A stretch of DNA of 64,000 nt from an uncultured Acidobacteriota bacterium (lineage in GTDB: Bacteria; Acidobacteriota; Thermoanaerobaculia; Multivoradales; UBA5704). Position numbers and translations under genes: made by a program. Positions 1-64,000 of this stretch are shown one piece after another. Under the pieces are notes generated by a model. The model was not told where the DNA came from. It saw only the letters and a program-made list of their open reading frames with translations, and did not search any database. Location: positions 2,304,001 to 2,368,000 of the forward strand of contig OY969474.1 of the NCBI GenBank assembly GCA_963700145.1, given 5' to 3'. Position 1 is the first letter of the stretch. Each line of letters starts with the position of its first letter.

Positions 1-2
1 TC

Positions 3-1355
3 GAGGCCGACGCGGCGCAGCTCGACGTCAACACCCAGTTCGCCCTCTTCTTCCCCGAGAAGCGGCCGTTCTTCCTCGAGGGCGCGGACCTCTTCGACAC
101 CCGCGTCCAGGCGATCCACAGCCGCAACATCGCCGACCCCGAGTGGGGGCTCAAGCTCACCGGCAAGGAGGGGAAGAACGCCGTCGGCCTGGTGGTGGCG
201 CAGGACCGGCTGAGCAACATCCTGATCCCCGGCGCCGAGAGCTCGGCCCTGACCTCGCTCGACGAGGAGAACACCTCGACCATCCTGCGCTACCGCCGCG
301 ACCTCGCGGGCTCCTCGACGATCGGCGTCCTCTACACCGGGCGCGAGGGGGACAGCTACCACAATCGGGTGGCCGGCGTGGACGCCCTCTTCCGCTGGAA
401 GGGGACGGAGGCGGTGCGCATCGAGCTGCTCGGCTCGCAGACCGAGTACCCGCTGGCGCTGGCCCGCGACTTCGGCCAGCCGGCCGACACCTTCGACGAC
501 TTCGGCGTGCGCGCCGTCTACCAGCACACCGACCGCAACAAGATGATCTACTTCCTGCACCAGGACATGGGCGACGGCCTGCGCGTCGACCTCGGCTTCA
601 TCCCGCAGGTCGACTTCCGGCGCGAGCAGGTGCTCTTCGAGCGCTACTTCTACAACGAGGGCGAGCGCTTCAGCCGCATCAACTTCGCCGGCCAGTTCAA
701 CGACACCTGGGACCACGACGGCAACCGGCTGCGCCGCTTCGGCGAAGCCTGGACGTGGGGCAACGGCCCTTACCAGAGCTTCTTCAACACCGGCGTCGGC
801 GCCGGCGACCGCTTCTTCAACGGCCAGACCTTCGACGACAAGTACCTCTGGTTCTACGGCGAGGTGCGGCCGACGAGCTGGCTGTTCATGACCATCGACT
901 CGTCGATCGGCGACACGGTGGACTTCGCCAACACCCGCGCCGCGGACCAGATTTTCGTCAAGCCGACCTTCCGCTTCGACGTCGGCAAGCACCTGCGCCT
1001 GCAGCTCGCCCACAACTGGCAGCGCCTCGACGTCGAGGACGGCGAGCTCTTCACCGCCAACATCAGCGACCTGCGGGCGACCTGGCAGTTCAACGTCCGC
1101 ACCTTCGTGCGGCTGGTGACGCAGTACCGCGACGTCGAGCGCAACGCCCCCCTCTTCCTCGAGCGCGTCGACCCCGAGAGCCAGCACCTCTTCAACCAGC
1201 TCCTCTTCTCCTACAAGATCAACCCGCAGACCGTGCTCTTCCTGGGCTACTCCGACAACCACTTCGGCGAGCCGTCGCTCAATAGCCAGACGACCGACCT
1301 GACGCAGGCCGACCGGACCCTCTTCTTCAAGGTGGGCTACGCGCTGATCTTCTGA
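3..1355 (+). CDS. DUF5916-family outer-membrane protein (5' truncated by window edge)
   Basis: Frame is open from base 3: EADAAQLDVNTQFALFFPEKRPFFLEG...SRNIADP, typical of DUF5916. C-terminus is beta-strand-rich and ends ...FFKVGYALIF. Confidence 0.8.
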   Translation, partial: EADAAQLDVNTQFALFFPEKRPFFLEGADLFDTRVQAIHSRNIADPEWGLKLTGKEGKNAVGLVVAQDRLSNILIPGAESSALTSLDEENTSTILRYRRDLAGSSTIGVLYTGREGDSYHNRVAGVDALFRWKGTEAVRIELLGSQTEYPLALARDFGQPADTFDDFGVRAVYQHTDRNKMIYFLHQDMGDGLRVDLGFIPQVDFRREQVLFERYFYNEGERFSRINFAGQFNDTWDHDGNRLRRFGEAWTWGNGPYQSFFNTGVGAGDRFFNGQTFDDKYLWFYGEVRPTSWLFMTIDSSIGDTVDFANTRAADQIFVKPTFRFDVGKHLRLQLAHNWQRLDVEDGELFTANISDLRATWQFNVRTFVRLVTQYRDVERNAPLFLERVDPESQHLFNQLLFSYKINPQTVLFLGYSDNHFGEPSLNSQTTDLTQADRTLFFKVGYALIF

Positions 1356-2026
1356 TCGGGGGCGGCCGCCGCCTCGCGCAGGATCGCCACGCCGCTGGAG
1401 GTGCCCAGGCGGGTGGCGCCGGCGGCGAGCAGGGCGCGGGCGGTGGCGGCGTCGCGGATGCCGCCGGAGGCCTTGATCGCGAGGCGACCGCCGACGGTGG
1501 CGGCGAGCAGGGCGACGTCGGTGACCGTCGCGCCCCCCGGCCCGAAGCCGGTCGAGGTCTTGACGAAGTCGGCGCCGGCGTCGGCCGCGAGGAGGGCGCC
1601 GCGCCGCTTCTCCTCGTCGGTCAGGAGCGCGGTCTCGAGGATCACCTTGAGCGTCAGGCCCGCGCGCTCGGCGCGGAGGGCGCCCACCCAGCCGGCGAGG
1701 TCGGCGCGCACGCGCTCGTCCTCGCCCCCCTTGAGCCAGGAGAGGTTCAAGACGGTGTCGAGCTCCTGCGCGCCGTCGGCGACCGCCCGGCGCGACTCGG
1801 CGAGACGCGCCTCGGGGTGGACGTAGCCGAGCGGGAAGCCGACGACGGTCCCCACCCGCACCGGCGTGCCGGCCAGCCGCTCGGCCGCCAGCGCCACCCA
1901 GACCGGCGGCACGCAAACGGAGGCGAACTCGTGCTCCACGGCCTCGTCGAGGAGCCGCCGGATCTCCGCCCGCGTCGCTTCGGGGCGCAGCAGCGTGTGG
2001 TCAATCGCCCGGTTCAGCGGCAACAT
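1337..2026 (-). CDS. deoC: Deoxyribose-phosphate aldolase
   Basis: IDHTLL, VVGFPLG, KVILET, ADFVKTSTGF, IKASGGIR and RLGTS motifs. Confidence 0.96.
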   Translation of the reverse strand: MLPLNRAIDHTLLRPEATRAEIRRLLDEAVEHEFASVCVPPVWVALAAERLAGTPVRVGTVVGFPLGYVHPEARLAESRRAVADGAQELDTVLNLSWLKGGEDERVRADLAGWVGALRAERAGLTLKVILETALLTDEEKRRGALLAADAGADFVKTSTGFGPGGATVTDVALLAATVGGRLAIKASGGIRDAATARALLAAGATRLGTSSGVAILREAAAAPDQKISA

Positions 2027-2042
2027 CGCTGTAGCGCCCGGC

Positions 2043-4298
2043 CTACGTGCCGGGCGTTGGGACCAGCTTCACCCGCCCCAGCTCGGCGCCGGTGTAGTAG
2101 TGCTCCAGGATCTCGCGGTAGTCGTGGCCGCGCTGGGCCATGCCGTAGGAGCCGATCTGGCAGAGACCGACGCCGTGCCCCCACCCCTTGCCGTTGAAGA
2201 GATACCCGGCCTCGCGCCCCGGCGGCTCGAGCCGGCGGGCGGTGAAGAGCGTGTCGGGGATGTCGAGCGTCCAGCGCACCGCCAGCCCCTCGACCTCCGC
2301 CGTCTCGCCGCTCGCGCCGTGGATGCGGATCTTCCCCACCCGTCCCGAGACGCCGCGCGACAGCACCTCGAAGTCGCGGAAGCCGAGGCCGGGGAGGCGG
2401 GTGTCGATCGACTTCGCCAGCTCGGAGTCGCTGCGGTAGCGCGTCCAGGAGCTGTAGCGGCTGCTGCGGTCGAAGGCCACGCCCTCGCGCTCCACCTGCT
2501 GCACCAGGGCGACCAGCGCCTCGCCCTGCCAGTAGAGGTCGAGCCCGTCGCCGGGCACCAGGGCGAGCGGCGCCGCCGCCGTCTGCCCCGCCACGCGGCG
2601 GAAGGTGACGAGCCGATCGGGCAGCGCGTAGGTCTTGTGCTCCTTGCCCGAGCGCACGGTGAGCGCGCGCGGGCCGAGGGACATGTACGAGGCCTCCTCG
2701 CGCCGCACCACGTGGAGCAGCTCGGCGAGCCCCAGCAGCATGCGCTCGATCTCGTCCGCGTCGAGCACCTGGTCGGGCGGGCCGGTCAGCAGACCGCTCT
2801 TCATCAGGTAGGCGGCGCGCCGCAGGTCCTCTTCGCTCCAGCCCGGCGGCGGGTTCTGCAAGAGATACGGGATGTCCGGCGCGGCGACGAAGAGGCGGGT
2901 CTCGGTCCCGAGGTCGAAGAGCGCGGCCAGGAAGCGCTGCACCTCGCGCCGGTCGAGCGAGGCCAGCCGCTCGCGCGGCACCGGCAGGCCGGCGAGGAGC
3001 GCCAGGTGCTCGAGCCGGGCGGCGAGGGCCGCCGCCGGCGCCACCCCCGGCGACGGCGGCAGCAGGCGCTCGGTGATGCCGGCCGGGAACGCCGCGCCCG
3101 CCGCCAGGTCGCCGGGCAGGCGCGCCACGCCGGCCTCGACGCACGGCACGCCCTTGAGGTATGGCTCCTGCTTGAGCGGGAAGATGACGTGGCCGTCCTC
3201 GGTGTGGCCGCCGCAGGTCGAGCTGTAGAGGGCGTCCACCAGCCGCCCCTCGTAGAGCAGCACCTGGCCGGCGGTCTCGGCGATGGCGCGGTCGGAGAGC
3301 GGGTGCTCGACCTCCATCCCCTTGTAGACCTGGCAGCGCGGCGTGGCGCAGATGTCGTAGCCCTCGCGCGCGAACTCGCCGAGCGTGCGCAGGGCGTAGG
3401 TGCGGGCCGCCACCGCCTGCGCCTTGAGCGCCTCGAGCTGCGGATAGGCCTCGGGGCCCATCTCGCTCGGCACCACGCCGCGCAGGTAGTCCTCGAGCGA
3501 CACCTCGTTAATCAGGTTGAGGGTGCCGCGGTCGTTGAGATAGACGAGGAGGCGGCCCCGGTAGCGCCGCCCCTCGTGGCGGAGGCCGCTCCGGGCGGCG
3601 GCCTCTATAGCGAGCCAGCGGCCCGGGACGGTGATCGTCTTCCCCGCCTGCGTCGTGCGCAGCGCCGGGTCGGAGACCCGCCCCCCTTCGCTGACCACGA
3701 AGGCGCCGGCCAGGCCGCGGGCGGTCAGGCGGCGCAGCGCCGTGTCGGCCTCCTCGCGCGTCGCGTAGCGGCCGATGCGCACGCGGTAGAGGTCGACGCC
3801 GGCGTCGAAGTGGGCGGCGCCGCCGACGCCGGTCTGCCGCTCCAGCCGCCGCGCCAGCTCCTGCGCCTGCCGCTCGTCGCGCAGCGCCGCCACCTGGATG
3901 CGGTAGCTGCCGGTCTCGGCGATCCCCGCCGTCGGCTCGATCCGCAGGGGCGACGAGATCGACCAGCGCTGCTCCCCCGGTGCGGCGGACTCGGCCACCA
4001 CCTCCCCCTCACAGCAGGGAAGCGTCAGGTTGGCGAGGTCGCTGGCGATCCCCACCTTCAGCACCAGCGGCACCGCCGGTCCCGCGGCGAGCGTCCCGGG
4101 CGGCGTCGGTGCCGGCTCGGCCGGCGGCGCGGCGGGGACCGCCGGCTCGACCGGCTCGGGGAGCGGCGCGGGCTCCGCGGGGGGCGGCGGCGGGCGCTCG
4201 CTCGTCTTGACCGGCGGCGGCGAGCCGGCGCAGCCGGCGGCCAGCGCCGCGGCGAGGAGGCCGGCAGCGAGCCGGGCGCGGCGCACGGCTCCGCTCAC
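2043..4298 (-). CDS. SpoIID/LytB-family lytic transglycosylase lipoprotein with SPOR domain
   Basis: GTG at 4298 overlaps the upstream stop (GTGA). Lipobox LAAGC, SPOR (YRIQVAA...YRVRIGRY), SpoIID motifs LEDYLRGVVPSEM, EALKAQAVAARTY, CQVY and GWGHGVGLCQIG. Confidence 0.9.
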   Translation of the reverse strand: MSGAVRRARLAAGLLAAALAAGCAGSPPPVKTSERPPPPPAEPAPLPEPVEPAVPAAPPAEPAPTPPGTLAAGPAVPLVLKVGIASDLANLTLPCCEGEVVAESAAPGEQRWSISSPLRIEPTAGIAETGSYRIQVAALRDERQAQELARRLERQTGVGGAAHFDAGVDLYRVRIGRYATREEADTALRRLTARGLAGAFVVSEGGRVSDPALRTTQAGKTITVPGRWLAIEAAARSGLRHEGRRYRGRLLVYLNDRGTLNLINEVSLEDYLRGVVPSEMGPEAYPQLEALKAQAVAARTYALRTLGEFAREGYDICATPRCQVYKGMEVEHPLSDRAIAETAGQVLLYEGRLVDALYSSTCGGHTEDGHVIFPLKQEPYLKGVPCVEAGVARLPGDLAAGAAFPAGITERLLPPSPGVAPAAALAARLEHLALLAGLPVPRERLASLDRREVQRFLAALFDLGTETRLFVAAPDIPYLLQNPPPGWSEEDLRRAAYLMKSGLLTGPPDQVLDADEIERMLLGLAELLHVVRREEASYMSLGPRALTVRSGKEHKTYALPDRLVTFRRVAGQTAAAPLALVPGDGLDLYWQGEALVALVQQVEREGVAFDRSSRYSSWTRYRSDSELAKSIDTRLPGLGFRDFEVLSRGVSGRVGKIRIHGASGETAEVEGLAVRWTLDIPDTLFTARRLEPPGREAGYLFNGKGWGHGVGLCQIGSYGMAQRGHDYREILEHYYTGAELGRVKLVPTPGT

Positions 4299-5272
4299 GC
4301 CGCGGCGCTCCGTGGCAGGGCGGGGGCCTCCGCCCGCAGCTCGGACTGCACGAGCGCCACGTAGGCGGCGGCCAAGAGCGTCGAGAGCACCGCGTTCACC
4401 AGCCACTGGAAGGCGTTGAGCGAGAGCAGCGCCCCGGCGCGCACCGCCGAACGAGCCTCGGTCAGGGCCTGGATCGCCAGGCTCGCCGGCAGCAACACCA
4501 CTCCGGCCTCCAGCAGGGTGAGCAGCATGAAGAGGAGCGCGAGCAGGAAGCATGCCCCCGGGCGGCGGCCGACCACCCTCAGGCCGTGGCGGATGGCCGC
4601 CCAGACCCCCGACCCCTCGCGCGCCGCGTCGGCCATCGCGCCCCAGGTCCAGACCAGGAAGAGGAGGAAGAGGAAGCCCACCGGCAGGGCGCCGCCGCAG
4701 CCGAACCCCACTCCGGCCGCCACGCCCCAGCGCTGGGCGCCGTAGGCGGTGAGCGCGACCCACACCGCCAGCGCGACGAGAAGCGGCATGGCCAAGAAGA
4801 GCAGGACGTTGAGCACCCAGAAGTAGCGCCAGACGTAGCGCCCGGCCCAGCCGGCGAAGTCGCGGCTGCTGAAGGTGCGGAAGGCGAGGCGGCCGCGCGG
4901 CGGTCCGGGCGGCGCCTGGCGGTCGGCGGCGATGAGGACGCCGTAGGTGCCGGCCAGAAACCAGCAGTAGACGAGGAAGGCGAGCGTCCAGAGCGCCATG
5001 GCACCGAGCAGCGCGCCGGCGACGGCCGGGGTCAGCGCCTCCAGCCGCGCCGGCAGCTCCTGGACCAGCGGCGCGAAGTCGCTCTCGACCAGCACGTCGT
5101 AGGCGGCGCGGAGGTCGAAGCCGAGTGCCAGCATCGGCAGCAGGACGCCGGCCGCGGTGAGCAGCGAGAGCAGCAGCAGGCCGAGCGCGTTGAGCCAGAC
5201 GAGGCCGAAGTTGGCGCGCAGGCTGGCCGCGCCGCGGCGCAGGCTGCCGGAGGCGGAGAGGCGGGGGCTCAC
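4295..5272 (-). CDS. Multi-pass membrane protein (hypothetical)
   Basis: 325 aa with about 6 hydrophobic segments; translationally coupled to both neighbours by 4-bp overlaps. Confidence 0.75.
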   Translation of the reverse strand: MSPRLSASGSLRRGAASLRANFGLVWLNALGLLLLSLLTAAGVLLPMLALGFDLRAAYDVLVESDFAPLVQELPARLEALTPAVAGALLGAMALWTLAFLVYCWFLAGTYGVLIAADRQAPPGPPRGRLAFRTFSSRDFAGWAGRYVWRYFWVLNVLLFLAMPLLVALAVWVALTAYGAQRWGVAAGVGFGCGGALPVGFLFLLFLVWTWGAMADAAREGSGVWAAIRHGLRVVGRRPGACFLLALLFMLLTLLEAGVVLLPASLAIQALTEARSAVRAGALLSLNAFQWLVNAVLSTLLAAAYVALVQSELRAEAPALPRSAAA

Positions 5273-6114
5273 GAGGCGCGGGCGGCGCCGGCGGCGCTGG
5301 CGCCGGCGAGCCCGTGCCCGGCGTAGCGGCGGCGGAAGTCGTCGGCCGCGGTGAGCAGGACGGGCTGCGCCATCTCGTGGAGGCGCGACAGCAGCGGCGC
5401 CGGGATGCGCCAGGAGAGCGGCTCATCGCGCTTGACGCTCGGCGGGTCCTTCTCCTGCACGCGGTCGAGGGCCACCGCCTCGCGCGGCGTCTCGTCGATC
5501 TTGTAGTTGGTGGTGAAGAGCGTCGGCTGGCGGCGCGTGTAGCGGCCGTTGACGATCAGGTAGAGGACGTCGTTGACCCAGGGGCTCGACTTCATCGCCC
5601 CCAGCTCGTCGAGCACCAGCACGTCGGCGCGCAGGAAGGGCTCGAGGATCTCGCGCTGCCAGTCGGGCGAGCCGGGGTCGAAGGTGGACTGGATCTGGTA
5701 GACGAGGGCGGTGAAGTCGACGAAGCGGCCGGAGAGGTGGAGCTGCTCGATCAGCTCGAGCAGGACGGCGACCGCGAGGTGCGTCTTGCCGACCCCCGCC
5801 GGTCCGACGAAGAGGAGCCCGCCCGGGCCGCGCCGCCCCTGGCTGGCGACGAACTCCTCGACGTAGCGACGGGCGACCGTGCGCGCGCCGAGGAGCTGGT
5901 CGCGCGCCCCCTGCGGCCCCTGCGAGACGTCGAAGTTGTCGAGCCGGCAGCCGCGGTAGCGCGGCGGCACGCCGGCCGCCTCGAGCAGGCGCGGCTTGGC
6001 GTCGCGGCGGCGGCAGGCGCAGCGGCGGGCGGCGCCGGCGGCGCCGTCCGGCTCGACCACCCACCCGCGGCCGCCGCACTGGGGGCAGGGGTCGGGCGCC
6101 GCGACCTGAGGCAT
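5269..6114 (-). CDS. DnaC/IstB-like AAA+ ATPase with N-terminal Zn finger
   Basis: CPQCGG...CAC, Walker A GPAGVGKTHLA, Walker B LVLDELG, and TLFTTN. Confidence 0.88.
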   Translation of the reverse strand: MPQVAAPDPCPQCGGRGWVVEPDGAAGAARRCACRRRDAKPRLLEAAGVPPRYRGCRLDNFDVSQGPQGARDQLLGARTVARRYVEEFVASQGRRGPGGLLFVGPAGVGKTHLAVAVLLELIEQLHLSGRFVDFTALVYQIQSTFDPGSPDWQREILEPFLRADVLVLDELGAMKSSPWVNDVLYLIVNGRYTRRQPTLFTTNYKIDETPREAVALDRVQEKDPPSVKRDEPLSWRIPAPLLSRLHEMAQPVLLTAADDFRRRYAGHGLAGASAAGAARAS

Positions 6115-6177
6115 GGCGAAATCGTAGCACGCGGCGGCGCGCCGGCCGCCCGCGTGGAGCGCGCGGGAAGGTCCTTT

Positions 6178-6570
6178 TTAGCGCCGCTCGCTGCGGGCGA
6201 GCGGGCCGCTCTGGAGCTTGACCAGCGCGTGCTGGCGCTCGACCCCGAAGCGGCGGTCGAGGAGCTCGCGCTTGACGAACTCGAGGAGGCGGTCGACCTC
6301 GACCTGCATCTCCTCCATCCGCTCCTTCATGTTGAGGATGACCTCGACGCCGGCCAGGTTGACGCCGAGGTCGCGGGTCAGGGTGAGGATCGTCTCGAGA
6401 CGGCGGATCGCCTCGTCGTCGTAGAGGCGGGTGTTGCCGGCGCTGCGCACCGGCTTGATCAGCCCCTCGCGCTCGTAGAGGCGGAGGGTCTGGGGGTGGA
6501 TGCCGTAGCGCTCGGCGACGACGCTGATCATCACGTAGCGCTTCTCGACCTTTCGCCGCCGGCCGGCCAT
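6178..6570 (-). CDS. hspR: HspR heat-shock repressor (MerR family)
   Basis: YVMISVVAERYGIHPQTLRLYEREGL...GVNLAGV; lies downstream of dnaK-hsp20. Confidence 0.92.
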   Translation of the reverse strand: MAGRRRKVEKRYVMISVVAERYGIHPQTLRLYEREGLIKPVRSAGNTRLYDDEAIRRLETILTLTRDLGVNLAGVEVILNMKERMEEMQVEVDRLLEFVKRELLDRRFGVERQHALVKLQSGPLARSERR

Positions 6571-7007
6571 CAGCCGCCCTCCTGGACCGGCACCTGCGTC
6601 GGCGTGCGCTTGGGGATGGTGATGCGCAGCACGCCTTGCTGGAACTGGGCGGAGATCTTCTCGGCGTCGAGCGGCGCCCCGAGGTCGAAGCTGCGGCGGA
6701 AGGGGCCGTAGCTGCGCTCCATGCGCAGGAAGTTGCGGTTCTCGCCGAGCGGCGGCCGGCGGCCGGAGAGCTCCAGCCGCCGGTCGTGGACCGCGAGCTC
6801 GATGTCCTCGCGCTGGATCCCCGGCAGCTCGGCGTAGAGGAGGTAGGCGCTCTCGGTCTCGAGCACGTCGACGGGGGGGCTCCAGGTGCCCGGCGCCCCC
6901 CCCTGCGCGTCGTCGTACTCGGTGGCCAGGAGCGCCTGCTCGAGCAGGCTGTTGACCCGCTCCTGAATGCGGGAGAGTTCCTCTAAATAGATTTTCTTCA
7001 GCGCCAT
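6570..7007 (-). CDS. Small heat-shock protein (Hsp20/alpha-crystallin)
   Basis: WSPPVDVLE, AELPG, ERSYGPFRRSF and GVLRITIPK motifs. Confidence 0.93.
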   Translation of the reverse strand: MALKKIYLEELSRIQERVNSLLEQALLATEYDDAQGGAPGTWSPPVDVLETESAYLLYAELPGIQREDIELAVHDRRLELSGRRPPLGENRNFLRMERSYGPFRRSFDLGAPLDAEKISAQFQQGVLRITIPKRTPTQVPVQEGG

Positions 7008-7130
7008 TGCCTACGGCTCACCGTTATCAGACTCCTCGAAGCACTGATCCCATCTCCCTCCACTCCCTCGTTCCCTCGCCCCCCGCACGGGGGGCAAGGG
7101 ACGCCACCACCCTCTCTTCGTCCATCTTTG

Positions 7131-9056
<1,926 letters not shown>

Positions 9057-9086
9057 GGGGTCTCCTCTCCGGATGTCATTGCCGGA

Positions 9087-9155
9087 AGCCTAAAACCTTA
9101 GTCGGCGCCTGTCAATCTTGGCGCCACCCTATCTGACAATAGGGGACTGAGATTT
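9087..9155 (-). promoter_or_regulatory. Sigma70-type dnaK promoter with two HAIR-like (HspR) operators
   Basis: Minus strand TTGACA(9115-9110)-17 bp-TAGGCT(9092-9087). The motif AAAYCTYAGTC-N6-TGTCA occurs twice in inverted orientation (9093-9114 on +, 9155-9134 on -); the first covers the -35 and spacer. Confidence 0.72.
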
Positions 9156-9159
9156 ATTC

Positions 9160-10350
9160 CTAGTCGAGGAGCACGAGCGGTTGCGCCGCCTGCCCTTCGG
9201 GGCGGGCGGAGAGGAACTCGGGGTCGAGCTGGAAGTCGCCGCGGATCGTGCCGCGCCCGGCGCCGGCGGCGAGCGGCCCCGCGGCGGCGGGGCGCACCGC
9301 GTAGGCCTCCTGCCCACCCTGCCAGACGAGTGGCCGCCCCTCGGGGTCGCGCAGGTCGGCGGCGCCGAGGAGGCCGCGGGTGCGCAGGGTCTCGAGGCGC
9401 TCGGGGAAGTGGCCGTCGAGGACGAACGAGGTGCGCGCCGCGCGGTCGAGCTTGGCGTAGAGGCTGGCGCGCTGCGCGGCAAGGAGCGCCTCGCGCTCGC
9501 CGTGCTGGAAGGGGAAGGGGAGCAGGACGCGCTGCGGCGCGAGGAGGAGACCGGCGGCGAGGGCGACGGCGAGGCCGGCGCCGAGGAGGGCCGCCGGCCA
9601 GCCCGGCGCCCGGACGACCGCGGCGGCACCGGCCGAGGGCGTCGCGGTGACTGACTCGACCGCCGGCTCCTCCGGTGCCAGGACGACCGCCTCGCGGCGC
9701 GGCTCGACCGCGAGCGGCAGGGCGGGCGGCGCCGCCACCGGCACGACCGGGTGCGGCGCGATCGACATCGGCGGCCGCGCCGGCTCGGGCGGCACGGGCA
9801 CCAGCGTCGGCCGCGGCGGCGGCGGTGGCGAGAGCGGCGGCGCGGACGGGGGAGCCGGCGGCCGCCGCCCCTCCTCCTCCAGGTCCTCGACCGAGCGGAT
9901 GAGGAGGTCCTGGACGCGGATCGGCGCGAAGCCCTCCTCGTAGGAGACCTCCTCGCCGCTGAAGAACTTGAAGTCGCCCTCCTGCCAGAGCAGGAGTTGC
10001 TCGAGGAGGCGGAAGGTCTGGAGCCGCAGCGCCTCCAACAGCTCCGGGCGCGACAGGTGCTGGCGCTCGACCAGGACGTCGATGAGCCGCCCGCCGCCGG
10101 TCTGGATCTCGGCGGCGGCGCGGGCGAGGTCCTCGCGCCGCACCAGCCCGTCGCCCACCAGCACCCGCTCCAGCCCCTCCTCGGCGGGCTGGTTCAGGGC
10201 GTCGGCGTAGACGATGTCGCCGCGCAGGAAGGAGATGGCTACCATGTCGTGCGGCCCCTGCACGGTGAGGATGCCGGTCTTCCCCTGCTGCGCGATGAGC
10301 TGCAGGATCTCGGGCAGCCGGAAGACCCCGAGGGTCCCCTCAACCGCCAC
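9160..10350 (-). CDS. DUF4388 (PatA-N) domain membrane protein
   Basis: N-terminal EGTLGVFRLPEILQLIAQQGKTGILTV...WQEGDFKF, then a Pro-rich linker, one TM segment and a C-terminal domain. Confidence 0.85.
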   Translation of the reverse strand: MAVEGTLGVFRLPEILQLIAQQGKTGILTVQGPHDMVAISFLRGDIVYADALNQPAEEGLERVLVGDGLVRREDLARAAAEIQTGGGRLIDVLVERQHLSRPELLEALRLQTFRLLEQLLLWQEGDFKFFSGEEVSYEEGFAPIRVQDLLIRSVEDLEEEGRRPPAPPSAPPLSPPPPPRPTLVPVPPEPARPPMSIAPHPVVPVAAPPALPLAVEPRREAVVLAPEEPAVESVTATPSAGAAAVVRAPGWPAALLGAGLAVALAAGLLLAPQRVLLPFPFQHGEREALLAAQRASLYAKLDRAARTSFVLDGHFPERLETLRTRGLLGAADLRDPEGRPLVWQGGQEAYAVRPAAAGPLAAGAGRGTIRGDFQLDPEFLSARPEGQAAQPLVLLD

Positions 10351-12097
10351 GCAGCTCCCTCCGCAGCCGTGCCCCGAGGTAGACCAGGAGGCCGGCGGAG
10401 GCGACGATCCAGGGCGCCGCGACGCCGGGCTCGTGCCCCCACGGGACGCGGTAGCCGATGCGCGCGGCGAGGGGCAGCAGGAGCAGGGCGACCGGGACGA
10501 GCAGCGCGCCGTAGGCGCGCCAACCCGCCCCCGCCTCGGCGGCGGCGAGCCCGGGGAGGAGCGCGCGGCGCCAGCGGGCGGCGCGGCCCGCCGCGGTCGG
10601 CGGCGTGTCGTCCTCGTCGACCGCGCCGCGGACGCGCCGCAGGCCGAAGGCGGCGGCGAGCACCAGGACGGCGAGGAGGAGCGCGGCGGTGCGCGGCAGG
10701 CCCCCGCCGGCGGTGCCGCCGGCGTCTCCCGCGGCCAGGAGCTGGCGCCGGATCTCCGGCAGGCGGGCGACGCCGCCCTCCTCGACCACGACCCGCTGCT
10801 CGACGTTCTTCCCCCACTCGCTGACCTTGTCGGGGTCGAGCTGCTGCGCCTGGTTGTAGGCGCGCTCCCGCTCGCGGAAGAGGTAGGCCTCGGCGTACGC
10901 CTTGCTCAGGTTGAAGTGCGCGGCGGCGCTCTCGGGGTCGGCGGTGGCGGCCTGCTGGAAGTACTGGATGGCGCTGCCGAAGTCCCCTTTGTAGAAGTAG
11001 TAGGCGCCGAGGTCGAGGAGGGCGGAGGTGTTCTCCTTCTCCCGCGCCAGGACCTCGCGGTAGAGCGGGCGGGCGAGCTCCCACTGGCCGAGCCGGCGGT
11101 GGACGTCGGCCAAGAGCTGGCGCACCGCGAAGCTCTCGGGCAGCGCCGCGCGCAGCGCCGCCAGGTCGTTGAAGAGGGCGCCGTAGAGACGGCCGGCGGC
11201 GACCCTTTCGACCGCGCGCATCGGCGGCGAGACCGCCACCGCGACGCGCCGCCCCTGGGCGTCCAGGAGGAGCGGCGCCGCCCCAATGAGAAGGAGCAGC
11301 GCCGCCACCACCGCCCGCTCGGAGAGCGAAAGGTAGGCCCAGAGGAGGATGGTCCAGTAAAGCACCAGCCAGGCCGGGCCGCCGGGAAGGGCGGCCGGCC
11401 AGACGAGGAGGAGCACCGCCGCGGCGAGCGCGACCGGCCGCAGCGTGCCGAGCTTCGCCGCCAGGTCGCCGACTAGCCGCCGGCCGCGCGTCGCCATCAG
11501 CAGCGCCAGGCAGAGGACGCCGGCGGCGACGAGCGCCGTCCACAGCCAGACCAGGGCGTCGTGCAGCCAGACCGCGCGCAGCGCCGGCTCGCGGGCGAGG
11601 CGCGCGTAGGCCTTCACGGTCCACGCCGCGGCGGCGTGGAAGCGCCCCTCCTCGGCGGCGACGCGCGCCGCGGCGAAGGCGGTCTCGGGCCGCCCGGGAT
11701 CGAGCCGCTCGGCGGCGGCGAGCCCGAGCCGGGCGCGCGCGAAGTCCCCCTTCTCCGCCCACTCGACGGCCGGCACGAGGGCAGCGAGCGCGAGGTCGGG
11801 GAGGCGGCGCATGCCGGCCTGGCCCGCGGTCTCGAGGAGGCGCGCCACCACCCTCTCAGCCCGCTCCTCGCGCACCTCCTCGCGGCCCTGGTAGTAGAAA
11901 GCGCCGATCCACTCCAGCCACTCCTCCTGCAGGCGGAGGAGGGCCTGCTGCACCGGCGGCGTGAGCTGGACGGCGGGGGCGGGAGCGGGGGGAGGGGGCG
12001 GCTGCGCGGAGGCCGCCGCGCTCGCGAGGTGCAGGGCCAGGGCGGCGGCGAGGAGCCCGGCGCGAAACCTTTCGCGCCTAGCCCCGCTTCTGGACAT
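10340..12097 (-). CDS. Tetratricopeptide-repeat membrane protein
   Basis: Signal peptide, TPR motifs (ALLDLGAYYFYKGDFGSAIQYFQQA, AHFNLSKAY) and several TM segments. Confidence 0.82.
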   Translation of the reverse strand: MSRSGARRERFRAGLLAAALALHLASAAASAQPPPPPAPAPAVQLTPPVQQALLRLQEEWLEWIGAFYYQGREEVREERAERVVARLLETAGQAGMRRLPDLALAALVPAVEWAEKGDFARARLGLAAAERLDPGRPETAFAAARVAAEEGRFHAAAAWTVKAYARLAREPALRAVWLHDALVWLWTALVAAGVLCLALLMATRGRRLVGDLAAKLGTLRPVALAAAVLLLVWPAALPGGPAWLVLYWTILLWAYLSLSERAVVAALLLLIGAAPLLLDAQGRRVAVAVSPPMRAVERVAAGRLYGALFNDLAALRAALPESFAVRQLLADVHRRLGQWELARPLYREVLAREKENTSALLDLGAYYFYKGDFGSAIQYFQQAATADPESAAAHFNLSKAYAEAYLFRERERAYNQAQQLDPDKVSEWGKNVEQRVVVEEGGVARLPEIRRQLLAAGDAGGTAGGGLPRTAALLLAVLVLAAAFGLRRVRGAVDEDDTPPTAAGRAARWRRALLPGLAAAEAGAGWRAYGALLVPVALLLLPLAARIGYRVPWGHEPGVAAPWIVASAGLLVYLGARLRRELRGG

Positions 12098-12596
12098 AGC
12101 GGACCCGCAGCCGATAGAGCAGGTCCTCCAGGAAGGCGTTCTCCTGGACCGTCAGGTTCCCCGCCGTCTTCTGCCGCAGCACTTCGAGCAGGTCGATGTA
12201 GAGGCGGGCCATCTCGAGGTTCTCCGCCGTCTGGCCGTCGGGGAGCTCGACGTCGCCCAGGTAGATGGCGACCGGCTCGGCGATCATCGCGGCGAGGTCG
12301 TAGAACGTGGGGCCGAGCCCGGGCGGCGTGCCGGGGATCTCGAGCCGCGGCCCGCTCTCGCGCTCCGGCTCGAGCGGCGGCGGCGGGGAGGCACCGCGAC
12401 GGCGGGGATCGGACTCGGGGGCACGCGCTGGTGGTGGTGGAGGCTGGGGCGGGGGCGGCGGCTCGACCGGCACCGGCTCCGGCGGCGCCTCGGCGGCCGC
12501 CGTCGCCTTCTCGTCGAGGAAGCGGTACTCTTCGCGGAGCGCGCCGTCCGGCGTGAACATCCGCTTGTCGTGGACCTTGATCTCCTTCTCGCTCAC
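12078..12596 (-). CDS. DUF1844 domain protein
   Basis: IKVHDKRMF at the N-terminus; C-terminal NLEMARLYIDLLEVLRQKTAGNLT...LYRLRVRYV. Confidence 0.85.
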   Translation of the reverse strand: MSEKEIKVHDKRMFTPDGALREEYRFLDEKATAAAEAPPEPVPVEPPPPPQPPPPPARAPESDPRRRGASPPPPLEPERESGPRLEIPGTPPGLGPTFYDLAAMIAEPVAIYLGDVELPDGQTAENLEMARLYIDLLEVLRQKTAGNLTVQENAFLEDLLYRLRVRYVQKRG

Positions 12597-12637
12597 GGCC
12601 CTCCCTTTGCCCCTCCGAGAAAGCTCAGAATCGTAGC

Positions 12638-13405
12638 ATGCGCCGTCTGATCGACCTCGTCGCGCGGCTGCGCGCGCCCGACGGCTGCCCCTGGGACCGC
12701 GAGCAGGGCGCCGCCGACCTGCGCGCCTACCTGCTCGAGGAGGCGCACGAGGCCGCGGCCGCCATCGACGGCGGCGACTGGGGCGAGCTGGCGGGCGAGC
12801 TCGGCGACCTCCTCTTCCAGATCGCCTTCCTCGTCCGCCTCGCCGAAGAGCGCGGCGCCTTCGATCTCGAGAAGGTCGTCGCCGGCATCGAGGCCAAGAT
12901 GGTCGCCCGCCACCCGCACGTCTTCGGCGGCGAGACCCTCGCCGACGCCCGCGCCGTGCGCGAGGCCTGGGAGCGGCGCAAGCTCCGCGAGCCCGGACGC
13001 GAGTCCCTCCTCGCCGGCGTGCCGCCGTCCTTGCCCGCCCTCCTCGCCGCCTACCGCTTGACGCAGAAAGCCGCCGGCGTCGGCTTCGACTGGCCGGAGG
13101 CGCAAGCGGTGCTGGCGAAGGTCGACGAAGAGGTCGCGGAGCTCCGCGAAGCGCTCGCGGACGGCAAGCGCGAGGACGCGCGCGAGAAAGTCACCGAGGA
13201 GATCGGCGACCTCCTCTTCACCGTCGCCAACCTGGCGCGCAAGCTCGACGTCGACCCCGAGGCCGCGCTCGCCCGCGCCAACCGCAAGTTCCGCCGCCGC
13301 TTCGAGCAGATCGAGCGCCGCCTCGCCGAGCAGGGCCGCACCGCCGACGAAGCCAGCCTCGCCGAGATGGACGCCCTCTGGGACGAAGCGAAGCGCGAAC
13401 CCTAG
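12638..13405 (+). CDS. mazG: Nucleoside triphosphate pyrophosphohydrolase MazG
   Basis: LRAPDGCPWDREQ, ELGDLLFQ, RHPHVFG, GFDW, EEIGDLLF and KFRRRF motifs. Confidence 0.96.
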   Translation: MRRLIDLVARLRAPDGCPWDREQGAADLRAYLLEEAHEAAAAIDGGDWGELAGELGDLLFQIAFLVRLAEERGAFDLEKVVAGIEAKMVARHPHVFGGETLADARAVREAWERRKLREPGRESLLAGVPPSLPALLAAYRLTQKAAGVGFDWPEAQAVLAKVDEEVAELREALADGKREDAREKVTEEIGDLLFTVANLARKLDVDPEAALARANRKFRRRFEQIERRLAEQGRTADEASLAEMDALWDEAKREP

Positions 13406-14103
13406 CGCCCGGCGCTCGCCGCCGCGGAACTCTCCGCCAGCGCCGCGCGCACCAGCGGCAACACGTTCTCCGCCACCCGCCGGTGCCCCTCCGCGTTCGG
13501 GTGGATCCCGTCCCCCAGGTTCAGCTCCGCCTCCCCGCCCACCCCTTCGAGCAGAAACGGCACCAGCGGCACCCCCAGCTCCCGCGCCACCCGCGGATAG
13601 ATCCCCTCGAACCCCGCCGCATACTCCGGCCCGTAATTCGGCGGGATCCTCATCCCCAGCAACACCACCCGAGCCCCCGCCCCCTTCGCCCGCCGCACGA
13701 TGTCCTCCAGATTCCCCTCAGTCGACTCCAGCGAAAGCCCCCGCAACCCGTCATTCGCCCCCAGCCCCACCACCACCACATCCGGCTTCTGCCGCAACAC
13801 CCACTCCAACCGCCGCACCCCCCCCGCCGACGTGTCCCCGCTAACCCCCGCATTCACCACCCGCACAGGAATCCCCTCCTCCACCAACCGCTCCCGAACC
13901 AAGGCAGGAAACGCCTGCTCCTCCGCCAACCCCAAGCCCGCGGTAAGGCTGTCGCCCAAGAAGACGACTAGCGGTCCGCTCGCCTCCTCTGCCGGTGCGG
14001 AGGTCTGCGCCGGAGCAGTTTCAGGTAGAGGAGCGACTTCCTCCCGCGCCGGCGCGCGGCAGGCGACGACCAGTAGCGCCAGCAGAAGCGCTCTCTTCTT
14101 CAT
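13402..14103 (-). CDS. tesA: GDSL/SGNH arylesterase (TesA-like), lipoprotein
   Basis: ATG at 14103 (MKKRALLLALLVVAC). Motifs GDSLTAG, NAGVSGDT, GANDGLRG, DGIHPN; divergent from ybbAP as in E. coli. Confidence 0.9.
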   Translation of the reverse strand: MKKRALLLALLVVACRAPAREEVAPLPETAPAQTSAPAEEASGPLVVFLGDSLTAGLGLAEEQAFPALVRERLVEEGIPVRVVNAGVSGDTSAGGVRRLEWVLRQKPDVVVVGLGANDGLRGLSLESTEGNLEDIVRRAKGAGARVVLLGMRIPPNYGPEYAAGFEGIYPRVARELGVPLVPFLLEGVGGEAELNLGDGIHPNAEGHRRVAENVLPLVRAALAESSAAASAGR

Positions 14104-14134
14104 CCGACGGATTCTAGTGGCGCGGCTTCCCCCG

Positions 14135-14164
14135 CCCAGATCCTTCGCTTCGCTCAGGATGACA
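14135..14164 (-). repeat. REP-like arm TGTCATCCTGAGCGAAGCGAAGGATCTGGG (copy 1)
   Basis: Differs by one base from 17821-17850 (+) and is related to both arms at 26234-26395. Confidence 0.85.
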
Positions 14165-14233
14165 AGGTGGGGGGTTCCGGCATGGCGCAGGGTTGCGGGC
14201 ACGGCGCAGGCTTTTGCATCCGGGCGGGGGGGA

Positions 14234-14396
14234 GCCCTCCGGCGTGCGCTCCCCGGAGGGACCTCTGAGCGAGCGCCGGGCAACTCCCCATGCAGTCCAC
14301 CACCGACCCCGGCGCAAAGCGAAGCGGAGGCGCGCGCCTCCCTCCGCACTCCACAAAGCGCGCGCCGTTCCCGCAGGGGAGCGCACGCCGGAGGGC
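14234..14396 (+). repeat. Structured ~160-nt element, copy A (21-bp perfect terminal inverted repeat)
   Basis: GCCCTCCGGCGTGCGCTCCCC (14234-14254) pairs with 14376-14396. The core aligns with the reverse complement of 17920-18024. Confidence 0.8.
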
Positions 14397-14498
14397 GGGG
14401 CGGGGGCGGGGGTCTTTCTTTCCCCTGAGGTAAGCTCTGCCGCGCTGCGGCGTACCACAAGCATGCGCGCCGCCCGCCGTTTCCCATCTCCAGCTCCC

Positions 14499-15260
14499 AT
14501 GTCGATCCCCCGCATCGAGCTAAGAGCCCTAACCAAACGCCTCCCCTCCGGCGGCCGCGACCTAACAATCCTCGACCGCATCGACCTATCCATCGCCCCC
14601 GGCGAATTCGTCGCCATCCTCGGCCCTTCAGGCAGCGGCAAATCCACCCTCCTCGCCCTCATGGCCGGCCTAGACCGCCCCACCAGCGGCGAAGTCCACA
14701 TCGACGGCACCCCCATCCACACCCTCTCCGAAGACCAGCTAGCCCTCCTCCGCCGCGAGCACATCGGCTTCGTCTTCCAGAGCTTCCAGCTCCTCGGCAA
14801 CCTCACCGCCCGCGAAAACGTCCTCCTGCCGCTCGAGCTCCTCGCCCGCCCCGACGCCCGCGCCCGCGTCGACGAGCTCCTCGCCGCCGTCGGCCTCAGC
14901 GAGCGCGGCCACCACTACCCGAGCCAGCTCTCCGGCGGCGAGCAGCAGCGCGTCGCCCTCGCCCGCGCCTTCGCCGCGCGGCCGCCCATCCTCCTCGCCG
15001 ACGAGCCCACCGGCAACCTCGACGGCGCCACCGGCCGCCGCGTCCTCGAACAGCTCGTCGAGTTGCGCCGCGCCGGCGGCGCCACCCTCGTCCTCGTCAC
15101 CCACGACCCGGCCGTCGCCGCCCTCGCCTCGCGCCTCGTCCACCTGCGCGACGGCCGCATCGAGCGCGAGGAGACCGCGACACCGTCGCGCGCCGCAGCG
15201 CGCGCCGGGGATAGCGCCGCCGTGCGCGCCGAGGACCCCGCCGCCGAGGCCGTGCGGTGA
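14499..15260 (+). CDS. ybbA: ABC transporter ATP-binding protein (YbbA-like)
   Basis: GPSGSGKST, LSGGEQQRVALARA, LLADEPTGNLD and VTHD motifs. Confidence 0.92.
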   Translation: MSIPRIELRALTKRLPSGGRDLTILDRIDLSIAPGEFVAILGPSGSGKSTLLALMAGLDRPTSGEVHIDGTPIHTLSEDQLALLRREHIGFVFQSFQLLGNLTARENVLLPLELLARPDARARVDELLAAVGLSERGHHYPSQLSGGEQQRVALARAFAARPPILLADEPTGNLDGATGRRVLEQLVELRRAGGATLVLVTHDPAVAALASRLVHLRDGRIEREETATPSRAAARAGDSAAVRAEDPAAEAVR

Positions 15261-17788
15261 CCGCCGGCACCGCCTGGCGCCAGATGCTCCGCGAGTCGCG
15301 CGGCGCGCGCGGCCGGCTCGCCTTCTTCGTCGCCTGCCTGGGCGTCGGCGTGGCGGCGGTCGTCGCGGTCGCCGGGCTTTCGGCCAGCCTCGATCAGGGG
15401 ATCCGCAGCGAGGCGCGCCAGCTCCTCGCCGCCGACCTGGCGGTCGAGTCGATCCGGCCGCTGCCGCCGGCGATCGAGCGCGCGGCCGCCGCCCTCCCCG
15501 GCGCGCAGACCACGCGCGTGCGCGAGCTGGTGACCGTCGTCGCCGCGCCGCTGCGCGCCGGCGGCGCCCCCGGCCCCAGCCAGCTCGTCGAGCTCAAGGC
15601 GGTGGACGGCCACTACCCGTTCTACGGCATCCTCGAAGTCGAGCCGCGCCGGCCGCTCGCCGCGCTGCTGGCGCCCGACACCGCCGTCGCCGCCCCCGAG
15701 CTGCTGGCCAAGCTCGGCGTGCCGGTGGGCGGCACCATCCGCATCGGCGGCCGCGACTTCCGCGTTGCCGGCACGGTGCGTGCCGAGCCCGACCGGCTGA
15801 GCATCTCGCCGAGCCTCGGCCCGCGCGTCTTCCTCTCCGGCGCCGGGCTCGCGCGCGCCAACCTCCTGGGACGCGGCAGCCGCGTCGAGCACCGCCTCCT
15901 CGTCAAGCTCCCGGACGGCGAGGCACCGGGGCGGGTGGCGGTGGCTGCTGCGCAGCTCCGCCGCGCCGCCGGCGCCGCCAACGTGCGCGTCGAGACCTAC
16001 AAGGAGGCGCAGCCCAACCTGCGCGAGGCGCTCGGCGACATCGAGCGCTTCCTCGGCCTCGTCGCCCTGCTGTCGCTCTTCATCGGCGGCATCGGCGTGG
16101 CGCAGAGCGTGCGCGCCTGGCTGGCCGGGCGGCTCGACGCGATCGCGGTCTTGAAGTGCCTCGGCATGCGGCCGCGCGAGGTGCTCGGGCTCTACCTCGG
16201 CCAGACGGTGCTGCTTGGCCTCGCCGGCAGCGTGGCCGGGATCGTCGCCGGCGCCGCGGTGCAGCTGGCGCTGCCGCCGCTCTTCCCCGACCTGATCCCG
16301 GCCGAGCTGATCCGCCCCTGGCAGCCGCTGGCGCTGCTGCGCGGGCTGGGGCTGGGGGTCGGCGTCGCCGTCCTCTTCAGCCTGCTGCCGCTGGCCGACG
16401 TGCTGCGCGTGCCGCCGGCGCGCGTCCTGCGCCGCGACGCCGAGCCGCTGCCGCGCACCCGGTGGCTGGCGGCGGCGACGCTCGCCGCCCTGGTCGCCGG
16501 CGTGCTGGGGATGGCGGCGGCGCAGTCGGGCTCGTGGGAGCTGGGCGCGCGCTTCACCGGCGGCCTGGCGGTCGCGGCGGGGCTCCTCTGGCTCGGCGCC
16601 TTCGCCGTCACCCGCGGCGTCGCGCGGCTGCCGCGCGAGCGCGGCGGCCTCGCGGTGCGCCACGGACTGGCCGCGCTCGGCCGGCCGGGGGCGGCGACGG
16701 TCGGGGCGATCGTCGCCCTCGGGCTCGGCGTCCTGGTGGTGCTCGGGATGTGGCTCGTCGAGCGGCGCCTGAGCGAGGAGCTGGCCGCCGACCTCCCGGC
16801 CGGCGCGCCGAGCGCCTTCCTGATCGACGTCCAGCCCGACCAGTGGCCGGGGGTGCGGGCGATCCTCCAGCGCGAGGGGGCCGAGCACATCGACTCGGTG
16901 CCGGTGGTGACGGCGCGCCTGCTGGCGGTCAACGGCCGCAGCGTCGAGCAGATCGCGCGCGGCGACCGCGAGCGGCGCTGGGCGCTGACCCGCGAGCAGC
17001 GGCTGACCTATCTGCGCGAGCTGCCGGACGACAACAAGTTGGTGGCCGGCGCCCTCTGGCGCGACCCGCGGCGCGCCGAGGTGAGTGTGGAGCAGGACTT
17101 TGCGCGCGACCTGGGGGTCGGGCTCGGCGGGACGCTCGGCTTCGACATCCAGGGGGTGCCGCTGGAGCTCGTGGTGACGAGCCTGCGGACGGTGGACTGG
17201 CGGAACTTCCGGATCAATTTCTTCCTGGTCGCCGAGCCGGGGGTGCTGGAGACAGCGCCGCAGATGCGGCTGGCCGCGGCCGAGCTGCCGCGCGGGCGCG
17301 AGCAGCGGGTGCAGGACCTGATCGCGGCGCGCTACCCGAACGTGACGCTGATCCGGGTGCGGGAGGTGCTGGAGAAGGTGATGGCGGTGCTGGAGCGGAT
17401 CGGGCTGGGGATCCGGTTCCTCGGCGGGTTCACGGTGCTGGCGGGGATCGCGATTCTGGCCGGCGCGGTGGCGGCGGGGGCGGCGCGGCGGGGGCGGGAG
17501 GTGGCGCTGCTGAAGACGCTGGGGATGACGCGGCGCGGGGTGGCGGCGGCGTATGCGGTGGAGTACGCGCTGATCGGGTTGGTGGCAGGGGTGATCGGGG
17601 CGGGGGGTGGGGCGCTGCTGGCCTGGCGGGTGTTGACGGAAGGCTTCGAGATGAGCTGGCGGTTCCAGCCGGCGGCGGTAGGGGCGGCTGTGGCGGGGAC
17701 GGCGCTGCTGACGGTGTTGGCTGGGCTCGGAGCTAGCTGGCGGGCGCTGGAGCGGCGGCCTATCGAAGTGCTGCGCAGCGACTCGTAG
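15257..17788 (+). CDS. ybbP: ABC transporter permease (YbbP/FtsX-like)
   Basis: VELKAVDGHYPFYG, FLIDVQPDQ, REQRLTY and VDWRNFRINFF motifs; two FtsX-type TM blocks. Confidence 0.9.
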   Translation: MTAGTAWRQMLRESRGARGRLAFFVACLGVGVAAVVAVAGLSASLDQGIRSEARQLLAADLAVESIRPLPPAIERAAAALPGAQTTRVRELVTVVAAPLRAGGAPGPSQLVELKAVDGHYPFYGILEVEPRRPLAALLAPDTAVAAPELLAKLGVPVGGTIRIGGRDFRVAGTVRAEPDRLSISPSLGPRVFLSGAGLARANLLGRGSRVEHRLLVKLPDGEAPGRVAVAAAQLRRAAGAANVRVETYKEAQPNLREALGDIERFLGLVALLSLFIGGIGVAQSVRAWLAGRLDAIAVLKCLGMRPREVLGLYLGQTVLLGLAGSVAGIVAGAAVQLALPPLFPDLIPAELIRPWQPLALLRGLGLGVGVAVLFSLLPLADVLRVPPARVLRRDAEPLPRTRWLAAATLAALVAGVLGMAAAQSGSWELGARFTGGLAVAAGLLWLGAFAVTRGVARLPRERGGLAVRHGLAALGRPGAATVGAIVALGLGVLVVLGMWLVERRLSEELAADLPAGAPSAFLIDVQPDQWPGVRAILQREGAEHIDSVPVVTARLLAVNGRSVEQIARGDRERRWALTREQRLTYLRELPDDNKLVAGALWRDPRRAEVSVEQDFARDLGVGLGGTLGFDIQGVPLELVVTSLRTVDWRNFRINFFLVAEPGVLETAPQMRLAAAELPRGREQRVQDLIAARYPNVTLIRVREVLEKVMAVLERIGLGIRFLGGFTVLAGIAILAGAVAAGAARRGREVALLKTLGMTRRGVAAAYAVEYALIGLVAGVIGAGGGALLAWRVLTEGFEMSWRFQPAAVGAAVAGTALLTVLAGLGASWRALERRPIEVLRSDS

Positions 17789-17820
17789 TGCCCGGCCTAC
17801 GCCGGGTTCAGCCTTCAGCA

Positions 17821-17850
17821 TGTCATCCTGAGCGCAGCGAAGGATCTGGG
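17821..17850 (+). repeat. REP-like arm TGTCATCCTGAGCGCAGCGAAGGATCTGGG (copy 2)
   Basis: Matches the reverse complement of 14135-14164. Confidence 0.85.
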
Positions 17851-17891
17851 GGCAGGGGCCTTCGCGGTCGGGGCCACGCGGCCGGGGGGCC

Positions 17892-18052
17892 GCCGTTCGC
17901 GGGGTGCCGCTCCCGGGAACCGGCGCGCGCTTTTGGGAATGCCGGGGGTGGGCGCGCGCCTGCGCTTCGCTGCGCGCGGGATCGTTCGCGGACTGCTTAT
18001 GTCTTGCCGGCGCTTGCGAAGAGCTTCCCGGGAGCGGCACCCCGCGAACGGC
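17892..18052 (-). repeat. Structured ~160-nt element, copy B (28-bp perfect terminal inverted repeat)
   Basis: GCCGTTCGCGGGGTGCCGCTCCCGGGAA (17892-17919) pairs with 18025-18052. The core is homologous to copy A and overlaps the last codons of yfhO. Confidence 0.8.
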
Positions 18053-20369
18053 TTCGTAACGCCAGGATGGTCGCTGCGAACGACCCTGTGAAGAAGAAGG
18101 CCCAGCCGACCAGCCAACCGATCGGGCGGTAGTCGAGAAGCACGCGGTGTTGGCCTGCGGGGACGGCGAAGGCTAGAAAAGCTCCGTTGGCGCGGAGGAG
18201 GGAAAGGGGGTTGCCGTCTAGCGTGGCGCGCCAGCCGCGGGCTTGGCTGACGCTTGAGACCACTACCCCACCCAGCCCTTCCACGGTCAGCTCGAAGCCG
18301 TTCGGTCGCACGCGGAGAATCCGTACCGCGCCGCGTTGCGCGCCTGCGCGTGGCGTTCCCTCGACCGCAGCTGTCGCAGCGAAGTCCGGGTTGGCGCGAG
18401 CGCGGGCCAGGGCTTCCTGTTGGCCTCCTACCTGCTCGACATTCGCCGGCATGAAGAAGAGCGGCAGGGCTTCCGGGTTCTCCCACACTCGCCCGCCTTG
18501 GTGGTTGAAGACGGAACGCCAGGGAAGTGGGACGCGGGCACGGTGGCGGGTCAGGAGGTAGCGGACGGAGAGGTAGTTCTCGAGTGCCGGGTCGCGGCGG
18601 GGGCCGTGGAGGACTAGGCGGCCTACTTTGTGGTGGGGGCGTAGGCGGGTGCCGATGAGGGCGCTGGGGGCGGCGGGGGACATGGGGTCGTGGGCACGGG
18701 CGTCCCAGATGCCGTCTAGGGAGGCGAGGTTGGGCATCAGGTCGCGGCCGTCGGCGAGGACGCGGTGGGGCGGGCCCTCGCGGGCGCGATCGGCGAGCCA
18801 GGCGACGACGGGGGGCGGGGAGAGGTCGAAGCGCGGGTCGAGGGCGGGGTGGAAGCGGACGCCTAGGAGGAAGAGCTCGACGGCGAGCGCGGCGAGCGCC
18901 ACCTTCGGGAAGGCGGGGCGGAGGCGGGGGACGAGCAGCGCGGCGAGGCAGGCCGCCGCGCCGGCGAGGGCGGCCAGCCACCAGGCGCGGGTCCACGGCG
19001 AGTCTCCGGGCGGCGGCAGCGCGGCGACCGCGATGCCGAGGAGGGCGAAGACGAGGGCGCCCGAGATCACGCCGCCGCGGCGACGGGTAAGAGCCTCGAG
19101 GCTGAGGCCGGCCGCGATGGCCACGGCCAGCACCCAGAGGAGGCGCAGGCGGCCGTGGGCGCCGTGGCCTAGGAGCGGCAACGTCTCCATCACTTGGAAG
19201 AACGGCGGCACGCGCAAGGCGGCGGCGAGGGCCGCGCCCCCGGCGAGGAGGATCGCCAGCACTCGGCCGCGCAGCACGACCGCGCCCGCGATCGCCACCG
19301 CTAGCGCGGCCAAGCCCGCCCAGACGGTGCACAGCTCGTTGAAATTACTTCGGCCCGGCCCTTGCCACGTCCTCTCCCGCGGGCTGCCGTGAACGAGCGG
19401 CTGAAGAACAGGTAGGTGGGTCGCGGGTGACGGCGGGCCGGGCTTGACGATGTTCGGGTTGCGGTGCACCGCTTCCCAGCGCTCGCTCTCCGCCAGCGTC
19501 TCGACGAACGGCAGGAGCGCCGGCGCGGACAGCGCGAAGGTGAGGGCCGCCGCCGCGGCGAGGCGGGCGAGGAAGCGGAGCCGCCCTGCCTCTTTCGCGA
19601 GCAGCAGCGCGACCGTCACTGCCGCGCTCGCCAGCGCGGCGTTGGCGAGGCTCTCAGGGTGCCCGGCGAGGGTCGCCGCGGTGGCGCAGGCGACCAGACC
19701 GGCGAAGCCGCCGCGCTCGCCGCGCCGGAGGAGGACCACACCCAGCAGCACGCCCGGCACCCACGCCGCGACCGCGCCGAGTGGGTGGTAGGCCCAGGCT
19801 ACGGCGTAGCTCGACAGCGCGAAGGCGATGGCGCCGAAGGCGGCGCCGACGCCGCCGGCTCCGAGCCGCAGCAGCAACGCATGCGTGAGGAGGAGCCCGA
19901 CGAGCATCTGCCAGGCGGCGGTCACTGTCAGCGCCGCGAGCGCCGGCCGCGGCAGGGCCAGCAGGTGGAGCGGCGCGAACGGCGCCGACTGGGCGTTGCC
20001 GAGGAGCGGCTGCCCGGTCCCCAGCTCGTGCGCCCAGAGCGGCGCCTCGCCGGCCAGCAGGCGCGCCCGCACTAGGCTGCGGAACGGGAGCATCTGGAGC
20101 GGAACGTCGGAGAGGGTCGGGTTGCCCGGCCGGACCGGCTCCTCCAGCGTCTCCTTCCACGGCAGGTGGAGGTAGGCGATGTCCGTCGCCGCCTGGCTCG
20201 CCGGGGTGGCGAGCGGCACGGCGTAGAAGGCGAAGGCCAGGAGGAGATACCCGCCGGCGCCCCGCCAAGACACCTCCGGCCGCCACCACCGCGCCAGCGC
20301 GCCGAGGAGCAGCCCGCCGGCCAGGAACAGGAGGACGTCGATGCCGAAGACTTTACAGCAGGCCCACAA
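17997..20369 (-). CDS. YfhO-family membrane protein (GT-C-like glycosyltransferase)
   Basis: PLWAHELGTGQPLLGNAQSAPFAP, LAGHPE, many TM segments, C-terminal GWRATLDG...RANGAFLAFAVPAGQHRVLLDYRP. Start codon is uncertain. Confidence 0.85.
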   Translation of the reverse strand: MWACCKVFGIDVLLFLAGGLLLGALARWWRPEVSWRGAGGYLLLAFAFYAVPLATPASQAATDIAYLHLPWKETLEEPVRPGNPTLSDVPLQMLPFRSLVRARLLAGEAPLWAHELGTGQPLLGNAQSAPFAPLHLLALPRPALAALTVTAAWQMLVGLLLTHALLLRLGAGGVGAAFGAIAFALSSYAVAWAYHPLGAVAAWVPGVLLGVVLLRRGERGGFAGLVACATAATLAGHPESLANAALASAAVTVALLLAKEAGRLRFLARLAAAAALTFALSAPALLPFVETLAESERWEAVHRNPNIVKPGPPSPATHLPVLQPLVHGSPRERTWQGPGRSNFNELCTVWAGLAALAVAIAGAVVLRGRVLAILLAGGAALAAALRVPPFFQVMETLPLLGHGAHGRLRLLWVLAVAIAAGLSLEALTRRRGGVISGALVFALLGIAVAALPPPGDSPWTRAWWLAALAGAAACLAALLVPRLRPAFPKVALAALAVELFLLGVRFHPALDPRFDLSPPPVVAWLADRAREGPPHRVLADGRDLMPNLASLDGIWDARAHDPMSPAAPSALIGTRLRPHHKVGRLVLHGPRRDPALENYLSVRYLLTRHRARVPLPWRSVFNHQGGRVWENPEALPLFFMPANVEQVGGQQEALARARANPDFAATAAVEGTPRAGAQRGAVRILRVRPNGFELTVEGLGGVVVSSVSQARGWRATLDGNPLSLLRANGAFLAFAVPAGQHRVLLDYRPIGWLVGWAFFFTGSFAATILALRSRSRGAAPGKLFASAGKT

Positions 20370-20385
20370 CGTCTCACGAAGAGGA

Positions 20386-20718
20386 CGGAAGGCTTCAGAG
20401 GCAGCCGAGGAAGCTTCCCGACGAGCTGCGGAGGCTTCCCGAGGCGGTCCGGACGCTTCCGGACTCGGTGCGGAAGCTTCCGCAGGTGAACGAGAAGCTT
20501 CCGGACCCGGTGCGGAAGCTTCCGGAGGTGGACGGGAAGCCTCCGGAGGTCGACGGGAAGCATCCCGGGGTGGTCCGGAAGCTTCCTGAGGAGGTCCGGA
20601 AGCCTCCCGAGGCGATCCGGAAGCTTTCGGAGGCGGTCCGGAAGGCTCCTGAGGCGATCCGGAAGCCTCTCGAGGAGGTCTGAAAGGCTTCGGAGGCGGT
20701 CCGGAAGCTTTCGGAGGC
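20386..20718. repeat. Tandem array of about 16 degenerate 21-bp units with palindromic core CCGGAAGCTTCCGG
   Basis: Intergenic. Units such as GCGGAAGCTTCCGGAGGTGGA / CCGGAAGCTTCCTGAGGAGGT / CCGGAAGCTTTCGGAGGCGGT keep a 21-bp period. Confidence 0.88.
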
Positions 20719-20734
20719 CCCGCGGCGCCCTCCT

Positions 20735-21676
20735 CTACTCGGGCGGTTCCCCCGCCTGGTCGAGGAGATAGCTCACGGGCACGAAGCGATAGCCCAGCTC
20801 CTGGGCGCGGGGGACTTCGCGGGCGAGGGTTTCCAGCGTCGCGGGGTAGGGGTGGCCGATGGCGATGGCGGCGCCGCGCTGGCGGGCGAGGGCGAGGAGG
20901 CGGGCGAACTCGCGGCGGATGGACGGGGCGGCGGGGTCGGTGTCGAGGAAGACCTGGCGCTCGGCGGCCGGCACGCCGAGGGTGCGCGCCAGCCGGTAGC
21001 CGACGCTCCGCGGGCTGGTGCGCGAGTCGAGGTAGAAGAGGCCGTGCCGCGAGAGGACGCCCAGGATCGACTCCATCGAGCCCGGGTCGGCCGAGAGGCC
21101 GGAGCCCATGTGGTTGTTGACCCCGACCGCGCCGGGGACGGCCGCCAGCGCCGCCTCGGTCGAGGCCTCCAGCTCCGCCGCCGCCATTCCCAATCGCAGC
21201 GCGCCCGGGCCGGGGTCCTGGCCGTTGACCGGCTCCATCGGCAGGTGGCAGAGGACCTCTTCCCCCCGCTCCTTGAGCGCCGCCACGACCGCGGGCGTCT
21301 GCTCCGCGTACGGCAGGACGGCGTACGAGATCGGCACGCCGAGCCGCTCCAGCGCCTCCAGCTCCTCGAGGCGTTCCCCGAGGTCGTCGATGACCAGGGC
21401 GACGTGCGCGCCGTCGCCGGGCTCGATAGGGATCTCGGCGGCCGGCGGCGCGTCCTCCTCACCGGTGCCCTCGCCGCGCGGGGCGGTTGTCTCGCCCTCA
21501 CGCTCGGCGCCGGGGCCGGTGGAGGGCTCGGTCTCGCGGTCCCGCCCCTCGGCGTCCTCCCGCGCCCGGCATCCGGCCGTATAGAAGAGGTAGCCGGCCC
21601 CGGCGAGGACCACCAGCAGCAGGAGGAGGCGGGCGATGGGGTGCCGCGTCCGGCGGCGGGAGCGGCGGCGCGTCAC
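20735..21676 (-). CDS. Divergent polysaccharide deacetylase (YibQ/DUF610)
   Basis: ALVIDDLG, HLPMEP, GVNNHMGS, LDSRT, VFLD and AIAIGHPYP motifs. Confidence 0.93.
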   Translation of the reverse strand: MTRRRSRRRTRHPIARLLLLLVVLAGAGYLFYTAGCRAREDAEGRDRETEPSTGPGAEREGETTAPRGEGTGEEDAPPAAEIPIEPGDGAHVALVIDDLGERLEELEALERLGVPISYAVLPYAEQTPAVVAALKERGEEVLCHLPMEPVNGQDPGPGALRLGMAAAELEASTEAALAAVPGAVGVNNHMGSGLSADPGSMESILGVLSRHGLFYLDSRTSPRSVGYRLARTLGVPAAERQVFLDTDPAAPSIRREFARLLALARQRGAAIAIGHPYPATLETLAREVPRAQELGYRFVPVSYLLDQAGEPPE

Positions 21677-21739
21677 GGCGGGGGGACGAAGGGGACGGCG
21701 GCCTGCGGAAGCTGGCGGGCGCGGTTCGCTGACAGCCCG

Positions 21740-22915
21740 TTAGGCCGCCGCCTTGGCCTCTTCGTCCTCGCCACGCAGGTGGCGGAGCCCGCGGCGGAGG
21801 ATCAGCTCTTCGATCGGCGTGTCCTTCTCGAGGAAGGTGCGGCTGCGCTCGTCGACGCGGACGTCGGGCTGCAGGCCGTCGTCGATCGCCGTGCCGTCGG
21901 GGCCGGTGTAGAAGGCGTCGGTGAAGAACAGGCGCCCGCGCGACGACAGCTCGACCGCGGCCGGGCGGCCGGCGTGGCCGAAGGTCGGCTCGCCGACCAG
22001 CTCGGCGGCGGCCCGCTGGCGCAGGACGGTGGCCAGGACCTCGGCCGGTCCGAGGGTGCCGCGGTCGACCAGCACCACGATCTTCCCCTGCCAGAGCGGC
22101 GCCTCGTCGCCGGTGAAGCCGGCCTTCCGCTCCCCCTTCTGGAGGAGGGAGCCGAGCTCGCCGCGGGCGAAGAGCTTCGCCACGTCGTACGCCGCCTCGA
22201 CCTCGCCGCCGCCGACCTGGCGCAGGTCGACCAGGAGCTGCCGCTCGGCGCCGATCGGCCCGAGCGCCGCGCGCACCTGGCCGGCGGTCTCGGCGTGGAA
22301 GGACGGGATGCGCAGCAGCGCCGTCCCTTCCACCCGCTCCAGCGCCGCTCCCGGGTTGTCGAAGCGGCGCAGCTCGAAGGTCACCTGCTGCGGCTCGCCG
22401 AGGCGGATCAGCTCGAGCTCGATCTTGGTGCCCGGCGCCGCGGCCAGCAGCTCCTGCACCTCCCAGAGCGGCATCAGCCGGGTCGAGCGCCCGCCGATCT
22501 CGGAGACGATGTCCCCGGCCTTGACCCCGGCCGCCTGCGCCGGGCTCCCCTTCTCCGCCGAGACGACGTAGGCGACGCCGCGCTCCTTGAGCAGCTCGAG
22601 GCCGCTGTGGAGGCGGCCGATGGCGCGCGCCTTTTGGTAGGACTCGACGTGGCGGGCCGGGACGTAGATCGAGAAGGGGTCGAGGGCGTCGGTGGTGCCG
22701 TCGAGGGCGCCGGCCATCAGCATCTCGACCTCGGGCGCCTCGACGTAGGCCTGCCGCACGTGCGTCAGCACCTCGCTGAAAACCGAGAGGTACTTGTAGA
22801 AGGAGTCCTCCTGCGGCGCCTTCTCCCGCTCGGCGGCGCCGAGCAGCGTGCCGGTCAGGATGGGCAGCACCAGGGCCGCGGAGACGAGGAGGAAGAAGAG
22901 CCGGACTCGAGTCAT
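21740..22915 (-). CDS. S41/CtpA-like PDZ protease homologue (catalytic residues degenerate)
   Basis: LDPFSIY, a PDZ domain (GSPAQAAGVKAGD), LVDLR, VVLVDRGT..AE, LVGEPTFG and GLQPDV; lies between envC and yibQ. Confidence 0.85.
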   Translation of the reverse strand: MTRVRLFFLLVSAALVLPILTGTLLGAAEREKAPQEDSFYKYLSVFSEVLTHVRQAYVEAPEVEMLMAGALDGTTDALDPFSIYVPARHVESYQKARAIGRLHSGLELLKERGVAYVVSAEKGSPAQAAGVKAGDIVSEIGGRSTRLMPLWEVQELLAAAPGTKIELELIRLGEPQQVTFELRRFDNPGAALERVEGTALLRIPSFHAETAGQVRAALGPIGAERQLLVDLRQVGGGEVEAAYDVAKLFARGELGSLLQKGERKAGFTGDEAPLWQGKIVVLVDRGTLGPAEVLATVLRQRAAAELVGEPTFGHAGRPAAVELSSRGRLFFTDAFYTGPDGTAIDDGLQPDVRVDERSRTFLEKDTPIEELILRRGLRHLRGEDEEAKAAA

Positions 22916-24063
22916 GGTGAGCGCAACCAGGTCAGTGGGTTTTCGGGGCGGTTCTCGACGCGGATCTCGAAGTAGAGCTTGCTGGAAGAGGCTCCCAGAA
23001 CATCGCCCAAGCGTACCATAGCTCCCTGCTCCGTCCGCAGCGCGGAGAGCCCGGCGTAGAGGGTGAAGACGCGCCCCGGATGGTGCACGACGACGGTCGT
23101 CCCGTAGCCCTCGAAGGGGGCGGCGAAGAGGACCTTGCCGGCGAAGACCGCGCGCACTTCCGACCCCGCGGTCGTGGCGAGTGAGACGCCGTTGTGCGGC
23201 ACCCGTGTGCGGTAGCGTGGGTCGAGCCGCGGCCCGAAGCCGGCGATGACGTCGCCGCGCACCGGCCAGTCGAGCACCCCCTTGAAGCGCTGCAGCGGGC
23301 GGCCGGCGAGGCGCTCCGGGTTGCGGCCGTAGAGGAGGTCGAGGAACTCGGCGAGCTGCGCCACCTTACGCTCGAGGTCGCCGGCGCGGGCGGCGAGGAC
23401 GCCGCGCTCGCGCTCGGCGGCGTCGAGGAGGCCGGCCTGGCGGCGGCGGGCCGAGAGGAGGTAGAGGCGGCGGCCGCTCTCGCGCGCGATCCAGGTCTCC
23501 AGCTCGGCGCGCTGGGCGAGGAGGGCGCGGCGCTCGGTTTCGAGACGCGCGCGGGCGGCGGTGTGGCGGTCGATCGCGGCGCGGTCGCGGCGCGCGAGGT
23601 AGCGCACCCAGCGGACGGCGGGGACGACCTCGGAGGCCGGGCGCATCGAGAGGAGGAGCCGCAGGTAGCCCTGGCGGCCGAGCCGGTAGAGACCGGTCAA
23701 GCGCCGGCGGAGGTCGCGCCGGCTGGCGGCGAGCGCCGCCTCGAGGCGCGCCACCTCGATCTCGCCCGCCCGCACCTTCTGCTCCGCCAGGTCCCGCGCC
23801 GCCGCCGCCTCGGCCAGCCGCCGCGCCTGGAGCTCCAGCTCGAGGTCCGTCGCCGCCAGCTCCCCCCGCAGCCCACTCTGCCGAGCCCGCGCCCCCGCCA
23901 GCCGCGCCTCGATCCGCTGGATCTCCGCGCGAAGCGCCGCCAGCTCCTGCTCGCGCGACGGGGGCTGGGGCGGGGCCTGCGAGGCGATGGGCGCGACGAC
24001 CACGAGCGCCCCGAGCGCGACTGCGACGAGGTTCCTGACGGCGCGCGCCCGCAGCCTGCTCAC
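22912..24063 (-). CDS. envC: Murein hydrolase activator EnvC-like (coiled coil + degenerate M23)
   Basis: GTG at 24063 overlaps the upstream stop. Signal peptide, long coiled coil, LDWPVRG...HNGVSL...TLYAGL...LYFEIR. Confidence 0.85.
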   Translation of the reverse strand: MSRLRARAVRNLVAVALGALVVVAPIASQAPPQPPSREQELAALRAEIQRIEARLAGARARQSGLRGELAATDLELELQARRLAEAAAARDLAEQKVRAGEIEVARLEAALAASRRDLRRRLTGLYRLGRQGYLRLLLSMRPASEVVPAVRWVRYLARRDRAAIDRHTAARARLETERRALLAQRAELETWIARESGRRLYLLSARRRQAGLLDAAERERGVLAARAGDLERKVAQLAEFLDLLYGRNPERLAGRPLQRFKGVLDWPVRGDVIAGFGPRLDPRYRTRVPHNGVSLATTAGSEVRAVFAGKVLFAAPFEGYGTTVVVHHPGRVFTLYAGLSALRTEQGAMVRLGDVLGASSSKLYFEIRVENRPENPLTWLRSP

Positions 24064-26207
24064 CCGCCCTTCTTGAGCAGGCTCCTGCCGTCGAGCTTGG
24101 CGGTGGGCTTGACGCCGTAGAGGTCGAGGAGGGTGGGCATGACGTCGCCCATGTACGCCTCTCGGGTGTCGAGGGGGACGCTGCTGAAGAGGATGCCTTC
24201 GACGAGCGGCGGGTAGACCGAGCAGTGGTCGCCGCTCCAGATCTCGGTGTTGTCCTCGACGACCTCCTTGGCGATGCCGCCCAGGGTGTCCTGCCAGCCG
24301 ACCCGGTAGCCGTCGTTGTTCGAGGGGATCAGGTCTGGGATCAGCTCCGGGTCGTAGACGCCGTAGGCCTCGTCGCGGGTGAAGACGTGCGCCACCGGCT
24401 TTTCGCCGGTGGCCGCGTCGACGTACGCCTCGAGCCCGGCCTTGATCGCCGCCGCCACCTGCTTGTACTCCGCGCCGGGCTTGACGATCCCCTGCGCCTC
24501 GCGCCCCGCCAGGTTGACGTAGATCTGCCCGAGCCCCAGCGCGTAGGCCTTGGTCTTCGACCAGTCGACGTTGACGAAGAAGTCGCCCTGGTCGAAGAGG
24601 TCCTCGAGGTTCTTGCGCTCGGCGTCCTCGCCGGTCAGGGTCATGAAGCCGTTCTTCGCCAGCCAGGTGTTGTAGTTCATGCTGCGGCGGAACGAAGCGA
24701 AGCCGTGGTCGGAGAGGACCATCAGGCGCGTCCCTTGCGGCATGCGCTTCATCACCTCGCCGACGATCGCGTCCATTTGCTGGTATGCGGCGAGGATCGA
24801 GCCCCCCCACTTGGCCGCCCCCTCCGGCGTGTAAAGCGGGTGCTTGGGATCGAAGAAGCGGAACATCATGTGCTGGACGCGGTCGGTGAACTCGAAGTAA
24901 TCGACCAGCACGTCCCAGTCGTCGTCCTCGAGCAGGCCGAAAAGCATCTCCTTGTCCTTCGCCACCGTCTGCGCCACGTCCTCCAGGAAGAGCTTCTCGT
25001 CCGCGGTGCCGTTCGAGAGCGACCAGGTGTCGATCGTCCACCCCTTCGTCTTGAAGAGGCCGAAGCGGTCCGTCAGCTCGTCCACCCACTTCCCCGGGAA
25101 GGTGATGTCGAGCCCGGGCGGCAGGTTCTCCGGATCGAACTCGATGGGCGAAAGGTACAGCCGCACCTCGGGGTCGAGCGACAAGAGGCGGAACTTGCCG
25201 ATCCCGTGCGCCTTGATGACCGGGTTGAAGGGGAAGGTGAAGCGCACCCAGTCGCTCCACTCGCCGGGCTTCAGGGCGAGCTCGGTGCCGGAGACCGCGA
25301 TCTCGAGGCGCGAGCGGTCCTCGGGCACCGTCAGGGTCATCGGGATGACGACGTAGTCACTCTGGTCGGGGAAGAGCTCGTTCGGCGGCCCCTTGATCTC
25401 GGTCTCGATGACGCCGCGGTTGTCCACCAGCTCCACCACCTCGACCGAGAAGTCGCCGCCCCCCTTGGGGGTGAAGAAGAGCTCGGAGGTGAAGTAGAAG
25501 GGCTTGCCGATCCGCCCCGACATGTCGGGCGTGCCGAGGCCGGTCAGCAGCTCGCCGTGCTCGTAGGGCTTGGGCGGGAAGGTCACCGGCATGCGCAGCA
25601 CGCGCACCCGCGTGCCCCCCTTGCCGAGAAGCTCCCAGAAGGTCTCCCCCTGCCGGCGATTGATCGCCAGCGGCCGCTCCTTGGGCAGGTAGCGCGCCGC
25701 GGCGACGCCGGCGCCGACGCCGGCGGCGACGGCGACGACCGCGACGACGATGGCGGCCAGGCGCGTCCGCACGCGGAAGAGCTTGAGGACCAGGAAGAGG
25801 AGGAGCGCGAGCGCCAGCGCCAGCAGCGGGCCGAGGAGCCAGGGCGTCTTCTCACCCCAGAGGAAGGGCGCCTTCCCCTCGTCGTACATGGCGAAGCTCG
25901 GCTTGTAGGTCGCGGTGTCGCGCTTCAGGAAGTCGAAGATGGCGTGCCGGCCGGGGTTGAGGCCCGTCGCGAAGGTGGACCAGGAGACCGGCGTCTGCGA
26001 CGGGATCGTCGAGCGCAGCGGGCTGAAGCTCCCCTGATCGCGCAGCTGGGCGAGGTGCGGCAGCTTCCCTTCGGCCATCCACTGGCGGGTGAGGTCGGCG
26101 TCGACGCCGTCGAAGCCGAGGACGATGGTCTTCGGTGGATCGGCGGCGAGGGCCGGGACGGCCATCAGGAGCAGAGCTGCAAGCGGGAGAGAGTGTCGTC
26201 TGAGCAT
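24060..26207 (-). CDS. Alkaline phosphatase superfamily / type I phosphodiesterase protein
   Basis: VLGFDGVD, STIPSQTPVSWSTFATG.NPGRHAIFDF, TDRVQH, LSDHGF and WSGDH motifs. Confidence 0.9.
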   Translation of the reverse strand: MLRRHSLPLAALLLMAVPALAADPPKTIVLGFDGVDADLTRQWMAEGKLPHLAQLRDQGSFSPLRSTIPSQTPVSWSTFATGLNPGRHAIFDFLKRDTATYKPSFAMYDEGKAPFLWGEKTPWLLGPLLALALALLLFLVLKLFRVRTRLAAIVVAVVAVAAGVGAGVAAARYLPKERPLAINRRQGETFWELLGKGGTRVRVLRMPVTFPPKPYEHGELLTGLGTPDMSGRIGKPFYFTSELFFTPKGGGDFSVEVVELVDNRGVIETEIKGPPNELFPDQSDYVVIPMTLTVPEDRSRLEIAVSGTELALKPGEWSDWVRFTFPFNPVIKAHGIGKFRLLSLDPEVRLYLSPIEFDPENLPPGLDITFPGKWVDELTDRFGLFKTKGWTIDTWSLSNGTADEKLFLEDVAQTVAKDKEMLFGLLEDDDWDVLVDYFEFTDRVQHMMFRFFDPKHPLYTPEGAAKWGGSILAAYQQMDAIVGEVMKRMPQGTRLMVLSDHGFASFRRSMNYNTWLAKNGFMTLTGEDAERKNLEDLFDQGDFFVNVDWSKTKAYALGLGQIYVNLAGREAQGIVKPGAEYKQVAAAIKAGLEAYVDAATGEKPVAHVFTRDEAYGVYDPELIPDLIPSNNDGYRVGWQDTLGGIAKEVVEDNTEIWSGDHCSVYPPLVEGILFSSVPLDTREAYMGDVMPTLLDLYGVKPTAKLDGRSLLKKGG

Positions 26208-26233
26208 CGGTCGCGGAGTATACCGACGCGCTA

Positions 26234-26395
26234 TGTCATCCTGAGCGCAGCGAACCCGCCATCCAGATCAGTTGCCGGCTCCGGCCGGCAGCCTTGCGGG
26301 TAGCGGAGCCCATAATGGGCTCCGCAAGGATCTGGGCGGGGGCCGTTTGGAAGGCCGCCCGCCCACCAGATCCCTCGCTCACGCTCGGGATGACA
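26234..26395. repeat. Composite REP: inverted TGTCATCCTGAGCG.../...CGCTCGGGATGACA arms with a nested GTAG-REP
   Basis: The left arm is split at 26254/26326 by a 71-bp insert containing GTAG followed by the palindrome GCGGAGCCCAT-A-ATGGGCTCCGC. Confidence 0.82.
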
Positions 26396-27937
26396 GCGAA
26401 CCGCTTCTTCCTTCTCGCCGGCACTGTCGCCTGCCTCGCCTGCGCCCGCGAGCGCGGAACGCTGGTGCCGGCCACCGACGAGCTCGTGGTGGCGCTGGAG
26501 TCGGCGCCCGTTAGCCTCGACCCGCGGGTCGCCACCGACCAGTCGTCGGCGCGCGTCTTCGCGGCCCTGCTCAACGGCCTCGCCACCAAGGACGAACGCG
26601 GTAACCCCTTGCCCGACCTCGCCACCTGGGAGGTGCTCGACGGCGGGCGGCGCTACCGCTTCCATCTGCGGCCCGGGGTCCGCTTCCACGACGGCCGGCG
26701 CCTCACCTCGGCCGACGTCGTCTGGACCTTCCGCACCATGCTCGACGGCACCATCGTCACCTCGAAGCGCGGCGCCTTCCCGCAGGTCCAGAGGGTCGAG
26801 GCGGCGGGACCGGCGGCGGTCGACTTCCACCTCTCCGAGCCCTTCGGGGCCTTTCCGCTCGAGCTGACGACGTCGATGGGCATCGTGCCGGCGGGCACGA
26901 CGCCGGAGGCGATGAACCGGCGGCCCATCGGCACGGGCCCCTTCCGCGTCGTCGCGCGCACCCCCGAGCGCGTCGTGCTGGAGCGCTTCGACGGCCACTT
27001 CGCCGGACCGCCGAAGCTCGACCGGATCGTCTTCAAGGTCGTGCCCGACGCCACGGTGCGGGCGCTCGAGCTGCTCAAGGGCTCGGTGCAGCTCGTGGTC
27101 AACGACCTGCCGCCGGACTTGGTGCCACGCTTCCGCGCCGACCGGCGCTACCGGGTGATCGAGGGCCCGGGGGCGACTTACTCCTACCTCGGCATCAACC
27201 TCGTGGACCCCCTGCTGCGCGACGTGCGGGTGCGGCGGGCGCTGGCGCTGGCGATCGACCGCGAGCGGCTGGTCGATTCGCTCTGGCGCGGGCTCGGCCG
27301 GGTCACCGAGACAATGATCCCGCACGCGCACTGGGCGCACCACGAAGGCCTGCCGCAGGTGCCCCACGACCCCGCGGCCGCCCGGCGCCTGCTCGACGCC
27401 GCCGGATATCCCGATCCCGACGGCCCGGCGCCGCGCTTCACGCTCACCTACAAGACCTCGACCAACGAGCCCTACATCCTCCAGGGGCAGGCGATCCAGG
27501 CGATGCTGGCGGAGGTGGGGATCGACCTGCGCGTGCGCTCCTACGAGTTCGCCACCTTCTACGAGGACGTGCGCAAGGGGAACTTCCAGATCTTCGCGCT
27601 GCTCCGCCTCGGCGTCCTCGACCCGCACGTCTACCGCCTCGTCCTCCACTCCGCGAGCCTCCCCCCCGCCGGCCAGAACCGCGGCCGCTACATCAACGCC
27701 CGCTTCGACCAGCTCATCGACCAGGGCGCCCGCCTCACCGCCCCAGCGGAGCGTCGCCCCTACTACCTCGCCGCCCAGGAGATCCTCGCCCGCGACCTCC
27801 CCTACATCAGCCTCTACATCCGCACCAACGTCGCCGTCATGCCCGCCGAGCTGAAGGGCTACCGGACGTACCTCAACGGGGAGCTGCTGAGCCTGAAGGA
27901 CGTATGGTGGGAGCGGCCCGGGCCGCGTCCTCTATAG
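26390..27937 (+). CDS. ABC peptide/nickel substrate-binding lipoprotein (family 5)
   Basis: MTANRFFLLAGTVACLAC lipoprotein-like N-terminus; SLDP, FHLRPGVRFHDG, PIGTGPF and DVRVRRALALAIDR motifs. Confidence 0.92.
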   Translation: MTANRFFLLAGTVACLACARERGTLVPATDELVVALESAPVSLDPRVATDQSSARVFAALLNGLATKDERGNPLPDLATWEVLDGGRRYRFHLRPGVRFHDGRRLTSADVVWTFRTMLDGTIVTSKRGAFPQVQRVEAAGPAAVDFHLSEPFGAFPLELTTSMGIVPAGTTPEAMNRRPIGTGPFRVVARTPERVVLERFDGHFAGPPKLDRIVFKVVPDATVRALELLKGSVQLVVNDLPPDLVPRFRADRRYRVIEGPGATYSYLGINLVDPLLRDVRVRRALALAIDRERLVDSLWRGLGRVTETMIPHAHWAHHEGLPQVPHDPAAARRLLDAAGYPDPDGPAPRFTLTYKTSTNEPYILQGQAIQAMLAEVGIDLRVRSYEFATFYEDVRKGNFQIFALLRLGVLDPHVYRLVLHSASLPPAGQNRGRYINARFDQLIDQGARLTAPAERRPYYLAAQEILARDLPYISLYIRTNVAVMPAELKGYRTYLNGELLSLKDVWWERPGPRPL

Positions 27938-29749
27938 ATAACCGAGCGAGCGGAGGCCTTCCAGGTACTCCTCGCCCTGGCGGGCCGTGGCGCCGCGGTC
28001 GCCTGGGGTGCCGTAAGTCGCAACGCGGGCGGGGGGCGGCTCCCAAGAACAGGCAGGTGGGGGGGCGGGGAGCTCGTCGCTCTGCGGCAGGCCGAGGGCG
28101 CGGAGGAGGGCCGAAGCCGTGGCCTCGGGCGAAGCCGTCGCGCGCACCGCGCCGGTCGCCCGGCAACCGCGAAGGCGCCAGAGGAGGATCCGTCCCTCGC
28201 CGTCGAGGCGACGCCTACCGGGATCGACGACGATGGCCACCGTCCCGACGCTTTCTTCACCCGCCCCAAGCGCCGCGGCGAGGAGCGCGTCCGTCTCGCG
28301 CAGCTCGCGCCGCACGAGGTCGGCGAGCGCCACCCCCCCGCCCCGCCAGTTGTCCGCCGCGATGTCGAGGCCGGGGAGGTAGAGCGCCGCGGCGCGCGGG
28401 CGCTCGGCGAGGAGCGCGGCGAAGGTCCGCCGATAGAAGCGGTCCGGGAGGAGCGCCCGGTCGAGCACCGCGGCGGCGGTGTCGCGCGACAGCGCGGCGG
28501 CGAGGAGACGGCGCTCCTCCGGCGCGGCGCCGGCGGCGAGGAGGGGCCGCAGGCGCGCCGCCGCCGCGGGAGGCGACACAGCGCCGGGCACCCCTTGCCG
28601 CAGCAGGTGGTAGGCGCCGTGCGCGACGACCACGCCCGGGAGCTTCGCCGCCGGGTACGTCCCCCACCAGTCCACCGCCGCGACCGGTGCGCCGCCGCGC
28701 GAGGCCAGCTCCCAGACGGTGAAGGCGCGCCGGCGGTTGGCGAGCACGGCGCGGTGGCGGGCGAGCCCGAGCGGCACCGCGACGCCGCTCCAGTAGGCGC
28801 GCAGCGGGCCGCTGCGGGCGAGCGGCGTGCGCGTGCCGAGCGGCTGGAAGCTGTCGAGGGCCGAGACGCCGTGCTCGGGGCTCGGCAGCCCGGTGGCGAC
28901 CGAGGTCCAGAAGGCGGCCGGCACCTCCGGCGGCCGCGCGTAGCGGAGCACCGCGCCCTCCCGCGCCAGCCGCTCGAGCGCCGGCAGGTCGCCGCGCGCC
29001 AAGAGGTAGTCGAGCTCTTCCGCCAGCACACCGTCGATGCCGAGGAGGAGGACGCGCTCCCCCGGCGCCGTCGGCAGCGCGCCCGGCCGCGTCTCCCCCG
29101 CGCCGCGCGCCGCGAGAAGCGCGGGCAGGAGGAGCAATCCGGCCGCGGCGAGCACCGCCAGCCCGAGCCGCCGCCCCGAGACCAGCCGGCTGCGCGGCGG
29201 CGCGTCGGTGAGCTGGATGGCGAGGGTCAGCAGGCCGTAGTGGACCAGCCGCACCAGGAGGTAGAGGGCCGCCGCCGCGCCGAGGACGAAGAGGGCGAGG
29301 TGCCAGGCCGGGCCGCCGGCCAGGAACTCCCCCGCCCAGCGCGCGGCGAGCGCCAGCGCCGCCACTCCCGCGGCCGCCGCCGCGGCGAAGGAGAGCGCCT
29401 CGATCCGCCGCACGTGGGTGAGGCGGAGGAGGAGCACGAGGAGCGCGCAGAGGGCGAGGAAGGCGACCGCCACCGCGAAGCCGATCGGCGGCAGCAGGTG
29501 GAGGAAGAGCGGCAGGAGGTCGGCGGCGGGGGCGTTGTTGGCCGCCGCCAGCGCCACCGCGAGCGGCGCGGCGAGCGCCAGCCCGGCGCCGAGACCGACC
29601 TTGGCGGTCAGCCGCAGCAGGTCGAGCCCGGGGCGGCGGGGGCGGAGGGCGTCCTGAAGGAGGAAGCGCTCGAAGCCGTGCGACAGATAGCCGAGGCGCT
29701 TGAGCTCCGAGCGCACGCGCTCGAGGTCGTGGGGCTCAGGCGGAGGCAC
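27932..29749 (-). CDS. Membrane protein with C-terminal alkaline-phosphatase-like domain
   Basis: N-terminal TM segments; LLLGIDG, FWTSVATG...HGV, VDWWGTYPA; ends LRSLGYL. Confidence 0.8.
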   Translation of the reverse strand: MPPPEPHDLERVRSELKRLGYLSHGFERFLLQDALRPRRPGLDLLRLTAKVGLGAGLALAAPLAVALAAANNAPAADLLPLFLHLLPPIGFAVAVAFLALCALLVLLLRLTHVRRIEALSFAAAAAAGVAALALAARWAGEFLAGGPAWHLALFVLGAAAALYLLVRLVHYGLLTLAIQLTDAPPRSRLVSGRRLGLAVLAAAGLLLLPALLAARGAGETRPGALPTAPGERVLLLGIDGVLAEELDYLLARGDLPALERLAREGAVLRYARPPEVPAAFWTSVATGLPSPEHGVSALDSFQPLGTRTPLARSGPLRAYWSGVAVPLGLARHRAVLANRRRAFTVWELASRGGAPVAAVDWWGTYPAAKLPGVVVAHGAYHLLRQGVPGAVSPPAAAARLRPLLAAGAAPEERRLLAAALSRDTAAAVLDRALLPDRFYRRTFAALLAERPRAAALYLPGLDIAADNWRGGGVALADLVRRELRETDALLAAALGAGEESVGTVAIVVDPGRRRLDGEGRILLWRLRGCRATGAVRATASPEATASALLRALGLPQSDELPAPPPACSWEPPPARVATYGTPGDRGATARQGEEYLEGLRSLGYL

Positions 29750-29758
29750 CCGGGCAGT

Positions 29759-30645
29759 CTAATGCCCGCGCGTCTGGACGAAGGCCGCCAGCTCGCGCAG
29801 CGGGTCGGCCTTGCGCCCGAGCGGCTCGAGCGAGGCGGCGGCGAAGCCGAGGAGCTCGTCGGCCAGGGTCTGCGCGCCCTCGACGCCGAGGAGCTTGACG
29901 AACGTGACCTTCGCGGCGTCCTGGCCGGCGTCCTTGCCGGTCTCCTCCGGCGTCGCGAGGACGTCGAGGAGGTCGTCCGAGATCTGGAAGGCGAGCCCCA
30001 GGTTCTTGGCGTAGCGCGCCACGACCTCGAGGTCCTTCCGCCGCGCGTCGGCGGCCATCGCCCCCAGCTCGGCGGCGGCCATGAAGAGCGCGCCGGTCTT
30101 GTGGCTGTGGATGTACTCCAGGCGGTCGAGGTCCAGCTCTTCCGGGCGCGACAGCAGGTCGAGCGCCTGGCCGCCGATCAGGCCGTGGCTGCCGATCGCC
30201 GCCGCCAGGTGGTGGATCATGTCCTCGCTGGTGTAGCGGGCGAGCGCCAGCCGCTGCGCGCTCTCGGCGGCGAGGGCGTAGGCGCGGTTCAAGAGCGCCA
30301 GGGCGGCGAGGATCGCCACCGCCTCGCCGAAGACGCGGTGGGTCGTCGGCCGGCCGCGGCGTAGGCCGGCGTCGTCCATCGACGGCAGGTCGTCGAGCAC
30401 CAGCGAGCAGGCGTGGACCATCTCGACGGCGCAGGCGAGGTCGAGGACGGGGGGGAGCTGCGGCCGAAGATCTCGGCCACCGCCAGGGTGAGCACCGGGC
30501 GAACGCGCTTGCCGCGGCCGGTCAGCGCGTACTCCATCGCCCGGTGCACCTCCTCCGGGCGCTCGGCGGCGGCCGGGAGGAGCGCCGGCAGGCGGGCCTC
30601 GACCCGCGTGCCGAGCGCCGCCAGCCGCCCGCCGAGGCCGCGCAC
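29759..30645 (-). CDS. Polyprenyl synthetase (IspA/GGPP synthase), frameshifted at G7 tract 30449-30455
   Basis: GKRVRP is in one frame. VEMVHACSLVLDDLPSMDD, RRGRPT, KTGALF and FQISDDLLD are in the next frame. The frame changes within the homopolymer. Confidence 0.9.
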
Positions 30646-30658
30646 GCTGGCCGGGGCC

Positions 30659-30997
30659 CTAGGCGAAGGAGCGCACCGCCTCGTCCACGGTGTCGTAGAC
30701 GTCGAAGACGGTGATGAGCTGGGTGATCGTCAGCACGTCGTTGACCTTCTCCGGGATGCGGGCGAGCTTGAGCTTGGCGCCGCGGTTGGTGGCGGTGGTG
30801 TAAGCGCTCACCAGCTCGCCGACCCCGGAGGAGTCGATCGTGGTGACGTTGGCGAGGTCGATGACGAGGTTGGTGGCGCCGCTGTTGAGGGCGCTCTGCA
30901 CCCCCTCCCGCAACGCCAGATCCCCGGCACCGATGGTGATCTTGCCGGCGACCTCGAGAATGGTGACGTTCCCCTCCTGCCTGGTGTTGATCTTCAT
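30659..30997 (-). CDS. STAS anti-sigma factor antagonist (RsbV-like)
   Basis: LVIDLANVTTIDSSGVGELV with the phospho-Ser motif; GGAGG RBS. Confidence 0.93.
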   Translation of the reverse strand: MKINTRQEGNVTILEVAGKITIGAGDLALREGVQSALNSGATNLVIDLANVTTIDSSGVGELVSAYTTATNRGAKLKLARIPEKVNDVLTITQLITVFDVYDTVDEAVRSFA

Positions 30998-31494
30998 TGT
31001 CCCTCCTGTGGGATGCCGAGCGCCTCCGCCGGCCGGCCGGCCACCCGCTTGCGCAGGGTGACTTCGGTGCCGCCGGTCGGTCCGGGGGCGTAGTCGATCG
31101 CGTCCATGAAGCTCTTCATGTAGAAGATGCCGCGGCCGGTGGGCCGCAGCAGGTTTTCGGGAGCGAGAGGGCTGTCGAGATGGTCGGAATCGAACCCTTC
31201 CCCCTCGTCGCGCACGTGCACCACCAGCTCCTGCCCCTCAACACCCCAATCCACCTCCACTTGCTTCTCGGGGTCCTGCCGGTTGCCGTGCTTGATGGCG
31301 TTGGCCACCGCCTCGCGCACCGCCAGCCCCACCCAGTGGCGCGTGTCGCCGTCAACCCCCATCCCCTCCAGCGCGTCCTCGAGCACCACCTGCACGAGCT
31401 CGATGTTCTCGAACCGGCTGCCGATCGCGAGGTGGACGCGGGGCTCGTCGGACTCGTCGGGCACGGGGGAGCGACCTCGCGCGGAGTCTAGCAT
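30994..31494 (-). CDS. Anti-sigma factor Ser kinase (RsbW-like)
   Basis: EAVANAIKHGN, DEGEGF and GRGIFYM motifs. The true start may be the GTG near 31465. Confidence 0.92.
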   Translation of the reverse strand: MLDSARGRSPVPDESDEPRVHLAIGSRFENIELVQVVLEDALEGMGVDGDTRHWVGLAVREAVANAIKHGNRQDPEKQVEVDWGVEGQELVVHVRDEGEGFDSDHLDSPLAPENLLRPTGRGIFYMKSFMDAIDYAPGPTGGTEVTLRKRVAGRPAEALGIPQEGQ

Positions 31495-31509
31495 CGGGGG
31501 AAAGGCACT

Positions 31510-32340
31510 CTACTTCGCTTGCCGGCCCAGGAGCTCGAGCGCCGCGGGGACGATGACCAGGAGTTGCACGGCGTCGAACAGGGCGTGGGCGGCGATCGCC
31601 GCCCAGACGCTCTGCCGCCAGCGCACCAGGGCGCCGTAGAGGACCGACAGGAAGGTCACCCCGACGAGCAGGAAGGGCTGGCCATAGGAGGCGTGGGCGA
31701 GGGCGAAGAAGAGGGTCGAGAGGAGGAGCCCGGCGCGCGGCTGCAGGAAGCCGCGGAAGAAGGTCTCCTCGACGGCGCCCGCCGAGAGGCTCACCAAGAG
31801 GCGCACGCCCCAGGGCAGCGCCGCAATCCACGGGACCAGCGCCGGCGGCGACTTGGGGAGCGCGTCCTCGCCGCCGAAGGCGAGGACGACGAGCGCGACC
31901 GCCATCAGCACCATCAGCGCCAGCGACCAGATGGCGAGGCCCAGGACCAGCCCCAGCCCGATCTCGCGCGCCGGCCGCGGCGCGAGCAGCCCGAACTGCG
32001 CGGCGAAGAGGCGGCCGAGGTCGGCGCGGGCCGTGCCCCAATACCCGAGGAGGAACCAGCCGACCAGCGTCGCCACCAAGATGCCGTGGAGAAGGAAGAG
32101 CCGCGGCACGGTGAGGCCGGAGAGGTCCATCTCGGTCTCGAGCCCGAGCATGCCGAGCGGCGCGAAGACGCCGATCCAGAAGACGGCGGCGAGAAGGGCC
32201 AGCGCGGCGCCGCGCCGCCAGGGGACGGCGAAGCCCGGCGGCAGCAGGCCCTTGGCGGCGCACAGGCGGTCGACGATGAAGGCGGCGGCGAGCGCCAGCA
32301 GCGCGGGGCCGACGACGCGCAGGAGGTCGAGAGGGGTCAT
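31510..32340 (-). CDS. CPBP/CAAX intramembrane metalloprotease
   Basis: EETFFRG, FALAH and AHALFD motifs. Confidence 0.9.
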   Translation of the reverse strand: MTPLDLLRVVGPALLALAAAFIVDRLCAAKGLLPPGFAVPWRRGAALALLAAVFWIGVFAPLGMLGLETEMDLSGLTVPRLFLLHGILVATLVGWFLLGYWGTARADLGRLFAAQFGLLAPRPAREIGLGLVLGLAIWSLALMVLMAVALVVLAFGGEDALPKSPPALVPWIAALPWGVRLLVSLSAGAVEETFFRGFLQPRAGLLLSTLFFALAHASYGQPFLLVGVTFLSVLYGALVRWRQSVWAAIAAHALFDAVQLLVIVPAALELLGRQAK

Positions 32341-32385
32341 GGGCGGCGCCGGCGTGAAGCGGCCGGCGCCGCGGAGGCTAGCAGG

Positions 32386-34365
32386 TCATTCGAGCGGCTG
32401 CGCCGCGCCGCTCGTGAGCGAGCCGTCGAGCAGCTCGCGGAACCGGCGGTGGGCCTCGCGCGCCACCTCCCCGTGCTGCCGCGCCAGCTCATTCTGCTGC
32501 CGCGCCAGCTCATTCTGCTGCCGGGCCAGCTCCTGCTGCCGCTCGACGAGCTCCATCTGGTCGCTCTGGTCCGACATTCTGTCGTGCAGCTCGCGGATCT
32601 TCCCGTCCAGCTCGCGGACCGCGCGGTCGAGTGCCGCGCGCTCCTCCTCGTCGACCCGCATCCGCTGCGCGTGGAGCTGCGACAGCTTGGCGTGGAGCTG
32701 CCCCTGCTGCGCGGCCAGCTTCCCTTGCGCGCGTCCCAGCTCGCCCTGCTGCCTTCCCAGCTCACCCTGCTGCTTTCCCAGCTCTCCTTGCTGTCTGCCC
32801 AGCTCCCCCTGCTTCCGGCCGAGCTCCCGCGGCGGCGCGAAGGCGGCCTCGACCTGCCGCAGGGTCTCCGCGTCGCGGATCAGGTACTCCTTGCCGTCGC
32901 GCTCGAACCAGACGCCGCGGGCGGACGGACCGATGGCCCGCTTGGCGCGCGCGAAGTCGCCGCCGGTGCCGTTGACGAGGGCGTCGTCCTCGTCGCCGAG
33001 GATGACGACGAAGGCCTCGTCGTCCTCGTCGCGGAAGCCGTGGGAGTAGCCGTGGCCGCGCCCCAGGCGCGCCGGGACCGCGGGGATCGCCGGGACGGCG
33101 GGCACGGCGGGGACCGCCGGCATGGGCGCCAGTGCGGGTGCCGCAGGCACCGCGGGCACCGCCGGGACGGCCGCCACGGCGGGCGCGGCAGGCATCGCGG
33201 GCGCGAGGACGTGCATTGGCGGCACCGGGGGGACCGGAGGAATCGGGGGGACCGGGGCGACGGGGGCGACCGGGCCCAACGCGTGCGCGAGGGCGCCGGC
33301 GGGTGCGTCGGCGTGGGACGCGGCGGCCGCCTCGGCGGGCGGGGCCGTGGGCTCCTCCTCCTGTGCGACGAGCGTGAAGGGGAGCAGCGCCACGAGGGCC
33401 GCGGGGACGACCAGGGCCCACCAGCCGCGGTGGAAACGCTTGCCGGCGATCGATTGCTGCAGCATCTCGAGTCTCCTCTTGAGAGTGCGGAAGGACGGGG
33501 CCGCGCCGGCGAGGGCGAAGCGCGGCGGCGCCGCCGTCACGCCGAGCCGCACAAGCAGGCGGCCGTAGCGTTCGGGAGCCGGGCGCAGGAGGCGGAGGAC
33601 CTCCGCGTCGCAGGCGGCCTCGCGGGCAAGGGCGTACTCGCGCGCCGCCAGGCGCGCCAGCGGGTGGAAGAAGAGGAGCCGCTGCGCCAGGGCCGGCACC
33701 CAGCTCAGCCAGAGGTCGCCGCGCCGGAGGTGGAGCAGCTCGTGCGCGAGGGTGAGCGCCAGCTCCTCGCGCGAGAGCGTCGCGAGCGTGCGCGCCGGGA
33801 GGAGCACGCGCGGGCGGAGCGGGCCGACGACCTGCGGCGTCTCGATCTCCTCGGAGCCGAGGACCTCCACCTGCCTGCGCAGGCCGAGCGTCTGTTGGAG
33901 CTGGGTCAGGAGGCTAGAGAGCGCCGGATCGGCGACGGGCGCGGCGGCGCGCACCCTCGCGCGCAGGCGGCGGAGCTGGAAGCCGGCGACGACGAGCTGC
34001 GCGAGGAGCCCGGCGCCCCAGAGCGTCACCGCGAGGAGGGTCCAGTCGACGCGCGCCGATGGCGGTGCGGCGGGCGCGGGCGCCTCGATGCGCGCCGTCT
34101 GCGGAGCCACGAGCGGCGCCGGCATGGCTGCCAGCTCCATCTTCCCTACCCCGCTCTTCTCCGCGGCCGGCAGCACCGGCAGCGGCACCGGCGCGGTCCA
34201 GGCCAGCGCGACGAGGAGCTTCAAGCAGACGAGCCACCAGAGCGCGCAGCGCAGCGCGGCCGGCAGGCGCGGCACGAGACGGCAGAGCGCCCACACCGCG
34301 GCGACCGCGAGCGCGCCCTGGAGCGAGGCGCGGAGGAGGGCCGCGGCGAGGAGGTCGGCGCTCAT
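32386..34365 (-). CDS. M56 (BlaR1/MecR1-like) membrane metallopeptidase with Pro-rich linker and heptad-repeat tail
   Basis: HELLH zinc motif, FFHPL, REAACD and LKRRL; directly downstream of BlaI. Confidence 0.92.
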   Translation of the reverse strand: MSADLLAAALLRASLQGALAVAAVWALCRLVPRLPAALRCALWWLVCLKLLVALAWTAPVPLPVLPAAEKSGVGKMELAAMPAPLVAPQTARIEAPAPAAPPSARVDWTLLAVTLWGAGLLAQLVVAGFQLRRLRARVRAAAPVADPALSSLLTQLQQTLGLRRQVEVLGSEEIETPQVVGPLRPRVLLPARTLATLSREELALTLAHELLHLRRGDLWLSWVPALAQRLLFFHPLARLAAREYALAREAACDAEVLRLLRPAPERYGRLLVRLGVTAAPPRFALAGAAPSFRTLKRRLEMLQQSIAGKRFHRGWWALVVPAALVALLPFTLVAQEEEPTAPPAEAAAASHADAPAGALAHALGPVAPVAPVPPIPPVPPVPPMHVLAPAMPAAPAVAAVPAVPAVPAAPALAPMPAVPAVPAVPAIPAVPARLGRGHGYSHGFRDEDDEAFVVILGDEDDALVNGTGGDFARAKRAIGPSARGVWFERDGKEYLIRDAETLRQVEAAFAPPRELGRKQGELGRQQGELGKQQGELGRQQGELGRAQGKLAAQQGQLHAKLSQLHAQRMRVDEEERAALDRAVRELDGKIRELHDRMSDQSDQMELVERQQELARQQNELARQQNELARQHGEVAREAHRRFRELLDGSLTSGAAQPLE

Positions 34366-34366
34366 C

Positions 34367-34753
34367 TCAGCCCTCCTCCTTCCGCGCCCGCAGGCGGCCG
34401 ACCAGCTCCTCCAGCTCCGCCAGCTCCTCCTCGGTGACCTCGGCGTTCTCGGCGAGGTAGGCGACGAAGGGCGAGACCGACCCCGCGAGCGTGCGCTCGA
34501 CGAAGGCGCTCACCGCGCCGCGCAGCACCTCGTGCGCCGGCACCGGCGAGACGTAGTGATAGACCCCGTCCACCTGCCGCCGGTGGAGGTGCCCCTTCTG
34601 GCGCAGCCGCTCCATCATGGTGAGCACCGTCGAGCGCGCCAGCCCGCGCGGCGCACCGAAGCCCTCGGCGACCTGGCCGACGGTCGAAGGCCCCTGCTCC
34701 GCGACGTGGCGGAGCAGCGCCAGCTCCTGGTCCCCGATCGACTTGGCGGGCAT
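34367..34753 (-). CDS. BlaI/MecI/CopY repressor
   Basis: [11 protein letters not shown]...[17 protein letters not shown]...[24 protein letters not shown]. Confidence 0.92.
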
Positions 34754-34774
34754 CTCCGGTCTCTCCAACGGCGG

Positions 34775-34804
34775 ATGGTACCGGGTGACTACAACTGTCG
34801 TCAA
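34775..34804 (-). promoter_or_regulatory. blaI promoter with BlaI-type operator
   Basis: Minus strand TTGACG-18 bp-TACCAT, overlapped by the imperfect palindrome TGACTACAACTGTCGTCA (34786-34803), which resembles the TACA-N2-TGTA BlaI box. Confidence 0.75.
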
Positions 34805-34923
34805 GAGGGGTTTCCGGCGTGCTATCCTTCCCGCCCGGTGCGCACCCCGCGCCAACCGCGCCAATCCCCACGAGTGCCGTCGAGAGCCCGGCGCGAAAGC
34901 TTTCGCGCTCCAGGAGGACCGCC

Positions 34924-36183
34924 GTGAGCCGTTATCCAGGCGTCGATTTCCTCGAGCTGGACCCCCTCCTCTCCGAGGAGGAGCGGCTGGTGCGCGACAC
35001 CGTCCGCGAGTTCGTCGAGGACAAGGTCAAGCCGATCATCGAGGAGTGCCACCGCGAGGCGCGCACCCCGCTCGAGCTGGTCCCCGAGATGGGGCGCCTC
35101 AACCTCTTCGGCGCCACCATCGCCGAGTACGGCCTCCCCGGCCTCAACAACGTCGCCTACGGCCTCATCATGCAGGAGCTCGAGCGCGGCGACTCGGGGC
35201 TGCGAAGCTTCGTCTCGGTCCAGAGCTCGCTCGTCATGTACCCCATTTACACCTTCGGCTCGCCCGAGCAGAAGGACCGCTGGGTCCCGGCCCTGGCCTC
35301 CGGCGAGGCGATCGGCTGCTTCGGCCTGACCGAGCCGGACTTCGGCTCCAACCCCGGCGGCATGCGCACGACGGCGCGGCGCGACGGCGACTCGTGGGTG
35401 CTCAACGGCTCGAAGCAGTGGATCACCAACGGCACCCTCGCCGACGTGGCGGTCGTCTGGGCGAAGACGCCCGACGGGGTGCGCGGCTTCCTGGTCCAGA
35501 AGGGCACGCCCGGCTACACCTCCTCCGACCAGCACGGCAAGTTCTCGCTCCGCGCCTCGACGACCTCCGAGCTCGGTTTCCACGACTGCCGCATCCCGGC
35601 GGCGAACCTGCTCCCCGGCACGACGGGCCTCAAGAGCGCGCTCATGTGCTTGAACCAGGCGCGCTACGGCATCGCCTGGGGCGGCCTGGGCGCGGCGATG
35701 GAGTGCTACTGGACGGCCCTCGAGTACGCCAAGCAGCGCCTCCAGTTCGGCGGCCAGCCGATCGCCTGCCACCAGCTGGTGCAGGAGAAGCTGGTGTGGA
35801 TGGTCTCCGAGATCAGCAAGGGGCAGCTCCTCGCCCTCCAGCTCGGCCGGCTCAAGGACCGCGGGCGCCTCAAGCCCCATCAGGTCTCGCTCGGCAAGCG
35901 CAACAACGTCTGGGTGGCGCGCGAGTGCGCGAAGCTGGCGCGCGAGGTGCTCGGCGCCAACGGCATCGTCGACGACTACCCGGTCATCCGCCACATGCTC
36001 AACATCGAGTCGGTCTTCACCTACGAGGGGACGCACGACATCCACGCCCTGGTCATCGGCGAGGCCATCACCGGGATCCCGGCCTACAACCCGCCGGAGC
36101 GGCAGCCGCGCGAGCCGCGGGCGAAGGCCAAGCCGGCGCCCGAGGAGGCGGAGACTGCGCCGGCCCTCGAGGGCGCCCGCTGA
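34924..36183 (+). CDS. Acyl-CoA dehydrogenase (glutaryl-CoA dehydrogenase-like)
   Basis: GTG at 34924 after a [41 protein letters not shown] and TYEGTHDIH motifs. Confidence 0.92.
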
Positions 36184-37163
36184 TGTCGCTCGACCGGCGC
36201 CTCGAGCAGGACTTCATCCGCGTCACCGAGCAGGCGGCGATCGCCGCCGCCAAGACGATGGGCTACGGCGACCGCCACGACTCCGACCGCGTCGCCGTCG
36301 AGGCCATGCGGCGCGAGATGGACTCGCTCGAGATGGACGGCCGGGTGGTGATCGGCGAGGGGGAGCGCGACCAGGCGCCGATGCTTTTCGTCGGCGAGCA
36401 GCTCGGCGCGGCGCGCGGCAAGGACGGGGCGCTGGCGGTGGACATCGCCGTCGATCCGCTCGAAGGCACCAACCTCTGCGCTACCGGCGCGCCGGACGCC
36501 ATCGCCGTCCTCGCCGCCGCCGAGCGCGGCGGCCTCCTCTACGCCCCCGACATCTACATGGAGAAGATCGTCGTCGGCCCGACGGCGCGCGGCTCGGTGC
36601 ACATCGACGCGCCGGTGGCCGAGAACCTGCGCAACTTGGCGCAGGCCTTCGGGCGGAAGGTCAGCGACCTGACCGTCGTCGTCCTCGACCGCGAGCGGCA
36701 CCGGCAGCTCGTCGCCGACATCCGCGATTCCGGGGCGCGCATCCGCCTGATCGCCGACGGCGACCTCTCGGCCGGCATCGCCGCGGCGGTGCGCGGCACC
36801 GGCGTGCACGCGGTGATGGGGATCGGCGGCGCGCCGGAAGGGGTGATCACCGCCGCCGCCATGCGCTGCCTGGGCGGCGAGATCCAGGCGCGCCTGCGGC
36901 CGCTCGGCGAAGCCCAGGAGGCGCGCGCCAGAGAGCTGGGGACCGACGTCGCCAAGATCTACCGCACCGAAGACCTCGCCCCCGGCGAGCAGATCCTCTT
37001 CGCCTCGACCGGCGTCACCGACGGCGAGTTGCTGCGCGGCGTGCGCTTCTTCGGCGGCGGCTCGCGCACCTCGACCCTCTTCATGTCGCTGTCGCGGCAC
37101 CTCATCCGCTTCGTCGACACCATCCACCGCGAGCAGGTGACCACCCCGGTCCGCTTCGTGTGA
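36183..37163 (+). CDS. glpX: Class II fructose-1,6-bisphosphatase
   Basis: [35 protein letters not shown] and TGVTDG motifs; TGATG coupling. Confidence 0.95.
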
Positions 37164-37648
37164 TCAAGCCAGACCGCTGGATCCGCGAGTGGGCGCGCGG
37201 CGGCGGCGTGGACCCCTTCGAGGAGGGGCAGGTCAACGCCGCGAGCTACGACGTGCGGGTCTCCGACCACTGGATCTGCCCCACCCGCGAGCCCGAGGAG
37301 TTCAGCGCCCCGCACATCAAGCTCTTCCCCGGCGAGGTGGTCCTCGCCTCGACCATCGAGTACGTCCGCATCCCGCGCACGGTCGCCTGCGACCTGAAGC
37401 TCAAGTCCACCCTGGGCCGGGTCTGGATCAACCACTCCCTGGCCGGCTGGTGCGACCCCGGCTTCGAAGGCAACATCACCCTCGAGCTCCAGAACCTGGG
37501 CCCCGAGCCCTTCGTCCTCGAAGCCGGCCGCCGCATCGCCCAGCTCATCTTCGTCGCGATGGAGTCCGAGCCCGAGATCGCCTACGGCGACCCCGGCTCC
37601 TCCAGCCACTACCAGGGGCAGAAAGGGACGACGAAGGCGCGAGGATAG
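37160..37648 (+). CDS. dcd: dCTP deaminase
   Basis: [33 protein letters not shown] and YQGQ motifs. Confidence 0.92.
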
Positions 37649-37664
37649 CGCTCCGAGGACGAAC

Positions 37665-37865
37665 TCAATCCTCTTCGAAGCGGGCGATGAGCTCGCGCAC
37701 GACCGGCACGAGCTTGACGGGAACTTCCATCAGCGTCTCAGTCGGCCGCGAGAGCGTTTCCTCGTGCTCGATGGCGGCTTCTTCATCGCTCTGGTTCTCG
37801 TAGTAGTCGAGAACCTCACGGACTCTCTTCTCGTCCCAGCCGGCAGGAAGTTGGTCTGCTCTCAC
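37665..37865 (-). CDS. Small acidic antitoxin-like protein (orphan)
   Basis: LPAGWDEKRVREVLDYYENQSDEEA...MEVPVKLVPVVRELIA, a family I recall following a small BrnT-like toxin (not checked); lower GC than its neighbours. Confidence 0.7.
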   Translation of the reverse strand: MRADQLPAGWDEKRVREVLDYYENQSDEEAAIEHEETLSRPTETLMEVPVKLVPVVRELIARFEED

Positions 37866-37891
37866 TTGCGTCTCCTACGGCGGCGGCACGA

Positions 37892-38167
37892 TCACCGGCG
37901 GTCTTCGAGCACGATCTCGGCCGCGCGATTCCCCTTCAGCCGCGGCGGGCGTTTCGCGCCGCGCGGCTTCCCTCCGCTCCAGCTCGCGCGGCCCGCCGCC
38001 ACGAGTTCCCCGGCCGCGCGCGCCGGCGCGCCCTGCTCGAAGGGTGCGAGAAGAGCGACCGGCCGGCCACGATCGGTGATGACGATCCGCTCCCCTTCAC
38101 CGACGCGGCGGAGGTACTTGCTCAATCCGTCCCTTAAGACTTTGACTCCGACCTGCGTCATGCCCAT
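37892..38167 (-). CDS. Phd/YefM-family antitoxin (orphan)
   Basis: VGVKVLRDGLSKYLRRVGEGERIVITDRGRPVALL...IVLEDRR. Confidence 0.88.
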   Translation of the reverse strand: MGMTQVGVKVLRDGLSKYLRRVGEGERIVITDRGRPVALLAPFEQGAPARAAGELVAAGRASWSGGKPRGAKRPPRLKGNRAAEIVLEDRR

Positions 38168-38182
38168 TCCCGTGGCCGGCGC

Positions 38183-39070
38183 TCAGCTCCCGAGCTGGAA
38201 GGGCGGGACGAAGCCCGCGACGTTCTTGATCAGGATGGCCGGGCGGCCGCTGTCGGCGGCGTCGGGGATGTTGAGGCAGGTGCCGTCGTCGTTCATCTGC
38301 GAGCGCTTGGTGAAGCCGACCGGCGGGCCGGTGGTGTCCGGGATGTAGGCGTTGCCGCCCTTGAGCGCGGCGATGACGAGCAGGTTGTTGAACGCGGCCG
38401 GCGCCGTGATGAAGGGGCCGGTGGTGCAGGTGTCGTCGGTGAAGTAGAGGTCGCCCACCCGCCCGAACAGGCGCGGCCGCTCGACGCCGAGCGAGAAGAG
38501 GACGCCCTCCTCGTCGATCAGCACGTCCGCCGGGTAGAGGAACTCGCCGACGAGCTGCGGCGTGGGGAGGGTGTTGTCGTAGACCAGGCGGACCGCGCTC
38601 GGCCCCGGCGGTCCCTCGGGCCCCTCGGGTCCGGGCGGACCCGGCGGGCCGGGAGGACCGGGCGGCCCCGGCGCGCCGTCCGCCCCGTCGGCGCCGGGTG
38701 GCCCGGCGGGGCCCTGCGTGCCGAGCGTGACGTCGATGGCGTAGATCTGGGTCGCGGCCGGGCCGGAGCTGACGAGGAGCACGTAGGTCCCCGGGTCCGT
38801 CGTTGCGAGCTGCGCCGAGATCGTCGAGTCGGTCGAGGCGAGGACCGCCAGCTCGGTGAAGCTCCCCCCCGGGCCGCCCAGGAAGACCTGCGGATCCGCG
38901 CCGAAGTGCTTCCCCTCGATCGCCAGCGTGGCGGTCCCGAGGTCGGCCACGACCTGGGTGACGACGAGCTGCGGCGGCGGGTTGCCCCCGCGGTCGGCGC
39001 CCGCCGGCGCGGCGAAGGCGAGGCACAGCACGAGAGCGGCGCAAACGGTCCAGCTCAGCTTCCTGGCCAT
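38183..39070 (-). CDS. Secreted protein with collagen-like (Gly-X-Y)14 segment
   Basis: ATG at 39070 after an AAGGAGG RBS. Signal peptide, Ig/IPT-like domain (IEGKHFG...GTYVLLV), GXY run at 38597-38722. Confidence 0.85.
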
Positions 39071-39165
39071 GGCGGCCTCCTTCCTCCAGTCGAATCGTGG
39101 GGCGCTGCCGGAGACTGTGGCATGCGGGTCAGAAGGGGTCAACAGGGCGGAGGGGAAGCGCGCGG

Positions 39166-40395
39166 TCAGCGCCGCAGCCGCGCGTCGAGGAGGAGGAACG
39201 CCGCGCAGAGGAGCGCGCCGGCGGCGGCCGTGCCGGTCCACACCGCGCGCGGCCCGAGGTGCTGGTAGACCCAGGTGCCGACGATCGGCGCCACCGTGAA
39301 GGCGACGGCGAAGGAGAGGGTGAAGAGGCCCATGTAGCGCCCCTCGGCGCGGCCGGCGGCGCGCGTCGCTACCCACCCCTGGAGCATCGGGAAACTCAGC
39401 ATCTCCCCGAGCGTCCAGATCGGCACCGTCGCCGCCACGAAGGCGAAGCCCGAGCCGTAGGGCAGGAGGCCGAAGCCGACGCCGACGAAGAGCGCCCCCA
39501 GCGCCGCGACGCGCAGCGGCGGCCGGTCGCGCAGCCCGTGCACCAGGAGCATCTCGAGGCAGACGATGATCAGCGTGTTGATCCCGAGCGGCAGCCCGAC
39601 CTGCGCCTCCGAGAAGCCGTGGACGTCGCGCAGGGTCAACGGGTAGGTGGAGAGGATCTGGAAGAAGACGATCGAGAGGAGCAGCGTCAGCCCCACCACC
39701 GCCAGGAACTCGCCGTCGCGCCAGGGCGAGGCCTCGCCGCCGGTGCGCCGCTCGGCCGCCGCCGCCGGCGCCCCGCCGCGCACGCGGAAGGCCGCCCAGA
39801 GCAGCAGCGCCGCCGCCAGGCACGTGCCGCCGTCGGCCAAGAAGAGCCAGCGGTAGCTGTGGACGGCGAGGAACCCCGCCGCCACCGGGCCGATCATCAT
39901 CCCCAGGTTGGTGGCCAGCCGGATGAGCGCGTAGGAGCGCGTGAGCACCGCGGCCGGCGCGGCGCGCACCATCGCCGAGGCCACCGCCGGCCGGAACCCT
40001 TCGCCGACGACGCTGAGCAGGAAGACGCCGGCGGCGATCGCCGGCTTGGCGCGCAGCTCGCCGAGCACCAGGAAGCCGAGCCCGCCGAGCACCAGGCTCC
40101 CGCCCATGACGCGCTTCGCCTCGAGCCGGTCGCAGAGCCAGCCGCCTAAGTAGGCGCCGGCGATGGCGCCGAGTCCGTAGAGCCCCATCACCCCGCCGGC
40201 GCCCGCCGGCGTGAACCCCCGCCGCTCGGTCAGGTAGAGGGCGAGGAACGGCAGCACCATCGTGCCGCTGCGGTTGACCAGGGTGACCGTGGCGAGGAGC
40301 CAGACGGCGCGCGGCAGCCCGGAGAAGGCGGCGCGGTAGGCCCCCGCCACCGAGCGGAACGGCAGCGCCACCGTCCGCGCCAGCGGCAGGCTCAC
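39166..40395 (-). CDS. MFS transporter
   Basis: [18 protein letters not shown] and GGWLCDRL motifs, about 12 TM segments; GTGA coupling to mpg. Confidence 0.92.
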
Positions 40396-41084
40396 GGCGT
40401 CTCCGCGTTCCCGCGCCGCGGCGCCCGCGGCCAGGGGTGGGGGCGCGAGACGTGCTGGTTGCCACGAATGGCGAAGCGGAGCGGCCAGGCGGCCGCCTCG
40501 CCGGAGTAGTCGACGCCGATGCGCGGGCCGACCGCGACCTCGGCGTCCGCCACCGGCTCGCCGGCGGCGATCCAGAGGGGCGGCCGGCCGAGCGGCGCGC
40601 CGTCCAGCGCGCGGTCGATGGCGAGCGCCTGGCAGAGGCGGCCCGGTCCGCCCGCGAGGTCGCCGGGGCGCGGCGCCCGCGCCAGGCCGCGCAGCGCGCG
40701 CATGCGCTCCTCCCCCGCCACCGGCTCGCCGCCGCGGATCAGCACCGCGCTCCCCACCCCCGCCTCGCCGGTCACCGCGTTCAGGCACCAGTACATGCCG
40801 TAGATGAAGTAGACGTAGGCGAAGCCGCCGGCGCGGTAGAGGCTCTCGTTGCGCGGCGTCCGCCGCCCGCCGAAGGCATGGCTGGCGCGGTCGGGGGCGC
40901 CGAGGTAGGCCTCGGTCTCGACCAGCCGCAGCACCAGCCGCTCGCCGTCCAGCTCGCGCACCAGGTGCCGCCCGAGCAGGTCGCGCGCCACCTCCTCGGC
41001 CGGGCGGCGGTAGAAGGCGGCCGGCAGCGGGCGGAGGCGCGGGCGGCGCGCGGGCGCTGGCGACACGGGGCGCGACGATAGCAA
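40392..41084 (-). CDS. mpg: 3-methyladenine DNA glycosylase (AAG/MPG)
   Basis: [40 protein letters not shown] and GPRIGV motifs. Start may be GTG at 41066. Confidence 0.94.
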
Positions 41085-41100
41085 GCGCTACAATCCTCCG

Positions 41101-41817
41101 GTGCCCGAGCCCGCCGCGCTGACCGCCGCCGCGCCGCCCTTCCCGACTCTCTTCGCCGAGCTGCCCGCGCCGCTCGCGGCGCGCTTCGATCCGGCGGCGC
41201 CGTGGGCGCTGCTCGGCGAGCCGCTCGACGCCCTCTTCGCGGCGCTGCCGGACGACGACGTCCAGGTCCGGCTGCCGCCGGACGTCCACCTCGCCGGCAA
41301 CAAGATCGTCATCGAGCGCGGCGTGCGCCTCCATCCCGGCGCGGTGATCGAGGGGCCGGTCTTCATCGGCCGCGGCACCGAGGTCCGGCCCGGCGCCTAC
41401 GTCCGCGGCGGCGTCTGGATCGGCGAGGACTGCGTCGTCGGCGCCAACGTCGAGATCAAGCACGCCATCCTCCTCGCCCACGCCAAGGTACCGCACCTCT
41501 CCTACGTCGGCGACTCGGTGCTCGGCGCCGGCGTCAACCTCGGGGCCGGCACCGTCCTCTCGAACTTCCGCCACGACGGCGGCGAGATCCGCATCCCCCT
41601 GCCCGGCGGCGGGTCGCTCCCGACCGGCCGGCGGAAGCTCGGCGCGGTGCTCGGCGACGGCGTCCTGACCGGCTGCAACTGCGTCCTCCACCCGGGGTGC
41701 GTCGTCGGGCGCGGGACGCAGATCTACCCGGGCGTGCAGCTCCGCCCCGGCCTCTACCCGGAGCGCAGCATCGTCAAGCTCCGCCAGGAGCTGGAGGTGG
41801 TGCCGCTCTCGACTTGA
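41101..41817 (+). CDS. Hexapeptide-repeat acyltransferase (GlmU C-terminal-like)
   Basis: IEGPVFIG, GAYVRG, PHLSYVGDSVLG, NLGAGT and RKLGAVLGD motifs; lacks a pyrophosphorylase domain. Confidence 0.87.
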   Translation: MPEPAALTAAAPPFPTLFAELPAPLAARFDPAAPWALLGEPLDALFAALPDDDVQVRLPPDVHLAGNKIVIERGVRLHPGAVIEGPVFIGRGTEVRPGAYVRGGVWIGEDCVVGANVEIKHAILLAHAKVPHLSYVGDSVLGAGVNLGAGTVLSNFRHDGGEIRIPLPGGGSLPTGRRKLGAVLGDGVLTGCNCVLHPGCVVGRGTQIYPGVQLRPGLYPERSIVKLRQELEVVPLST

Positions 41818-44040
41818 TGAGCGAGCCCCGCCAGCCCCGCCTGCCCGGGGCGCCCGGACCCGAGCCCGACACCGCTCTCCTCGAAGGGGTCCTCGAGCGG
41901 ATCGTCTTCGCCAACCCCGAGAGCGCCTGGAGCGTCGTGCGGCTGGCGGTGCCGGACGAGCGCGAGCTGGTCACCGCGGTCGGCAACCTCCTCGCCGTGC
42001 AGCCCGGCGAAAGCCTGCGGCTGACCGGCCGCTGGGAGCAGGACGCCCGCCACGGCCGGCAGTTCCGCGTCAGCTCCTACCAGACCGTCACTCCCGCGAC
42101 CGTCGTCGGGATCGAGCGCTACCTCGGCTCGGGGCTGGTGCGCGGCATCGGCAAGGGGCTCGCCAAGCGCCTGGTCGCGCGCTTCGGCATGGAAACCCTG
42201 GCGGTCATCGAGACCAGCCCCGAGCGGCTTGCCGAGGTGCCGGGGATCGGCCGGAAGCGCAGCGGCGAGATCCGGCGCGCCTTCCGCGAGCAGCGCGGCA
42301 TCCAGGAGCTGATGGTGTTCCTGCAGTCGCACGGCGTCGCCACCGGCCTGGCGGTCAAGATCCACAAGCGCTACGGCGAGGAGGCGATGGCGGTGGTGCG
42401 CGAGAGCCCCTTCCGCCTGGCGGTCGAGGTCTTCGGCATCGGCTTCCGCAGCGCCGACCGGATCGCCGCGGCGCTGGGGCTGCCGAAGGACGCGCCGCAG
42501 CGGGTCGAGGCCGCCCTCCTCCACCTCCTGGGCGAGGCGGCCGAGCGCGGCCACTGCTTCCTGCCGCGGGCGTCTCTCCTGGAGGAAGCCGTGACGCTCC
42601 TCGGCGTCGAGCCGGGGCGGGTCGAGGCGGGGCTCGCGACGCTCGCCGCCGCCGGCGAGGCGATCGTCGAGCCGCTGGCGGACGGCACGGCGGCGGTCTA
42701 TCTCCCGACCCTCTACACCGCCGAGCGCGAGATCGCCGAGCGCGTCGCCGCCCTCGCCGCCACGCCGGCGCCGCCCCTGGCGCTCGACGTCGAGCGCGCC
42801 CTCGCCTGGCTCGAGCAGCGCGAGAAGGTCGCCCTCGCCCCCGAGCAGCGCGAGGCGATTCGGCTCGGGCTGACGCGCAAGGTGCTGGTCGTGACCGGCG
42901 GCCCGGGGACCGGCAAGACGACGCTGGTGCGCGGCATCGTCGAGGTGCTGGAGCGCAAGGGGCTGCGCGTCCTCCTCGCCGCCCCCACCGGCCGCGCCGC
43001 CAAGCGGCTGGCCGAGGCGACCGGCCACGAGGCCGCCACCCTCCACCGCCTGCTCGAGTGGAACGCCCGGAGCCGCGGCTTCGAGCGCCACCGCGAGCGC
43101 CCGCTCGACGGCGACCTCGTCGATCGTCGACGAGGCTTCGATGCTCGACGCGCCGCTCGCCGCCCACCTCCTGCGCGCGCTGCCGGACGCCGCGCGGCTG
43201 GTTCTCGTGGGCGACGTCGATCAGCTCCCGTCGGTCGGCCCCGGCCGGGTGCTCGCCGACCTCATCCGCTCGGGCGCCGTCGAGGTGGCGCGCCTGCAGA
43301 CGATCTTCCGCCAGGCGGAGCGCAGCCTCATCGTCACCAACGCCCACCGCGTGCGGCAGGGCGAGATGCCGCTCCTCGAACCGCTCGCCGGCGACCGCGG
43401 CGAGGCCGACTTCTTCTTCGTCGAGAAGGAGACGCCGGAGGAGGTGCTGGAGGCCCTACGCGAGCTCCTCGTCCGCCGCATCCCGCAGCGCTTCGGCTTC
43501 GATCCGGTCGAGGAGGTGCAGGTGCTGACGCCGATGAACCGCGGCCTGCTCGGCACGGCGAGCCTGAACGGCGTGCTGCGCGAGCTGCTCAACCCGGCGC
43601 GCGGCGAGGCGGCGGGGCCGTCGCGCGGCGGCTTCCGCGCCGGCGACAAGGTGATGCAGGTGCGGAACAACTACGACCTGGAGGTCTTCAACGGCGACCT
43701 CGGGCGGGTGGCGGCGATCGACGAGGCCGAGCAGCGCGTGGTGGTGAGCTTCGACGGGCGGCGGGTCGCCTACGACCCCGCCGCCCTCGACGAGCTGGCG
43801 CTGGCCTACGCCTGCTCGATCCACAAGTCGCAGGGGAGCGAGTACCCCTGCGTCGTCGTGCCGCTGCACACCCAGCACTACGTCATGCTGCAGCGGAACC
43901 TCCTCTACACCGCCCTGACCCGCGCCCGCCGGCTGGCCGTCCTGGTCGGCGAGAAGCGGGCGTTGCGCGTCGCCGTCGGCAACGCCCGCACCCGCGCGCG
44001 GCACACCCGGCTCGCCGAGCGCGCCGCGGCCGCGGCTGCG
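41817..44040 (+). CDS. recD2: ATP-dependent RecD2-like helicase (frameshift near 43122; 3' end lost in poly-G block)
   Basis: [27 protein letters not shown], then IVDEASM after a one-base shift, [22 protein letters not shown] and RNLLYTA. Confidence 0.92.
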
Positions 44041-44420
44041 GGGGCGGGGGGGGGCGGGGGGGGGGGGGGCGGGGGGCGAGAGGGGGGCGGGGGGGGGGGA
44101 GGGGAGGCGGGGGGAGGAGGGGGGGGAGGGGAGGGGAGACGGGGAGGGGCGAGAGGAGAGGGGGGCGGGGGGGGAGCGCGGCGGGGGGGGGCGGGCGCGC
44201 GGGGCGCGGAGGGGAGGAGGGGGGGGGGGGGGGGGGGGGGGGGCGCGGGAGGCGGCGGGCGGGCGCGGCAGGGGGGGGGAGGGGGGGAGGGGGCGCGCAG
44301 GGCGGGGGAGCGGGCGGGGTCAGCGGGGGCGGGGGGAGGCGAGGAGGAAGGCGGGGGGGGCGGAGGCGCGGCGGGGGAGGGGGGCGCTCGGCGGGAGGCG
44401 GAGAGGCGAGAGCGCGGGGG
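44038..44420. other. Extreme poly-G low-complexity block, probable sequencing/consensus artefact
   Basis: About 380 bp of almost only G with sparse A/C, including a run of about 25 G. It replaces the stop codons of both convergent genes. Confidence 0.7.
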
Positions 44421-46136
44421 GGCGGGCGGCGCAGCGCGCGCGGCCGCAGCGCCTCCCGGAGCAGGGGCTCGGCGCGGTCGTTTTCGCCCCGGTCGCTGTA
44501 GACGCGGCCGAGCTCCACGAGGGTCACGGCGACGTCCGGGTGCTCCTCGCCGAGCAGCCGGCGCGCTGGCGAGCGCCTCCTCCAGCAGCGGCGCCGCGGC
44601 GGCGTAGTCCCCCTTCGTCCGAGCAGCGCGCCGAGGTCGTTGAGGCTCTGGGCCACCCGCGCGTGCTCGGGACGGCGATCCGGCGGCCGAGGGAAGCGCC
44701 CGCTCGAGGAGCGGCTGCGCGCGGTCGTGCCCCAGCCGCTGGTACACCCGGCCGATCACCGTCAGCACTCGGCCTGGAGCTCGGGCTGGTCGGCGAGCTC
44801 GGTGCGGACGCGCTCGGCGCCGGCGTCGAGCACGCCGCGCACGGTGGGCTCCCGCGTCTCGCTGCCGAGGGATCGGCGCGGCAGGAGGTCGGCCAGGAGC
44901 TCGCTCACCTTCGCCGCCTTCCGCCTCGAGTCGCGCCCGGTCCCGCTCGGCCGGAGGCGGCGGGAGAAGCGACCAGCCGGCGAGGAGCAGGGTCACCGCG
45001 GCGGCCGTGGCCACGCCCGCCGCGTGCCGCCGCACGAACTTGGGGCGCGGTAGGCGAACGAGTCCGGCCGGGCGCCGATCGGCTGGTGGTCGAGGTAGCG
45101 CCGCACGTCGTCCGCGAGGGCAGTGACCGAGACGTAGCGATCCGCCGGACGCTTCTTGAGCGTCTGGCGACGATCGTCTCGAGGTCGCCGCGCAGCAGCC
45201 GGCGGGCGCGGGGATCGGAGACGGCTTCGGAGAGGCGCTGCGGCTCGGTGTCGACGAGCGCCCGCAGCAGCTCGGCCGGCGAGCGCTCCGCCGGCGCGGT
45301 CGGATGCCGCCCGGTGAGCAGCAGGTAGAGCAGGGGCCCAGGGCGTAGACGTCGGTGGCGGTGGTGATCGGCCCGCCGGTCACCGTCGGGAGCGGCGTAC
45401 TCGGGGGGAGGCCCGGCCGGCCTCGCGGGTGAGCGCGTCGGCGCGGGACGTGTCCGCCCGAGCAGCTTGGCGATGCCGAAGTCGAGGAGCTCACCGCGCC
45501 GGCGGTCGAGACCAGCACGTTCGAGGGCTTGATGTCCCGGTGCACGATGAGGTTGGCGTGCGCTGGGCGACGGCGGCCAGCACGTCCAGGAAGAGACGCA
45601 GGCGCGCTCGACGCTCAGCTCCCGGGCGTCGCAGTAGCGGTCGATGTGCCGCCCTCGACGTGCTCGAGCACGAGATAGGGCTGGCCGTTCGCCGACAGGC
45701 CGGCGTCGAGGAGGCGCGCGATGTGAGGATGGGCGAGCCGCGCCAGGATGCTGCCTTCGCGCCGGAAGCGCTCCGCGCTGGCCAGGCCGACCAGCTCGGC
45801 GTTGAGCAGCTTGACCGCCGCCGAGCCCTCGAAGCGGCCGTCGCTGCGCCGCGCCAGCCAGACGCGCCCATGCCGCCGGCCGATCGGCGAGACGAGGGTC
45901 CAGGCACCGACCGTCTGACCGGCAAGGGAGGCGAAGAGCGGCGGAGTCGGCCCGCCGCCTTCGAGGAAGCGCTCGCGGCCGACCGCGTTCGCCTCGTCGA
46001 GCAGCGTCTCCAGCTCGGCGGCGAGGGCGGGCTCGTCGGCGCGCAGGACGCCGAGCCACGCGGCGCGCTCGTCGCCGCTCATCTCCAGCGCCCGGTCGAG
46101 AAGCGGGCTGAGGGCCTGCCAATGGTCCCTGTTCAT
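44420..46136 (-). pseudogene. Ser/Thr protein kinase with TM and TPR repeats, multiply frameshifted
   Basis: Pieces lie in alternating frames: MNRDHWQALSPLLDRAL, VWLARRSDGRFEGSAAVK, HPHIARLLDAG, HRDIKPSNVLV, LLDFGIAKLL, TDVYALG, AQSLNDLG and LGEEHPDVA. Confidence 0.85.
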
Positions 46137-46692
46137 TCCAGCTTCGCGTCCCGCAGCGAGCGGTGGCGGTAGATGCGCGCCTTGTCCCACTGCCGCTGCA
46201 CGGTGCGCTCCGTCACGCGCTGCACTCGGCGATCTCGAGGAGGCTGCAGCCGCAGAAGAACTTGAGATCGACGACCGCGCCAGCACCGGCTCGACGGCGG
46301 CCAGCTCGTCGAGGGCGTCGCTCAAGCGGGTCAGCTCCTCGCCGTCGGCCGCCGATCGACGGCGTCGCTGGTCAAGGAGGTGAACTCGAAGCCGCCGCCG
46401 CGCTCTGCGCCTGGCGGCGCCGCGCGTAGTCGAGACCAGGCCGCGCATGACCCGCGCCGCGTAGGCCAGAACCGGCCGCGGTCGGGGAAGGCCACGCGCT
46501 CGCGGCGGGAGAGTCGAGATAGGCCTCGTGCAGCAGGCTCGTCGCGCCAAGAGTCGCCGCCGGCCCGCCGTGAGCCAGCTGGTGTCTCGCCAGCCGGTGC
46601 AGCTCCGAGTACAGGGCGGCGAAGAGCGCATCCGGGGCGGACGAGTCGCCGGCCTCGGCGGCGGTGAGGAGCGACGAGAGGCTCGTTTCCAC
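46133..46692 (-). pseudogene. ECF sigma factor (TIGR02999 kinase-associated type), multiply frameshifted
   Basis: LYSELHRLARHQL...TLGATSLLHEAYL, YAARVMRGLV, LSDALDELA; stop overlaps the kinase ATG. Confidence 0.83.
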
Positions 46693-46769
46693 GCAAGGCC
46701 TCGACCAAGCGACGCGCAGGACACGCCTAGGCTACTGCCCTCGCGAACGCCGCGGCATGCGCCGAAACG

Positions 46770-46800
46770 AAAAGGGCGGCCCGGCTGGACCGCCCCTGTT
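46770..46800. terminator. Probable intrinsic terminator
   Basis: AAAA-GGGCGG-loop-CCGCCC hairpin just downstream of the 46822 gene; U-tract on the minus strand. Confidence 0.55.
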
Positions 46801-46821
46801 ACTTCGTTGTGCGGTCCGGCG

Positions 46822-48428
46822 TTACCGTCCAGGCTCCCCCTCCGGCCAGACCGGTTCGGCCGGCGGCAGCGCGGTCGTCCCCGGCGACGTGCCGTAGTCG
46901 GGGCCGTACTCCGGCTCCGGCTCCGGGGCCGGCGGCGGGGGCGGCGGCGCCACCCAGCGCCCCTCCCGCCGGCTCTGCGACCAGGCGAGGAGCGCGGCGC
47001 CGAGCCCGGTCGTCCAGGCCAGGTACTGGGCCAGGAAGCCGACCAGCATGGTGAAGCCGGCGATCGGCCCGAGGAAGCCGTCGATGATGCCGAGCAAGCG
47101 GCCGACGGTCCAGGCGAGCTGGATCAGCACCACGCCGCCGAACACCGCGAAGTAGGGATTGACGAAGGCGCGGCCGCCCCGTCCCTCGACCCAGCGGCCG
47201 AGCCGCAGCGCCACCCCGACGAAGCCCAGGAAGGCGGCGATCAGCAGCCCCAGGGCGATGAAGGGGTAGAGCAGGAAGAGCGGCCAGCCGATGACCGAGA
47301 CGAGCAGCACGATGGAGACCACCAGGGTGATCGGCAGGATCAGCAGCTGCACCAGGAAGCCCACCGCCGCCGAGCGCCAGGCGTCGGTCGCGACCTGCCG
47401 CTCGATCCGCTCGATCGGGCCGCGCGCCAGGAGCAGCGCCACCGCGCCGATCAAGGAGAGGAAGACGATCCAGACGATCGAACCCAGGAACTCCCCGAAC
47501 CCGCTGTCGTCGCCGCGGTCGTAGTCGGGATCGAAGTCCCAGCCGCGGTGCCAGCGGCGCCGGTCGCCGACCGACCAGAGGGAGACTTCGTTGACCTCGC
47601 CGTGGACCTCGGCGCCCTCGGCGCGGTCCACCCGGCCGCCGACGCTGGTGACGTTGTGCATGACCTCGGCGTTGGGGCCGAGCCGCACGCTGCCGCCGAC
47701 CGCCGTCACCTCGCCGCCCACCCGGCCGTTGATCGTCGCCGAGCCGCCGACCGCCACGACGTCGCCGCGCACCTCGCCGTCGACGCGCACCGAGCCCGCC
47801 ACGGCGACCGCCTCGGAGGCCACCTCGCCCTTCTCGACGACCACGTTCTGGGTGATGCTCACCCGCGAGCCGGAGCGCTGCTGCGGCAGGTCGGGGAAGT
47901 CCGGCGGCGCCGGGGGTTCCGGCACCGGACGGCGGCAGCGGCGGGAGGCCGGCGAGCGGCTCCTCCCCTTCGGGGACCTCGGTCGACTCGGGGAGCGCCT
48001 CGGCCGGCGCCGGCCGGGACGGCCGCCGCGCCGCCGTCGGCGGGGAGGCCGAAGAGCGCCCGCCGCTCGCGCGCGGGCAGGCGGTGGAGGCGGAGGATCG
48101 GCTCGGCCTCCTCGGCCAGCCAGGCGCGCAGCACCTCGGCCGAGAGGCGCTCGCCGTTGACCGCCAGCGTGTCGCCGGCGACCTCGATCGAGCGCACGCC
48201 CAGCCGCTCGACGCGCGGCTTGAGCAGCACGCCGTCGCGGATCGGCAGCACCTCGTATCGCTGCTCGACGGCGCGCCGCAGCTCGGCACGCTCGCCGGCC
48301 TGGGCGGCCGCGAATTGCGGCACGAGCGCCAGCGCGAGCAGCAGCAAGACCGGCAGCGCGGCATAGCCGCGGCCGGGGCGATGCGCCCGGCGCCGATCGT
48401 CGAACGACCTATCCGTGAACGTGGCCAT
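46822..48428 (-). CDS. Polymer-forming cytoskeletal (bactofilin-like repeat) membrane protein, two frameshifts near 48010 and 47927
   Basis: The N-terminus MATFTD...YEVLPIRDGVLL, the linker EALPESTEVPEG, and the (V/I)xGxVxGDVVAVGGS repeats plus about 5 TM segments lie in three successive frames. Confidence 0.75.
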
Positions 48429-48972
48429 GGGACCAGCTCCTATCCGTGGCGATGAGTCGGTTGAGAAGGACGAAGGCCGCCGCCCCGAGGAGCAGCGTGC
48501 CGAGAAGGCCGGCGGCGACCGCCGGCGAGCGGAAGGGGGCGGCGAGCGCCCCGGCGAGATCGAGGATGGCGAGCAGCCCATCGAGCGCTCCCACGAGACG
48601 GCCGGAGGCCGCGGCCACGAGCCCGGGCACGGCGCCGAGGAGTGCCGCGGCGTCGAGGCCGCCGAAGAGCTCACGGACCAGCGCCGGAACGAACGGCACC
48701 GCCACCCCGGCCCCGGCCAGCGCCAGCCCGAGGAGCAGCCGCCCCCAGAGCGTGGCGAGCGGGCCGCGCGCCCGGGCGGGCGCCGAGGCGCCGAGGCCCT
48801 CGGGCGCGCCGCCGACGCAGAGCGACGCGACCCGCGCGGCGAAGCCCAGCGGCGGGGCGGCGGCCGGGAGCTGGGCGAAGAGCGCCGCCAGGGCGGCCTC
48901 CGCCGCCTCGGCGTCGTCGTCGCGCTCGGCGTCCAGCCAGCGCCGCAGGGTGTCTTCGTTCTTGGCTCGCAC
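48409..48972 (-). CDS. Putative membrane anti-sigma factor
   Basis: Directly downstream of the ECF gene; APPLGFAARV motif followed by TM segments. Confidence 0.7.
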   Translation of the reverse strand: MRAKNEDTLRRWLDAERDDDAEAAEAALAALFAQLPAAAPPLGFAARVASLCVGGAPEGLGASAPARARGPLATLWGRLLLGLALAGAGVAVPFVPALVRELFGGLDAAALLGAVPGLVAAASGRLVGALDGLLAILDLAGALAAPFRSPAVAAGLLGTLLLGAAAFVLLNRLIATDRSWSHGHVHG

Positions 48973-48994
48973 GGTCTCCGTCTCCGTTCCCGCC

Positions 48995-49600
48995 TTACGC
49001 GCCGGCGTCGCGCCCGGTTTCGCCGGGGGGAGACCATCCCGCCTCGGCCATCAGCACCGCCAGCGCCTTGCGCGCCCGGTGGAGGTTGGTCTTGATGGTG
49101 CCCAGCGGCTGGTCCAGCGCCTCGGCGATCTCCTGGTAGGAGAGCCCCTCCTGGAAGCGGAGGAGGACGGCGGCGCGGTACTCCGGCCGCAGCCGCCCGA
49201 CCGCCCGCTCGAGGGCCCGCGCCAGGTCGCGGCGGCCGGCGGCGGCCTCGGGGTCCGCGGCGGCGGGGTCGATCAGCACCTCGGCCCAGTCGCGGCGGTC
49301 CTCGACCCCGGCCTCCAGCGGCACCGTGTCGAGCTCCTGGCGGCGCAGGTGGTCGAGCGCCGTGTTGTGGGCGATCTTGAACAGCCAGCTCGAGAACTTG
49401 CGCCCCGGGTCGTAGCTGGCGAGCGCGCGGAACGCCTTGACGAAGACCTCCTGCGCCAGGTCCTCGGCCAGCGCCGGCTCGCGCACCATGCGCACCACCA
49501 GCGCGTAGACCGGCCGCTCGTAACGGCGCACCAGGTCGTAGAAGGCGCGCTCGGAGCCGGCCAGGGAGCTCGCGACGAGCTCGGCGTCGGGGGTTTGGAT
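48995..49600 (-). CDS. ECF RNA polymerase sigma factor (SigW/RpoE-like)
   Basis: DAELVASSLAGSERAFYDLVRRY, AEDLAQEVF, FSSWLFKIAHN, LSYQEIA and GTIKTNLHRAR motifs. Homology extends 23 codons upstream of the called GTG, to ATC at 49600. Confidence 0.92.
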   Translation of the reverse strand: MQTPDAELVASSLAGSERAFYDLVRRYERPVYALVVRMVREPALAEDLAQEVFVKAFRALASYDPGRKFSSWLFKIAHNTALDHLRRQELDTVPLEAGVEDRRDWAEVLIDPAAADPEAAAGRRDLARALERAVGRLRPEYRAAVLLRFQEGLSYQEIAEALDQPLGTIKTNLHRARKALAVLMAEAGWSPPGETGRDAGA

Positions 49601-49631
49601 TAGACTCCGCTCCCCATCTCAGGAGGACACG

Positions 49632-50186
49632 ATGCGCATTCTCGTCTCGCTGCTGCTCGCCCTCGCCCTGTCCGTCCCGGCCTTCGCCGGCACGCTGGCC
49701 GGTGTGACGTTCCCCGACAAGGCCGAGGTCAAAGGCCAGACCCTGGTGCTCAACGGCATGGGGCTGCGCAAGAAGTTCGTCATCAAAGTCTACGTCGGCG
49801 GTCTCTACCTGCCGCAGAAGGAGAAGGCGGCGCAGAAGATCCTCGCCGGCGACGCCCCCTCCCGCATGGTCATGCACTTCCTCTACGACGTCAGCAAGGA
49901 CCAGATGTGCGACGCCTGGTCGGAGGGGCTCGAGGCCAACACGCCGAAGGCCTCGGCGGAGGTCAAGAAGAACTTCTCGACCCTCTGCACCTGGATGGAC
50001 GGCGTCGGCGAGGGGCAGAAGCTCGTCCTGACCTACGTCCCCGGCGAGGGCACGCACGTCGAGGTCGGCGGCAAGGCCAAGGGGACTCTCCCCGGCGCCG
50101 CCACCGCCGACGCCATCCTCGCCACCTGGCTCGGCCCCGAGCCGGGACCGGGCGAGGACTTCAAGAAGGACGTGCTGGGGGGCTGA
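49632..50186 (+). CDS. Chalcone-isomerase-like family secreted protein
   Basis: Signal peptide; LVLNGMGLRKKFVIKVYVGGLY...WLG.EP..EDFKK; AGGAGG RBS. Confidence 0.88.
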   Translation: MRILVSLLLALALSVPAFAGTLAGVTFPDKAEVKGQTLVLNGMGLRKKFVIKVYVGGLYLPQKEKAAQKILAGDAPSRMVMHFLYDVSKDQMCDAWSEGLEANTPKASAEVKKNFSTLCTWMDGVGEGQKLVLTYVPGEGTHVEVGGKAKGTLPGAATADAILATWLGPEPGPGEDFKKDVLGG

Positions 50187-50191
50187 CGGGC

Positions 50192-50232
50192 AAAAAAAGG
50201 GGAGGAGCGTCAGTCGGGGGCGCTCCTCCTTT
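50192..50232. terminator. Bidirectional intrinsic terminator
   Basis: A7, then a GGAGGAGCG...CGCTCCTCC hairpin, then TTT. Confidence 0.8.
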
Positions 50233-50267
50233 CGGGAGGGATGAGAGGAGGTTGGGACCTCCCCGCG
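50192..50267 (-). ncRNA. Candidate ~76-nt small RNA
   Basis: TTGACA(50302-50297)-17 bp-TAGGGT(50279-50274) promoter, a 5' hairpin, a CU-rich linker, then a terminator with U7. Confidence 0.55.
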
Positions 50268-50298
50268 ATCAGCACCCTACGCCCCGCATAGCTAGTTG

Positions 50299-51108
50299 TC
50301 AATATGCCCAAAGGGCCAGGATCGCCAAGCCCAGGGCAAGCCGGTAGACCACGAACGGCAGCAGGCTCCGCCGCCGCAGCCAGGCGAGGAGCCAGGCGAT
50401 CACCAGGTACCCGGTGACCGCCGAGACCGCCACCCCCAGCCCCATCAGCCACAGCCTCTCCGCCGGCGCCGCTCCCGTCGCCAGGTCCACGGCGTCGAGT
50501 GCCGCGGCGGCCACCATGACCGGCACCGAGAGCAGGAAGGAGAAGCGCGCCGCGGCCGGCCGGGTGAAGCCGAGGAGGAGCGCGGCGGTGATCGTCGCTC
50601 CCGAGCGCGAGGTGCCGGGCACCAGCGCCAGCGCCTGCGCGCAGCCGATCGCCAGGGCCGCCTGCCAGCCGATCTCCGCCAGCTCCCGCCGCTGCTCGCC
50701 CACCCGCTCCGCCACCCCCATGAGGAGGCCGTAGCCGATCAGCGTGCCGGCGATGAGCAGCGGGTTGCGCGCCTGGGTGGCGATGAGGTCCTTGAAGGCG
50801 AGGCCGCAGACGACCGCCGGCACGGTCCCGAGGAGAAGCGCCCAGCCCAGCCGCCGCGGGTCGTAGTCCGCGTCGGGGACCGCCGCGGGCCCGCGGAAGA
50901 ACCCCACCACGACGTTGCGCAGGTCGCGCCGGAAGTAGAGCAGGACGGCGAGCAGCGTCCCGGCGTGGATCGCGACGTCGAAGTCCAGCCCCTGGTCGGG
51001 CCAGCCGAAGAGGCGCGGCACCAGGATCAGATGCCCCGAGGAGCTGACCGGCAGGAACTCGGTGACCCCCTGCACGACGGCGAGCACGACGGCCTGCGTA
51101 GGGGTCAT
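50299..51108 (-). CDS. uppP: Undecaprenyl-diphosphatase
   Basis: QGVTEFLPVSSSGHL, PGTSRSGAT and AARFSFLL motifs. Confidence 0.96.
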   Translation of the reverse strand: MTPTQAVVLAVVQGVTEFLPVSSSGHLILVPRLFGWPDQGLDFDVAIHAGTLLAVLLYFRRDLRNVVVGFFRGPAAVPDADYDPRRLGWALLLGTVPAVVCGLAFKDLIATQARNPLLIAGTLIGYGLLMGVAERVGEQRRELAEIGWQAALAIGCAQALALVPGTSRSGATITAALLLGFTRPAAARFSFLLSVPVMVAAAALDAVDLATGAAPAERLWLMGLGVAVSAVTGYLVIAWLLAWLRRRSLLPFVVYRLALGLAILALWAY

Positions 51109-51154
51109 CGGCGGCGGAGTCTATTGAAATGCGCGGGCTATACTTCGGCCCCGC

Positions 51155-52240
51155 ATGCGGACCTGGATCGTCACCGGCGGCGCGGGCTTCATCGGCTGCA
51201 ACTTCGTGCGGCTGGCGCTCGGCGAGGCCGGCGTGCGCGCCGTGGTCTTCGACAAGCTCACCTACGCCGGCCGGCTCGAGAACCTCGCCGACCTCCTCGA
51301 CCACCCGCAGGTCCGCTTCGTCCAGGGGGACGTCGCCGACCGCGCCGCGGTGCGCCGCGTCTTCGCCGAGGAGAAGCCGGCGGCGGTCGTCAACTTCGCC
51401 GCCGAGAGCCACGTCGACCGCTCGATCGACGACCCCGGCGCCTTCGTCGAGACCAACCTCGTCGGCACCTACGAGCTGCTGGAGGCGGCGCGCCACCACG
51501 TCGCGGCGCTCCCCGCCGAGGAGCGGGCGCGCTTCCGTTTCCTCCACATCTCGACCGACGAGGTCTACGGCAGCCTGGGTGAGGAGGGCGCCTTCTCGGA
51601 AACCACCGCCTACGCGCCCAACTCCCCCTACGCCGCCTCCAAGGCCGGCGCCGACCACCTGGTGCGCGCCTGGCACGAGACCTACAGTCTCCCCACGCTC
51701 CTCACCAATTGCTCGAACAACTATGGCCCGCACCAGTACCCCGAGAAGCTGATCCCGCTGATGGTCCTGAACGCGCTGGAAGGAAAAGCACTGCCGATCT
51801 ACGGCGACGGCAAGAACGTGCGGGATTGGCTCTACGTCGAGGACCACTGCCGGGGGCTGCTCGCCGTGCTCCAGCACGGACGTCCGGGAGACAAATACAA
51901 CCTGGGCGGGCGCAGCGAGAAGACGAATGAGGAGGTCGTGGACCTCCTCTGCGACGCCCTCGAGCGCGAGCTGCCGGCCGCCGCCAACCCGGCGCTGACG
52001 GCTCACGGCCTTCACTCGTACCGGCAGCTCAAGACCTTCGTCCCCGACCGGCCGGGGCACGACCGCCGCTACGCCATCGACGACACGAAGGTGCGCCGCG
52101 AGCTCGGTTGGGCGCCGCGCCACGACCTGCCGGCCGGCCTCGCGCAAACCGTGCGCTGGTACCTCGGCAACCGCGGCTGGTGCGAGGCGGTGCAGACGGA
52201 CTACCGGCGCGAGCGGCTGGGGCTGCTGCAAGCGACGTGA
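51155..52240 (+). CDS. rfbB: dTDP-glucose 4,6-dehydratase
   Basis: [38 protein letters not shown] and DRPGHDRRY motifs. Confidence 0.97.
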
Positions 52241-52806
52241 GCGGCGCGCCGCGCTTCCTGCCTACCGAGATCCCGGAGGTCGTCGTCGTCGAGCCGGCGG
52301 TCCACGCCGACGCGCGCGGCTTCTTCCTCGAGACCTACCACGAGCGGAAGTACCGCGAGGGCGGCATCGCCGAGCGCTTCGTGCAGGACAACCACTCCCG
52401 CTCGGTGCGCGGCACCCTGCGCGGCCTCCATGCCCAGCGCGCGACGCCGCAAGGGAAGCTGGTGCGGGCGATCGAGGGGACGATCTGGGACGTGGCGGTG
52501 GACATCCGCCGCGGCTCCCCCACCTTCGGCCGCTGGGTCGGCGTCGAGCTCTCGGCCGAGGACTTCCGCCAGCTCTGGATCCCGGCCGGCTTCGCCCACG
52601 GCTTCTGCGTCGTCAGCGCGGCGGCGCAGGTCGAGTACAAGTGCACGGCGCTCTACGACCCGGCCGACGAGATCACGATCGCCTGGGACGACCCGGAGCT
52701 CGCGATCGCCTGGCCGGTGAGCGACCCCGTCATCTCGGCGCGCGACCGCGCCGCCCGGCGGCTCGGCGAGATGCTGGACCAGCTGCCGCGCTACGGAAGC
52801 TCCTAA
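52237..52806 (+). CDS. rfbC: dTDP-4-dehydrorhamnose 3,5-epimerase
   Basis: GTG at 52237 overlaps the rfbB stop; [30 protein letters not shown] and YKC motifs. Confidence 0.96.
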
Positions 52807-52828
52807 GCCGTTCGCTCTGGGCGGGAGC

Positions 52829-54361
52829 ATGACCGACGACCTTTTCACCGCCCGCGACCGCGAGCAGATGGGTGCGCTCGGCATCGCCCCGCACGAGGCG
52901 GCGCGCCAGGTCGCGCTCTTCCGCCGGCCGCCGCCGCCGGCGCGCCTGCTGCGGCCGTGCACCACCGGCGACGGCATCCGCGTCCTGCCCGAGCGGCTGC
53001 AGCCGCGCCTCGTCGACGCCGCCGCGCGCGCCGGCGCGGCGGGCCGGATCGGGCGGTTCGTCCCCGCCTCCGGCGCCGCGACGCGCATGTTCAAGCCGCT
53101 CCTCGCCGATCAAGCCGGCGGCGAGGAGACCGACGAGGTGCGCCGCTTCTTCGCCGAGCTGCCGCGCTTCCCCTTCTTCGACGCGCTCGCGCAGGTGGCG
53201 CGGGAGCGCGGCATCGACGTCGCCGGCGACCTGCCGCCGGAGGCTCGCCGGGCGGTCGTCGATCTGCTGCTCGGGCCGGAGGGGCTGGGCTACGCCGAGC
53301 TGCCGAAGGGGTTGATCCCCTTCCACCGCACGGCGGGCGGCGTGCGGACGCCGGTCGAGGAGCACTTGGTCGAGGCCGCTCTCGTCATCGGCCGGCGCGC
53401 CGGGGTGTGCCGCGTCCACTTCACCGTCTCCCCCGAGCACGAGGGGCGCTTCCGCGACGTGGTCGAGCGGGTGCGGCCGGAGCTCGAGAGGCTCTCCCGC
53501 ACCCGCTTCGAGGTGACCTTCTCGCACCAGGGCCGCGCCACCGACACGCTGGCCGTCGACCTCGAGGACCGGCCCTTCCGCCTCGCCGACGGCGGCCTCC
53601 TCTTCCGCCCGGCGGGGCATGGCGCGCTCCTCGGGAACCTGCAGGCGCTCGCCGGCGCCGGCTGGGACCTCGTCCAGGTCAAGAACATCGACAACGTGCT
53701 CCCCGACGCCGGCAAGTACCCGGTGGTGCGCTGGAAGCGGCTGCTCACCGGCTTGCTGGCGACGTTGGGGGAGCGGGCGGCCGAGATCGCGGCGCGGCTG
53801 GAGCGGGCCGGCGCGGGGGAGGCGGAGCGGGCGGCGGCAGAGCGCTTCCTCGCCGAGGAGCTCGACCGCCCCTTGCCGCAGGGCCTTGCCGCCCTTCCGC
53901 CCGAGGAGCGCCGGCACCGCCTCCTCGACCTCCTCGACCGCCCGCTCCGCGTCTGCGGCGTGGTGCGCAACGCCGGCGAGCCGGGCGGCGGGCCGTTCTG
54001 GGTCGAGAGCGCGGACGGCGAGGCCTCCGCCCAGATCGTCGAGACCTCGCAGGTCGATCCGAGCGACCCGGCCCAGCGGGCGATCCACGCGGCGGCCACC
54101 CACTTCAACCCGGTGGACCTGCACTGCACGCTCCGCGACCGCCGTGGCCGCCCCTACGACCTCGACCGCTACGTGGACCCCTCGACGGTCTTCATCTCCA
54201 CCAAGTCCCACGAAGGCCGCCCGCTCAAAGCCCTCGAGCGCCCCGGCCTCTGGAACGGGGCGATGGCCGGCTGGAACACCGTCTTCGTCGAGGTGCCCCT
54301 CGCGACCTTCGCCCCGGTCAAGACCGTCTTCGACCTGCTCCGCCCCGAGCACCAGGGCTAG
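52829..54361 (+). CDS. DUF4301 family protein (nucleotide-diphospho-sugar transferase-like fold)
   Basis: FVPASGAATRMFK, LPKGLIPFH, FRPAGHGALL, KNIDNV, GEPGGGPFWV, THFNPVD and LERPGLWNGAMA motifs. Confidence 0.9.
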   Translation: MTDDLFTARDREQMGALGIAPHEAARQVALFRRPPPPARLLRPCTTGDGIRVLPERLQPRLVDAAARAGAAGRIGRFVPASGAATRMFKPLLADQAGGEETDEVRRFFAELPRFPFFDALAQVARERGIDVAGDLPPEARRAVVDLLLGPEGLGYAELPKGLIPFHRTAGGVRTPVEEHLVEAALVIGRRAGVCRVHFTVSPEHEGRFRDVVERVRPELERLSRTRFEVTFSHQGRATDTLAVDLEDRPFRLADGGLLFRPAGHGALLGNLQALAGAGWDLVQVKNIDNVLPDAGKYPVVRWKRLLTGLLATLGERAAEIAARLERAGAGEAERAAAERFLAEELDRPLPQGLAALPPEERRHRLLDLLDRPLRVCGVVRNAGEPGGGPFWVESADGEASAQIVETSQVDPSDPAQRAIHAAATHFNPVDLHCTLRDRRGRPYDLDRYVDPSTVFISTKSHEGRPLKALERPGLWNGAMAGWNTVFVEVPLATFAPVKTVFDLLRPEHQG

Positions 54362-54384
54362 CAGGCAACTTCACCGACTTCCAG

Positions 54385-55646
54385 CTACCGGCAGGTCTTC
54401 GCTCCCGGCTTGCCCTTGCACCGGTTCGAGCAGCACTGGACGTTGTCCGTGCACGGCTGCCCGGGGTCGAGGCAGCCCGGCCCGCCGCCGCAGTTGGGGT
54501 CGGTGCCGGACAGCGAGTAGACCAGCAGGTTGGGCGTGCCGGTGCCCGGGCTGGTGATCACGTTGCAGGTCGCCCGCGCGGTGATCTCCTGCCTGACCTG
54601 GCCGACCGTGAATCCCGGGAACTCGTCGCGCACCAGGGCCGCCACGCCGGCCACGTGCGGCGACGCCATCGAGGTGCCGCTGATGGTGTTGGTGGCCGTG
54701 TCGGAGGTGTTCCAGGCCGAGGTGATGGCGCTGCCCGGGCCGAAGATCTCGACGCAGGTGCCGAAGTTGGAGAACGACGACCGGGCGTCGGTGATGGTGC
54801 TGGAGGCCACGCAGTAGGCCTGCGCGGCGCGGGCCGGCGAGAAGTTGCAGGCGTCGGCGTTGTTGTTGGCTGCCGCGACGGCGTAGAACACACCGGCCGC
54901 CACCGAGTTATTGACCGCGTCGTCGAGGGACTGGGTGGCACCGCCGGCGAGGCTCATGTTGGCCACCGACAGCGGGTGCGCCCCGGCCTGCCCGGTGACG
55001 AAGTCGACGCCGCGATGACCCCGGCAAGTCCCGGAGCCGCCGCAGTCGAGGCCGCCGCGTGGATGCGGGCGTTCTTGGCCACGCCGAAGCTGGCTCCGGC
55101 CGTCGTGCCGGCGACGTGCGTGCCGTGGCCGTTGCAGTCGTTGCCGTTCTGGCCGTCGCCGACCGAGTCGAAGTCCTTGGTCGCCCGGCCGCCGAAGTCG
55201 ACGTGGGTCGAGCGGATGCCGGTGTCGATGATCCAGACGTCCACGCCGGTGCCGTCGAAGTTGTAGGTGTAGCTGTTGTCGAGCGGCAGGGCCCGCTGGT
55301 CGATGCGGTCGAGGCCCCACGAGGGGGGGTTGGTCTGCGTCACGACGATCCTCACGACGCCGTCCTCCTCGACCCGGAGGACGTTGGGGTTGTTGGCCAG
55401 CGCCCGGGCGGCGGCGTCCGAGAGGCCGACGAACAGCGCGCCGTTGAGGGCGTAGCGGTAGGTGAAGCGGACGGTGGCACCGTGGGACGCGGCCAGGGAC
55501 TGGGCCACCTGGCTCGCCGGTGAGCCGGCGTTGAAGACCACGATGTGCTGGCCGGGGACTCGCTCGGCCGCCGCGGGGAGGAACTCCCCCGCGAACGCAG
55601 CGGTCGCCAGGGCCCCCAGCACGAGGGCGACGGAAAATGCTTTCAT
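54385..55646 (-). CDS. S8 subtilisin (aqualysin/proteinase K-like) with I9 propeptide; frameshifts near 55015-55065
   Basis: WGLDRIDQ, IIDTGI (Asp), DCNGHGTHVAG (His), GTSMASPHVAG (Ser); Cys-rich C-terminal tail. Confidence 0.92.
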
Positions 55647-55799
55647 GGCGGTTCTCTCCTATCGAGAAGTGGACGAAAATGCCCCGGGAGGGGCTTCCCT
55701 CTATTAAGGTGCCCGCCGCGCCCGCAGCCGAGACGCTCCTAAGGTTTTACTAAAGGATCAGGTCGAGGAGGAGGCCGCTGACCTCCCTAGACGCGAGCC

Positions 55800-57128
55800 C
55801 TAGTACTCCGCCAGGTACCGCTCCTGCTCCCAGGGGTGGACGTGCGAGATGTACTCCTCCCACTCCTGCCGCTTGGCGCGGAGGTAGTGCTCGAGGATGT
55901 GCTCGCCCAGGGCTTCGCTGACGACCGCGTCCTTCTCCAGCTCGCCGAGCGCCTCCCAGAGGTTGGCGGGGAGCTGGCCGATGCGCAGGCGGCGCTTCTC
56001 GCGGTGGCTCATGGTGAAGATGTTCTTGTTGATCGGCGGGCCCGGGTCGAGCTTCCGCTTGACGCCGTCGAGCCCTGCCGCCAGCATCACCGCCAGCGCG
56101 AGATACGGGTTGCACGCCGGGTCGGGCATGCGCACCTCGCAGCGCGTGGACATGCCGCGCTTGGCCGGCACGCGCACCAGCGGGCTGCGGTTCTTCTCCG
56201 ACCAGGCGACGTTGACCGGCGCTTCGTACCCCGGGACCAGCCGCTTGTAGGAGTTGACCAGCGGGTTGGTGACGGCCGAGAAGGCGACGGCGTGGTCGAG
56301 GATGCCGCCGATGTAGCCGAGCGCGGTCTTCGAGAGCTGCCACTCCCCCTTCGGCTCGTAGAAGGCGTTGTTCCCCTTCTTATCGAGCAGGCTCTGGTGG
56401 CAGTGCATGCCCGAGCCGTTGACGCCGAAGATCGGCTTCGGCATGAAGGTGGCGTGGAGGTTGTGGTCGAGCGCCACCTTCTTGACCACGAAGCGGAAGG
56501 TGGTGACGTTGTCGGCGCAGGCCACCGCGTCGGCGTACTTGAAGTCGATCTCGTGCTGCCCGGGCGCCACCTCATGGTGCCCGGCCTCGACCTCGAACCC
56601 CATCGCCTCGAGCACGATGATGATGTCGCGCCGGCACTCCTCGCCCTTGTCCACCGGCGTCAGGTCGAAGTAGCCGCCGGCGTCGTGGGTCTCGATCAGC
56701 GGGTTGCCGTTGGCGTCGCGCTGGAAGAGGAAGAACTCGGCCTCGGGGCCGGCGACCATCGAGTAGCCCATCGCCTTGGCGCGGTCGACCTGGCGCTTCA
56801 GGGTCATCCGCGGGCAGCCGGGGAACGGCGTGCCGTCCGGGTTGTAGACGTCGCAGATCATCCGCGCCACCTTCGAGCCGTCGGCGTTGACCCAGGGGTT
56901 GATGCGGAAGGTGTCGAGGTCGGGGATCAGCAGCATGTCCGACTCTTCGATGCGGGTGAAGCCTTCGATCGAGGAGCCGTCGAACATGATCTGCCCGTCC
57001 AGCGCCTTCTCGAACTGGCTGCGCGGGATCTCGACGTTCTTGCCGATCCCGAGGATGTCGGTGAACTGCAACCGCATGAAGCGGACCCCTTGACTGTCGG
57101 CTTTGCTGAGGATCTCCTTGGCCGTCAC
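55800..57128 (-). CDS. glnA: Type I glutamine synthetase
   Basis: [50 protein letters not shown] and [12 protein letters not shown] motifs. Confidence 0.98.
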
Positions 57129-57157
57129 GTTGGTCTCCTGTAGACGTCGTTTGCGGC

Positions 57158-57186
57158 ATCATAGGAGGCCCCTGTCCCCACCGCAA
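57158..57186 (-). promoter_or_regulatory. Sigma70-type glnA promoter
   Basis: Minus strand TTGCGG-17 bp-TATGAT, upstream of a CAGGAG RBS. Confidence 0.6.
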
Positions 57187-57317
57187 GGCTTGATTTCCGC
57201 GAACTGACGCGGAAAGTGTGCACAATCTGCACAAACTTCGTGTCACCGTGAAGGGCCGGGCGGGCACAATCGCTATGCTATCCTCCGTCCGGTCTTGCGG
57301 TCCCTGAGAGGAGAGCC

Positions 57318-57671
57318 ATGGAAGGTGAGGCGTTGAAGCTGCCCGCTTCGCGGTTGCCGTCGCTTGACCGCCTGCGCGCCTTGAAGCCCCCCAAGCCGAA
57401 GCGCTGGGACTGGGCGGCGATCGGCATCCTGCTCGCCGGGGTGGTCCTCACGGGCGCCAACCTGCTGCTCGCCCGGGGCGACGAGCCGGCGCCGGCGGGC
57501 GTGTCGATGCTCTTCGTCTTCCTGCAGCTCGTCGTGGCCTCCGCCGGGCTGCTGGTCCTGGGCAAGACCGCCAAGGAGGGGACGGGGCTCGGGAACCTCG
57601 CGGCCATCGGCGCGATGTTCGTCGGGCTGGGCGGCGTGATGCTCGCCGCCGCGCTCTGGGCGATGGCCTAG
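57318..57671 (+). CDS. Small 3-TM membrane protein (hypothetical)
   Basis: GAGGAG RBS, three hydrophobic helices, typical codon usage. Confidence 0.7.
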   Translation: MEGEALKLPASRLPSLDRLRALKPPKPKRWDWAAIGILLAGVVLTGANLLLARGDEPAPAGVSMLFVFLQLVVASAGLLVLGKTAKEGTGLGNLAAIGAMFVGLGGVMLAAALWAMA

Positions 57672-57717
57672 CGCCGTTCGCCCATCCATCCCCCTCGCCG
57701 CCCGCGTAGAGAAAGCC

Positions 57718-58428
57718 GTGGCAGGCGCGCCTTCCCGATCCACCAAGAAGCTCGTCCTCTACGCCCTCGCCGGCGTCGTGGCGCTCGCCGCGCTCTTCCT
57801 GCTCGGCAGCAAGGTCGGGGACGTCCTCCCCCGCTTCACCGCCTGGGTGCAGGGGCTCGGGGTCTGGGGGCCGGTGGCCTACATCGCCGGCTACGTCCTG
57901 GCCACGATCCTCTTCGCCCCCGGCGTCATCCTCACCCTCGCCTCGGGCGTCATCTTCGGGCTCTTCTGGGGGACGGTCTACACCGTGATCGGCGCCACCC
58001 TGGGCGCCGCCTGCTCCTTCCTCATCGCGCGCTACCTGGCGCGCGGCTTCGTCGAGCGGCGGCTCGCCGACCGGCCGCGCTTCCAGGCTATCGACCGCGC
58101 CGTCGGCCGGCAGGGGTTCAAGATCGTCTTCCTGATGCGCCTGTCGCCGGTCTTCCCCTACAACCTCTTGAACTACGCCCTCGGGCTCACCCGCGTGCGC
58201 TTCAGCGACTACCTCCTCGCCTGCGTCGGCATGATCCCGGGCACCATCCTCTACGTCTACTACGGCAAGGCGCTCGGCAGTCTCGCCGCCGTGGCCTCCG
58301 GCGCCGAAGTGCAGAAGGGGGCGGAGTTCTGGGTCTTCCCGGGGCTTGGGCTGGTGGCGACGATCGCCGTGACGACCTACATCACCCGCATCGCGGGGCG
58401 CGCGCTGCGCCAGGAGATCGAGCGGTGA
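57718..58428 (+). CDS. TVP38/TMEM64 (DedA/VTT) membrane protein
   Basis: PGVILTLASGVIFG, RLSPVFPYNLLNY and GMIPGT motifs. Confidence 0.92.
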   Translation: MAGAPSRSTKKLVLYALAGVVALAALFLLGSKVGDVLPRFTAWVQGLGVWGPVAYIAGYVLATILFAPGVILTLASGVIFGLFWGTVYTVIGATLGAACSFLIARYLARGFVERRLADRPRFQAIDRAVGRQGFKIVFLMRLSPVFPYNLLNYALGLTRVRFSDYLLACVGMIPGTILYVYYGKALGSLAAVASGAEVQKGAEFWVFPGLGLVATIAVTTYITRIAGRALRQEIER

Positions 58429-59948
58429 GCGAGGCCGCCCCGCTCATCGAGCCCCTCGACGAGCACAACCGGACGCTGATCGAGCACGTCCACCCGCCGG
58501 GCTGGATCAACCCCCGGCCGGCGGCGCGCTACCACCTGGTCGCGGTGGGCGGCGGCACGGCGGGTCTCGTGTCGGCGGCGGGCGCCGCCGGGCTCGGGGC
58601 GCGGGCGGCGCTCGTCGAGCGGTACCTCATGGGGGGCGACTGCCTCAACGTCGGCTGCGTCCCTTCGAAGGCGGTGATCCGCGCCGCCCGCGCCTGGAAG
58701 GAGGCGCGCGAGGCGGCGCGGGAGTTCGGCGGGCCGGCCGCGTCCGGCGGGGGAAGCTTCGCTGCGGCGATGGAGCGGATGCGCCGGCTGCGCGCCGGCA
58801 TCAGCGCCCACGACGGCGCCCGCCGCTTCCAGGGCCTCGGGGTGGACGTCTTCCTGGGCGAGGGGCGCTTCGTCTCGCCCGAGGAGGTCGAGGTGGACGG
58901 CGCCCGCCTCCGCTTCCGCCGCGCCGTCATCGCGACCGGCGGCCGGGCGGCGGTGCCGCCGGTGCCGGGCTTGAAGGAAGCCGGCTACCTCACCAACGAG
59001 ACCGTCTTCTCGCTGACCGACCTGCCCGCCCGCTTCGCGGCCATCGGCGGCGGGCCGATCGGCTGCGAGCTGGCGCAGGCCTTCGCGCGCTTCGGCAGCC
59101 GGGTGACGGTCATCGACATCGCCCCCAAGCTCCTGCCGCGCGAGGACGCCGACGCCGCGGCACTCGTGCAGGCGGCGATGGCCGCCGACGGCATCGCCTT
59201 CGAGCTGGGCGTCAAGATCGCCGAGGTGCGGCGCGGCGAGGGCGGCAAGACCTTGGTCCTCGAGCGCGCCGGCGGCGAGCGGGTGGAGGTCGCGGCCGAC
59301 GAGATTCTGGTCTCGGCCGGCCGGGCGCCGAACGTCGAGGGGTTGGGGCTCGAGGCGGCGGGCGTGCGCTACGGCAAGAAGGGCGTGGAGGTGGACGACC
59401 GCCTCCGCACCAGCAACCCGCGCATCTACGCCGCCGGCGATGTGGCCTCGAAGTACCAGTTCACCCACGTCGCCGACGCCACCGCCCGCATCGTGCTGCA
59501 GAACGCCCTCTTCTTCGGCCGATCGAAGGCGAGCGCGCTGGTCGTGCCCTGGGTGACCTACACCAGCCCCGAGGTCGCGCACGTCGGCCTCTACGAGCAG
59601 GAAGCGAAGGAGGCCGGGCACGAGGTCGAGACGCTGACCGTGCCGCTCTCCGGGGTGGACCGCGCGATCCTCGACGGCGCCGACGAGGGGTTCCTGCGCC
59701 TCCACCTGCTGAAGGGAAGCGACCGCATCCTCGGCGCCACCCTCGTCGCCGAGCACGCCGGCGACATGCTCGGCGAGCTCTGCCTGGCCGTCACCCACCA
59801 GGTCGGCCTGGGCAAGATCGCCGGCGTCATCCACCCCTATCCCACTCAGGGCGAGGTGGTCAAAAAAGCCGCCGACACCTGGCGCCGCGGCAAGCTCACC
59901 CCGGGCGTCCAGAAGCTCTTCGCCCGCTGGTTCAGGGTCTTCAAGTAG
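58425..59948 (+). CDS. Pyridine nucleotide-disulfide oxidoreductase (MerA/LpdA-like, lacks MerA C-terminal Cys pair)
   Basis: GGGTAG, GGDCLNVGCVPSK, GGGPIGCE, AAGDV and IHPYPT motifs. Confidence 0.9.
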   Translation: MSEAAPLIEPLDEHNRTLIEHVHPPGWINPRPAARYHLVAVGGGTAGLVSAAGAAGLGARAALVERYLMGGDCLNVGCVPSKAVIRAARAWKEAREAAREFGGPAASGGGSFAAAMERMRRLRAGISAHDGARRFQGLGVDVFLGEGRFVSPEEVEVDGARLRFRRAVIATGGRAAVPPVPGLKEAGYLTNETVFSLTDLPARFAAIGGGPIGCELAQAFARFGSRVTVIDIAPKLLPREDADAAALVQAAMAADGIAFELGVKIAEVRRGEGGKTLVLERAGGERVEVAADEILVSAGRAPNVEGLGLEAAGVRYGKKGVEVDDRLRTSNPRIYAAGDVASKYQFTHVADATARIVLQNALFFGRSKASALVVPWVTYTSPEVAHVGLYEQEAKEAGHEVETLTVPLSGVDRAILDGADEGFLRLHLLKGSDRILGATLVAEHAGDMLGELCLAVTHQVGLGKIAGVIHPYPTQGEVVKKAADTWRRGKLTPGVQKLFARWFRVFK

Positions 59949-59956
59949 GCGCCAAG

Positions 59957-59992
59957 AAAAAAGGCCGCCCGGCGCGCACGTAACCGGGCGGC
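59957..59992 (-). terminator. Intrinsic terminator downstream of sdh operon
   Basis: Minus strand GCCGCCCGG-loop-CCGGGCGGC, then C and T6. Confidence 0.65.
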
Positions 59993-60125
59993 TGGGGCCG
60001 CCGGTCCGGCGCGCCTCTGGAGGGCGCCCGGACCGCTCGGGTGACACACAAGGCGATTCCACTCTCGGCTTGAAGCGAGAGCGGGGCAATGAGGAGAAGC
60101 CCTCAGTCAGAGGCGGAAGCTCCCC

Positions 60126-60884
60126 TCAGCGGCGCGGTACCACGCCGCGCAGCTTGGCCTTGAGGTAGTCGCGATTCATCCGCGCGATAAAGTCGATCGA
60201 GATCCCCTTCGGGCAGACGGCCTCGCACTCGGCGAAGTTCGAGCAGGCGCCGAAGCCTTCCGTCTCCATCGCCTCGACCATCGCCACCGCGCGCTCGAAG
60301 CGCTCGGGCTGGCCCTGCGGCAGGAGGCCGAGGTGCGAGACCTTGGCCGAGGTGAAGAGCTGCGCCGCGCCGTTCGGGCACTGCGCGACACAGGCGCCGC
60401 AACCGATGCACTCGGCGGCGTCGAAGGCGCGGTCGGCGACCCCCTTGGGGACCGGCACGATGTTGGCCTCGGGGGCGCTGCCGGTCGAGACCGAGATGAA
60501 GCCGCCGGCCTGGATCACCCGGTCGAAGGCGCCGCGGTCCACCACCAAGTCGCGGAGCACCGGGAAGGCCTTCGCCCGCCAGGGCTCGATGTACAGCACG
60601 TCGCCGCTCTTGAAGTGCCGCATGTGGAGCTGGCAGACCGTCGTCTGCGGCAGCGGCCCGTGCGCCACGCCGTTGATGAGGAACCCGCAGGCGCCGCAGA
60701 TCCCTTCGCGGCAGTCGTGGTCGAAGGCGATCGGCTCCGCGCCGCGGGCGGCCAGCTCCTCGTTGACCACGTCGAGCATCTCGAGAAACGAGCTGTCCTC
60801 GTTGACGCCGCGCGCCTCGTAGCGCTCCATCCGCCCGGGCGCGCCGGGGCCCGCCTGCCGCCAGACGTAGAGCGTCAGGTCCAT
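60126..60884 (-). CDS. sdhB: Succinate dehydrogenase/fumarate reductase Fe-S subunit
   Basis: [26 protein letters not shown] and [16 protein letters not shown] at 60884. Confidence 0.95.
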
Positions 60885-62803
60885 CACTTGTAGCTCCTCC
60901 GGCTGGGCTCTACGAACTCGAAGGCGAGCGGCTCCTTGTGCAGCGCCGGCCGCCGCCCCTCGCCCTGCCACTCCCAGGCGGCAACGTAGGCGAAGCGGTC
61001 GTCGTCGCGCAGCGCCTCCCCCTCCGGCGTCTGGTGCTCCTCGCGGAAGTGGCCGCCGCACGACTCGTCGCGCTCCAGGGCGTCGAGGCACATCAGCTCG
61101 GCGAGCTCGAAGTAGTCGGCCACCCGCCCGGCGCGCTCCAGCTCCTGGTTCAATTCCTCGCCGCTCCCCTGGATGCGCACGTCTTGCCAGTAGCGCTCGC
61201 GCAGGGCCGCGATCTCCTCGCGACCGGCGGCGAGCCCTTGGGCGGTGCGCGAGATGCCGCAGCGGTCCCAGACGATCCGCCCCAGCTCGCGGTGGAAGGA
61301 ATCGACGCTGCGGCTCCCCTTGGCGGCGAGGAGGCGCTCGATCCGCCCGCGCGCTTCGGCCTCGGCGGCGGCGAAAGGCGCGCTCTCGGTCGAGAGCGGC
61401 TCGCCGAGCCGCCCCGCCAGGTCGTCGCCGATCGTGTAGGGGAGGACGAAGTAGCCGTCGGCCAGCCCCTGCATCAGCGCCGAAGCGCCGAGGCGGTTGG
61501 CGCCGTGGTCGGAGAAGTTCGCCTCGCCGAGGACGTAGAGTCCCGGCAGGTTGCTCATCAGGTTGTAGTCCACCCAGAGGCCGCCCATCGTGTAGTGCGG
61601 CGCCGGGTAGATGCGCATCGGCACCTCGTAGGGGTCCTCGCCGGTGATCTTCTGGTACATCTCGAAGAGGTTCCCGTAGCGCTCCTCGATGGTGCGCCGG
61701 CCGAGGCGCTGGATCGCGCCGGCGAAGTCGAGGTAGACGCCGTTCTTCTGGGGGCCGACGCCGCGCCCCTCGTCCACCACCCGCTTGGCGTTGCGCGCCG
61801 CGACGTCGCGCGGCACCAGGTTGCCGAAGGCCGGGTAGCGGCGCTCGAGGTAGTAGTCGCGCTCGCTCTCGGGGATCTGGCTGGGCGGCCGGGTGTCGCC
61901 CGGCTCGAGCGGCACCCAGATCCGCCCGTCGTTGCGCAGCGACTCGCTCATCAGCGTCAGCTTCGACTGGTAGTCGCCGGAGGCCGGGATGCAGGTCGGG
62001 TGGATCTGGGTGAAGCAGGGGTTGGCGAAGAGGGCGCCCTTCCGGTGCGCGCGCCAGATGGCGGTGACGTTCGAGCCCTTGGCGTTGGTCGAGAGGTAGT
62101 AGACGTTGCTGTAGCCGCCGGTCGCCAGCACCACCGCGTGCCCGGCGTGCCGCGCGAGCGCGCCGGTCACGAGGTCGCGGGTGACCAGGCCGCGGGCGCG
62201 GCCGTCGCCGTCGACGACCAGCTCCAGCATCTCGCTGCGCGGCACCATCTCGACCCGCCCCGAGGCGATCTCCTTGCACAGCGCCTGGTAGGCGCCGAGG
62301 AGGAGCTGCTGCCCGGTCTGGCCGCGGGCGTAGAAGGTGCGCGCCACCTGCGCGCCGCCGAAGGAGCGGTTGTCGAGGAGGCCCCCGTACTCGCGCGCGA
62401 AGGGGACGCCCTGCGCCACGCACTGGTCGATGATGTTGAGCGACAGCTCGGCCAGCCGGTAGACGTTCGCCTCGCGCGCCCGGAAGTCGCCCCCCTTGAT
62501 CGTGTCGTAGAAGAGCCGGAAGACGCTGTCGCCGTCGTTGTGGTAGTTCTTGGCGGCGTTGATCCCCCCCTGGGCGGCGATCGAGTGGGCGCGGCGCGGG
62601 CTGTCCTGGAAGCAGAAGCACTTCACGTGGTAGCCGAGCTCCGAGAGGCTCGCCGCGGCCGAGGCGCCGGCCAGCCCCGAGCCCACGACCAGCACCGTGA
62701 ACCGCCGCTTGTTGTTCGGGTTCACCAACCGCAGGTGGTCGCGGTGGCGGAGCCACTTGGTTTCGAGCGGCGGCCCCTGGGGGGCCTTGGCGTCGAGGAC
62801 CAT
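60884..62803 (-). CDS. sdhA: Succinate dehydrogenase/fumarate reductase flavoprotein subunit
   Basis: [36 protein letters not shown] and ESCGGHFR motifs. Confidence 0.96.
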
Positions 62804-62812
62804 GCCGGGTTC

Positions 62813-63505
62813 CTAGGGGCCGCTCTGGAGGGTGATGAGCCCGCTCCAGACGGCCAGCGGGAAGGAGAGGTTGCCGAGCGTGACGAGCCAGGCGAAGGCG
62901 GCGGCGAACCAGCGCCGCCAGCGGTTGTAGCGCGGGTGGTTCCAGCCCAGCGTCTGGAACATGCTCCAGAGCCCGTGGTAGAGGTGGAGCCCCAGCGCCA
63001 CCTGCGCCGCGGCGTAGAAGAGCGCCACCCACCAGACCCGCAGCCCGGTGACGACGTTGTGGTAGACCGCCCCGGGCATGAACCGCGGGTGCAGCGTGCC
63101 CGTCGTCAGGTGCAGCAGGTGGTAGACGATGAAGAGCAGCAGGATCACCCCGCCCCAGCGCATCGTCCGCGATGCGTAGCTCATCGCCACCGCGTCCCGC
63201 TTCTCGTACCCGACCGGCCGGGCGGCGTAGCTCATCCGCGTCAGCGCCCAAGCCGACCAGACGTGAAGCACGACGGCCACGAGCAGCACCGCGCGCACGA
63301 CCCAGAGCAACCCCTCCGGCGGCACCAGCGGCGACCCCACCTCGCGCAGGAACCCGGCATACGCATCGAGCTTCTGAGGCCCCTCGTAGAGCTTGAGGTT
63401 CCCCAGCATGTGGAGGAGGACGTACCCGAAGAGGACGATCCCGGAGACGGCCATCACCGCCTTCTTGCCGACGGCGGAGCGGGTGAGGTCGCGGAACCAG
63501 GACAT
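62813..63505 (-). CDS. sdhC: Succinate dehydrogenase cytochrome b subunit
   Basis: [21 protein letters not shown] and [14 protein letters not shown]; about 5 TM segments. Confidence 0.93.
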
Positions 63506-63565
63506 GGGCGGGGCGTATCCTATCCGCGCATGGCGCGGACGCAGATGTCCTAGGCATCTAGACCG

Positions 63566-63760
63566 TCAGCGCCGGCCGAAAGCCAGGGCCGCCCGAATGT
63601 CCTCGCGCTCCAGGTAAGGGTAAGCCCGAAGGACTTCCTCTTCGGAGTGTCCCGCCGCGAGGAGGCCAAGGATGGTCTCGACGGCCACGCGCATTCCGCG
63701 GATGCAGGGCTTGCCTCCCATGACTTCCGGGTCTACGGTCACTCGCTCCAGCTCCTGCAT
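63566..63760 (-). CDS. DUF433 family antitoxin (orphan, short)
   Basis: VTVDPEVMGGKPCIRGMRV...YPYLEREDIRAAL. Confidence 0.88.
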   Translation of the reverse strand: MQELERVTVDPEVMGGKPCIRGMRVAVETILGLLAAGHSEEEVLRAYPYLEREDIRAALAFGRR

Positions 63761-63807
63761 CGGGCGGATATCCTATCCATCACATAGCACCATTCACGAG
63801 GTGACGC

Positions 63808-64000
63808 TTGCCGAAGCCAAGAAACAAGGCGACCTCAGCAAGAGCCAGCAGTGCCAACGTTGGCTACGAGGCGCAGCTCTGGCAGATGGCCGATGCCCTG
63901 CGCGGCAGCATGGACGCCGCTGAGTACAAGCACGTCGTCCTCGGCCTGCTCTTCCTCAAGTACATCTCCGACGCCTTTGAGGAGCAGCACGCGACCCTCG
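63808..64000 (+). CDS. hsdM: Type I restriction-modification methyltransferase HsdM, N-terminus (runs off window)
   Basis: Missing from the ORF track. TTG at 63808 after GAGGTG gives ...[43 protein letters not shown]. Confidence 0.9.

Follow-up and report, generated by a model that had tools for sequence, protein, structure and literature searches.

Orientation-linked halos of strand-specific cytosine loss flank short hairpin-forming repeats in a soil Acidobacteriota genome

What strips cytosine from one DNA strand on both sides of two small repeat clusters, in genes of either direction? The locus lies in a window of 64,000 nucleotides (the whole stretch of DNA analyzed) from a soil bacterium of the Acidobacteriota, class Thermoanaerobaculia. 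A preliminary description proposed that the repeats direct localized, kataegis-like mutagenesis of single-stranded DNA. The relevant parts of the window are the following, where F1 is the larger of the repeats at each cluster.

13402-14103, minus strand: tesA-like GDSL lipase open reading frame holding the left 3'-side halo (Pfam Lipase_GDSL_2, E=1.5e-33)
13440-14130, no strand: left halo, 3' side of the minus-oriented F1 (GC skew -0.40 to -0.54; plus strand C/A-rich)
14151-14164, minus strand: left copy of the small REP/MITE-like motif TGTCATCCTGAGCG, a linked passenger and not the halo anchor
14234-14396, minus strand: left F1 copy, two 28-nt closing arms (14234-14261 and 14369-14396, 93% complementary) and a 107-nt structured core (nhmmer score 85.3)
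14430-15250, no strand: left halo, 5' side of the minus-oriented F1 (GC skew -0.38 to -0.20; plus strand C/A-rich)
14499-15260, plus strand: ybbA-like ABC ATPase gene holding the left 5'-side halo (Pfam ABC_tran)
15257-17788, plus strand: ybbP-like FtsX/MacB permease gene (Pfam FtsX, MacB_PCD), its middle serving as internal control
17050-17788: right halo, 5' side, i.e., the last ~700 nt of the ybbP-like gene (third positions C 0.24, G 0.70)
17821-17834, plus strand: right copy of the small motif TGTCATCCTGAGCG
17892-18052, plus strand: right F1 copy, 28-nt arms 100% complementary and a 105-nt core (nhmmer score 101.3)
18060-19000, no strand: right halo, 3' side of the plus-oriented F1 (GC skew up to +0.40; plus strand G-rich)
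17997-20369, minus strand: yfhO-like open reading frame, its 3' part being the right 3'-side halo and its final codons extending into F1 (Pfam YfhO)

The skew at both clusters is real and far beyond the genome's own spread. GC skew over 300 bp reaches -0.536 at 13600-13899 and -0.384 at 14500-14799 around the left cluster, and +0.444 at 17350-17649 and +0.398 at 18550-18849 around the right cluster, compared to a genome-wide standard deviation of 0.095 and 0.1 and 99.9 percentiles of -0.352 and +0.342. These values bear out the strand-specific loss of C first described at both clusters and the reversed polarity between them, and the skew decays by ~1 kb as described. Coding-strand third positions are C 0.18, G 0.68 and T 0.11 in the tesA-like gene on the minus strand (n=234), and C 0.79, G 0.12 and A 0.08 in the first 600 nt of the ybbA-like gene on the plus strand (n=200). 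At the right cluster they are C 0.24 and G 0.70 in the last 700 nt of the ybbP-like gene (plus strand, n=234), and C 0.62, G 0.23 and A 0.10 in the last 1000 nt of the yfhO-like gene (minus strand, n=334). The internal controls gave C 0.55 and G 0.43 (ybbP-like gene, nt 300-1500) and C 0.46 and G 0.46 (first 1200 nt of the yfhO-like gene). Therefore, the bias follows the DNA strand and not gene direction, as had been claimed; Pfam backs the gene names (GDSL lipase, ABC_tran, FtsX/MacB_PCD and YfhO). The smaller skew patches mentioned alongside are real at 27.6-27.9 kb (-0.31) and 31.2-31.4 kb (-0.36), with the nearest copy of either repeat family more than 9.8 kb and 13.3 kb away, respectively, but the patch at 23.3-23.9 kb is not confirmed, with a skew of 0.05 as a whole.

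The halos are anchored by two families of non-coding hairpin-forming repeats, F1 and F2. F1 is a structured palindromic repeat with 40 copies of ~160-200 nt, built from 28-38-bp arms around a structured core of ~105 nt, and F2 has 20 copies of ~200 nt. The F1 plus strand forms the more stable fold in 36 of the 40 copies (34/40 in a second folding run), and of 41 predicted pairs, 21 are supported by compensatory changes. There is no correlation between the strength of a halo and the difference in folding energy between strands (rho -0.04, p=0.83). Rfam 15 covariance models gave no matches at E<=1 on either strand of 13900-18300 in the window. Beside the 60 copies of F1 and F2 no recurring protein family or transposase was found, the elements show no similarity to IS110 or RT loci, and no autonomous partner was identified for either family. 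The motif TGTCATCCTGAGCG does sit on the C-depleted strand at both clusters (minus at 14151-14164, plus at 17821-17834), but its role as anchor was rejected: 146 copies more than 2.5 kb from F1 or F2 have an oriented flank skew of -0.005 ± 0.005, and F1 halos are independent of it (0.225 with the motif vs. 0.181 without, p=0.47).

When all 40 F1 copies are averaged by orientation, the skew is linked to orientation, with a mean of 0.201 vs. a null of 0.001 (sd 0.061). Both flanks are positive after orientation in 34 copies (null 28.7%), 30 lie above the 99th percentile of the null (z ~21) and 22 above the 99.9th; ten have an oriented skew of at most 0.1, nine of them below 0.1. A blind search for the 28 strongest double-flank skew centers returned 24 that hold F1, two with diverged F2 and two with neither. 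On the element plus strand, C in the flanking DNA has given way to G and, to a lesser degree, T over ~1 kb in both directions. Third positions move from C 0.48 and G 0.46 to C 0.20, G 0.70 and T 0.1 in either gene direction, and the main change is C to G because the genome is 71.5% GC. The profile of third-position skew peaks at 0.55 (5' side) and 0.42 (3' side) and is down to at most 0.1 by ~1-1.5 kb; the skew reaches +0.42/+0.43 in co-oriented and +0.54/+0.61 in anti-oriented genes. The halo bias hits silent sites above all, and is independent of gene direction and of TGTCATCCTGAGCG. T exceeds A at third positions of the G-rich strand (0.10-0.15 vs. 0.03-0.06; AAA/TTT ratio 0.21), and the whole-sequence AT skew at 18501-19000 has the opposite sign (+0.20). 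Replication skew is undetectable in this genome, with 250-kb bins within ±0.02. The same halos are present in four other genomes of the genus, and their presence across five assemblies and in contigs from four further runs excludes a base-calling artefact.

Orthologous sites with and without an element show that the bias accumulates in place after insertion. At 3020112 and 2884093, the genomes G000 and G004 carry the element and a skew of 0.23-0.38, while the empty G002 sites have 0.00-0.08. Together with 2875910, 3647088 and 5146305, the empty orthologous sites range from -0.01 to 0.10. An F1 copy found only in G000 (1050750) has no halo. Similarly, four diverged F2 copies have halos of 0.16-0.37 on both sides and 16 near-identical copies have little or none, although old and young F2 copies may differ in function, as subfamilies, rather than in age. 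The expectation that element-free orthologues lack the bias therefore holds at several sites and fails at others: the empty G004 site at 1644507 has 0.14/0.18, and six element-free G002 sites show the halo (1054798; 2318254, the left site of the window; 3642676; 5152145; 4624754; and 2730446, on one flank only). Between orthologous copies, element interiors differ by ~30% and flanks by ~5%, both eyeball estimates from the alignment.

The polarized substitutions are C>G and C>T on one strand, as predicted, plus G>T. On the post-insertion branch (three element sites, 456 third positions; small single-branch counts, obtained by parsimony with BLAST projection and crude ORF-based gene calling), C>G occurred 54 times (0.335 per C), C>T 15 times (0.093) and G>T five times, while G>C occurred four times (0.015) and G>A once. 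This gives 69 C>G/T vs. 5 G>C/A, with background rates of 0.081 for C>G, 0.089 for G>C and 0.005 for C>T. The bias is weaker on terminal branches, where 11 halos show C>T at 2.7-4.5x, C>G at ~2x and G>T at ~6x background, and G>C and G>A at 0.5-1.0x and 0.7-0.9x. The flux between C and G is not clearly raised (0.7-1.2x background). No deaminase-like context was seen, as trinucleotide ratios fit one factor per base. The third-position rate in halos is only 1.2-1.6x background, and the process is therefore a slow, long-lasting bias and not the kataegis-like bursts first suggested.

Collectively, the orientation-set halos point to an undescribed local process of strand-specific mutation or repair. 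From the shape of the halo and its spectrum, we tentatively favor a model in which one of the strands surrounding the folded element is re-copied again and again, at slightly less than an even chance. The folded element would repeatedly trigger a single-strand gap or excision tract in the minus strand, spreading both ways, either by blocking synthesis on the folded plus-strand template or through a strand-specific nick. The plus strand would afterwards serve as the template for re-copying the minus strand. Lesions that arise on the plus strand while it is exposed would thereby be fixed, e.g., C deamination or oxidation as C>T and C>G and G oxidation as G>T, whereas minus-strand lesions would be erased, which in this proposal is why G>C and G>A are fewer. 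In the long term, the plus strand would act as the local master and drift towards G and T. Re-copying would also require that the halos at element-free G002 sites reflect earlier loss of the element, after which the bias would have persisted. The lacking correlation with folding energy and the ten F1 copies with a skew of at most 0.1 speak against this model.

The reduced G>C, and the finding that the older branch is more biased than terminal ones, also fit a bias in fixation instead of mutation, where strand-specific gene conversion or selection favors G and T on the element plus strand, for example if heteroduplex always forms from the same strand and poorly repaired C.C mismatches escape correction. 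A single scaled coefficient of ~3 yields both the fall of G>C to 0.015 from a background of 0.089 and the approximately four-fold increase in C>G. The C-G flux of 0.7-1.2x background, the MutS genes in 5/5 genomes and the less biased terminal branches fit as well, and the divergence of ~30% in interiors against ~5% in flanks (eyeball estimates) suggests frequent conversion at the elements. However, C>T (3-18x) and G>T (6-13x) are raised against the GC pressure of the genome and beyond the coefficient that fits C>G, and at equilibrium a fixation bias should lower the rate, which is 1.2-1.6x background. As we also know of no donor strand or transfer mechanism, we consider this unlikely, though well worth keeping in mind. 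The reverse causality, that elements insert preferentially into already skewed DNA or merely mark such regions, could accommodate the same-polarity halos at the six element-free G002 sites and the 0.14/0.18 at the empty G004 site. It is nevertheless very improbable given the five empty sites at -0.01 to 0.10, the unskewed DNA around young F2 copies and the G000-only F1, and the 69 vs. 5 changes after insertion, and it offers no reason for orientation-matched polarity in 34/40 copies.

The mutagenesis originally envisaged, with a dedicated repeat-recognizing enzyme such as a REP-type nickase or a cytosine deaminase making kataegis-like bursts on single-stranded DNA, agrees with the data in orientation linkage and in a spectrum rich in C>T and C>G, but not in its motif anchor, RAYT, deaminase context or bursts. 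The proposed nuclease search did recover a small GIY-YIG open reading frame in G000 with the small motif on its flanks. However, the motif alone has no halo, RAYT/IS200 (PF01797) was found in 0/5 genomes of the genus while 6/14 control genomes matched, and a TnpB-type gene (PF07282) was likewise found in 0/5. With no recurring protein family beside the 60 copies, no trinucleotide preference and a rate of 1.2-1.6x background, such an enzyme appears improbable. Transcription could instead act through R-loops, with RNA from or through the element displacing the plus strand over the halo and exposing it to damage. R-loops are classically marked by a non-template strand rich in G, as reported for the GC skew at human promoters (PMC3787257), and the plus strand here is G-rich and the better RNA folder. 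Still, the halo is nearly symmetric up- and downstream of the element and equal for co- and anti-oriented genes, there is no Rfam family match, and a sigma-70-like promoter was not found in 13900-18300, which is a weak test. We therefore think R-loops quite improbable.

Known systems share parts of this pattern. In replication-associated skew, the leading strand is G/T-rich, usually explained by damage to whichever strand spends more time single-stranded. The halos likewise favor G over C, and T over A at third positions, on one of the strands and would allow the same explanation, but they are local (~2 kb), 5-10 times stronger and set by element orientation. Resection of a break, as in kataegis, exposes opposite strands on its two sides, whereas the same strand is affected on both sides of F1. 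The halos do show the strand coordination of kataegis and of APOBEC/AID-type mutagenesis, without TC or WRC context or a burst rate. In yeast, fragile inverted repeats raise mutation in flanking genes via long single-stranded regions and error-prone synthesis, as reported by Saini et al. (2013, PMC3681665), and a hairpin-forming repeat affects flanking genes on both sides there too. Unlike yeast repeats and kataegis, the halos are a germ-line equilibrium composition at ~1.2-1.6x background. F1 and F2 resemble REP/BIME elements and MITEs in being short, dispersed, intergenic, hairpin-forming, non-autonomous and variably present among close relatives. A REP measures 20-40 nt and is an imperfect palindrome that bears a conserved 5' tetranucleotide; F1 is longer (~160-200 nt), and unlike REP/BIME with RAYT, the genus has a RAYT gene in 0/5 genomes. 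Long inverted arms, as in MITEs, are present, while neither a target-site duplication (three filled/empty site alignments) nor a related autonomous IS was found. Our literature search turned up no description of composition halos beside REPs or MITEs. Retrons and DGRs do not match either, as RVT_1 occurs at three places in G000, none beside F1 or F2, and G003 (95% complete) has elements and halos with no RVT_1 match. Furthermore, DGR changes are adenine-specific, and the halo changes are at C and G, not A.

The closest published phenomenon is GRINS, reported in a 2021 paper: duplicated stretches of more than 500 bp and 80% identity, mostly in PKS genes, where repeat and skewed DNA are one and the same, although single-copy skewed regions are mentioned too (PMC8256042). 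GRINS (PMC8256042) and halos alike have an intense GC skew confined to a short region and most pronounced at third codon positions, and in both, functional proteins are recoded and their amino-acid use is altered; the TA skew linked to GC skew in GRINS has a counterpart at third positions of the halos. Three properties define GRINS: a length above 500 bp at a mean absolute GC skew over 0.15, the duplication, and a mean absolute TA skew, likewise over 0.15, that correlates with GC skew (PMC8256042). The F1 flanks have the length and GC skew (~600-1000 bp, 0.3-0.5) but not the duplication above 80% identity: when the regions ±500 bp from the 28 strongest centers were all compared with each other by blastn, matches were confined to the central elements of 150-280 bp and the small motif, and the flanks are unrelated host genes. 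Unlike in GRINS, halo DNA is unique host sequence, and its polarity is set by the orientation of a small hairpin element.

The halo process would add a local, element-directed strand asymmetry beside those of replication and transcription. For bacteria generally, it is possible, though we lean slightly towards doubt, that hairpin repeats are widespread strand-specific entry points for gap or excision resynthesis, making one strand the local master, rewriting the silent sites and some amino acids of their neighbors for ~1 kb each side as a third source of asymmetry, and perhaps underlying GRINS-type skews. This offers a testable cause for the unexplained skews of GRINS. The halos would be a natural footprint of chromosome sites that are recurrently single-stranded or re-copied, and they distort tests of codon bias, horizontal transfer and selection as well as skew-based origin prediction. 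For the organism, small non-coding repeats can thus reshape the codon usage of housekeeping neighbors and, slightly, their protein sequence.

The two intergenic clusters around which the preliminary description had claimed a strand-specific, orientation-dependent skew each contain two distinct repeats, a small REP-like motif, TGTCATCCTGAGCG, and a larger palindromic element, F1. They lie among four genes whose names are backed by Pfam matches.

13402-14103, minus: tesA-like GDSL lipase gene
14151-14164, minus: small motif TGTCATCCTGAGCG, left cluster
14234-14396, minus: F1, left copy; 28-nt arms, 93% complementary, around 107 nt
14499-15260, plus: ybbA-like ABC ATPase gene, divergent from the tesA-like gene
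15257-17788, plus: ybbP-like FtsX/MacB permease gene, after the ybbA-like gene
17821-17834, plus: small motif TGTCATCCTGAGCG, right cluster
17892-18052, plus: F1, right copy; 28-nt arms, 100% complementary, around 105 nt
17997-20369, minus: yfhO-like gene, convergent to the ybbP-like gene

The 3' arm of the right F1 copy contains the end of the yfhO-like ORF (17997-18052), and its last residues are therefore element-encoded. A promoter and terminator scan of the cluster region returned no promoter-like sites and five terminator-like sites, none of them informative.

GC skew in 300-bp windows was -0.536 and -0.384 in the flanks of the left cluster and +0.444 and +0.398 in those of the right cluster, beyond the 0.1 and 99.9 percentiles of the genome (-0.352 and +0.342; sd 0.095). 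Third codon positions were shifted in the same regions.

Third-position composition in the window (coding strand)
tesA (minus): C 0.18, G 0.68, T 0.11
ybbA, first 600 nt (plus): C 0.79, G 0.12, A 0.08
ybbP, last 700 nt (plus): C 0.24, G 0.70
yfhO, last 1000 nt (minus): C 0.62, G 0.23, A 0.10
Control, middle of ybbP: C 0.55, G 0.43
Control, first 1200 nt of yfhO: C 0.46, G 0.46

These compositions, read against the controls, show that the bias tracks the DNA strand and not the gene, and that its sign flips between the two inverted clusters. The claimed skew is thus borne out, both here and genome-wide. Short skew patches at 27600-27900 (-0.31), 31200-31400 (-0.36) and 6950-7280 (-0.27) lie more than 7-13 kb from the nearest F1 or F2 (a second repeat family). 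A G-rich degenerate tandem repeat at 44026-44440 (units of ~24-137 bp; GC 0.88, GC skew +0.56, AT skew +0.53) is unrelated to either family.

The genome holding the window (G000) is a single contig of 5.46 Mb with 71.5% GC. A blind scan of it for points with like skew on both flanks gave 60 centres, and the 28 strongest had a common central repeat of 150-280 bp, always in one orientation once flipped by the sign of the skew. F1 was found in 24 of these 28 centres, F2 in two and neither in two. Averaged over the 40 full F1 copies detected by nhmmer (one partial hit, score 27, was left out), oriented skew was 0.201 against a null of 0.001 (sd 0.061, z ~21), so the orientation-linked skew persists when all copies are pooled. 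Both flanks were positive in 34/40 copies (null 28.7%), 30/40 exceeded the 99th percentile of the null and 22/40 the 99.9th, and four had a negative mean. F2 has 20 full copies, with 8 partial or weak rows left out; 16 are near-identical with little or no halo, and four diverged copies carry 0.16-0.37 skew on both sides. Strong double-flank halos at ~1826205 and ~3205210 of the G000 contig (0.29 and -0.27) contain neither F1 nor F2, and a third anchor type may lie behind them.

The preliminary description had proposed the REP-like motif as the anchor. The 204 copies of TGTCATCCTGAGCG (at most one mismatch) average only +0.05 and -0.03, and those lying >2.5 kb away from F1 and F2 (146 copies) average -0.005 ± 0.005. 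Halos around F1 are of similar strength with the motif nearby (0.225, 18 copies) and without it (0.181, 22 copies; p=0.47). F1 and F2, and not the motif, are therefore the anchor. The depleted strand does carry the motif, as had been stated, a consequence of its position on the plus strand of F1, seen in 17 of 20 nearby copies.

Copies of the small motif occur mostly as MITE-like inverted pairs 66-164 bp apart, and those in the window lie at 14151, 17821, 26234 and 26382. Elsewhere on the contig (2172646-2173123), a pair 464 bp apart encloses an ORF with a GIY-YIG domain (PF01541, 45.9 bits) that could be an autonomous partner. In G004, another genome of the genus, an IS110-family transposase gene (PF01548) lies inside an inverted pair (locus L314, contig C74, 1384-2707) and G000 has the pair alone (5148242/5148319), which suggests that the pair is an IS110 target.

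The shape of the halos was resolved with gene calls from a crude procedure based on ORFs and GC3, which yielded 2614 ORFs covering 69% of the genome.

Third-position composition on the element plus strand
Beyond ~1.5-2 kb: C3 ~0.48, G3 0.46, T3 0.03
5' side, 300-500 bp: C3 0.20-0.22, G3 0.67-0.70, T3 0.05-0.11
3' side, 200-400 bp: C3 0.24-0.26, G3 0.57-0.60, T3 0.10-0.12

The third-position skew has its maximum at 0.55 upstream (5') of the element and at 0.42 downstream (3') of it, and drops to 0.1 or less by ~1-1.5 kb. The shift is of like size in either gene direction (to +0.42/+0.43 in co-oriented and +0.54/+0.61 in anti-oriented genes); non-coding DNA is also shifted (+0.21 to +0.27) and first codon positions move slightly. 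A single factor for each base accounts for the trinucleotide ratios in the halos, and no sequence context was detected beyond it. Halo strength did not correlate with folding-energy difference (rho -0.04), and its relation to the other two measures tested, folding energy and nhmmer score, was weak or absent (rho -0.29 and 0.28, p=0.07-0.08). An artefact of base calling, which the preliminary description had named among the results that would overturn it, is ruled out: reading frames remain open, the changes are mostly silent, other assemblies have halos, and contigs from four further runs in four studies, from relatives and not the same strain, cover halos at 90-99% identity.

Orthologous sites with and without the element were compared by projecting four genomes of the genus (identities ~94, 92, 86 and 82%) on ten G000 regions (~188 kb, 18 element sites), leaving out BLAST pieces below 400 bp or below identity floors of 85/82/74/72%, and sites marked n/a. 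At sites still occupied in G004, halos are as strong there as in G000 (24 flanks, 0.30 vs 0.30). In G002, the most distant genome, the element is absent at 15 of 16 scorable sites, and element-free flanks average 0.11 vs 0.25 in G000 (27 flanks). Two sites are clear cases.

Flank skews at two orthologous sites
3020112: G000 0.37/0.26; G004 0.37/0.26; G003 (empty) 0.16/0.00; G002 (empty) 0.00/0.02
2884093: G000 0.35/0.23; G004 0.38/0.25; G003 (empty) 0.26/0.07; G002 (empty) 0.03/0.08

While the bias is absent in G002 at these two sites, six element-free G002 sites retain a halo of the same polarity, including the window's left site (0.27/0.26), which counts against a simple reading. The window's right F1 is likewise absent in G004 and the halo is nonetheless kept; between the ybbP and yfhO orthologues (locus L025, contig C75) it is replaced by 1896 bp of unskewed DNA with ORF-like stretches and a short F1-arm-like remnant at its end. 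Halos therefore persist once the element has been lost or, in some cases, were there before it. One F1 copy, at 1050750, occurs in G000 only and has no halo.

Substitutions were polarised on the shared branch of three sites filled in G000 and G004 and empty in G003 and G002 (456 halo and 8563 background third positions, element-oriented), and, for 11 halos, on the terminal branches leading to G000 and G004 (third positions C 395, G 1781).

Polarised third-position changes, shared branch (rate per ancestral base in brackets)
C>G: halo 54 (0.335); background 0.081
C>T: halo 15 (0.093); background 0.005
C>A: halo 1
G>T: halo 5 (0.018); background 0.001
G>C: halo 4 (0.015); background 0.089
G>A: halo 1 (0.004); background 0.009

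Polarised third-position changes, terminal branches (G000/G004)
C>T: halo 0.068/0.054; background 0.015/0.020
C>G: halo 0.043/0.036; background 0.020
G>T: halo 0.013/0.019; background 0.002/0.003
G>C: halo 0.020/0.011; background 0.020/0.024
G>A: halo 0.012/0.012; background 0.014/0.018

C>G and C>T are in excess on the element plus strand after insertion. Summed over all changes, the third-position rate is 0.058 and 0.052 in halos vs 0.037 and 0.044 in background, a ratio of 1.2-1.6, which is not hypermutation and does not agree with the kataegis-like bursts that had been proposed. At the two sites of element loss in G004 the numbers are too small to carry weight (9 changes from C vs 5 from G on the G000 branch, 6 vs 9 on the G004 branch).

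The process envisaged in the preliminary description therefore holds in being strand-specific, orientation-linked and aimed at C, but it is anchored at F1/F2, and a RAYT-type nuclease and mutational bursts are unsupported. Most likely, we infer, the minus strand suffers a single-stranded gap or an excision tract that is re-copied from the plus strand, which fits the halo shape. The tract would open at the element and extend both ways, and the minus strand would be re-synthesised on the plus-strand template. Damage on the exposed template would raise C>T, C>G and G>T, and discarding of minus-strand lesions would lower G>C and G>A. Cytosine deamination or oxidation and guanine oxidation on an exposed template strand would be expected to produce just the three raised classes. 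The trigger might be the folded plus strand blocking synthesis, in which case a special enzyme would be unnecessary, or a strand-specific nick.

Double-strand-break resection would expose opposite strands on the two sides, whereas halos affect the same strand on both, and transcription would act on one side and depend on gene direction, whereas halos are two-sided and indifferent to it. Replication skew is also a poor fit: adjacent copies that point in opposite directions show halos of equal strength, and there is no global skew in this genome. Bins of 250 kb stay within ~±0.02, mostly ±0.007, which gives no basis for placing origin or terminus; a 27 vs 17 split of copies by replication direction was set aside as origin placement is unreliable. 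The main rival is a fixation bias, by strand-specific conversion or selection, which accounts for the drop in G>C and for a bias that is strongest on the older branch, but not easily for the large rise of the AT-ward changes C>T and G>T or for the raised total rate.

Regarding candidate enzymes, PF01797 (RAYT/IS200) was found in 0/5 genomes of the genus, which excludes a REP/RAYT system and leaves the suggested RAYT without a match, and PF07282 in 0/5, which excludes a TnpB-type partner. IS110 (PF01548, 3/5) and reverse transcriptase (PF00078, 4/5) genes exist in the genus, none of them adjoining elements. The suggested search for GIY-YIG nucleases and translesion polymerases was positive, as GIY-YIG, Y-family polymerase, MutS and UDG occur in 5/5, an ordinary repair set. 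No recurrent protein family and no orientation preference relative to neighbouring genes was detected beside the 60 F1 and F2 copies.

The closest published phenomenon is GRINS, in which strong GC skew, coupled to TA skew, affects third positions and recodes functional proteins by a mechanism given as not known (PMC8256042). The halos resemble GRINS in their intense third-position GC skew, but in GRINS the skewed DNA is itself duplicated by definition, whereas that of the halos is single-copy sequence next to a small repeat and so falls outside that definition. Among titles and abstract openings we could find no description of repeat-anchored halos in bacteria, and thus no published counterpart for those of F1/F2, whose mechanism is inferred; skewed regions present in single copy may be covered by the supplementary tables on GRINS.

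The original observation is confirmed and extends beyond the window. F1 is present in all four other genomes of the genus by DNA search, and absent from 26 genomes of other genera barring one marginal hit (E=9e-4). A pattern scan of all species genomes gave 54 stretches, of which the 25 confirmed by nhmmer (score >50) are all in records labelled Thermoanaerobaculia, with a mean oriented profile of +0.20 to +0.29 on both sides. F1 has no match in Rfam. Its long closing stem varies in the middle from copy to copy, where changes in one arm are matched in the other, and its interior holds a conserved centre and a 9-bp GC hairpin whose loop is of two types. Compensatory changes occur at 21 of 41 predicted pairs (21 copies) and one-sided changes are almost absent. 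The plus strand is the more stable fold in 36/40 copies, or 34/40 in a second computation, both with RNA energy parameters; the strand enriched in G and T is therefore the one that folds. Filled sites, when aligned with empty ones, carry an insert of ~200 bp and no obvious target duplication. Between G000 and G004, the interior of a same-site F1 differs by ~30% and its flanks by ~5% (eyeball estimates from the alignment), and a second site has four matched double changes in the arms. This fast interior change and the matched arm changes at orthologous copies indicate that the elements themselves are sites of fast turnover or conversion.
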